A stretch of DNA of 32,000 nucleotides from Schaalia meyeri. GTDB lineage: Bacteria; Actinomycetota; Actinomycetes; Actinomycetales; Actinomycetaceae. Location of the stretch: positions 210,001 through 242,000 of the forward strand of contig NZ_FNLK01000012.1 in assembly GCF_900105015.1 (NCBI RefSeq), in the 5' to 3' direction. Position 1 is the first letter of the stretch. Each line of letters starts with the position of its first letter. The position numbers and the translations under genes were made by a program. This document shows, one piece after another, positions 1-32,000 of the stretch. Below the pieces are notes generated by a model. The model was not told where the DNA came from. It saw only the letters and a list, made by a program, of their open reading frames with translations, and ran no database searches.

Positions 1-336
1 GCGTTGATTATCCCTGACGCATCGCTGCGTCTGCCTCCGGGGTGGATCCACACAGGCCGCCACCGCCGTTAATCTGCGTATGCACACCCATTGGCCACCT
101 CCTCTGCTCACCACGACGTGTCATCAGCATGTGTATCGATGGCTTTACAGTAGCGCAGAATCAGCGAAAAACCAACGCTTTGGGGCCATCTTGAGCACGC
201 GCAGCACATGTGAGGAGCGGGGATGGAACCATCACTGCAGCTCACCCGGGGGACCCAACACAGCAATTACACTAATGTAATGTTGCTCACATTATGCTAC
301 ATCTCTTGCGGGCTACCCATTTTTCGACTAGTGAAA

Positions 337-1698
337 TCAACCTTGCGTTTCGCCGCCATTCGGAATCCCCTGCGCGGCGGGCGCGGGCGGGACCATCGCG
401 GACGGAGCGACCGGCATCGGCAGGGACGGCAGGGGCAGCGACCGCGCGCTGCGAGAGACCAATCCTCGCAGCGCCCGCTCAGCCGGACCGCGCGACGATC
501 CCGCCGCCTCGGCCAGGACACACCCGATCCCGATAAACGCCCACACGCAAAGGGCGATCAAACCACCTACCGCGTCACCGACAACGCGCACGCCGAACAC
601 TCCGAGCGCGCCAAACACGCCGGCAAAGAGAATCGTCTGCGACAGGTACGCGGTCATCGAACGCCGTCCGATGGCACTGAAGAAGGTACAGACCGTGCCG
701 AGGTTCTCACGCGGGCCACCACCCACGAGCGCCAGGAGAGCCAGCCACCCGCACGCGCCCACGACACCGGAGGCGTGGAACAGCGGATTCGCCCAGGTCC
801 CCGCCCCCACGAAACCCCAGCCCAACTGGCCGAGCGCATAGGGGAGGCCGCCGACAGCTCCCACGGCGAGGCCACCGACAGCGATGGCCCCGAGGAGCGC
901 GCCGCGTCCGCGCGGATCCTGTAGGAGCCCCCATCGTGCGACGCCGACGCCGATCATGACGCAGGGGACCACGAGGGACAGCAGGGTCGTCACGGGAGTG
1001 ATGCCCGCCCACTCGCCGAGCGACATCAGCGGATAGGTCAACCGAAGCGTTCCCCGAGGGGCGGCGGCCAGCGCCATGGGGGCGCTCCCCACGACCATCG
1101 CGATCCCCCACATCGACCACAGGCTGAACGCCGTGAAGACGGCGGCGATAAGGCTCATCAGCCACGCGCGCGCGGAGACGATGACCTCGGCGAAGACGAC
1201 CGCGACCAGACCGTAGGAACCGATGATGTCGCCCGCGAACACGATTCCGTGCAGGGCTCCGAAGGCCAGCATCCACCAGCCGCGGCGGCGGATCAACCGT
1301 GAGGCGGCGCGGCGCGCCCGACGCTCCACTTCCTCATTGAAAATCTGCCACTGGACGGGTGCCCATCCGGCGCTGATCTCGGTCGGCAGGGCCTCCCTGG
1401 CCGCGCGTCGCTCTCGCTCAATGGTGCGGGCCGCCATGATCGCCATGCCGAATCCGAACAAAATCGAAAAGAGCGGGTAGGCGCGGCGATCGACGAAAAG
1501 GGTGCGCGCGACGAACCACCACTGGTCGGCGGCGCTCATAGCCTCCACCATCGCGGTGCCGTTCGCCGGGTAGTCCGGGAAGTACTTCAACCACCAGGGC
1601 ACGTTCGCCAGGGCGATCAGCGCCAGCATGAATCCGCGCGCAACGTCGGGAGAGGGAAAACGCAGCTGACGTTCTCCCGTGAAGGACAGGGTGGACAT
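337..1698 (-). CDS. Polytopic membrane protein, DUF418/YeiB-like (acyltransferase-3-like fold)
   Basis: 453-aa ORF with many hydrophobic helices. The N-terminus (RGFMLALIALANVPWW...) and overall layout resemble the DUF418/YeiB family. ATG at 1698 is preceded by GAGAGGAA. Family assignment is from memory of motifs, not a search. Confidence 0.6.
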   Translation of the reverse strand: MSTLSFTGERQLRFPSPDVARGFMLALIALANVPWWLKYFPDYPANGTAMVEAMSAADQWWFVARTLFVDRRAYPLFSILFGFGMAIMAARTIERERRAAREALPTEISAGWAPVQWQIFNEEVERRARRAASRLIRRRGWWMLAFGALHGIVFAGDIIGSYGLVAVVFAEVIVSARAWLMSLIAAVFTAFSLWSMWGIAMVVGSAPMALAAAPRGTLRLTYPLMSLGEWAGITPVTTLLSLVVPCVMIGVGVARWGLLQDPRGRGALLGAIAVGGLAVGAVGGLPYALGQLGWGFVGAGTWANPLFHASGVVGACGWLALLALVGGGPRENLGTVCTFFSAIGRRSMTAYLSQTILFAGVFGALGVFGVRVVGDAVGGLIALCVWAFIGIGCVLAEAAGSSRGPAERALRGLVSRSARSLPLPSLPMPVAPSAMVPPAPAAQGIPNGGETQG

Positions 1699-1790
1699 GG
1701 GGTTCCTCTCGCGTCAATCCGTTGGCGTGACGCACGGCGAGAGGCGAGGCCGAACAAGCTCTCGCCCCTCGCCCCGCCAGGCCGCTTGCG

Positions 1791-2489
1791 TCAGCCGATG
1801 GCCGACATCATCGCCTGCTGCCGAATCGCGCGCCGCCTGCGATTAGCTCGCACAACCAAAACGATGCCGACGATCATCACAATGATGCCGCCCACGCCGA
1901 CAACCGTCGACCAGATAAGCGCGCTTCCCAACAACGACATCAGATCGCCGGCACCTATGTTCATGCCCGTCAAGTTAGATTTCTGGTCCATGCCATCGCA
2001 CTGGACCTTGTAGGTCCCCGGCGTCAGCCCGTCCAGCGAATAGACGTTCCGCGCACCCTGGAAGGGTTTCATCGAGTGCGCCTGGCCATTCGCATCAGTC
2101 ATGGTGCAAGAATCTGCGTTTCCGTTGCCAACTACGACCGTGTACCTGCCGCTATCCGTCACCTCAACGGAATCGCCGTTGCGAATAGCCTGGCTTTCGA
2201 CGGCGATATCGGCCAGCCTCTGAGAACCCGTGTACATCGCCACGAAGAAGACGACCGGGGCGACGATGAGCATCATGACAACGCCCAAGACAATCATGAT
2301 CGTTCCGGGGGCGCGACTGGGCAGCTTACCGGTGGCCGCCGTCGCCAATCCCCCATAGCCGCCACCGTAGGCGGCACCTGGAGTGCCCTGGGGTGCTCCG
2401 GGCGTCGGGGCACTCGCGCCGCCCTGGTCATACTGCGGCCAGGGGGTGCCCTGTCCGTCGGGAACGCCGTAGGGAGTGGGATTCGACAT
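1791..2489 (-). CDS. Hypothetical membrane protein: P/G/Q/Y-rich N-terminus, TM, about 100-aa two-Cys extracytoplasmic domain, C-terminal TM
   Basis: 232-aa ORF. ATG at 2489 is preceded by GGGAAGG. Two clear hydrophobic helices (IMIVLGVVMMLIVAPVVFFVAMY and VVGVGGIIVMIVGIVLVV) flank a beta-rich segment. No family recognised. Confidence 0.55.
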   Translation of the reverse strand: MSNPTPYGVPDGQGTPWPQYDQGGASAPTPGAPQGTPGAAYGGGYGGLATAATGKLPSRAPGTIMIVLGVVMMLIVAPVVFFVAMYTGSQRLADIAVESQAIRNGDSVEVTDSGRYTVVVGNGNADSCTMTDANGQAHSMKPFQGARNVYSLDGLTPGTYKVQCDGMDQKSNLTGMNIGAGDLMSLLGSALIWSTVVGVGGIIVMIVGIVLVVRANRRRRAIRQQAMMSAIG

Positions 2490-2551
2490 GAGTTAACCTT
2501 CCCGGAGATGAGTTTTCTCAAGCATAGCAGCGCCCAGAACCCGACCGCGCA

Positions 2552-3292
2552 TCACGGGAAATGAACGCCCTGGAGGCGCTGCCTCCGCAGCTCATCCACC
2601 CCGGGTATTTCAAGGGGATCCAGCTCGGCTCCGGTCGCGCGCGTCAACAGCAGATCCGCCAGCTCCGGGTTACGAGCCAGCACGGGACCGTGCATGTAGG
2701 TGGCGACGATAGAACCCTGGATCGCCCCATCGTACGTCAGCTCGGGGGCAGCTGCGCCCTCGGGCATCCCGTTACCCACCCCCGCGACGACGCGCCCTAA
2801 GGGGGCCGCATCGGGACCGAGGACCGTTGCACCACCGTGATTTTCGAAGCCGGTGAGGGGCTGGGTCAGCCCCTCTATGAGCGGAGTGGAGACCAACTCG
2901 CCGATGGCTCGGTGGCCCTGCGGCTGCGTCGTGATATCGAGGACTCCCATGCCGGCTACGCGGGTAGTGCTTGCATCCTCATACCAGTGCCCCAGCACCT
3001 GCAATGACGCGCAGATCGCCAGCAGCGGGCGCCCGGCGTCGAGGGCGCGGGCCAGGCCCGACGTGCCCCTGAACCTCGCGGCCGCGAGCGCCTGCGCGGT
3101 GTCCTCTCCCCCGCCGAGCGTGTAGATGTCCAGGCTATCGGGGATCGGGTCGGTCAGGCCGACGTGAACCACCTCGGCGTCGATACCGCGCCTGCGGGCA
3201 CGTTCCGCCAGGATCAGGGCGTTGCCCGCGTCTCCGTAGGTGCCCAGCACCTCGGGCATAAGGACACCGATACGCAGCGTTGAAACGCTCAC
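2552..3292 (-). CDS. gatD: Lipid II isoglutaminyl synthase, glutamine amidotransferase subunit GatD (CobQ/CobB-type GATase)
   Basis: CobQ-like GATase sequence (LRIGVLMPEVLGTYGDAGNA..., LAICASLQVLG with the nucleophile Cys, ATYMHGPVLARNP) lying directly downstream of murT. I place the start at GTG 3292, which overlaps the murT TGA (3291-3289) as GTGA. The longer ORF to 3379 would overlap murT by 90 nt. Confidence 0.85.
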   Translation of the reverse strand: MSVSTLRIGVLMPEVLGTYGDAGNALILAERARRRGIDAEVVHVGLTDPIPDSLDIYTLGGGEDTAQALAAARFRGTSGLARALDAGRPLLAICASLQVLGHWYEDASTTRVAGMGVLDITTQPQGHRAIGELVSTPLIEGLTQPLTGFENHGGATVLGPDAAPLGRVVAGVGNGMPEGAAAPELTYDGAIQGSIVATYMHGPVLARNPELADLLLTRATGAELDPLEIPGVDELRRQRLQGVHFP

Positions 3293-4599
3293 TTCTTCCC
3301 TTCCTTTCGGTCGAGCACGATCGTGAAGTCGCGCATGGCCGTGTAGTTCAGGAGCACCTCCACGCGACCGGGTTCGCACAGTGCCAGGGCATCCATCGGT
3401 GTCGACGCGAGCTCGCAGTGAACGCCTGCGTATTCGAGGCGCACGGCCAGGTCGGCACCGCGTTCACCGCAGGCGATAACGCGCCGACCTGGCTGGTTCA
3501 CCAGGGAGAAGTCCACGTCCCACAGCCACGAGAGATCCTGCCCGTCGGGCACCTGTCCGTTGACGCCGATGACGACCTGTGCGGCGCCGGGGTCGATCAT
3601 CGTCATGGCTTCCTGCCAGCCGGCGGGATTCTTCGCCAGCATGAGTCGGGAGCGTCGCCCGTCTACGTCGTGGACCGAGTAGCGTCCCGCCACCTCCGTG
3701 ACCTCACTGACGGCCTGGGCGGCGATGACGGGGTCGATCCCCATGGCGACGGCCGCGGCGACGGCCTGCGCGGCGTTGCCCAGGTTCGCGCGCCCGGGCA
3801 GCTTGAGCGCCAGGGGGACGGCGGTGTCGTTTGGGCCGTGGAGCAGCGCTCGTGGCCCCTCGGGGGCCAGATCAACATCGGTGAGCCACCAGTGGGGGGT
3901 GGGCCTGCGATTCAGGGAGGGCAGTTCCTCTCCCTCGAATGCGGGGATCAGGTGCCAGCCGCCATCGCCGCGAACGACGCGCCCGCCCCTGGGGTATGCG
4001 GCCGAGTCGCCTCCCCATCCGGCACCCGCGGCGACCCACACGACGTTCGGGTTGTCAGCCGCTGCGGAAACGACCAGCGGGTCGTCGCAGTTGGCGACGA
4101 TGACGGCACCTGGGTGAGCCGCGGCGCCCTCGCGCAGGCGTCGTTCGACCGAGCCGATCTCGCCCACGCGATCGAGCTGGTCGCGAGAGAGGTTTAGGTA
4201 GACAAAAACTGCGGGATCCACCTCCGCCGCCACGGCGGGCACGTGCATCTCATCGACTTCGAGGGCCGCGCGCGCAGCGTCCTTGCCGCGCATGAGCGCC
4301 GTGATGACGCCGGAGGTCATGTTGTCGCCGTTGGTGTTGGAGGCGACGGATCCGGCGCTTTCCAGGGCGGCTCGCACCATGCGTGTGGTCGTCGACTTTC
4401 CGTTGGTTCCCGTGATGATGACACAGGAATAGGCGGCGGCGAGTTCGGCGAGGAACCTCGGGGACAGACGCATCGCGACCTCTCCCCCGATCATGCCACC
4501 CGATCCGCGCCCGAGTGCTCGGGAAGCGAAGCGGGCGGCCATGCCGGCCGCGTTAGCCACGCGCGAGCGCACCGATAGGTGATGCGTTGAGTTCGTCAT
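3289..4599 (-). CDS. murT: Lipid II isoglutaminyl synthase, Mur-ligase-like subunit MurT
   Basis: Mur ligase P-loop ITGTNGKSTTTRMV, a C-terminal DUF1727-like region, and pairing with gatD. Start chosen at ATG 4599 (MTNSTHH...), preceded by GGGAG. The ORF extension to 4707 is R/G-rich and lacks an RBS. Confidence 0.85.
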   Translation of the reverse strand: MTNSTHHLSVRSRVANAAGMAARFASRALGRGSGGMIGGEVAMRLSPRFLAELAAAYSCVIITGTNGKSTTTRMVRAALESAGSVASNTNGDNMTSGVITALMRGKDAARAALEVDEMHVPAVAAEVDPAVFVYLNLSRDQLDRVGEIGSVERRLREGAAAHPGAVIVANCDDPLVVSAAADNPNVVWVAAGAGWGGDSAAYPRGGRVVRGDGGWHLIPAFEGEELPSLNRRPTPHWWLTDVDLAPEGPRALLHGPNDTAVPLALKLPGRANLGNAAQAVAAAVAMGIDPVIAAQAVSEVTEVAGRYSVHDVDGRRSRLMLAKNPAGWQEAMTMIDPGAAQVVIGVNGQVPDGQDLSWLWDVDFSLVNQPGRRVIACGERGADLAVRLEYAGVHCELASTPMDALALCEPGRVEVLLNYTAMRDFTIVLDRKEGKK

Positions 4600-5107
4600 G
4601 CTCCCACGGTAACGCATGCGGAGCCCCGGACGCGTCGCCTGTTGGCGCCGAAGGAGACCAGGACCGGGCGCGGACCCGCTTTGGGGGCGGGCCCACTCGC
4701 GCGACACGCCGTTTCACAGCAGGCCCACACATATAGTTACACATGCCACATTGGCGTTACCTGCACCATGTCGCTGTGATGCCATCGACACATCCGTGCA
4801 ACACAATCCGTTTCGACACCTGCCAGGAGGCACGGCGCAGAGCCGTCGAAATGAGTGCAATTGCAAGGAAAAACAACCGCGAAAGCGGAGGCGACAGCCG
4901 AGGGAATCTGCCGCGAGAGACCAGCGCATCTGACGCACGCAATCCGCACCACCCCTGCACATTTGTGCGAACCGCTGCCCGCAGCGACCACCGACTATCA
5001 AAACCAGCTGTGACCTGGTAAGACTAGCACCAGCAGGCGAGAGCCTGTCGCCTGTTACAGGCTTCGATCGAGGATCCTGTGTGCCCCGGCTCCTTGATCG
5101 GATGAGG

Positions 5108-5140
5108 CTGCGGGACCCATCCGGTGGATGGGTCCCGCAG
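5108..5140 (-). terminator. Perfect 15-bp stem hairpin immediately downstream of hspR (dnaK operon terminator candidate)
   Basis: CTGCGGGACCCATCC (5108-5122) pairs perfectly with GGATGGGTCCCGCAG (5126-5140) across a 3-nt loop. It lies 29 nt past the hspR stop. There is no U-tract, which is common in high-GC actinobacteria. Confidence 0.6.
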
Positions 5141-5168
5141 TCGGGTTGCGCATCGACGCATCGATTCC

Positions 5169-5726
5169 CTACCGACGGGACACGATCGTCCCTTCGACGA
5201 CCGCGCGCACGCCCACCCGATCTCCCGCCCTCGGTGCCGCAGCACCCACCGTACCCCCGGTGGCACTCAGTGCGGCGAGCGCGCGCATCGGGTTCCACAC
5301 AGTCAGCGAACCGCTGGAGGAAGCCGCAGCCTGCGCGGAACGGTCCCCCGAGCGCTGGCCGCGCCGCATGGGCATGACCTGACCGTCGGGGGACGCCGCG
5401 AACACCCGGTTTCGGCGAGCCTCTGCCGCTAAAACCGCCGCACGCAGCCCCTCGCACTCGGCCTCCAGGACCTCGACCCGGCGCTCAAGCTCGAGAATGC
5501 GCCGGATACCCGCCAGGTTGATCCCCTCCTCCTGGCTCATTCGCTGCACGTCGCGCAGGCGCTGCACGTCGCGCTTCGTGTAGCGCCTGCCCCGCCCCTT
5601 CGTGCGGGCGGGGATCACCAGGCCGAGTCGGTCATACTGACGCAGGGTTTGCGGGTGCATACCGGACAGCTCCGCCGCGACAGAGATGACGAAAGTGATT
5701 GCATCATCCGAACCCGTTGTCGTCAT
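5169..5726 (-). CDS. hspR: Heat-shock transcriptional repressor HspR (MerR family)
   Basis: MerR-type HTH (ISVAAELSGMHPQTLRQYDRLGLVIPARTKGRGRRYTKRDVQRL), last gene of the dnaK operon, with HAIR operators upstream of dnaK. Confidence 0.9.
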   Translation of the reverse strand: MTTTGSDDAITFVISVAAELSGMHPQTLRQYDRLGLVIPARTKGRGRRYTKRDVQRLRDVQRMSQEEGINLAGIRRILELERRVEVLEAECEGLRAAVLAAEARRNRVFAASPDGQVMPMRRGQRSGDRSAQAAASSSGSLTVWNPMRALAALSATGGTVGAAAPRAGDRVGVRAVVEGTIVSRR

Positions 5727-5729
5727 GAG

Positions 5730-6746
5730 CTACTCCTCGGCGTCCCTCACCAGAGAGGCGCGCACATCCCTGTTCCCCTCGGCCTGCGCAAACGCCTTGG
5801 CCAGCTTCTTCAGTTCACGGCCGGGCTTGTCGGGAAGCTGAATGGAGACACGGGCGATCAAGTCACCCACCGCCTGCGAGCCCCTCACTCCCGCCCCGCG
5901 CACGCGGATCTGCGTGCCCGACGAGGATCCCGCAGGCACCTTCACGGCGGCGGTGGTTCCATCGATTGTGGGCACGTCGACGACGGCACCCAGGATTGCC
6001 TCGGACACCGTGACGGGGAGCGTGAGCACCAGGTCGTTCCCTTCCCGCGAGTAAACGGGGTGCGGCTTGACCGTGACGGTAACCTCCAGGTCGCCCGCCG
6101 GGCCACCGTACGTGCCGGGCCTTCCGTGCCCTTTGACGCGAACCTTCTGGCCGTCCCTGATGCCGGCGGGGATGCGGACCTTAATCGGGGAGCCGCCGAC
6201 CTTGATGGTCAGGGTCGCCCCGGTGAGCGCCTGCCGAAACGTGATGGACAGTTTTGCACGCAGCGTCCCGCCCTTTTCGGGCGTGGGCGTCGCGCGCGAG
6301 GAGGCACCGAAGGCGTCGCGCGTTCCCGCGCGTGCGCCCGCGCCACCGCCGAAGAGGCCCGAGAGGATGTCCTCGAAGCCGGGGGCCCCGGGGCCCCCGG
6401 ACGTCTGGAAGCGCACCCGGGGTCCGCCGCCACCCCCGCCGCCGAAGGCGCCGAACAGATCCTCGAATCCCCCGGCGGCTCCCGACCCGGCGGAAAAGCG
6501 CGCCCCACCGCCGGTCATAGCGCGAATCGCGTCATAGCGCTTACGATCCGCGTCGTTGGACAGGACGGCGTAGGCCTCGCCGATGTCCTTGAACTTTGCT
6601 TCCGCCGCCTTATCGCCCGGGTTCTGATCCGGGTGCCAGCGCCGCGCCAGCTTGCGGTAGGCCTTCGTAACGGTTTTCTTATCCGCCTTCTTGTCGACCC
6701 CGAGGACCTTGTAGAAATCCTTGGAGAGCCACTCCTGTTCGCTCAT
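5730..6746 (-). CDS. dnaJ: J-domain co-chaperone DnaJ, class II/CbpA-like (no zinc-finger domain)
   Basis: J domain with HPD (DFYKVLGVDKKADKKTVTKAYRKLARRWHPDQNPGD), a G/F-rich region and C-terminal beta domains. The 338-aa protein has no cysteine at all, so the CxxCxGxG zinc-finger repeats are absent. Confidence 0.9.
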   Translation of the reverse strand: MSEQEWLSKDFYKVLGVDKKADKKTVTKAYRKLARRWHPDQNPGDKAAEAKFKDIGEAYAVLSNDADRKRYDAIRAMTGGGARFSAGSGAAGGFEDLFGAFGGGGGGGPRVRFQTSGGPGAPGFEDILSGLFGGGAGARAGTRDAFGASSRATPTPEKGGTLRAKLSITFRQALTGATLTIKVGGSPIKVRIPAGIRDGQKVRVKGHGRPGTYGGPAGDLEVTVTVKPHPVYSREGNDLVLTLPVTVSEAILGAVVDVPTIDGTTAAVKVPAGSSSGTQIRVRGAGVRGSQAVGDLIARVSIQLPDKPGRELKKLAKAFAQAEGNRDVRASLVRDAEE

Positions 6747-6796
6747 GCGCGCCTCACCTCCTTTCCAGTCGCGAGCGTTGCCTTATTCAGGGTTGT

Positions 6797-7449
6797 TCAC
6801 CAGCACCTTCGCGGCGCGAACGACGCGTTCCCCCGGCGATACCCGCTGGTGAGGACCTGCCCGATGACGGGATGGTCGACGTCCGCGCTGGTGGTGGCCA
6901 TGAGCGCGTCGTGCAGGGTCGGGTCAAAATCGTCGCCCTCGGCGCCGTAGCGCTCGAGTTCGAAGCGCGTCTTGAGGGTGTCCTCGAGCTTGGAGGCGAT
7001 CGACGCAAAGGGACCGTCTTCCAGGTCGCCGTGGGCGCGGGCCGCCGCGATGTCGTCGAGGACGCTGATCAGCGCCTCGATCACCTCGTCCTGACCATCC
7101 GTCTTGTATCCGGGGATGGCTTCTTTCGAGCGCCGCACGAAATTCGCGTACTCCTGGCCCTGGTTGTATAGCTCCGCGTTGGCGCGCGCCAGCTGGTCTT
7201 CGACGCTGGCGATGCGTTCAAGGGCATTGGCCAGGTCGGAGTCTTCCACCTGTTCCTCGAAGGCGCTCATGTCGTCGGCCGCAGCGTCGGTTGGCTCCTG
7301 AACCTTCTCGCGCTGGCCCGTTTCCTGGGCGGACACACCCTTCTCGGGCTCGGCGGGCACCTGGCCAACCGGGGCCGACTCAAGGGAGTCGGCCCCGGGG
7401 GCGTGAGCGTCCTCGCCGGGCGCCGAGAAACCGTTGGTTTCTTCGATGC

Positions 7450-7453
<4 letters not shown>
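6797..7453 (-). CDS. grpE: Nucleotide exchange factor GrpE (3' end apparently frameshifted, see findings)
   Basis: GrpE-like sequence between dnaK and dnaJ. The GTG start at 7453 overlaps the dnaK TGA as GTGA. The last about 10 residues as read (...[15 protein letters not shown]) are atypical, whereas the adjacent frame gives a canonical GrpE tail ending at 6783. Confidence 0.85.
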
Positions 7454-9282
<1,829 letters not shown>

Positions 9283-9381
9283 AGTGTGGTTTCCTTTCAT
9301 CGGCGAGGCCGTCTCCGCCGTGCGGGGGCGGCTCGCGTTGGTTCGTGGTGATTCATGGTGTCGGGGCGTTCCCGACAGACC

Positions 9382-9402
9382 CTTGAGTCTGATGTACTCA
9401 AC
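9382..9402 (-). promoter_or_regulatory. HAIR operator 1 (HspR-associated inverted repeat)
   Basis: CTTGAGT-ctgatgt-ACTCAAc compared with the published HAIR consensus CTTGAGT-N7-ACTCAAG. It lies 100 nt upstream of the dnaK ATG. Confidence 0.8.
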
Positions 9403-9429
9403 TTTAGGATCGGGCTTTTTATTCCGCAA
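9401..9429 (-). promoter_or_regulatory. Candidate dnaK promoter (-35 TTGCGG, 17-nt spacer, -10 TAAAGT)
   Basis: Read on the minus strand: TTGCGG-aataaaaagcccgatcc-TAAAGT. The -10 abuts and overlaps HAIR 1, and the element lies between the two HAIR sites. Hexamer inspection only. Confidence 0.4.
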
Positions 9430-9444
9430 CCCGAACCCCTCAAA

Positions 9445-9465
9445 CTTGAGCCTGACATGCTCAAC
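9445..9465 (-). promoter_or_regulatory. HAIR operator 2 (HspR-associated inverted repeat)
   Basis: CTTGAGc-ctgacat-gCTCAAc, 63 nt from HAIR 1. Both copies are followed by TTT, so the two sites form a direct repeat of one about 24-nt unit. Confidence 0.7.
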
Positions 9466-9740
9466 TTTCTTTCCACAAAAATATTCCGCCTGAGCCAAAG
9501 CCCGCCGCTGCCTCACCCCGCACCCGCGAAGCGCCATCGATAGGGGGTCGTGGGTGCAGCGAAAGCCCGGCCTCGACACTTCGCACACGCAGAAAGTGGC
9601 GCGAAACACCATCTCTCTGGCACACTGGAAGCGCTCTCACAGACCGACAGCCCCGTCCACCAACGACGAGCGGAATCAGGACACGACTGGCTGGCTGCCG
9701 CCCCGCCAGCCCACCGACACCAGGAACGGCAGGTCACGCA

Positions 9741-11597
9741 TTGGCCGATACACCAGCAGCCGACGGCCCGCAGTCAGGCACAATCACCCCCACCGCCTAC
9801 GACGCGCGCTACGCGATCCCCGCAGCCGTCGCCGCCTCCGCCAAGGACAAGGTTGCCGCCTGGCAGGACATGAAGTTCGCCATGTTCATCCACTGGGGCG
9901 TCTACTCCTCTTACGCCGGGTGGTACAAGGGCGAGAAGCAGGAAGTCGGCTACCCCGAGCAGATCAAAGCCTGGGGCCACCGGCAGACCTGGGACGAACG
10001 CATCCCCTTGCAGGGCATCCCCCGCGACGAATACCTGGCCACCGCGCGCACCTTCGCGGCCCCCCACTTCGACGCCACCGCCTGGTGCCAGCAGGCCAAA
10101 GATTCCGGCATGAAGATGCTGCTCGTCACCTCCAAGCACCACGACGGCTTCGCCATGTGGGACACGGCCACGACCGACTACAACTTCACCAGGCAGTCCC
10201 CCTCCCACCGTGACCCCCTCCTGGAGCTGTCGCAGGCCTGCGAGCAGGTCGGCATCAAATTCGGCCTCTACTTCTCCAACATCGACTGGGAGAAGCAACC
10301 CGAGCTCCCGTGGGCGAACGACAACCCCCTCGACGAAGAGGGGTACATGGGCTACATCCACGCTCAGCTCACGGAGCTCCTGGGCGGCAAGTACGGGGAG
10401 GTCGCCGAGCTCTGGTACGACATGGGCGATCCCAGCCCCACCCAATCCGACCAGCTGCGCGCCTGGGCACACGAACTGCAGCCGGACATCATGATCAACT
10501 CCCGCGTCGGCAACGACCGGGCGGACTTCGAGGTCGGCTGGGACAACGAGATGCAATCCGAGCTGACCCAGGGCCCCTGGGAGTCCGCCGTCTCCATCTT
10601 CCACAAGGCATGGGGCTACGCGAACTGGGACGACGCGGCCCCCACCTTCAAGGACACCGGCTACCCGGACCGCCCCGGCGGGGACTGGGACCACGTCGTC
10701 GAGGTCGACAACACGACCGCACTGCGCAAGGCGCCCGGCGGCGCCCACCGGAAGATAACCGAGGTCGTGGGCAACATGTTTTCCACCGTCGCCCTGGGCG
10801 GACAATTCCTGTTCAACATCGGCCCGAAGTTCGACGGCTCCTTCGACCCGTGGGACGCCTCGGTCCTGAGGGGCATCGGGGATTGGAACCGCGCGCACCC
10901 CGGCATCCTCAACAACTCCCGCCCCGCCCACTTCCCCATCGAAACCTGGGGCAAGACCCTGGTCGACGACTCCCACATCTACCTGGGCATCGAGAACTGG
11001 CCCGAGGTCGGCACGATCACCCTCAGGGGCGCCGGCTTCAACCGCATCACCTCGGTGAAGCTGGACGGCTTTGACGCCGCCCTGGCCTATACCGCCGCGG
11101 GCAACGACCTGATCATCACGCTGCCCGGCGAGCCCGACCAGATCCTGCCCGTCGTCACGGTCACCACGAAGGGGCCACCCACGTACGTGCCCACCGGGCT
11201 GACCACCGTGCGGCGGGGGACGACCACGATCCTTGCCCCCGCCCTGGAAACGTTCAAGGCCCCCACCCCCAAGACCGGGGAAACCAGCATCATCGCCTCC
11301 GTCACCCCCCGCGCCACGTCTGCCTCCGGCGTCTTCGTCTCCTTTGACACAAAAGGATTGACGGACGACTACGCAACGTACAGGGTCAGCGTCGGCGACC
11401 AGGAGACCCGGGGCCTGACCACCGCGGACCTGGCCAAGGGGGTCGGCCCCTTTACCCTCCACCCGAACCGGACTACGCGCATCACCCTGGCCTACGACAA
11501 CCCGGCGTACGCCCTGAAAGGCTTCGGGAAGGATGCAAGCGTGACCTCCGTTACCGTGACGGTCGAATCCTTCGACACCCCGACTCTCGCTATCTAA
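9741..11597 (+). CDS. Alpha-L-fucosidase, glycoside hydrolase family 29, with about 200-aa beta-rich C-terminal extension
   Basis: GH29 signatures (KFAMFIHWGVYS, LLVTSKHHDGFAMWDT, YFSNIDW). No signal peptide is seen. The only in-frame start upstream of the conserved core is TTG 9741 (the next is ATG 9870, inside the core), so the start is uncertain. Confidence 0.8.
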   Translation: MADTPAADGPQSGTITPTAYDARYAIPAAVAASAKDKVAAWQDMKFAMFIHWGVYSSYAGWYKGEKQEVGYPEQIKAWGHRQTWDERIPLQGIPRDEYLATARTFAAPHFDATAWCQQAKDSGMKMLLVTSKHHDGFAMWDTATTDYNFTRQSPSHRDPLLELSQACEQVGIKFGLYFSNIDWEKQPELPWANDNPLDEEGYMGYIHAQLTELLGGKYGEVAELWYDMGDPSPTQSDQLRAWAHELQPDIMINSRVGNDRADFEVGWDNEMQSELTQGPWESAVSIFHKAWGYANWDDAAPTFKDTGYPDRPGGDWDHVVEVDNTTALRKAPGGAHRKITEVVGNMFSTVALGGQFLFNIGPKFDGSFDPWDASVLRGIGDWNRAHPGILNNSRPAHFPIETWGKTLVDDSHIYLGIENWPEVGTITLRGAGFNRITSVKLDGFDAALAYTAAGNDLIITLPGEPDQILPVVTVTTKGPPTYVPTGLTTVRRGTTTILAPALETFKAPTPKTGETSIIASVTPRATSASGVFVSFDTKGLTDDYATYRVSVGDQETRGLTTADLAKGVGPFTLHPNRTTRITLAYDNPAYALKGFGKDASVTSVTVTVESFDTPTLAI

Positions 11598-11705
11598 CCC
11601 TCACGAGCGAGGTCGGCGATACCGCCGCCTCCACGGGCACGGGCTTACCGCCCGGCAGCGCCGTGGCGCTCACGAAGCCTGGTGCGCCCCCGGGGCCACC
11701 GCCTG

Positions 11706-11740
11706 GCGGGGCGGGCGCGCGATGGAATGCCCCGCCCCGC
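11706..11740 (+). terminator. GC-only 10-bp stem hairpin between the fucosidase gene and the rlmC-like gene
   Basis: GCGGGGCGGG (11706-11715) pairs with CCCGCCCCGC (11731-11740) across a 15-nt loop, followed by TTACACTT. It could terminate the fucosidase transcript. Function not established. Confidence 0.3.
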
Positions 11741-11753
11741 TTACACTTGGGGA

Positions 11754-12935
11754 ATGCGCTGCGACCACTACGACTCCGGGACGTGCCGTTCCTGCACCCT
11801 GCTGCCCCTGCCCTACGAACAGCAGCTCGCGGGCAAGGCCCAGGCCGTCGCGGCAGCGCTCTCGGACGTCCCGGGGGCGGGCGGCATCCGCTGGCTGGCC
11901 CCGGCCTCGTCCCCCCAGGCGGGGTTTCGCACGAGCGTCAAGCTCGTCGTCGGAGGCACCCGCAGGCGCCCAACCCTGGGGATCCTGGGTGCCGACCGGC
12001 GCGGCGTTGACCTGCCGGGCTGCCCCATCCAGCACCCCGCCATCAACCGGGCCACGCCCGGCCTCAAGCGCTTCATCCGAACCCTGAGCTTGACCCCCTA
12101 CGACGTGCCCGCCAGGCGCGGGGAGCTAAAGAACGTCCTCGTCACCGCCGGGGCCAACGAGCGCCTCATGGTGCGATTCGTCCTGCGCTCGCGCGACCGC
12201 GTGGCCGACATCCGCCACGCCCTGCCTCTGCTGCGCGACCTGGTGCCAGCCGCGCACGTCGTCACGGCGAACATTCACCCCACGCACGCGGCCATCGTCG
12301 AGGGGCCCGACGAGATCATCCTGACTCGCGAGTGCACCCTCCCCCTGGCCGTCGAGGGGCTGGAGCTGGGGCCGCGCTCGTTCGCGCAGACCAACGCGCA
12401 CATCGCCGCGTCCCTCTACGAACAGGCCTCCGCGTGGGCTTCACTGCCGCTGACGGACGGTCGCCTGCCAAGCAGCCTGTGGGACCTGTACTGTGGCGTC
12501 GGCGGATTCGCCCTGGCGTGCGCACGCGGCGGCATCCCCCGTGTGACCGGCGTCGAGGTGTCCTCGGGCGCGATCTCCTCGGCGATCAGCGCCGCACGCC
12601 ACGCGGGGCTCCGGCGCGACGACGCGCGCTTTATCGCCGAGGACGCCACCGCGTGGGCGCGCGCTCAGAGGGCGGATACCCCCGACGTGATCGTCGTGAA
12701 CCCCCCGCGCCGAGGCATCGGCGAGGCGTTGGCCGCCTACTTGAACGAGTGCGGCGCGCCCCGCGTCATCTATTCCTCGTGCAACCCCGCATCTCTCGCC
12801 AAAGACCTGGCCGTCATGCCCTCCCTGCATGCGACCCATGGCCGCGTCTTCGACATGTTCCCACACACGACGCACGTGGAGACCGCGGTGCTCCTGGAGC
12901 GGGCTGATGACCGGCCGCTAAAAGCAGGTGATTGA
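11754..12935 (+). CDS. rlmC: 23S rRNA (uracil-C5)-methyltransferase, RlmC/RumB-like (Fe-S cluster, SAM-dependent)
   Basis: N-terminus MRCDHYDSGTCRSC plus LPGCPIQHP gives a 4-Cys cluster like E. coli RlmC. SAM-binding motif DLYCGVGGF and catalytic motif YSSCNP are present. Start at ATG 11754 is preceded by GGGGA. Confidence 0.7.
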   Translation: MRCDHYDSGTCRSCTLLPLPYEQQLAGKAQAVAAALSDVPGAGGIRWLAPASSPQAGFRTSVKLVVGGTRRRPTLGILGADRRGVDLPGCPIQHPAINRATPGLKRFIRTLSLTPYDVPARRGELKNVLVTAGANERLMVRFVLRSRDRVADIRHALPLLRDLVPAAHVVTANIHPTHAAIVEGPDEIILTRECTLPLAVEGLELGPRSFAQTNAHIAASLYEQASAWASLPLTDGRLPSSLWDLYCGVGGFALACARGGIPRVTGVEVSSGAISSAISAARHAGLRRDDARFIAEDATAWARAQRADTPDVIVVNPPRRGIGEALAAYLNECGAPRVIYSSCNPASLAKDLAVMPSLHATHGRVFDMFPHTTHVETAVLLERADDRPLKAGD

Positions 12936-13138
12936 TGGACACTTCGATCATTTGATCGCCCAGGGAACGCGTAAAAACGATCCAAAGCACTATCAGAACA
13001 CACTAAAGGAAATGATCGCGGGGATGCGCGGCCGATTCAGATGTTTTTCCGGTAGGCTTGATTGAGCAATTGGGATAACGCGGGTTTGAGTCCGATATCT
13101 CGATGTCGGGGGACAATGCGAGCATTCATGGAGGAATC

Positions 13139-14166
13139 ATGATTAAAACGATCGGGATTGTGAGCCTATCGAGCGGAATCCTGGGCGAATCATTTATTCG
13201 CTTTGAGTCCGACAGAGGCGTTCGCAGGCTGAAGGAATACGGGCTGGATGTAAAGTTCATGCCGCACGCCCTAATGGGAGTGGATTACGTCAAGGCCCAC
13301 CCGGAGAAACGGGCGGAGGACCTGCTGCAGGCGTTCCGCGATCCGGAGATCGACATGATCCTGTGCGCGATAGGCGGAGACGACACCTACCGCCTCTTAC
13401 CGTATTTATTTGATCATGATGAGCTTGCGGACGCCGTGGCGGACAAGGTCTTCCTCGGCTTCTCAGACACGACGATCAACCATCTGATGCTCCACAAAGT
13501 GGGGCTGAGCACTTTCTACGGGCAGGCGTTCCTCCCGGACATCTGCGAACTGGGCCCGGAAATGCTCCCCTATACCCGGAAGCACTTCGAGGAGCTGATC
13601 TCCACCGGGACCATTCGGGAAGTCACCCCCAGCGATACCTGGTACGAGGAGAGGACGAGTTTCGGGCCCGATCAGGTCGGAATGCCGCTGACCGCCCTCC
13701 CCGACCACGGGTTCGAGCTATTGCAGGGGCCGCCCGCGTTCTCGGGCAGGGTACTCGGAGGATGCATCGACTCCTTGTACGACCTTTTCAACGCAGAGGC
13801 CACTCCGACATGCCTGCCATGTGCGAGGAGTACCAGTTGTTCCCGGATGAAGAGGACTGGAAGGGCCGCATCCTCCTTCTGGAGTCCAGCGAAGAGAAAC
13901 CCTCGCCAGAAAAGTACCGGCAGGCTCTCGAACACCTCAAGGAACGAGGCGTGTTCGAGGCGGTTTCTGGCGTTCTGGTCGGAAAGCCCATGGACGGGGC
14001 CTACGCCGAGGAGTACCGGCAGGCGCTGGCCCAGGTCATCGACAGGCCCGATCTGCCGGTTGTTTTCAACCTGAACGTTGGACACGCAATGCCTCGGTGC
14101 ATCATTCCATTCGGCGTTGAAGCGGTTGTTGATGCGGACAAGCAGATCATCCGGTTTGCTGGGTGA
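13139..14166 (+). pseudogene. S66 peptidase (LD-carboxypeptidase / microcin C7 immunity MccF-like), interrupted by a frameshift near 13790-13810
   Basis: The N-terminal part (frame of 13139, GGAGGA RBS) carries IGIVSLSSG and the nucleophile motif LGFSDTT. After ...GGCIDSLYDLFNAE the family-like sequence continues in the -1 frame (...MCEEYQLFPDEEDWKGRILLLESSEEKPSPE...NVGHAMPRCIIPFG) to the stop at 14166. Confidence 0.75.
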
Positions 14167-14253
14167 GTTATATCAGCTGGCATAAGAGACAGGCCAACAC
14201 CGCTTGGCAGCAGATACACTTCCATCAGGCGAAACAAACCCAGGAGGCAGGCC

Positions 14254-14637
14254 GTGAGGATCGAACACGTCGCAATGTATGTGAACAATCTTGAGGCCGC
14301 TCGTGACTTTTTCGTGCGGTACCTGGGCGGACGCTCCAACGACTGCTACCACAACACACGCACCGGTTTTCGTTCGTACTTCATCAGTTTCGACGACGGA
14401 GCGCGGTTGGAGCTCATGACCAGACCGCAGATGGCCGACGACCACAAAGACCTCAATCGCACGGGCTACGCCCACGTCGCCTTCTCCGTCGGGAGCAAGG
14501 AAGCGGTCGATGAACTGACCGACACGCTGAAGGCCGCGGGATATGACGTTGTCAGCGGCCCCCGGACGACCGGGGACGGCTACTACGAGAGCTGCGTCGT
14601 GGCCATCGAGGACAATCAGGTCGAGATCACGGTCTGA
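14254..14637 (+). CDS. VOC family protein (glyoxalase/bleomycin-resistance/dioxygenase fold)
   Basis: 127 aa with a typical VOC start (RIEHVAMYVNNLEAARDFF) and a second beta-alpha-beta module (YAHVAFSV...). GTG start is preceded by AGGAGG. Confidence 0.75.
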   Translation: MRIEHVAMYVNNLEAARDFFVRYLGGRSNDCYHNTRTGFRSYFISFDDGARLELMTRPQMADDHKDLNRTGYAHVAFSVGSKEAVDELTDTLKAAGYDVVSGPRTTGDGYYESCVVAIEDNQVEITV

Positions 14638-14822
14638 TGCGGGCGCCCCTACCCCAACACCACAACGATTTTGCCCGGCGCCGCGTGGGGCTCCATCGCG
14701 CGGTGGGCGTCGCCTCTTTTCGCAGGCCTCTGTTCCGCGAATCACTATGGAAACCAAATTTTCCATGCTCGCCTGTGACGTGCCCCGCGCCCGCTACACT
14801 TGAGGCAGACGTTAGGAGAAGC

Positions 14823-15278
14823 ATGTCCGTCGAACTGATCACCGCCGCCACTCCCGAGGTCCACGAGGCCATGGGGCGCCTGATTCCCCAGCTTTCCCGG
14901 TCCGCCGCCCCCATGAGCGCCGCCGACGTTGAGCGCTTCCTCGCACAAAGCGGCGTACACCTGTTCGTATTCCGTCCCGACCTGGCCAACGCTGACGGCG
15001 CGTACCCCATCCTGGGAATGCTGTCCCTGGCCACCTTCGAGATCCCGACGGGCGTGCGCGCGTGGGTTGAGGACGTCGTCGTCGACGAGGCCGCCCGCGG
15101 TCAGGGCGCCGGTCAGGCGCTCGTGGTCGCCGCCATCAAGCATGCGCAAAGGATCGGAGCACGCACCGTCGACCTGACCTCCCGTCCCTCGCGCGAGGCC
15201 GCCAACCGCCTCTACCAGCGCGCCGGCTTCCAGCTGCGCGAAACAAACGTGTACAGGGTGACGCTCGAACAACAGTGA
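14823..15278 (+). CDS. GNAT family N-acetyltransferase
   Basis: Acetyl-CoA binding motif VVVDEAARGQGAGQALVVAA and C-terminal NRLYQRAGF. Start at ATG 14823 is preceded by TAGGAGAA. The upstream part of the ORF (from 14637) has no family similarity. Confidence 0.8.
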   Translation: MSVELITAATPEVHEAMGRLIPQLSRSAAPMSAADVERFLAQSGVHLFVFRPDLANADGAYPILGMLSLATFEIPTGVRAWVEDVVVDEAARGQGAGQALVVAAIKHAQRIGARTVDLTSRPSREAANRLYQRAGFQLRETNVYRVTLEQQ

Positions 15279-15760
15279 GACCCGAACATCGGCGAGGTAT
15301 AAACGTTCGTGGGTCCCTGCTCCCGCGGCCAATCGAGTTTCCCCTCACCTCGTTTGGCTGACACCGTTAACCCGCCAGGTTGCACGTTGGCGGGGCTGCT
15401 CGCCGCGCATCCCAGCGGGTTAGTGTGCGAGTCTTCGTTCCGGGCGCTGGCCGGCGTGAGGATTTGTGGCGTGGCTTGTGGGTGTTCGTGGGTGGGGGTG
15501 AAACTGTGGTCGCCCCTGCGTGGTGATTTGGTTTGGATTTTGGGGTTTTTGGCGGTGTGGGGGTGGTGTGGGTTTCATGCGGGGGCCTCGATAGGCCCTA
15601 CCCATGCGCGCGGCTGATCGCCTGGGTGGGGTTGTTGCGCGAGGCTTTGGTGTGGCTTGCGGGGCCTGGTTGGTTGCTGGTGTTCGTGGGCGGTGGCGGG
15701 GCCTGGCCGGGCTTCGAGATCGATCACTCCGAGCCGTCAGGCTCGCGTGTGGCGATCGAG

Positions 15761-15794
15761 CGGGCGGGCCACCGCCCACGGACACAAAGAAGGC
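15761..15794. repeat. Copy 1 of a 34-nt hairpin-containing direct repeat
   Basis: CGGGCGGGCCACCGCCCACGGACACAAAGAAGGC. It contains the palindrome GGGCGG-N4-CCGCCC. 31 of 34 positions match copy 2, which lies 78 nt downstream. Confidence 0.7.
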
Positions 15795-15838
15795 CGCCAC
15801 CCGCGGAAGAGCAGCGAGCAGGCAGCGTGGCAAATGTC

Positions 15839-15872
15839 CGGGCGGGCCGCCGCCCACGGACACAAAAGAGGC
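15839..15872. repeat. Copy 2 of the 34-nt hairpin-containing direct repeat
   Basis: CGGGCGGGCCGCCGCCCACGGACACAAAAGAGGC, ending 7 nt from the stop of the minus-strand aldo/keto reductase gene. Confidence 0.7.
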
Positions 15873-15878
15873 AGGAAA

Positions 15879-16736
15879 TCAGAACTCCTCGTAACGCGCG
15901 GGATCCTGGTCGGCCTGACGGCCGTCTGGGCGGGCGAGCACGCTGATGGCCTCCATCTGCTCGGGCGTTAACTCGAAGGAGAAGATGTCCAGGTTCTCGC
16001 GCTGACGCTGCGGCGATCCCGACTTGGGCAGGGGCAGGGCACCGAGCTGGTGGTGCCAGCGCAGGATCAGGCGCGCGGGTGACACCCCCACCTGTTGGGC
16101 CAGAGACACCACAGCGGGGTCCTCAACGATTCGCCACTTGCGGCCCAGCGGGCTCCAGGACTCGGTGCGGATACCGACCTGTCCGTGGAAGGCCAAGGCA
16201 TCAGGCTGCGGGAAATAGGGATGCAGCTCGATCTGGTTGACGCTGGGGTATTCTCCGGTCTGCTGATACAGCCGCTGAAGGTGTTCGGGCAGGAAGTTGC
16301 ACACTCCGACGGAGCGGATGAGCCCGCGATCGCGCGCGTCGAGCAACGCCTGGAAGGCCTGGGCATAGAGGCCGCGTCGGGGGTTGGGCCAGTGGATCAG
16401 GTACATGTCCCAATAGTCCAGCCCAGCGCGCATCAGTGATTCTTCGAGCGTGTAGACGGCCTCGTCGTAACGCTGGTGACGGCCCGGCAGCTTGGACACG
16501 AGGCACAGCTCTTCGCGGGGCACGCCGCAGCGGCGTACGGCCGCTCCGAGGGCGCCCTCGTTCTCGTAGTTGAAGGCGCTGTCGAGCATGCGGTATCCGG
16601 CCTCAATGCCGGAGACCATGGCGGTTACTCCCGCGGATCCGCGCAGGTTGTAGGTGCCCAGGGCGATCGCGGGGACGCGGGTGCCGTCGAGGAGCGTGTA
16701 TGCGGGTATCTCACTCATGCCCATAGCGTAGGCCAC
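15879..16736 (-). CDS. Aldo/keto reductase (DkgA/2,5-diketo-D-gluconate reductase-like)
   Basis: AKR motifs (IALGTYNL, LDSAFNYENE, LVSKLP, IHWP, SVGVCNF, ELHPYF). Start is ambiguous among GTG 16736, ATG 16724 and ATG 16718 (MSEIPAYTLLDG... fits homologue length best). Confidence 0.85.
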   Translation of the reverse strand: MAYAMGMSEIPAYTLLDGTRVPAIALGTYNLRGSAGVTAMVSGIEAGYRMLDSAFNYENEGALGAAVRRCGVPREELCLVSKLPGRHQRYDEAVYTLEESLMRAGLDYWDMYLIHWPNPRRGLYAQAFQALLDARDRGLIRSVGVCNFLPEHLQRLYQQTGEYPSVNQIELHPYFPQPDALAFHGQVGIRTESWSPLGRKWRIVEDPAVVSLAQQVGVSPARLILRWHHQLGALPLPKSGSPQRQRENLDIFSFELTPEQMEAISVLARPDGRQADQDPARYEEF

Positions 16737-16764
16737 CCCGCACAGCGCGTTCTACCATAGGGGC

Positions 16765-18066
16765 ATGGCACAGCTAGAATTGGACGCCGTCCACGCGAAC
16801 GCCGTGGACTATCAGCACTTCCTCCTCGACTCCCCTTCTCCCTACCACGCCGCCGAGGTCGTGGCGCAGCGCCTGGTGGACGCTGGCTTCACGCGCGCCT
16901 GCGAGCGCCAGCCGTGGGACGCCTCGCCCGGCGGACACGTCATGGTGCGCGACGGCGCTGTGGCCGCCTGGGTGGTTCCAGCGAGTGTGGCCGACGACGC
17001 GGGTTTTCGCATCGTGGGCGCGCACACGGATTCGCCGGCGTTTTCGGTCAAGCCCTCGGTCCAGTCGACCACCCCGGACGGGTGGGGTCAGATTGACGTT
17101 GAGGTGTACGGCGGCATGATGTGGAATTCGTGGCTGGATCGCGAGCTGACGCTGGCGGGCCGCCTGGTCCTCACCGACGGGTCCGTCGTGCTGGCGCGCA
17201 CGGGTCCGATTGCCCGCATCCCTCAGCTGGCGATTCACCTGGATCGGAACGTGAACCCGGACGGGCTAAAGCTCGATCCGCAGCAGCACCTGCACCCCGT
17301 CTGGACTGTGGATAACCCAAGCGGCGACCTCTTAGAGCACGTGGCCCGCACGGCGGGTCTGGACGACGCTTCTGGCGTGGCTTCCTTCGACCTGATCCTC
17401 ACCCCCAGCCAGGGCCCGGGTTTCTTCGGCGACATTGGCCAGTTCGTGGCCGCCTCGCGCCAGGACAACCTCTCCAGTGTGCACCCCGGCCTGGTGGCCT
17501 TGGAACGTCTGGCCGCGGACGCGCCACAGTCGGGGGACATCACGGTGTTCATGTGTTTCGATCACGAGGAGGTGGGCTCAGAGTCGCGCACGGGCGCGGC
17601 GGGTCCGATCCTGGAGACGGTGTTGCGCCGTACGGCCGCGGCGCTGGGCCGCGACGAGGACGGCTACGAGCGGATGCTCGCCGCTTCGTCTTGCGTGAGC
17701 GCGGACGCGGCCCACTCAGTGCACCCTAACTACGCGGGACACCACGACCCGGATAATCGTCCGGTGATGGGGCGCGGCCCGATCATCAAGATCAATTCGA
17801 AGCAGCGCTACGCGACGGACGCCCAGGGCATCGCCCTGTGGAATCGCGCGTGCGCGGCTGCGGGCGTGGCCTCGCAGAGCTTCGTGGGCAACAACGCGAT
17901 GCCGTGCGGATCAACGATCGGCCCGATCACGGCGACCCGCCTGGGTATCTTGACAGTGGACGTGGGTGTCGGCCTGCTGTCGATGCACTCGGCGCGCGAG
18001 ATGAGCCACGTGGATGACCTGTTTGCTCTGTCGGCTGCGCTGGAGGCTTACTGGCGCGGCGCGTGA
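16765..18066 (+). CDS. M18 family aminopeptidase (aspartyl aminopeptidase-like)
   Basis: 433 aa with SPSPYHA, GAHTDSPAF.VKP, FDHEEVGS and MHSAREM motifs typical of M18 aminopeptidase 2. Confidence 0.85.
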   Translation: MAQLELDAVHANAVDYQHFLLDSPSPYHAAEVVAQRLVDAGFTRACERQPWDASPGGHVMVRDGAVAAWVVPASVADDAGFRIVGAHTDSPAFSVKPSVQSTTPDGWGQIDVEVYGGMMWNSWLDRELTLAGRLVLTDGSVVLARTGPIARIPQLAIHLDRNVNPDGLKLDPQQHLHPVWTVDNPSGDLLEHVARTAGLDDASGVASFDLILTPSQGPGFFGDIGQFVAASRQDNLSSVHPGLVALERLAADAPQSGDITVFMCFDHEEVGSESRTGAAGPILETVLRRTAAALGRDEDGYERMLAASSCVSADAAHSVHPNYAGHHDPDNRPVMGRGPIIKINSKQRYATDAQGIALWNRACAAAGVASQSFVGNNAMPCGSTIGPITATRLGILTVDVGVGLLSMHSAREMSHVDDLFALSAALEAYWRGA

Positions 18067-18119
18067 GCCCCCACCGGCCGACACGCGTGTCCCGGTCAGG
18101 CCGCCGGCATGTGGGTGCC

Positions 18120-18147
18120 CCGGCCTCGCTTCGAACAGCGAGGCCGG
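18120..18147. terminator. Bidirectional terminator hairpin between convergent genes
   Basis: CCGGCCTCGCT (18120-18130) pairs with AGCGAGGCCGG (18137-18147) across a 6-nt loop. It lies between the stop of the M18 gene (18066) and the stop of the NUDIX gene (18166). Confidence 0.55.
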
Positions 18148-18165
18148 TGCACCCTGGTCGCGGGC

Positions 18166-18687
18166 TCAGCAAGAGAGAAAGTCGGCATCCGGGACGCAGC
18201 TGAGGGCCTTCGCGACCGCGCGCGTGAAACGTTCATTCATGGCAGGCAGCTGGTCGGCGCGAAAGAACGAGGTCTCGGTGTTCTCCCCGTCGGCCGGGCG
18301 GGGTTGCCCGCTGACCCACTCCGCGGCGAATGCGACGTCCAGGTAGGTCGTCACGTCGCCGTTGTCGTAGGTGATGGGGCCGACGACCTCGACGGAGAGG
18401 AGTCGGCGCACGTCGATCACGACGTCGGCCTCCTCTTTGGCTTCGCGCGCGGCCGCGAGCGCCGGTTCCTCGCCGGGGTCAACGATGCCGGTGACGGGCG
18501 TCCACGCTCCGTTGTCGGAGCGGCACACGCACAGGATTTCGACGCTCTCGGGAGAAATGGGGCTCTGCCAGTCGATCGGAGCAACTCCGCTGGCGGGGCG
18601 CATGATGACGACCGTGGTGCCTGGCATCCAGAGGGGCGCGTGGCCGATGTGACGACGTAATTCGAGGACGAAATCGGGTGTTGCCAT
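18166..18687 (-). CDS. NUDIX hydrolase
   Basis: Nudix box GIVDPGEEPALAAAREAKEEADV in a 173-aa ORF. Confidence 0.8.
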   Translation of the reverse strand: MATPDFVLELRRHIGHAPLWMPGTTVVIMRPASGVAPIDWQSPISPESVEILCVCRSDNGAWTPVTGIVDPGEEPALAAAREAKEEADVVIDVRRLLSVEVVGPITYDNGDVTTYLDVAFAAEWVSGQPRPADGENTETSFFRADQLPAMNERFTRAVAKALSCVPDADFLSC

Positions 18688-18705
18688 GGGGCAAGTCTAT
18701 GCCGC

Positions 18706-20280
18706 TCACAGGAAGGATGTGATGACGGGCAGGAGCAGGATCTTCACGATGATCGCGAAGGCGAAGAGGGTCGCGTAGGCGGCCTCGATACGCTCGTCGG
18801 CGACACGGGCGTCGGCGGCTTGCAGGACGGCGGGCTGGCCGAGGAATCCGGCGATTCCTCCGGCAGCGCGCGCGGCGGAGATCCCGATGAGCTTGCTGCC
18901 GAAGGCGTGAAACAGGCAGCAGGCGAAGACCATGATGGCGGCGAGCAGGGCGGCGCGCCACCCCTCGGGGCTGCCGAGCAGAGTGGCGAACTGCGGTCCG
19001 GCGTTGAGCCCCAGGGCCGCGAGGAAGAGCATGAGGCCGATCTGGCGGATCGTCAGGTTTGCCGCGGCGGGCAGGGTCCACACGAGCGGACCGGTGCGGC
19101 GCAGGGCACCCAGGAGCATGCCGACGATGAGCGGGCCGGCGGCCGCACCCAGCTGGAAGGCCTGTCCGCCGGGGAGCGGGAAGGACACGATGCCCAGGAG
19201 CAGGCCGAGGACCATGCCGATACCGAATGCCATGCCGTCCACTTCGGCGACGCGCCGTTCGGAGTCCCCCAGCCACTGCGCGATGTCATCCAGTTCGTCC
19301 GTGGGCACCACGACGGCCACGTGGTCGCCCAGCTGCAGGTCGAGGTCGTCGCGCGCCAGCAGGTCCAGGTCGCCCCTGCGCACGCGGGTGATGACGGCAC
19401 CAAAGCGCTTGGTGACGTTCAGCTCCGACACGCTGCGCCCCGCGACGTCGGGGTTCGATACGACGATGCGCTCGAAGGCCAGGTCGGAGCGATCGTCCTC
19501 GAGGTTGTGGTCCAGGATGTCACCCACCAGGGGCGCTGTTTCCTCGATAGAAGCGGGGTCGCCCACCAGCACGACGTGGTCGCCGGGCAGCAGGTCCTCG
19601 CCGGGCGCGATGACGCGCGTGCGGCCGTCTCGACGCAGATAGGACAATCGAACGCGCTGCTCACGCCACGCGGCGATCTGGCGCGTGTTAATCGCCTTCG
19701 TCACGTGGACGCTGACCGCTTCCAAGGAGGCGCCTGCCAGGGAAGGGGTGTCCTTGGGGCCCAGCCACCGCCTCGTGACCGTGATGGTGACGACGAGGAT
19801 GCCGACGATAACGCCAATCGGGTATCCGAACGCGTAGCCGACCGCGGCGTTCGGATCCCCGGTGAGCCGCGTCGCCGTGTCCAGGGCGGGGGCCGCGGTC
19901 AGGGCTCCCGTGAACAGGCCCGAGGTCAAGCCGGAGGACAGGCCGAGCAGTCGCCCGCCGACGAGCGCAGTCAGCGCTCCCACGACACACACGATCGTGG
20001 TGAGCGCCAGGAGGTTCGTTTGTTTGCGCAGGTCGTGGAAGAACGTCGCCCCCGCAGAAATGCCAACAGAGTAGACGAAAAACGCCAGGCCCATGTGCTG
20101 GACGATGGACATGTGGGAGCTGACGACCTCGGGATGCATCGCGGAGATCGCCAGCCCGACGAAGAGCGCGCCCGCCGCGCCGAAGCGCAGGGGACCGATT
20201 CGGATGGCACCGATCGCCGCCCCCAGTGCAACGACGAGAAAGAGCGCGAGCAGGGGCGACGACGAGAAGAGATCGGCCAT
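18706..20280 (-). CDS. YidE/YbjL-type (aspartate:alanine exchanger family) transporter with two central RCK_C/TrkA_C-like domains
   Basis: Duplicated hydrophobic halves flank two soluble repeats (LPGDHVVLVGDP..., LQLGDHVAVVVP...). Start at ATG 20280 (MADLFSS...) is preceded by GAAAGG. The ORF extends to 20322. Confidence 0.7.
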   Translation of the reverse strand: MADLFSSSPLLALFLVVALGAAIGAIRIGPLRFGAAGALFVGLAISAMHPEVVSSHMSIVQHMGLAFFVYSVGISAGATFFHDLRKQTNLLALTTIVCVVGALTALVGGRLLGLSSGLTSGLFTGALTAAPALDTATRLTGDPNAAVGYAFGYPIGVIVGILVVTITVTRRWLGPKDTPSLAGASLEAVSVHVTKAINTRQIAAWREQRVRLSYLRRDGRTRVIAPGEDLLPGDHVVLVGDPASIEETAPLVGDILDHNLEDDRSDLAFERIVVSNPDVAGRSVSELNVTKRFGAVITRVRRGDLDLLARDDLDLQLGDHVAVVVPTDELDDIAQWLGDSERRVAEVDGMAFGIGMVLGLLLGIVSFPLPGGQAFQLGAAAGPLIVGMLLGALRRTGPLVWTLPAAANLTIRQIGLMLFLAALGLNAGPQFATLLGSPEGWRAALLAAIMVFACCLFHAFGSKLIGISAARAAGGIAGFLGQPAVLQAADARVADERIEAAYATLFAFAIIVKILLLPVITSFL

Positions 20281-20391
20281 GCCTTTCAGGGTACCTGTGC
20301 CCTTCCTCGGTAGCCGAGACAACCGCCCGACTCAGCGCGTTATGAAACTCACGGATTGGCTACACTGGTGCGAGAAACTGAAAGGATGGTC

Positions 20392-20928
20392 ATGTCTCAA
20401 CCAGCACCCGGATGGTATCTCGACCCCGCGGGCAGTACTCGCCTGCGCTGGTGGAACGGCGGCGCGTGGACCGACCAGTTCCAGCCCGTGCCCACGCAGC
20501 AGTCGTTCCCCCAGTCGGCCCCTCACGGCGAGGCACCCGTCCCGCCGACAAACTCGGGTGCGTCATTGGCGGAGCAGGGCGTCCGTATGCCGGCCGACCA
20601 GCAGGCACCGGCGGTCTCGTCTGACCCCTACAATCCGGTCGGCGTCTCCCCTCAGTTCACCCACGCCAGAGACGATTTTGCGGTGGAGGCGAGGCCGGGC
20701 GGCGGCGGCACAAAGCGCGGTTCGAAGTGGACAATCGGAGCGGTCGCCGCCTGGGTGGCCGTCATCGCTCTCACGGTGACCTCCCTGATCACCGCAGTGT
20801 CTTACAGGGCCAGCGGGAACGACCTGTCCGAGGCGGAGAATGAGCGCAACAACGCGCAGGTGGAACTCGACCGATCCAAGTCCGAACTCGAGGACGCTCA
20901 GCGCGAGCTCCAGGAGGCGCAACAGTGA
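20392..20928 (+). CDS. Cassette 1 protein A: DUF2510-type N-terminal motif, low-complexity linker, one TM helix, charged helical tail (178 aa)
   Basis: MSQPAPGWYLDPAGSTRLRWWNGGAWTDQF..., TM WTIGAVAAWVAVIALTVTSLITAV preceded by KRGSK, tail ...ELDRSKSELEDAQRELQEAQQ. ATG 20392 is preceded by GAAAGGA. Confidence 0.75.
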   Translation: MSQPAPGWYLDPAGSTRLRWWNGGAWTDQFQPVPTQQSFPQSAPHGEAPVPPTNSGASLAEQGVRMPADQQAPAVSSDPYNPVGVSPQFTHARDDFAVEARPGGGGTKRGSKWTIGAVAAWVAVIALTVTSLITAVSYRASGNDLSEAENERNNAQVELDRSKSELEDAQRELQEAQQ

Positions 20929-21647
20929 GCTATGTTCCCACGACGACGCCTCGGCCAACGTCCGCGTCCCCCTCTGCCGCCCCGAAGGTTTTAACGATCG
21001 TCGGTGCCCTGATCGCCGTGTGCCTGCTGGTCGCCTCGGTGGCCTTGCAGCTCGGTAGCCATTCTCACAAGCAGCAGGCCGAGCAGGCGAGGAACGAGGC
21101 TCAGTCGCTGCGCAATCAGGCTAAGGACGTCGAAACGCAGATCGCGACCGTACGCACTCAGGTTACGGAGGCCAGCAACAAGAAGCAGGCGCAGGAATGG
21201 TGTGACGGCTTCACGAGCGCCGATCCGAGCTTGGACACCATCCACAAGAACGCGAGCGCCCTGGCGTCCATGCCCCAAACGCGGCGCGATGTGATCGCCC
21301 AGATCTGCCCACAGAAGAAGGAATTCGCAGAGGGGTACAAGAAGGATTACAAGAAGAATCTCGTCACGGGGGATGTGGACTGCTCGATTTCGGGAAACAC
21401 CGTGTCCGTGACCGGACGCGTGCAGCTGTCGGCTCCCACCCTCTCAGCGCTCGGTAGCTTCGACGTGAATTTCGATATCTACATCACACGCGGCGAACCC
21501 ACTTTAGCCGACAAGCCCGCCGACCGCGTCACGGTCACCATTCCTCCGGGGGGACAGGGGACGTACTCGTCGAATGTCCCCGCCCCCTCGTTCGACGAGG
21601 CAATTTGCACGGTTCGGCCCACGGGGTTGTGGCCAAGCGGAGTCTAG
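20925..21647 (+). CDS. Cassette 1 protein B: N-terminal TM anchor, Q/A/E-rich helix, four-Cys plus beta-rich ectodomain (240 aa)
   Basis: GTG 20925 overlaps the A1 TGA, with AGGAGG 7 nt upstream. TM is VLTIVGALIAVCLLVASVALQLG. Ectodomain Cys motifs are WCDG, QICPQKK, VDCS and AICT. Confidence 0.75.
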   Translation: MSYVPTTTPRPTSASPSAAPKVLTIVGALIAVCLLVASVALQLGSHSHKQQAEQARNEAQSLRNQAKDVETQIATVRTQVTEASNKKQAQEWCDGFTSADPSLDTIHKNASALASMPQTRRDVIAQICPQKKEFAEGYKKDYKKNLVTGDVDCSISGNTVSVTGRVQLSAPTLSALGSFDVNFDIYITRGEPTLADKPADRVTVTIPPGGQGTYSSNVPAPSFDEAICTVRPTGLWPSGV

Positions 21648-21732
21648 TCCGATTGTTGCCCGCGATTCCCCGGACAACTAGACTTCCTGACCAGACCCAT
21701 GGTTTTTATACGACACGGGAGAGGGATCCACG

Positions 21733-22299
21733 ATGAGCGAACCCGCGGAAGGCTGGTACGCCGATCCCAGCGGAGCCGGACAGCTGCGCTGGTGGGACGG
21801 GCACGCCTGGACGGAGTACGTCGAATCCTACGAGGGGCAAACCCCGGCCAACGAGCCCCGCATTCCCGACGCAGGCGAGCCAGCAGCCTCATCCCGCGTT
21901 GAGGCGCAGCCCGGATTCGACCGGGAGCGAGTTTCCACGCACGATCCCGCTCGCGAGGCGAGCGCCTCGGCAGTCGCCGATCCCACACCCGAGGGGCCCT
22001 CCCCGTGGGACACGATCACGGCCTCGGTGCTCACAGGTGCGAACGCCGAGGAAACGGAAAGTGCCGAGGAGGCACCGAAACGATCCGGTGTGCTCAAGTG
22101 GGCACTCGGCTGCGCCGCCTCCTGGATGCTGGTCGCGGTCTTCATCGCGGTCCTCGTCGTCGCCTGGTCCCACCTGGGCCCCAGCGGACGCATTCACGAG
22201 GACGCAAAGAGACGCGCCGAGACAGCGCGGAGCGAACTGGACGCAGCCCAGTCCACGCTCGATGACATCAACCGTCAGATCGAGGAGGCCCAAAAGTGA
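21733..22299 (+). CDS. Cassette 2 protein A: DUF2510-type motif, linker, one TM helix, charged helical tail (188 aa)
   Basis: MSEPAEGWYADPSGAGQLRWWDGHAWTEYV..., TM ALGCAASWMLVAVFIAVLVVAW preceded by KRSGVLK, tail ...ELDAAQSTLDDINRQIEEAQK. ATG is preceded by GGGAGAGGGA. Confidence 0.75.
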   Translation: MSEPAEGWYADPSGAGQLRWWDGHAWTEYVESYEGQTPANEPRIPDAGEPAASSRVEAQPGFDRERVSTHDPAREASASAVADPTPEGPSPWDTITASVLTGANAEETESAEEAPKRSGVLKWALGCAASWMLVAVFIAVLVVAWSHLGPSGRIHEDAKRRAETARSELDAAQSTLDDINRQIEEAQK

Positions 22300-22991
22300 G
22301 CGCAGCACCCGCACCCCTGCGCGCTGCCACCGTAGCGGGCGCTATCCTTGCCGTCATCTTCATCGTCTTATCCGCCGTGGTCGGCGGTATCAACGCGTGG
22401 CGCTCCCACTCGTCCACGGTGTACGAGGCCCAGGCCACGCGTGCCCAGTCCGATAAGGCGGGGGTCGACCAGCAGATCACGGACGCGAAGGCTCGCCTGG
22501 ACGGGACGAGCGTCCGCGAGGACGCGAAGGCATGGTGCGACTCCGTCACCCGCGATTCCGCTTCCTCGATCCGCGACGCCATCAAGACCTACGATTCTGC
22601 GACTCAAGCGGTCAAGGACGCCATCCACGACGAGTGCAGCAAGAAGGAGACGCTGACAAATGCCCAGCGCGCGGCGTCGGCGTCGGACTTCACCATCACG
22701 ATGGGGGAATGCACGACCGACCAGACGACCACCACGGTCAACGGGACCTTCGCGATTAATTCGTCCAGCGCGGTTGCTTCCCTTGGTTCTCTCGACGTCA
22801 CTATCCTCGGATACACGGTGGACAAGGGTGCGAGCTTCAACTCGTCGACCCCCTACCAGGGGACCGTCAACGTGACGGTCACTCCGGGCACCTCCGTCCC
22901 ATTCACCGTGAGCATCCCCTATGATCCCGCAACCTCGGCGAACACCGAGTGCGTGGCGACCATGAACAAGTGGTGGCCCACGGACCTGTAG
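22296..22991 (+). CDS. Cassette 2 protein B: TM anchor, helical stretch, four-Cys plus beta-rich ectodomain (231 aa)
   Basis: GTG 22296 overlaps the A2 TGA, with GAGGAGG 7 nt upstream. TM is VAGAILAVIFIVLSAVVGGI. Cys motifs are WCDS, DECSKKE, GECT and TECV. Confidence 0.75.
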   Translation: MSAAPAPLRAATVAGAILAVIFIVLSAVVGGINAWRSHSSTVYEAQATRAQSDKAGVDQQITDAKARLDGTSVREDAKAWCDSVTRDSASSIRDAIKTYDSATQAVKDAIHDECSKKETLTNAQRAASASDFTITMGECTTDQTTTTVNGTFAINSSSAVASLGSLDVTILGYTVDKGASFNSSTPYQGTVNVTVTPGTSVPFTVSIPYDPATSANTECVATMNKWWPTDL

Positions 22992-23074
22992 CACGCCGGC
23001 GAGACGCGCCACTTTCCACTATTTCTCTTGTATCCTCGCATAGAATCGACGGAACTCAGCGAAAGGAGCCTCCC

Positions 23075-23464
23075 GTGAGCAATCCCGTCCAAGGCTGGTA
23101 CGCCGACCCGGCCGGAAGTACCCAACTGCGCTGGTGGGACGGCACCCAGTGGACCGATCAATACCGCGCAGAGGAGACCACGCCCCCTGGCGCCACTCCG
23201 GCGGCTGCAGCGCCGGTGGGAGCCACCCCCACGGGAGCAGCGCCCGTCCGCTTCGTCCCCATCGCGACGGTGCCCCACAGGAGGGCATCGACCGGACAGA
23301 TCCTCTTCGGAGTTCTCGCCTCGGTCATGGCCGTTGTCTTTGTTGTCAGCTCCCTGGTTACAACGATCATGTACGCGGCTTCAGTCAAAGACTACAGCCG
23401 CGCAGAAACGGAACTCATGCAGGCAAACCGTGAGCTTCAAGAGGCCCAGGAGGGCGCCAAGTGA
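23075..23464 (+). CDS. Cassette 3 protein A: DUF2510-type motif, short P/A/T linker, one TM helix, charged helical tail (129 aa)
   Basis: VSNPVQGWYADPAGSTQLRWWDGTQWTDQY..., TM ILFGVLASVMAVVFVVSSLVTTIMY preceded by HRRAS, tail ...AETELMQANRELQEAQEGAK. GTG 23075 is preceded by GAAAGGAG. The ORF extension to 22949 overlaps B2 and lacks the motif. Confidence 0.7.
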   Translation: MSNPVQGWYADPAGSTQLRWWDGTQWTDQYRAEETTPPGATPAAAAPVGATPTGAAPVRFVPIATVPHRRASTGQILFGVLASVMAVVFVVSSLVTTIMYAASVKDYSRAETELMQANRELQEAQEGAK

Positions 23465-24222
23465 GCGACCAGCACGTCCCCACGCCAACCGATCCCGCCA
23501 GGACAGACGCAGGCTCGACGAAGCCCGCCGCTGTGGGCCTTGGCGCATCCCCGCTCGACGCCCAGGCATCGAAGCCCGCAAAGAGCAAAGGCATGTCCAT
23601 CTACAACTGCGTCACTTCGATCCTCCTCATCGTGTTCCTGGCGGTCACCATCACGATGGCTGTTCTGACGCAGCAGCGCGCGTCGGCTACCCGCAACACC
23701 AGGGAAGAGGCTCGGTCCGTCCGCGAGCAGGCCGCCCAGCTGGCCGCGCCCCGCTGGTGCGAGCAGGTCACGGCCGAGCACGCCGACGCAATGGAGGAAC
23801 TCTACGATCAGTACTACGATGCCAGCACCACCGTGCGCGTCGCCATCGATAAGCAGTGCGCTAAGCGCGTCAACGCCGTCAAGCTCATCCACGCCAACCC
23901 GGCGGAAGGCAGCTTCGACACGGAAACTAACTCGTGCTCCATCTCCGAATCGGGCACAACCGCGTCCTGCACCGTCGAGGTCAAGGCGAACGACACCCTC
24001 AGGGCCAAGCTCGCCACGTTCTCGTCCACGACGGTAACGCTTAAGATGTGGTTCGACCATCGAAAGATGTTCGTCGCCAATCCCGACAAGGAGATCGAGA
24101 ACGTCGCCACCGTGACGCTCGACTCCACCGGCATGGCCACTGTCGACTTCGAGGTCCCGTACGATTCGAGCTGGGGCGAATACTACGGGCTCGGGGTATC
24201 CTCGTTCTTCCCGAACGAGTAG
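23461..24222 (+). CDS. Cassette 3 protein B: longer N-terminus, TM anchor, helical stretch, four-Cys plus beta-rich ectodomain (253 aa, most diverged copy)
   Basis: GTG 23461 overlaps the A3 TGA, with AGGAGG 7 nt upstream. TM is IYNCVTSILLIVFLAVTITMAVL preceded by KPAKSKG. Cys motifs are WCEQ, KQCAKR, NSCS and ASCT. Confidence 0.75.
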   Translation: MSDQHVPTPTDPARTDAGSTKPAAVGLGASPLDAQASKPAKSKGMSIYNCVTSILLIVFLAVTITMAVLTQQRASATRNTREEARSVREQAAQLAAPRWCEQVTAEHADAMEELYDQYYDASTTVRVAIDKQCAKRVNAVKLIHANPAEGSFDTETNSCSISESGTTASCTVEVKANDTLRAKLATFSSTTVTLKMWFDHRKMFVANPDKEIENVATVTLDSTGMATVDFEVPYDSSWGEYYGLGVSSFFPNE

Positions 24223-24331
24223 TCCTGTCAGCCTTTAGCGGAGCCCCATCTCTCCGCGTGTGCAGCGGCCCCGCCGCCTCGGCGCATACGCCCGCGCCAC
24301 TGCGATGCCGAGTGCGGATCACCCCTTTTGC

Positions 24332-24754
24332 TCAGTAGTGCTCGTGGGAGTCGTACCCGCGCAGCCGGTCCAGCTCCCGGCGTTCCTTTTTCGTGGGGCG
24401 CCCACTCCCCTTGGCTCGTACGGCGACGGGAATGTGGACGCGGGGGCGCTCCGGCGTGCGATCCTCGTAGGCGGTGCGCGCCTGCGGGTAGGACACGCGC
24501 TTGACCAGCAGCAGGACGACCCCGAGGATGCGGTCGAAACCCTCGACACGCAGGCGCACCTCGTCTCCGACGCGCAGCTTGTACGCGGCCTTGACTGTTT
24601 CGCCGTTGACGCACACGCGCCCCGCGCGGGCGGCCGCCGTGGCTTGGGAGCGCGATTTCAGCTGGCGGGTCGCCCACAGCCAGGTATCGACGCGCACGCC
24701 CGCCGACGCGAGTGCACCGGCGGGGATCGTAACGGCTTTAGGGGTGTCACTCAT
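24332..24754 (-). CDS. RNA-binding S4 domain protein (Hsp15/HslR-like)
   Basis: S4 motif VRVDTWLWATRQLKSRSQATAAARAGRVCVNGETVKAAYKLRVGDEV. Start at ATG 24754 (MSDTPKAV...), 14 nt after the permease stop. The upstream ORF extension to 25012 overlaps the permease gene. Confidence 0.75.
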   Translation of the reverse strand: MSDTPKAVTIPAGALASAGVRVDTWLWATRQLKSRSQATAAARAGRVCVNGETVKAAYKLRVGDEVRLRVEGFDRILGVVLLLVKRVSYPQARTAYEDRTPERPRVHIPVAVRAKGSGRPTKKERRELDRLRGYDSHEHY

Positions 24755-24768
24755 CGGCGCGCACACGG

Positions 24769-27489
24769 CTAGTTGATGCGGCGGATACGCTTTTGGTGGT
24801 GGGGCGTCAACACGATGGCGACCAGCGCGCACAGGATGGGCATTCCAATCAGCATGCCCAGGAGCGCACCCCAGGGGACGACCGGCCACAGGGTGCCCAG
24901 CGTCGGGAAGATGCCCGAACGGGCCAGCGTTATGACGGCCAGGACGCCGACGATCAGACCCGACAGGACGGCAGTCGGGATCGCGTTGAGCGCGAGAACG
25001 ATGCCCTGCCACGTGGTGACATGCCGCCGCATCGCGGGGGCCGCTCCGATCGCGTCCAGCGTGTCCAGGTCCGGTCGCATGTCCGAGGCTGACAGGGTGA
25101 CGACCAACGCGACCGTTGCGCCCGCCGCCACGATCGCGATGATCGCCGCGACGTAGGGCAGGACCAGGGAGCGCATCGTGGGCACGATGACCTGCGCGGA
25201 TGCTCCGGGGACCTGACGGGCGATGGTTGCCTGGAAGGCCGGTGCCTCGATCGGCCCAACGGGCTTCTCGATGCTGACCAACTGGCCCAGTGGCAGTGAT
25301 TGCAGGCCGAGGAGGGAGGCAGCGGTCGGAGACAACACCATGACGTTGACGCGGGTGAGCGGCGAGGCTGCGAATTTTTGCGTCGTCATAACGTGGGCGT
25401 CCGGCAGCGCATCGTCGCTGGCTCCGGCCGCCTTCGCCTCCGCGATATCGGTCATGTCGAGGCTGCGCAGCTGCGCCTGCCCCGCGCCATCGATCAGTGT
25501 CGGGTCGGGCACCAGCACCCCTCCGGCGTTCAGCGTGGCGATCGCACGCACCATGTCGTCCCCGCTGAGGTAGCCCGCCTGGCGCAGGAAAGTACCGTCG
25601 TCGACCATGTAGGCGACGTCCAGCTCCGCCATGGTGCCCATGTCACGGGCCAGCGTAAAGGTCGAACCGTCGACGGGGGACACGGCCTCGACCATGCGCG
25701 TCGGACCGCCCGGACCGCTGTTCCACGCCATGCCGTTCAGCATGGCCTCGGAGGTGACCGTCCGCTCCCCGTCAACCGCGTCGTATGCCGCGCTCAGGAG
25801 CTCGCGTGAGCGCTTCACCGAGTCGGTCTTGTCGGTGGTCGAGATGAACACCTGCCCGCGTTGGCCCACGTGAGGGCGCGAGTTCCATCCGGCCTCGTTC
25901 GACGAGGACAGGGTGATCAGGAGCCCGCACGCGACGAACACCGTCGTCAGGATCGAGGCCATGGCCGGGAACGTGCGGTGCCCGTTACGCACGGCATCGC
26001 GCAGCGCGAGACGCATGCTCATGGACGCGCGGCGATTCGGTGCGCGCCAGCGAGTAAAGATGTAGGGGATCGAGCCGATGAGGCCGGCCTCGAGCAGCGC
26101 AACGCCCAGGACCAGGGCCAGGATGGAGCCAAGCCACGCGGCGAGCCCCACCAGCGGCAGGCCTGTCAGGAGCGCGATCGGATAGACCACGCGGCGGCGA
26201 ACCAGGCGGGACGGTTCCCACACGCGGCCGCCGATGATGGCCGACGTGTCGATGTGGGAGGAGGTGCGCGCTGGTGACACGGATGCAACGAGGGAGAGCA
26301 GGATCGGCAGCACCGCCGACAGGGCCAGCGGCCACCAGGGCACGATGCCGATCCCCAGGCCGGACCACACGCCGATCCACACCATCGCCACTGCCGAGAA
26401 AATCACGGAGAAGATCACAGAGTAGAAGCCGATGAGGGCTCCGTGCGCGATCGTCAGGCGGCGCCCGTCGGAGCGGTCCCCGCCGTTCGCGACGATCATT
26501 GCAGCCGTGCGCATGACGGAGCGCTGGGCCACCGTGTACAGGGGCGAGATGAGCAGGATCATCTCGGTGAGAATGAGCAGGATTCCCGCGACCAAGAGCA
26601 GGTACTGCCAGGGGCTGGCTCCTCGCGTGGTCTGGGGGATTTCGTACTGGGCGATCTGTGCGGACAGGGCCGAGGTGTCGGGCGGGCTGGCCAGCACCTC
26701 GCGCGAGAGCACCGAGAAACCGGAGGCATTGAGCTCGCGGATCTTCGCCCACGACACCGGGACGGCCCCCGTCACGTACCAGGCCGTCTGGGTCCGTCCG
26801 GCGACCGCCAGGCGATCGATGGCAAGGGTGCCGTCACCAATGATCGCGCGTCCCGTGCCGCCGATGATCGCGTCAATGACGACGCTGCCCGACAGGGTCT
26901 GAGTCGCACGTTCCTTTGCGACCGTGAGCGACAGGTTCAGCGCATCTCCCGCGGAAGCGTTCAAGGCGCGCGCAACATCGTCCGAGATGACGGCGTGATG
27001 CGCGGCGAGGGCGCCGTGTTTTCCGCCCGCCTCCACGCGCGGCGCGTCCAGGGAGGAGGTCTGAGTGCCAGAATCGACCGTGAAGCCCGTGCCGTCCGCG
27101 GTCGTCAGCCGCAGCTGATACAGGGTGTCGACCGCGATCAGCTGGTCGCCCGTCGGAACCCAGTCGGTGAGCGTCGCCATGGTGACGCTCACTTCCTCGT
27201 CCGACGCGGTTTTGGATAGCCGGTCGGCCGTGAAGTCCTGTTCAAGGGCCGTCGTTGATCGGTGCAGCGTCACCGCCTGGACGGCGGAATCGTGGCCCAG
27301 CCAGGACGAGGCCTGGTAACGCTGGGAGGTCGTTACGTCCCAGAAGGTGATGGAGGTGATCGCGATGATGATCGGCAGGGAGATAAGAAAGACGGCGGTG
27401 AGCGTTCGCCCCAAGCTTTGGCGCGCATCACGAGAGGCGATGCGGAGTACCACTCCCCATCGCCTCATCCGTGTGTTCAGTCGACTCAT
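24769..27489 (-). CDS. ABC transporter permease, double FtsX/MacB-type (906 aa)
   Basis: Two repeats, each an N-terminal TM, a large extracytoplasmic region and a 3-TM FtsX-like bundle. ATG 27489 overlaps the ATPase TGA as ATGA. Confidence 0.8.
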   Translation of the reverse strand: MSRLNTRMRRWGVVLRIASRDARQSLGRTLTAVFLISLPIIIAITSITFWDVTTSQRYQASSWLGHDSAVQAVTLHRSTTALEQDFTADRLSKTASDEEVSVTMATLTDWVPTGDQLIAVDTLYQLRLTTADGTGFTVDSGTQTSSLDAPRVEAGGKHGALAAHHAVISDDVARALNASAGDALNLSLTVAKERATQTLSGSVVIDAIIGGTGRAIIGDGTLAIDRLAVAGRTQTAWYVTGAVPVSWAKIRELNASGFSVLSREVLASPPDTSALSAQIAQYEIPQTTRGASPWQYLLLVAGILLILTEMILLISPLYTVAQRSVMRTAAMIVANGGDRSDGRRLTIAHGALIGFYSVIFSVIFSAVAMVWIGVWSGLGIGIVPWWPLALSAVLPILLSLVASVSPARTSSHIDTSAIIGGRVWEPSRLVRRRVVYPIALLTGLPLVGLAAWLGSILALVLGVALLEAGLIGSIPYIFTRWRAPNRRASMSMRLALRDAVRNGHRTFPAMASILTTVFVACGLLITLSSSNEAGWNSRPHVGQRGQVFISTTDKTDSVKRSRELLSAAYDAVDGERTVTSEAMLNGMAWNSGPGGPTRMVEAVSPVDGSTFTLARDMGTMAELDVAYMVDDGTFLRQAGYLSGDDMVRAIATLNAGGVLVPDPTLIDGAGQAQLRSLDMTDIAEAKAAGASDDALPDAHVMTTQKFAASPLTRVNVMVLSPTAASLLGLQSLPLGQLVSIEKPVGPIEAPAFQATIARQVPGASAQVIVPTMRSLVLPYVAAIIAIVAAGATVALVVTLSASDMRPDLDTLDAIGAAPAMRRHVTTWQGIVLALNAIPTAVLSGLIVGVLAVITLARSGIFPTLGTLWPVVPWGALLGMLIGMPILCALVAIVLTPHHQKRIRRIN

Positions 27490-28229
27490 CAGATCCTTGG
27501 TGCTGTGTCTGCCAGCAGGTCCCTCAGCGTGTCTCCGCGTGATCGATCAACGATGCGACCATCGCGCAGGAAGACGGTTCGGTCTGCCCATGCGGCCATT
27601 CGGGCCTCATGAGTCACGAGGATACCGGCTACACCGGCATCTATGTGATCACGCAACACCAACATGATCTGTTCGCCGGTGTGAGAATCGAGCGCTCCGG
27701 TCGGTTCGTCGGCAAGAATGACCGAGCGGTTACCCACGAGGCCCCGCGCGATGGCGATTCGCTGACGCTGGCCTCCCGATAGGCGCTCGGGGAAGCGGTT
27801 CGCGAGGTCGGCGACGCCGACCTCCTCGAGGGCAGCCATGGCGGCCTCGCGCACCTTTGCGGGACTCACACCGTCCAGCTGGAGCGGCATCTCGACGTTT
27901 TCGAGCGCCGACAGAGAAGGGATCAGATTGTAGTCCTGAAAGACGTAGCCGATCGAGCGACGACGCACCTCGGCGCGACGCGCCCCGTCCAGCGTGGCCA
28001 TGTCGATCCCGTTGATGCAGACGTTTCCGCGCGTCGGCCGCTCAAGCCCACCAGCGATCGACAGCAGCGTCGACTTACCGGATCCCGAAGGACCCATAAC
28101 AGCGAGAAGCTCGCCGGGTGCGACCTCAAGGTCGATCCCGTCGAGCGCTCTCACTCGGATGCCGTCGGCGCCGAACTCATGTCCCACGCCCGTCATCCTG
28201 ATCGGTAACGGAACAGGCTGGTACATCAC
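27489..28229 (-). CDS. ABC transporter ATP-binding protein (MacB/LolD-type)
   Basis: Walker A GPSGSGKSTLL, signature LSGGQRQRIAIARGL, Walker B ILADEPTGALD. Start is GTG 28229 or ATG 28226; both overlap the padR stop codon (sequence GTGATG). Confidence 0.9.
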   Translation of the reverse strand: MMYQPVPLPIRMTGVGHEFGADGIRVRALDGIDLEVAPGELLAVMGPSGSGKSTLLSIAGGLERPTRGNVCINGIDMATLDGARRAEVRRRSIGYVFQDYNLIPSLSALENVEMPLQLDGVSPAKVREAAMAALEEVGVADLANRFPERLSGGQRQRIAIARGLVGNRSVILADEPTGALDSHTGEQIMLVLRDHIDAGVAGILVTHEARMAAWADRTVFLRDGRIVDRSRGDTLRDLLADTAPRI

Positions 28230-28825
28230 ACCCCGGCGCGCTCCGCGACACCGACCTCAGCCCAATTCATCATGCGGCCCTTGGCGGCGGCGAAGGCTGC
28301 GCGTCGCGCGGCCTCAGAGACTGCCCCGGACTCGATGTGGTCAAGCCAGTTGAGTTCCGCCTCAAGGTCGAAAATGTGACGCTCGAGGATCAGCTTCCAC
28401 GCGAGCTCGCCCTCGTCGGCCGAGGCCTTCAGGCGGGTAACGTCGCGCAGAGACCCCAGGGTCGAGCGGCGCTGGGTCTGGATCATGGACTCGACATCAA
28501 CCGTAGGGTCAGCGGCGGCCACCGCGAGCTTCATGACCAGCTCGTCACGTTCGGGATGCTCACGCGGAACGGGGGTGGACCACCATGCGTTGAGGACCTC
28601 GCGACCAACATCGGTCAGCTCAAAGACCTCAGAATCGCGGCCCGCGTTGGTCTCGGCGTGGGACACCACCTGGCCGTCGCGCTCAAGGCGCTGCATCGTC
28701 TGGTAAACCTGGCCGATATTGAGCGGCCATGCCCCGCACGTCTGTTCCTCGAACATCTGCTTCAAGCGGTAGACACCCGCGGGCTGCTGAGCAACGAGTG
28801 CCAGCAGTGCATTGCGAACCGACAT
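28226..28825 (-). CDS. PadR family transcriptional regulator
   Basis: Winged-helix PadR N-terminus (MSVRNALLALVAQQPAGVYRLKQMFEE...IGQVYQTMQRLERDG) plus a C-terminal helical domain. ATG 28825 is preceded by GGAGAG. Confidence 0.8.
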   Translation of the reverse strand: MSVRNALLALVAQQPAGVYRLKQMFEEQTCGAWPLNIGQVYQTMQRLERDGQVVSHAETNAGRDSEVFELTDVGREVLNAWWSTPVPREHPERDELVMKLAVAAADPTVDVESMIQTQRRSTLGSLRDVTRLKASADEGELAWKLILERHIFDLEAELNWLDHIESGAVSEAARRAAFAAAKGRMMNWAEVGVAERAGV

Positions 28826-29320
28826 AACTCTCCGTTCGTTGTGTGCCGCGTAGGCGATCGTAGTTGAACGGTATCCATCGTACGCCAATTTCGTGGATGG
28901 AGTGGAGAATTCACGGTGGGCTACCTAACAAAATCCCTACCGAGTGGTTAGAAGGAGCCTCCTGCAATTTTGGGCCATACCGAGCCACATCGAGGATTAT
29001 TAACCCCTGAGAGGATTAAAGTTTCAACCGTATTGCAGACGGTCATGACTGTTCTTTCGGCAAGATTCCGACACTTTTCGCTCACCCGGTCAGAAGCTGC
29101 GTCAGATCCGAGACAACTCACCAAAAACTGCCCCAATCGACCCTGGAAACTCATTTGACCACCGAGACAAAACGAATAATATCACCCGATAGTCTCAAAT
29201 CCTGAGATTCGTGTCGCGTGTCTGCGGAGTTTCCGTGGCGCCTCGTCCATGGGCGAGCGAACAGGGCACGCCTCGACCCCACCCCGAGGCTACACTGGGG
29301 GCAACGAGGAGGATTCACCG

Positions 29321-30199
29321 ATGAACGTTCCTTTCCCCACCGGCGTCACCCGTACCCGACCCCCGGTGCCGACCGCCACCCTGCCGACGGGTACCCGCAT
29401 CCCCGTGGTGGGTTTCGGCACCTACAAGATCGCCCCCGAGGACGCCTACGACGCGGTGAGCCGAGCCCTCGATGTTGGATACCGGCACATCGACACCGCG
29501 CAGATGTACGGTAACGAGGCCGCCGTCGGGGCCGCGCTGGAGGCCTCCGGCATCGCGCGCGAGCAGCTCTTCATCACCACGAAGGTGGACAACTCGAACC
29601 ACGAACCCGAACGGGCGGCCGCATCCATCCGCCGGTCCCTGGAGGAACTGCGCACCAACTACGTGGATCTGTTGCTCGTGCATTGGCCGCTGCCGACGCT
29701 CTACGGGGGCGACGTCGCCCTGCCCTGGCCCGCGCTCGAGGAGGCGTTCGACGCGGGAGGCGCTCGCGCAATCGGCCTGTCCAACTACGAACGCGCCCAC
29801 GTTGAGGCGGTCCGCGCCACAGCCCGCATTGCCCCTCACGTGCTCCAGGTCGAGGCCCACCCCTTCCTCCCCAACGACGAGCTGCGCCGCTACGCCCAGG
29901 GGCTCGGCATGGTGTTCGAGGCCTGGTCCCCCCTGGCGCGCGGGCAAGCGATCACCGATCCGACGCTGGGCGAGATCGGCGCCGAGCTGGGGGTGACTCC
30001 CGCCCAGGTCGCGCTGCGCTGGGCCCTCGACCGAGGCCACGTCGTCTTCCCCAAGACGTTGGGCCGCGAGCGCATGGCCGCAAACATTGACGTATTTTCT
30101 TTCGCCCTGTCGCCCGGGCACAGAGCGCGTATCGACGCGCTCGACCGGGGCGAGGCCGGGCGCACCGGGTCTCACCCAACCACGATGGACCGACTCTAG
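29321..30199 (+). CDS. Aldo/keto reductase (DkgA-like), second copy in the window
   Basis: GFGTYKI, GYRHIDTAQMYGNE, FITTKV, VHWP, IGLSNY, VEAHPF motifs. ATG 29321 is preceded by GAGGAGGA. Confidence 0.85.
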   Translation: MNVPFPTGVTRTRPPVPTATLPTGTRIPVVGFGTYKIAPEDAYDAVSRALDVGYRHIDTAQMYGNEAAVGAALEASGIAREQLFITTKVDNSNHEPERAAASIRRSLEELRTNYVDLLLVHWPLPTLYGGDVALPWPALEEAFDAGGARAIGLSNYERAHVEAVRATARIAPHVLQVEAHPFLPNDELRRYAQGLGMVFEAWSPLARGQAITDPTLGEIGAELGVTPAQVALRWALDRGHVVFPKTLGRERMAANIDVFSFALSPGHRARIDALDRGEAGRTGSHPTTMDRL

Positions 30200-30218
30200 G
30201 GACGGGTACGATAAAGGA

Positions 30219-31538
30219 ATGGCTTCAAAGCTCTCGCGCGCCGACCGCGCCATCGTGCGCCTGGCCGACGGAACAGTCAAACAGCAGAATCTGCTCACCG
30301 GAACAGAGGTGTGGACCGTCCCCGGACGAGGCAATCGGCCGCTGGCTCCCCCCCGCACCGACCATAACCCCGTCGATCACGAAGCGGAAGGCCACCATTG
30401 CGCGTTCTGCTCGGCCCGCTATCTCGAGACGCCGCCGGAGAAGTCGCGCCTGGTGCGTCGAGACGATGGGACGTGGCAGCAGCTGGACGCGCTGGGTGCC
30501 GACCAGCTGAGCGACACGGTCGCGGAATTCCGGAGAATCCCCAACCTCTTCGAGATCGTGTCCTACGACTACTGGCACCTCAACCACGGGCATGTCCCCT
30601 CGGAGGAGGATCGTCACCGCATGGCGCGCTACCTGGCCTCGGACGTGGGCTACGAGCACGTCATGAGCGTCGTGCGCGCGCGTATGCTGGCATCCGGCAT
30701 GAGCGACGGCGAGTTCGCCGCGACCAGCGAGAGCGCGCGCCTGCAGTCCGCCAACGGGTTCTTCTCCGGCGGCCACGACCTGATCGTGGGCAGGCGCCAC
30801 TACGTGGACGGCGCGACCGAGGCACACGAGCTCGCAGGCTCGGGCACCCTTTCGCCCGAGGAGCACGCACAGTACACCGCGTACACGGCGCGCTCGATGC
30901 GCGACCTCTATGACCTAGACCCGGCGGTGCGCTACGTCGCGGCATTCCAGAACTGGCTGCGGCCCGCCGGGGCTTCCTTCGACCACCTGCACAAGCAGCT
31001 CGTCGCGATCGACGACCTGGCCGTCCAAACGGAAGCCGAACTCGAGCGCCTGCGCGCCCAGCCCGACATCTACGACCAGATTTTCACGGTCGCCGCCACA
31101 CGCAGGCTACTGATCGCCCAGAACGACCACGCCGTCGCCCTGGCCGGGTTTGGCCATCGTTTCCCGGGTATCGCGATCTGGCCGCTGGGCGCGCCCGCAA
31201 ATCCTTGGGAAGTCAGTGACCAGGCCATGGCCGGTATCTCCGACATCCTGCACGCCGCACACGCCGCGACGGGCGTGGAAGTGCCCGCCAACGAAGAGTG
31301 GTACCACCGCCCGCCGACAGTATCGACCCCCATGCGCTGGCGCATCCTGCTGAAGTGGCGCATTTCGACCCTGGCGGGGTTCGAGGGCGGCACGCGCATC
31401 TACCTGAACACGATCGACCCGTGGCAGGTCGTCGAACGGACGGTGCCGCGCCTGCTGGAGCTGCGCGATAAAGGCCAGATCGCCCCCATGCGCATTGGCG
31501 AGGAGTGCAAGGTGAACCCCGCGATGCTGCGCGAGTAG
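30219..31538 (+). CDS. GalT-like HIT-superfamily protein (DUF4921-type putative nucleotidyltransferase/phosphorylase)
   Basis: 439 aa with a zinc-knuckle-like EGHHCAFC near the N-terminus and an HxHxQ motif (FDHLHKQLV) like the GalT active site HPHGQ. Start at ATG 30219 lies 19 nt after the AKR stop. Family name is from memory, not a search. Confidence 0.6.
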   Translation: MASKLSRADRAIVRLADGTVKQQNLLTGTEVWTVPGRGNRPLAPPRTDHNPVDHEAEGHHCAFCSARYLETPPEKSRLVRRDDGTWQQLDALGADQLSDTVAEFRRIPNLFEIVSYDYWHLNHGHVPSEEDRHRMARYLASDVGYEHVMSVVRARMLASGMSDGEFAATSESARLQSANGFFSGGHDLIVGRRHYVDGATEAHELAGSGTLSPEEHAQYTAYTARSMRDLYDLDPAVRYVAAFQNWLRPAGASFDHLHKQLVAIDDLAVQTEAELERLRAQPDIYDQIFTVAATRRLLIAQNDHAVALAGFGHRFPGIAIWPLGAPANPWEVSDQAMAGISDILHAAHAATGVEVPANEEWYHRPPTVSTPMRWRILLKWRISTLAGFEGGTRIYLNTIDPWQVVERTVPRLLELRDKGQIAPMRIGEECKVNPAMLRE

Positions 31539-31583
31539 GATCTGGGTGGGGCGGCGGCACGGCCTTGGGGCCAGATTATTTCT

Positions 31584-32000
31584 TTATTTCTCTCCGGCTG
31601 AGGTGCCTCCCGCCCCCTGCTGGGGTTGCGTTGGAGCAGGCGAGGACAGGGCAGAGCTCCAGGTCGCCAGCCACGCGCTGAGCGCGTCCGGTGAGGCAAT
31701 CGTTTCGTCGGCCACGGCCGCTTCCCCCGTGATCCCCATGAGCCAGGCGGCCTTCGTGTCGGGCGCGAGCCCGCCGTCAATCGGGTAGGCGCTGCCCGTG
31801 GTGGCCAGGGAGCGCTGCGCGGTCTCGCCCTGGAGCCAGGCGATCAGGGATTCCGCGCCGTCGGACGCCGGAGAAGCCGTCGAAGCAGCGTACATGATGC
31901 GCGCGATGCACGTCGACGAGATCGGCGTGCCATAGGAGTCGGCGCCCGTGTTCGTTGCCGCGGCCGCCGCCAGGGAGCGCGGCGCGACAACCAGCGGATA
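31584..32000 (-). CDS. 3' part of an uncharacterised ORF that is open to the window edge (possibly a periplasmic-binding-protein-like C-terminus with a P/Q/G-rich tail)
   Basis: The reading frame has no stop from 32000 down to 31584. ...AESLIAWLQGETAQRSLATTG... resembles the C-terminal helices of solute-binding folds. This is weak evidence. Confidence 0.35.
   Translation of the reverse strand, partial: YPLVVAPRSLAAAAATNTGADSYGTPISSTCIARIMYAASTASPASDGAESLIAWLQGETAQRSLATTGSAYPIDGGLAPDTKAAWLMGITGEAAVADETIASPDALSAWLATWSSALSSPAPTQPQQGAGGTSAGEK

What the first reader, a model, noticed from the sequence alone, without database searches (positions are those of the whole stretch)
20392..24222. Three tandem, diverged copies of an uncharacterised two-gene membrane module (DUF2510-TM-tail protein plus TM-helix-four-Cys ectodomain protein)
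Six consecutive plus-strand ORFs form three A/B pairs: A1 20392-20928 with B1 20925-21647, A2 21733-22299 with B2 22296-22991, and A3 23075-23464 with B3 23461-24222.

Protein A, in all three copies:
- It opens with the same about 25-aa motif GWYxDPxGxxxLRWW[DN]GxxWT, which I recognise as the DUF2510 signature.
- A variable P/A/E/Q-rich linker follows, then one TM helix preceded by K/R residues.
- It ends in a 30-40-aa charged helical tail.

Protein B, in all three copies:
- It has a short N-terminus and one TM helix.
- A Q/A/E/R-rich helix follows, then a Cys-containing helical segment.
- It ends in a beta-rich C-terminal domain.

The copies share only motif-level protein identity, so this is not a recent duplication. 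Even so, the unit length is held almost to the nucleotide: the shared 17-mer CTGCGCTGGTGGRACGG lies at 20443, 21784 and 23126, giving spacings of 1341 and 1342 nt. I see no catalytic, DNA-binding or mobility domain. I cannot match this architecture to any characterised system. Maintained, diversified tandem paralogues of an envelope-spanning pair are the pattern expected for cell-surface recognition, exclusion or immunity functions, but that is speculation.
Basis: partly seen in the sequence, partly recalled or inferred. Interest (0 to 1): 0.88.

Follow-up and report, generated by a model that had tools for sequence, protein, structure and literature searches.

The report
Split two-gene membrane protein, tandemly triplicated
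Three neighbouring gene pairs in an oral Actinomyces-group bacterium each encode the two halves of one uncharacterised envelope protein, which close relatives make as a single chain; the family is real, fast-evolving and lineage-restricted, but its job is unknown.

Summary
Six + strand genes form three A/B pairs. A is DUF2510, a disordered linker, one TM helix and a helical tail. B is one TM helix, a long stalk helix, a four-Cys helical domain and a beta sandwich that matches no known family.

New evidence:
- A and B are linked in every locus examined, always through a (G/A)TGA stop/start overlap.
- In more distant relatives the same chromosomal slot holds one pair, or one fused gene (DUF2510, one TM, stalk, B head). 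The pair is therefore a split single-pass protein, with DUF2510 in the cytoplasm and the head outside.
- A and B duplicated together. Copy number runs from 1 to at least 4.
- The array is far more diverged (36-82% aa identity) than its flanks (81-93%), and divergent alleles occur within one species. dN/dS stays below 1.

The "exact" 1341/1342-nt unit length is a coincidence: relatives range from 1111 to 1527 nt. No defence, phage, catalytic or solved-structure relative was found.

Best reading: translationally coupled heteromeric trans-membrane connectors, with a conserved cytoplasmic adaptor and variable outer heads. The physiological role is inferred only. Interest is moderate.

The parts
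20392..20928 (+). A1: DUF2510 (aa 6-37), Pro/Gln-rich linker, TM helix (about aa 115-137), helical tail (aa 138-178)
   Evidence: ORF. Pfam PF10708, E 1.7e-11. TM helix and tail from hydropathy. Orthologues begin MSQPAPGWY, which supports the ATG at 20392. 99% identical to HMPREF2946_03775 of Actinomyces sp. HMSC062G12.
20925..21647 (+). B1: short N-terminus, TM helix (aa 20-41), stalk helix (48-95), helical Cys domain (103-141), beta sandwich (147-237). Cys at 93, 128, 153 and 228.
   Evidence: ORF. AF2 model with pLDDT 81. No Pfam or NCBIfam family above cut-off. 24 homologues found with B1 alone.
21733..22299 (+). A2: DUF2510 (aa 7-37), linker, TM helix (about aa 125-147), helical tail
   Evidence: (E 6.7e-10).
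22296..22991 (+). B2: same architecture as B1. It is the most conserved pair (66-82% identical to orthologues).
   Evidence: Scores 182 bits against the B-family HMM.
23075..23464 (+). A3: DUF2510 (aa 7-38), short linker, TM helix (about aa 76-98), and a tail 14 aa shorter than in A1 and A2
   Evidence: E 4.1e-11; AF2 model. The database protein P0273, reported with NCBI locus tag HMPREF2946_03795 (129 aa, the length of A3), is most likely A3 itself.
23461..24222 (+). B3: longer N-terminus, TM helix, a stalk about 21 aa shorter, and the alternative Cys pattern C-33-C-25-C-11-C
20407..20502 (+). DUF2510-coding segment of A1. Together with 21751-21843 and 23093-23188 it forms the only substantial DNA-level repeat between the units.
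20925..20928 (+). GTGA overlap of the A1 stop and B1 start. The same overlap occurs at 22296-22299 and 23461-23464, with a GAGGAG-like Shine-Dalgarno sequence in the last A codons.
   Evidence: The (G/A)TGA overlap is present at all 29 junctions checked in 10 loci.
21648..21732 (+). 85-nt spacer between pair 1 and pair 2. The spacer between pairs 2 and 3 is 22992-23074 (83 nt). Each ends in its own ribosome-binding site.
   Evidence: No promoter or terminator signal above chance.

Best explanation
Each A/B pair is a two-chain version of one single-pass envelope protein.

**Shown**
- A and B are translationally coupled and always adjacent.
- They duplicated and diverged together.
- In relatives the same chromosomal slot encodes a single chain: DUF2510, linker, one TM helix, stalk and B head.

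**Inferred**
- Both chains insert with the N-terminus inside. A's extracytoplasmic tail runs parallel to B's stalk as a coiled coil of matched length. This non-covalently joins a conserved cytoplasmic DUF2510 beta-meander, held on a flexible Pro-rich leash, to an extracytoplasmic head. The head is a helical subdomain plus an Ig-like sandwich, stapled by two disulfides.
- Because DUF2510 is the conserved part and the heads diverge, the three pairs most likely act as paralogous trans-membrane connectors or receptors. They would share one cytoplasmic partner and present different heads, at two stalk lengths, in the cell-wall zone.

The physiological ligand and output are unknown.
For: **Linkage**
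- Every intact, full-length B in the 27 loci examined is preceded by an A-type gene or is fused to one. The only exceptions are the short, TM-less B remnants in L007 and L013.
- The (G/A)TGA overlap is present at 29 of 29 junctions, with an internal Shine-Dalgarno sequence.

**Natural fusions**
- P0164 and P0173 carry a DUF2510 Pfam hit, one TM helix and the B ectodomain. They sit in the same slot after the Asp-Al_Ex/TrkA_C transporter gene.

**Topology**
- K/R clusters precede each TM helix, for example RRRGRRKRR in L017 and RRRWRK in P0164.
- Four ectodomain Cys occur in 139 of 147 homologues.
- With a single TM helix in the fusions, DUF2510 and the Cys-bearing head must lie on opposite sides of the membrane.

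**Co-evolution**
- A and B fall into identical orthologue clusters. Their pairwise identities correlate at r = 0.95.
- A-tail and B-stalk lengths co-vary: 45/48-51, 45/50, 35/29, 35/29, 28/38 and 52/65.
- A's TM helix plus tail aligns in register with B's TM helix plus stalk. hhalign scores 38.7, against 18.0 +/- 3.0 for composition-preserving shuffles.

**Real genes under constraint**
- Between close strains dN/dS is 0.09-0.25 for B and 0.28-0.76 for A.
- DUF2510 is 63% identical between paralogues, against 22-40% for the rest of A.
Against: - No direct test of A-B binding was possible. No multimer prediction was available.
- The tail/stalk length correlation rests on about six independent lineages.
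- The hhalign signal could reflect a generic pattern of a TM helix followed by heptads, rather than homology or pairing.
- The function of DUF2510 is unknown. The full-text library holds no paper that mentions it.
- Some A copies have lost DUF2510 but keep the TM helix and tail (L018, and pair 3 of L008 and L011). The cytoplasmic module is therefore dispensable in some pairs.
- There is no expression data.
Confidence: 0.55

Rival explanations
1. The array is a variable surface repertoire shaped by antagonists such as phages, Saccharibacteria epibionts or host immunity. The B heads would be receptors, decoys or exclusion factors, and the paralogues and alleles would be kept by diversifying or balancing selection.
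For: - The array is 36-82% identical to relatives, while its flanks are 81-93% identical.
- Within one species, pairs 3 and 4 occur as divergent alleles. A4 is 64.5% and B3 68.8% identical at the amino-acid level, with dS 0.2-0.65 and dN/dS about 0.4. The flanks have dN/dS 0.04-0.13.
- Copy number varies from 1 to at least 4.
- The Schaalia group hosts both phages and TM7x (PMC11032452).
- The only characterised architecture that resembles this one, TM helix plus beta sandwich in Mpr, is a phage-defence protein (PMC12596739).
Against: - dN/dS is below 1 everywhere, and only 0.09-0.25 for B between close strains.
- Divergence is spread over the TM helix, stalk and head rather than focused on the head.
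- The slot is a conserved chromosomal locus, not an island.
- There is no PADLOC family and no phage homologue of B.
- The known LC001 phage receptor determinant in XH001 is a cell-wall polysaccharide cluster, not these genes.
- A head on a 29-51-residue stalk would sit inside a thick wall.
Confidence: 0.2
2. The proteins are housekeeping envelope or divisome scaffolds. They would be bitopic TM-plus-coiled-coil heterodimers in the manner of FtsL/FtsB (DivIC) or MapZ, positioning cell-wall synthesis or division proteins. The extra copies would be lineage-specific subfunctionalisation.
For: - The syntenic position is conserved across distant relatives whose flanks are only 53-75% identical.
- The architecture is N-in TM helix plus extracytoplasmic coiled coil.
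- There are weak sub-threshold hits to FtsL, GspL/M, ZapG and SepX/GlpR models over the TM-plus-coil region.
- B is under purifying selection.
Against: - All of those hits lie far below the curated cut-offs. FtsL scores 11.8-12.4 bits against 42-55, and SepX/GlpR scores 18 against 150.
- Sequence turnover this fast, copy-number change and decaying copies are unusual for core divisome parts.
- The neighbours are not division or cell-wall genes.
Confidence: 0.15
3. The ORFs are chance or decaying reading frames in GC-rich DNA and have no function.
For: - All are annotated as hypothetical proteins.
- Some relatives carry truncated A copies or remnant B copies.
Against: - The ORFs, the overlap junctions, the Cys pattern and the synteny are conserved across many genomes.
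- dN/dS is 0.09-0.76.
- The AF2 model of the B ectodomain is confident, with pLDDT above 90.
Confidence: 0.02

Closest known systems
DUF2510 (Pfam PF10708) domain-containing membrane proteins of Actinobacteria
   Same: A1, A2 and A3 carry the domain at the N-terminus, above the gathering score. Public annotation of orthologues reads 'DUF2510 domain-containing protein'.
   Different: - The domain has no known function.
- Here it sits on a protein whose only other parts are a TM helix and a short coiled-coil stub.
- It is obligatorily paired with, or fused to, a separate ectodomain family.
- A profile comparison with WW domains, which share the 3-strand topology, was negative.
Mpr, the multicopy phage resistance protein of Mycobacterium smegmatis (N-terminal region, TM helix, linker, DUF4352 domain; PMC12596739, PMC9262609)
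   Same: It is an actinobacterial single-pass membrane protein of about 215-250 aa, with an unstructured N-terminal region and a C-terminal DUF4352 domain, and it forms oligomers.
   Different: - B has no DUF4352 match at E <= 1.
- B has a long coiled-coil stalk and a four-Cys helical subdomain.
- B needs a partner gene.
- No nuclease or nucleotide-hydrolysis motif could be tested.
- No phage-encoded relatives of B were found.
FtsL/FtsB (DivIC) bitopic coiled-coil heterodimer of the divisome
   Same: Both are two small N-in single-pass proteins whose membrane-proximal extracytoplasmic helices are expected to pair. Weak hits fall over that region.
   Different: - The scores are far below the cut-offs.
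- B carries a 140-residue globular head and A carries a cytoplasmic DUF2510 domain.
- The genes are tandemly amplified and fast-evolving.
- They are not in a division and cell-wall gene cluster.
SadB, the trimeric coiled-coil lipoprotein of Salmonella (PDB 4c47), and Ig/FnIII-like sandwich domains (beta-glucosidase C-terminal domain, B. subtilis IPI 3isy)
   Same: These were the best Foldseek matches. The shared shape is a coiled-coil stalk bearing a beta-rich head, or a small Ig-like sandwich.
   Different: - E-values are 1e-3 or worse.
- TM-scores are 0.2-0.3 over the whole model.
- Sequence identity is 7-19%.
- This is a resemblance of shape only.
Rz-like i-spanins (PHROG 214, 89, 2975)
   Same: Both have an N-terminal TM helix followed by a coiled coil outside the membrane (E 3e-4 to 3e-3).
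   Different: - The hits cover only the TM-plus-coil segment.
- There is no o-spanin partner.
- There is no lysis cassette or phage context.

Membership tests
DUF2510 (PF10708) | Match to the Pfam HMM above the gathering score (24 bits) | tested here: met
   A1 scores 44.1 bits, A2 39.0 and A3 42.9, at residues 6-38. None of B1, B2 or B3 matches.
DUF4352 (PF11611) / Mpr-type | Match to the DUF4352 HMM in the C-terminal domain | tested here: not met
   No DUF4352 hit for B1, B2 or B3, even at E <= 1. No Mpr-like chain appears in the PDB sequence search or in the top 50 Foldseek matches.
DUF4352 (PF11611) / Mpr-type | Metal-dependent exonuclease and NTP hydrolysis activity, and phage resistance on overexpression | not testable with these tools
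   These are biochemical and phenotypic properties described in PMC12596739.
Ig-like / E-set beta sandwich fold | Significant structural superposition of the C-terminal domain on known Ig/FnIII-like domains | tested here: inconclusive
   Foldseek probabilities are 0.95-1.0 for the FnIII-like domains of beta-glucosidases and for IPI 3isy. E-values are 2e-3 to 1e-2, with 83-118 aligned columns. Weak profile hits reach Kre9_KNH Ig-like repeat proteins.
FtsL / FtsB(DivIC) | NCBIfam or Pfam family score above the cut-off | tested here: not met
   The FtsL models score 11.8-12.4 bits against cut-offs of 42-55.
SepX/GlpR divisome protein | NCBIfam NF050100 score above the cut-off (150 bits) | tested here: not met
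   B3 scores 18 bits, over the TM helix and stalk only.
GspL/GspM and PilN/PilO-type bitopic assembly proteins | Family HMM above the cut-off, and a secretion or pilus gene neighbourhood | tested here: not met
   GspL_C scores 17.7 bits against 29.6, and T2SSM 14.6 against 27.8. The neighbours are a peptidase, a NUDIX protein, a transporter, an S4 protein and an ABC system.
Rz-like spanin | Membership of a phage lysis cassette with an o-spanin partner, and a match over the whole protein | tested here: not met
   The PHROG hits (E 3e-4 to 3e-3) cover only the TM-plus-coil segment. There are no phage genes nearby and no phage homologue of B.
Known anti-phage defence systems (PADLOC-DB 2.0) | Match to a defence-system protein model | tested here: not met
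   Only weak coiled-coil hits to ZorB, DndD, LeoA/B and PbeC, at E 8e-4 to 8e-3 and 13-16 bits.
WW domain | Profile similarity of DUF2510 to WW domains | tested here: not met
   hhalign probability is 0.4%, with 2 aligned columns.

The most novel reading that the evidence does not exclude
The locus defines a new class of modular, split single-pass trans-envelope receptors. A conserved cytoplasmic DUF2510 adaptor chain would be zipped, through an extracytoplasmic coiled coil, to interchangeable disulfide-stapled Ig-like heads. The tandem paralogues and the divergent alleles seen within a species would form a variable repertoire that governs interactions of oral Actinomycetaceae with phages or with Saccharibacteria epibionts. 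This would also give DUF2510 its first function, as a shared inside-the-cell docking module.
Probability: 0.12. Interest if true: 0.75.

Novelty: new variant of a known kind. Interest (0 to 1): 0.45.

Why it matters
- **DUF2510.** It is a widespread actinobacterial domain with no assigned function, and the full-text library held no paper that mentions it. This locus offers a clean handle. The fused and split forms fix its topology as cytoplasmic. They also tie it to a defined extracellular partner domain that has no Pfam or NCBIfam model.
- **Gene fission.** The locus is a tidy natural example: a single-pass protein becomes a translationally coupled heteromer, followed by tandem amplification. 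This can be dated and tested across one bacterial family.
- **Tractable host.** The organisms are abundant oral and gut commensals, and S. odontolytica XH001 is genetically tractable. If the heads prove to be recognition surfaces, the array would become a candidate determinant of phage or epibiont host range.
- **If not.** It remains an ordinary lineage-specific envelope protein family.

Tried and rejected
- **Unit length as a constraint.** Rejected. The spacing is 1111-1527 nt in relatives.
- **B as DUF4352.** No HMM hit at E <= 1.
- **Solved-structure relatives.** Sequence profiles of A and B against the PDB gave nothing below E 0.05. Foldseek of the B1 model against the PDB and BFVD gave only weak Ig-like or coiled-coil matches. 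Foldseek of the A3 model gave no matches.
- **DUF2510 as a WW-like domain.** hhalign was negative.
- **Defence-system or phage origin.** PADLOC and PHROGs returned only compositional TM/coiled-coil hits. B has no homologue in 50,697 phage genomes. A matches phages only through the DUF2510 motif.
- **Mobile island.** Composition is not atypical. There are no tRNA genes, no Rfam matches and no tandem DNA repeats in the array. The flanks are housekeeping genes.
- **Literature.** 'DUF2510' and 'PF10708' returned no papers. The XH001/TM7x phage paper implicates a cell-wall polysaccharide cluster, not these genes.
- **First genome scan.** It was repeated with the B1 orthologue alignment.
- **Positive selection.** Not shown. 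dN/dS is below 1 in all comparisons.

Full report
**1. Observation**

The six + strand ORFs are present as described: A1 20392-20928, B1 20925-21647, A2 21733-22299, B2 22296-22991, A3 23075-23464 and B3 23461-24222.

The 17-mer CTGCGCTGGTGGRACGG occurs only at 20443, 21784 and 23126. None of 100 shuffles reached three matches. It lies inside an 82-nt direct repeat, 61-72% identical, that encodes the DUF2510 motif. This is the only substantial DNA-level repeat between the units; the sole other hit is a 21-nt two-copy match.

Pfam places DUF2510 (PF10708) at residues 6-38 of all three A proteins, at 39-44 bits against a cut-off of 24. No B protein reaches any Pfam or NCBIfam cut-off. The A copies are 34-44% identical and the B copies 24-27%.

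The window is from, or is nearly identical to, Actinomyces sp. HMSC062G12. A1 is 99% identical to HMPREF2946_03775, and the 129-aa protein P0273, reported with locus tag HMPREF2946_03795, is most likely A3 itself. The genes there are annotated as hypothetical proteins.

**2. Anatomy**

An AlphaFold2 model of B1, built on 21 sequences, has pLDDT 81, and above 90 across the ectodomain. It shows:
- a TM helix at residues 20-41;
- a 48-residue stalk helix at 48-95;
- three short helices at 103-141;
- a six-strand beta sandwich at 147-237.

The A3 model has pLDDT 61. It shows a three-strand meander at residues 7-27 (pLDDT about 75), a disordered linker at 33-72, and one continuous helix at 73-128 that covers the TM segment and the tail.

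Of 147 full-length B homologues, 139 have exactly four Cys after the WC motif. They fall into two patterns:
- C-35-C-25-C-75-C, seen in B1, B2 and the distant homologues;
- C-33-C-25-C-11-C, seen in the B3 type.

An even and conserved Cys count fits two disulfides in an exported domain. That Actinobacteria oxidise exported proteins through MdbA/VKOR is established knowledge and was not tested here.

**3. A and B are one functional unit**

Every A stop overlaps the following B start as (G/A)TGA. This holds at 29 of 29 junctions in 10 loci. A GAGGAG-like Shine-Dalgarno sequence lies within the last A codons, which partly explains the conserved ...QEAQ C-terminus.

In all related loci the genes alternate strictly A-B-A-B. 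Seven far more distant B homologues, found by a profile search of 1.84 billion representatives, were also examined. Each is either directly preceded by an A-type gene (a DUF2510 gene in P0157, P0160, P0162 and P0182; an A that has lost the DUF2510 motif upstream of P0163), or is fused to a DUF2510 N-terminus.

The fusions are P0164 (317 aa) and P0173 (357 aa, from an NCBI genome). Each has a DUF2510 Pfam hit, a linker, one TM helix, a coiled coil and the B ectodomain. They occupy the same chromosomal slot as the window's array, directly after the divergently transcribed Asp-Al_Ex/TrkA_C transporter gene. M18 peptidase and NUDIX genes lie beyond it, and an S4-domain gene usually lies on the other side.

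The slot therefore holds, in different lineages:
- one fused gene;
- one pair (L017, L018, L025);
- three pairs (the window, L005, L006, L026);
- four or more pairs (L001-L004, L009, L011, L012, L020).

**4. Topology (inferred)**

The fused proteins have a single TM helix. DUF2510 and the four-Cys head must therefore lie on opposite sides of the membrane. The Cys pattern puts the head outside, so DUF2510 is cytoplasmic.

K/R clusters directly precede the TM helix of A. Examples are KRGSK in A1, RRRGRRKRR in L017 and RRRWRK in P0164. The same is seen in B-type proteins (KPGKSKG). This agrees with an N-in orientation for both chains.

**5. Evidence that the A tail pairs with the B stalk (suggestive, not proof)**

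A and B sort into identical orthologue groups, labelled types 1-4. The window carries types 1, 2 and 4. Pairwise identities of A and B correlate at r = 0.95.

Tail and stalk lengths change together. The values are 45/48-51 and 45/50 residues for types 1 and 2, 35/29 for types 3 and 4, 28/38 in L017 and 52/65 in L018. The tail difference between the types is a clean 14-residue indel, which equals two heptads.

A profile of A's TM helix plus tail aligns in register with B's TM helix plus stalk. hhalign gives probability 93.6% and score 38.7. Thirty within-segment column shuffles give 18.0 +/- 3.0, with a maximum of 23.4. This fits a split that arose by partial duplication of the TM-stalk segment, and it fits parallel pairing. 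A generic pattern of a TM helix followed by heptads could give the same signal.

**6. Evolutionary tempo**

| Comparison | Flanking genes | A/B genes |
|---|---|---|
| Window vs Schaalia, Pauljensenia and Actinomyces relatives (aa identity) | 81-93% | A1 35-56%, B1 42-57%, A2 51-55%, B2 66-82%, A3 40-44%, B3 32-46% |
| Within one species, L001/L002/L004 | 97.6-100% aa identity, dN/dS 0.04-0.13 | Pairs 3 and 4 occur as divergent alleles: A4 64.5%, B3 68.8%, B4 87% aa identity; dS 0.2-0.65; dN/dS about 0.4 |
| Window vs a close strain of the same organism, L026 | not available | Same three pairs; dN/dS 0.09-0.25 for B and 0.28-0.76 for A; a 24-residue linker indel in A3 |

The genes are therefore real and constrained, but they evolve several times faster than their neighbours, and alleles are probably exchanged. 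Positive selection is not demonstrated.

Divergence in B is spread over all regions. Within the B1 orthologue group the sandwich is 43% identical, against 54-58% for the TM helix, stalk and helical domain. In A, DUF2510 is by far the most conserved part, at 63% against 22-40%.

Some copies are decaying or simplified:
- pair-3 A proteins in L008 and L011 lack DUF2510;
- L018's A has lost the motif;
- L007 and L013 carry B remnants.

These last loci are from MAGs, so assembly artefacts are possible.

**7. What it is not**

- **Unit length.** The 1341/1342-nt spacing is not conserved. It ranges from 1111 to 1527 nt elsewhere.
- **DUF4352.** B does not match the model, even at E <= 1.
- **Solved structures.** Profile searches of the PDB found nothing. 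Foldseek gave only weak matches, at E 1e-3 or worse. These were to SadB, which has a coiled-coil stalk plus head, and to small Ig/FnIII-like sandwiches. BFVD added nothing convincing.
- **Defence or phage families.** PHROGs and PADLOC gave only hits over the TM-plus-coiled-coil region: Rz-like spanin, ZorB and LeoB.
- **Phage homologues.** B has none in 50,697 phage genomes. A matches only through DUF2510, to a 76-aa membrane protein next to the integrase of some mycobacteriophages.
- **Family size.** The B family is tiny. Among 1.84 billion sequence representatives, 81 clusters match at E <= 1e-3 and 51 at E <= 1e-10.
- **Genomic context.** The surroundings are ordinary chromosomal genes. There is no compositional anomaly in the array, and there are no tRNA or Rfam elements.

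**8. Mechanism proposed**

Shown: translational coupling, obligatory linkage, co-duplication, and equivalence to a single-chain protein.

Inferred:
- Both chains are N-in.
- The A tail zips along the B stalk.
- The complex couples a conserved cytoplasmic DUF2510 module, on a variable Pro-rich leash, to a variable head in the wall zone.
- The heads are held at two stalk lengths, about 50 and about 29 residues.
- The pattern of a conserved inner module with divergent outer modules suggests several heads feeding or using one cytoplasmic partner, that is, a receptor or connector family.

Whether the pressure on the heads comes from outside (phage, epibionts, host) or simply reflects loose structural constraint is open. 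I give the structural and evolutionary model 0.55, an antagonist-driven surface repertoire 0.2, and a housekeeping scaffold 0.15.

**9. Comparison with known systems**

A is a member of DUF2510. B belongs to no described family.

The closest characterised architecture is Mpr of M. smegmatis. It has a TM helix and a DUF4352 domain, forms oligomers, and acts in phage defence (PMC12596739). The family test fails for B.

FtsL/FtsB, GspL/M, SepX/GlpR and Rz spanins share only the layout of a TM helix plus an extracytoplasmic coiled coil. All of them score far below their cut-offs.

**10. Verdict**

This is a real, previously undescribed, lineage-restricted split-gene envelope module with a clear evolutionary story and an unknown role. 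It is best filed as a new variant among actinobacterial DUF2510-anchored single-pass envelope proteins. Interest is 0.45.

Noticed in passing
window 24769-28888 (- strand): A PadR regulator (28226-28888), an ABC ATPase (27489-28229) and a 906-aa polytopic protein (24769-27489) form an overlapping operon. The 906-aa protein has no Pfam family above cut-off; its only hit is a sub-threshold FtsX C-terminal match of 16.4 bits against 25.5. The trio is conserved next to the array in the Schaalia group.
   Followed up: partly
window 24332-25012 (- strand): The S4-domain (Hsp15-like) ORF reads 226 aa from its first start codon, but its orthologues are 140 aa, so the true start is probably near 24754-24772. 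In the window it is convergent with the array. In L014 and L017 it is co-directional, and it overlaps the preceding gene: the fused DUF2510/B gene in L014 and a TauE gene downstream of B in L017.
   Followed up: partly
window 18067-18165, compared with L001 6569-7000: Relatives carry an OsmC gene between the M18 aminopeptidase and NUDIX genes. The window has only a 99-nt gap there.
   Followed up: no
window 13001-15000: GC content drops to 0.58-0.61, against 0.64-0.70 elsewhere. The region includes a Peptidase_S66 (LD-carboxypeptidase) ORF at 13103-14074.
   Followed up: no
L021 2501-2731 (Mycobacterium phage Roary gene 29, MN813681.1): A 76-aa 'membrane protein' made of a DUF2510 motif lies directly downstream of the serine integrase, overlapping it, in several Fromanvirus mycobacteriophages. 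This position could suit prophage-expressed genes.
   Followed up: partly
L008 12102-12452, L011 12096-12449, L018 7528-8004, L007 10896-11366, L013 10869-11366: These are degenerate copies. Some A proteins have lost DUF2510 but keep the TM helix, the tail and the overlap with B. There are also short TM-less B remnants after pair 1 in two MAGs, which could be real decay or assembly collapse.
   Followed up: partly
L022 4121-6004: In one distant relative (GCA_030524055.1) the A partner is 627 aa and B is 426 aa, with long low-complexity Gly/Asp/Pro-rich N-terminal regions. A 901-aa DUF5979 surface-protein gene lies next door.
   Followed up: no
L001/L002/L004 12213-14627: Contigs of a single species share identical B1 proteins, yet they carry very different alleles of pairs 3 and 4, with dS up to 0.65 against 0.005-0.2 in the flanks. 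This suggests allele replacement by recombination at the distal end of the array.
   Followed up: partly
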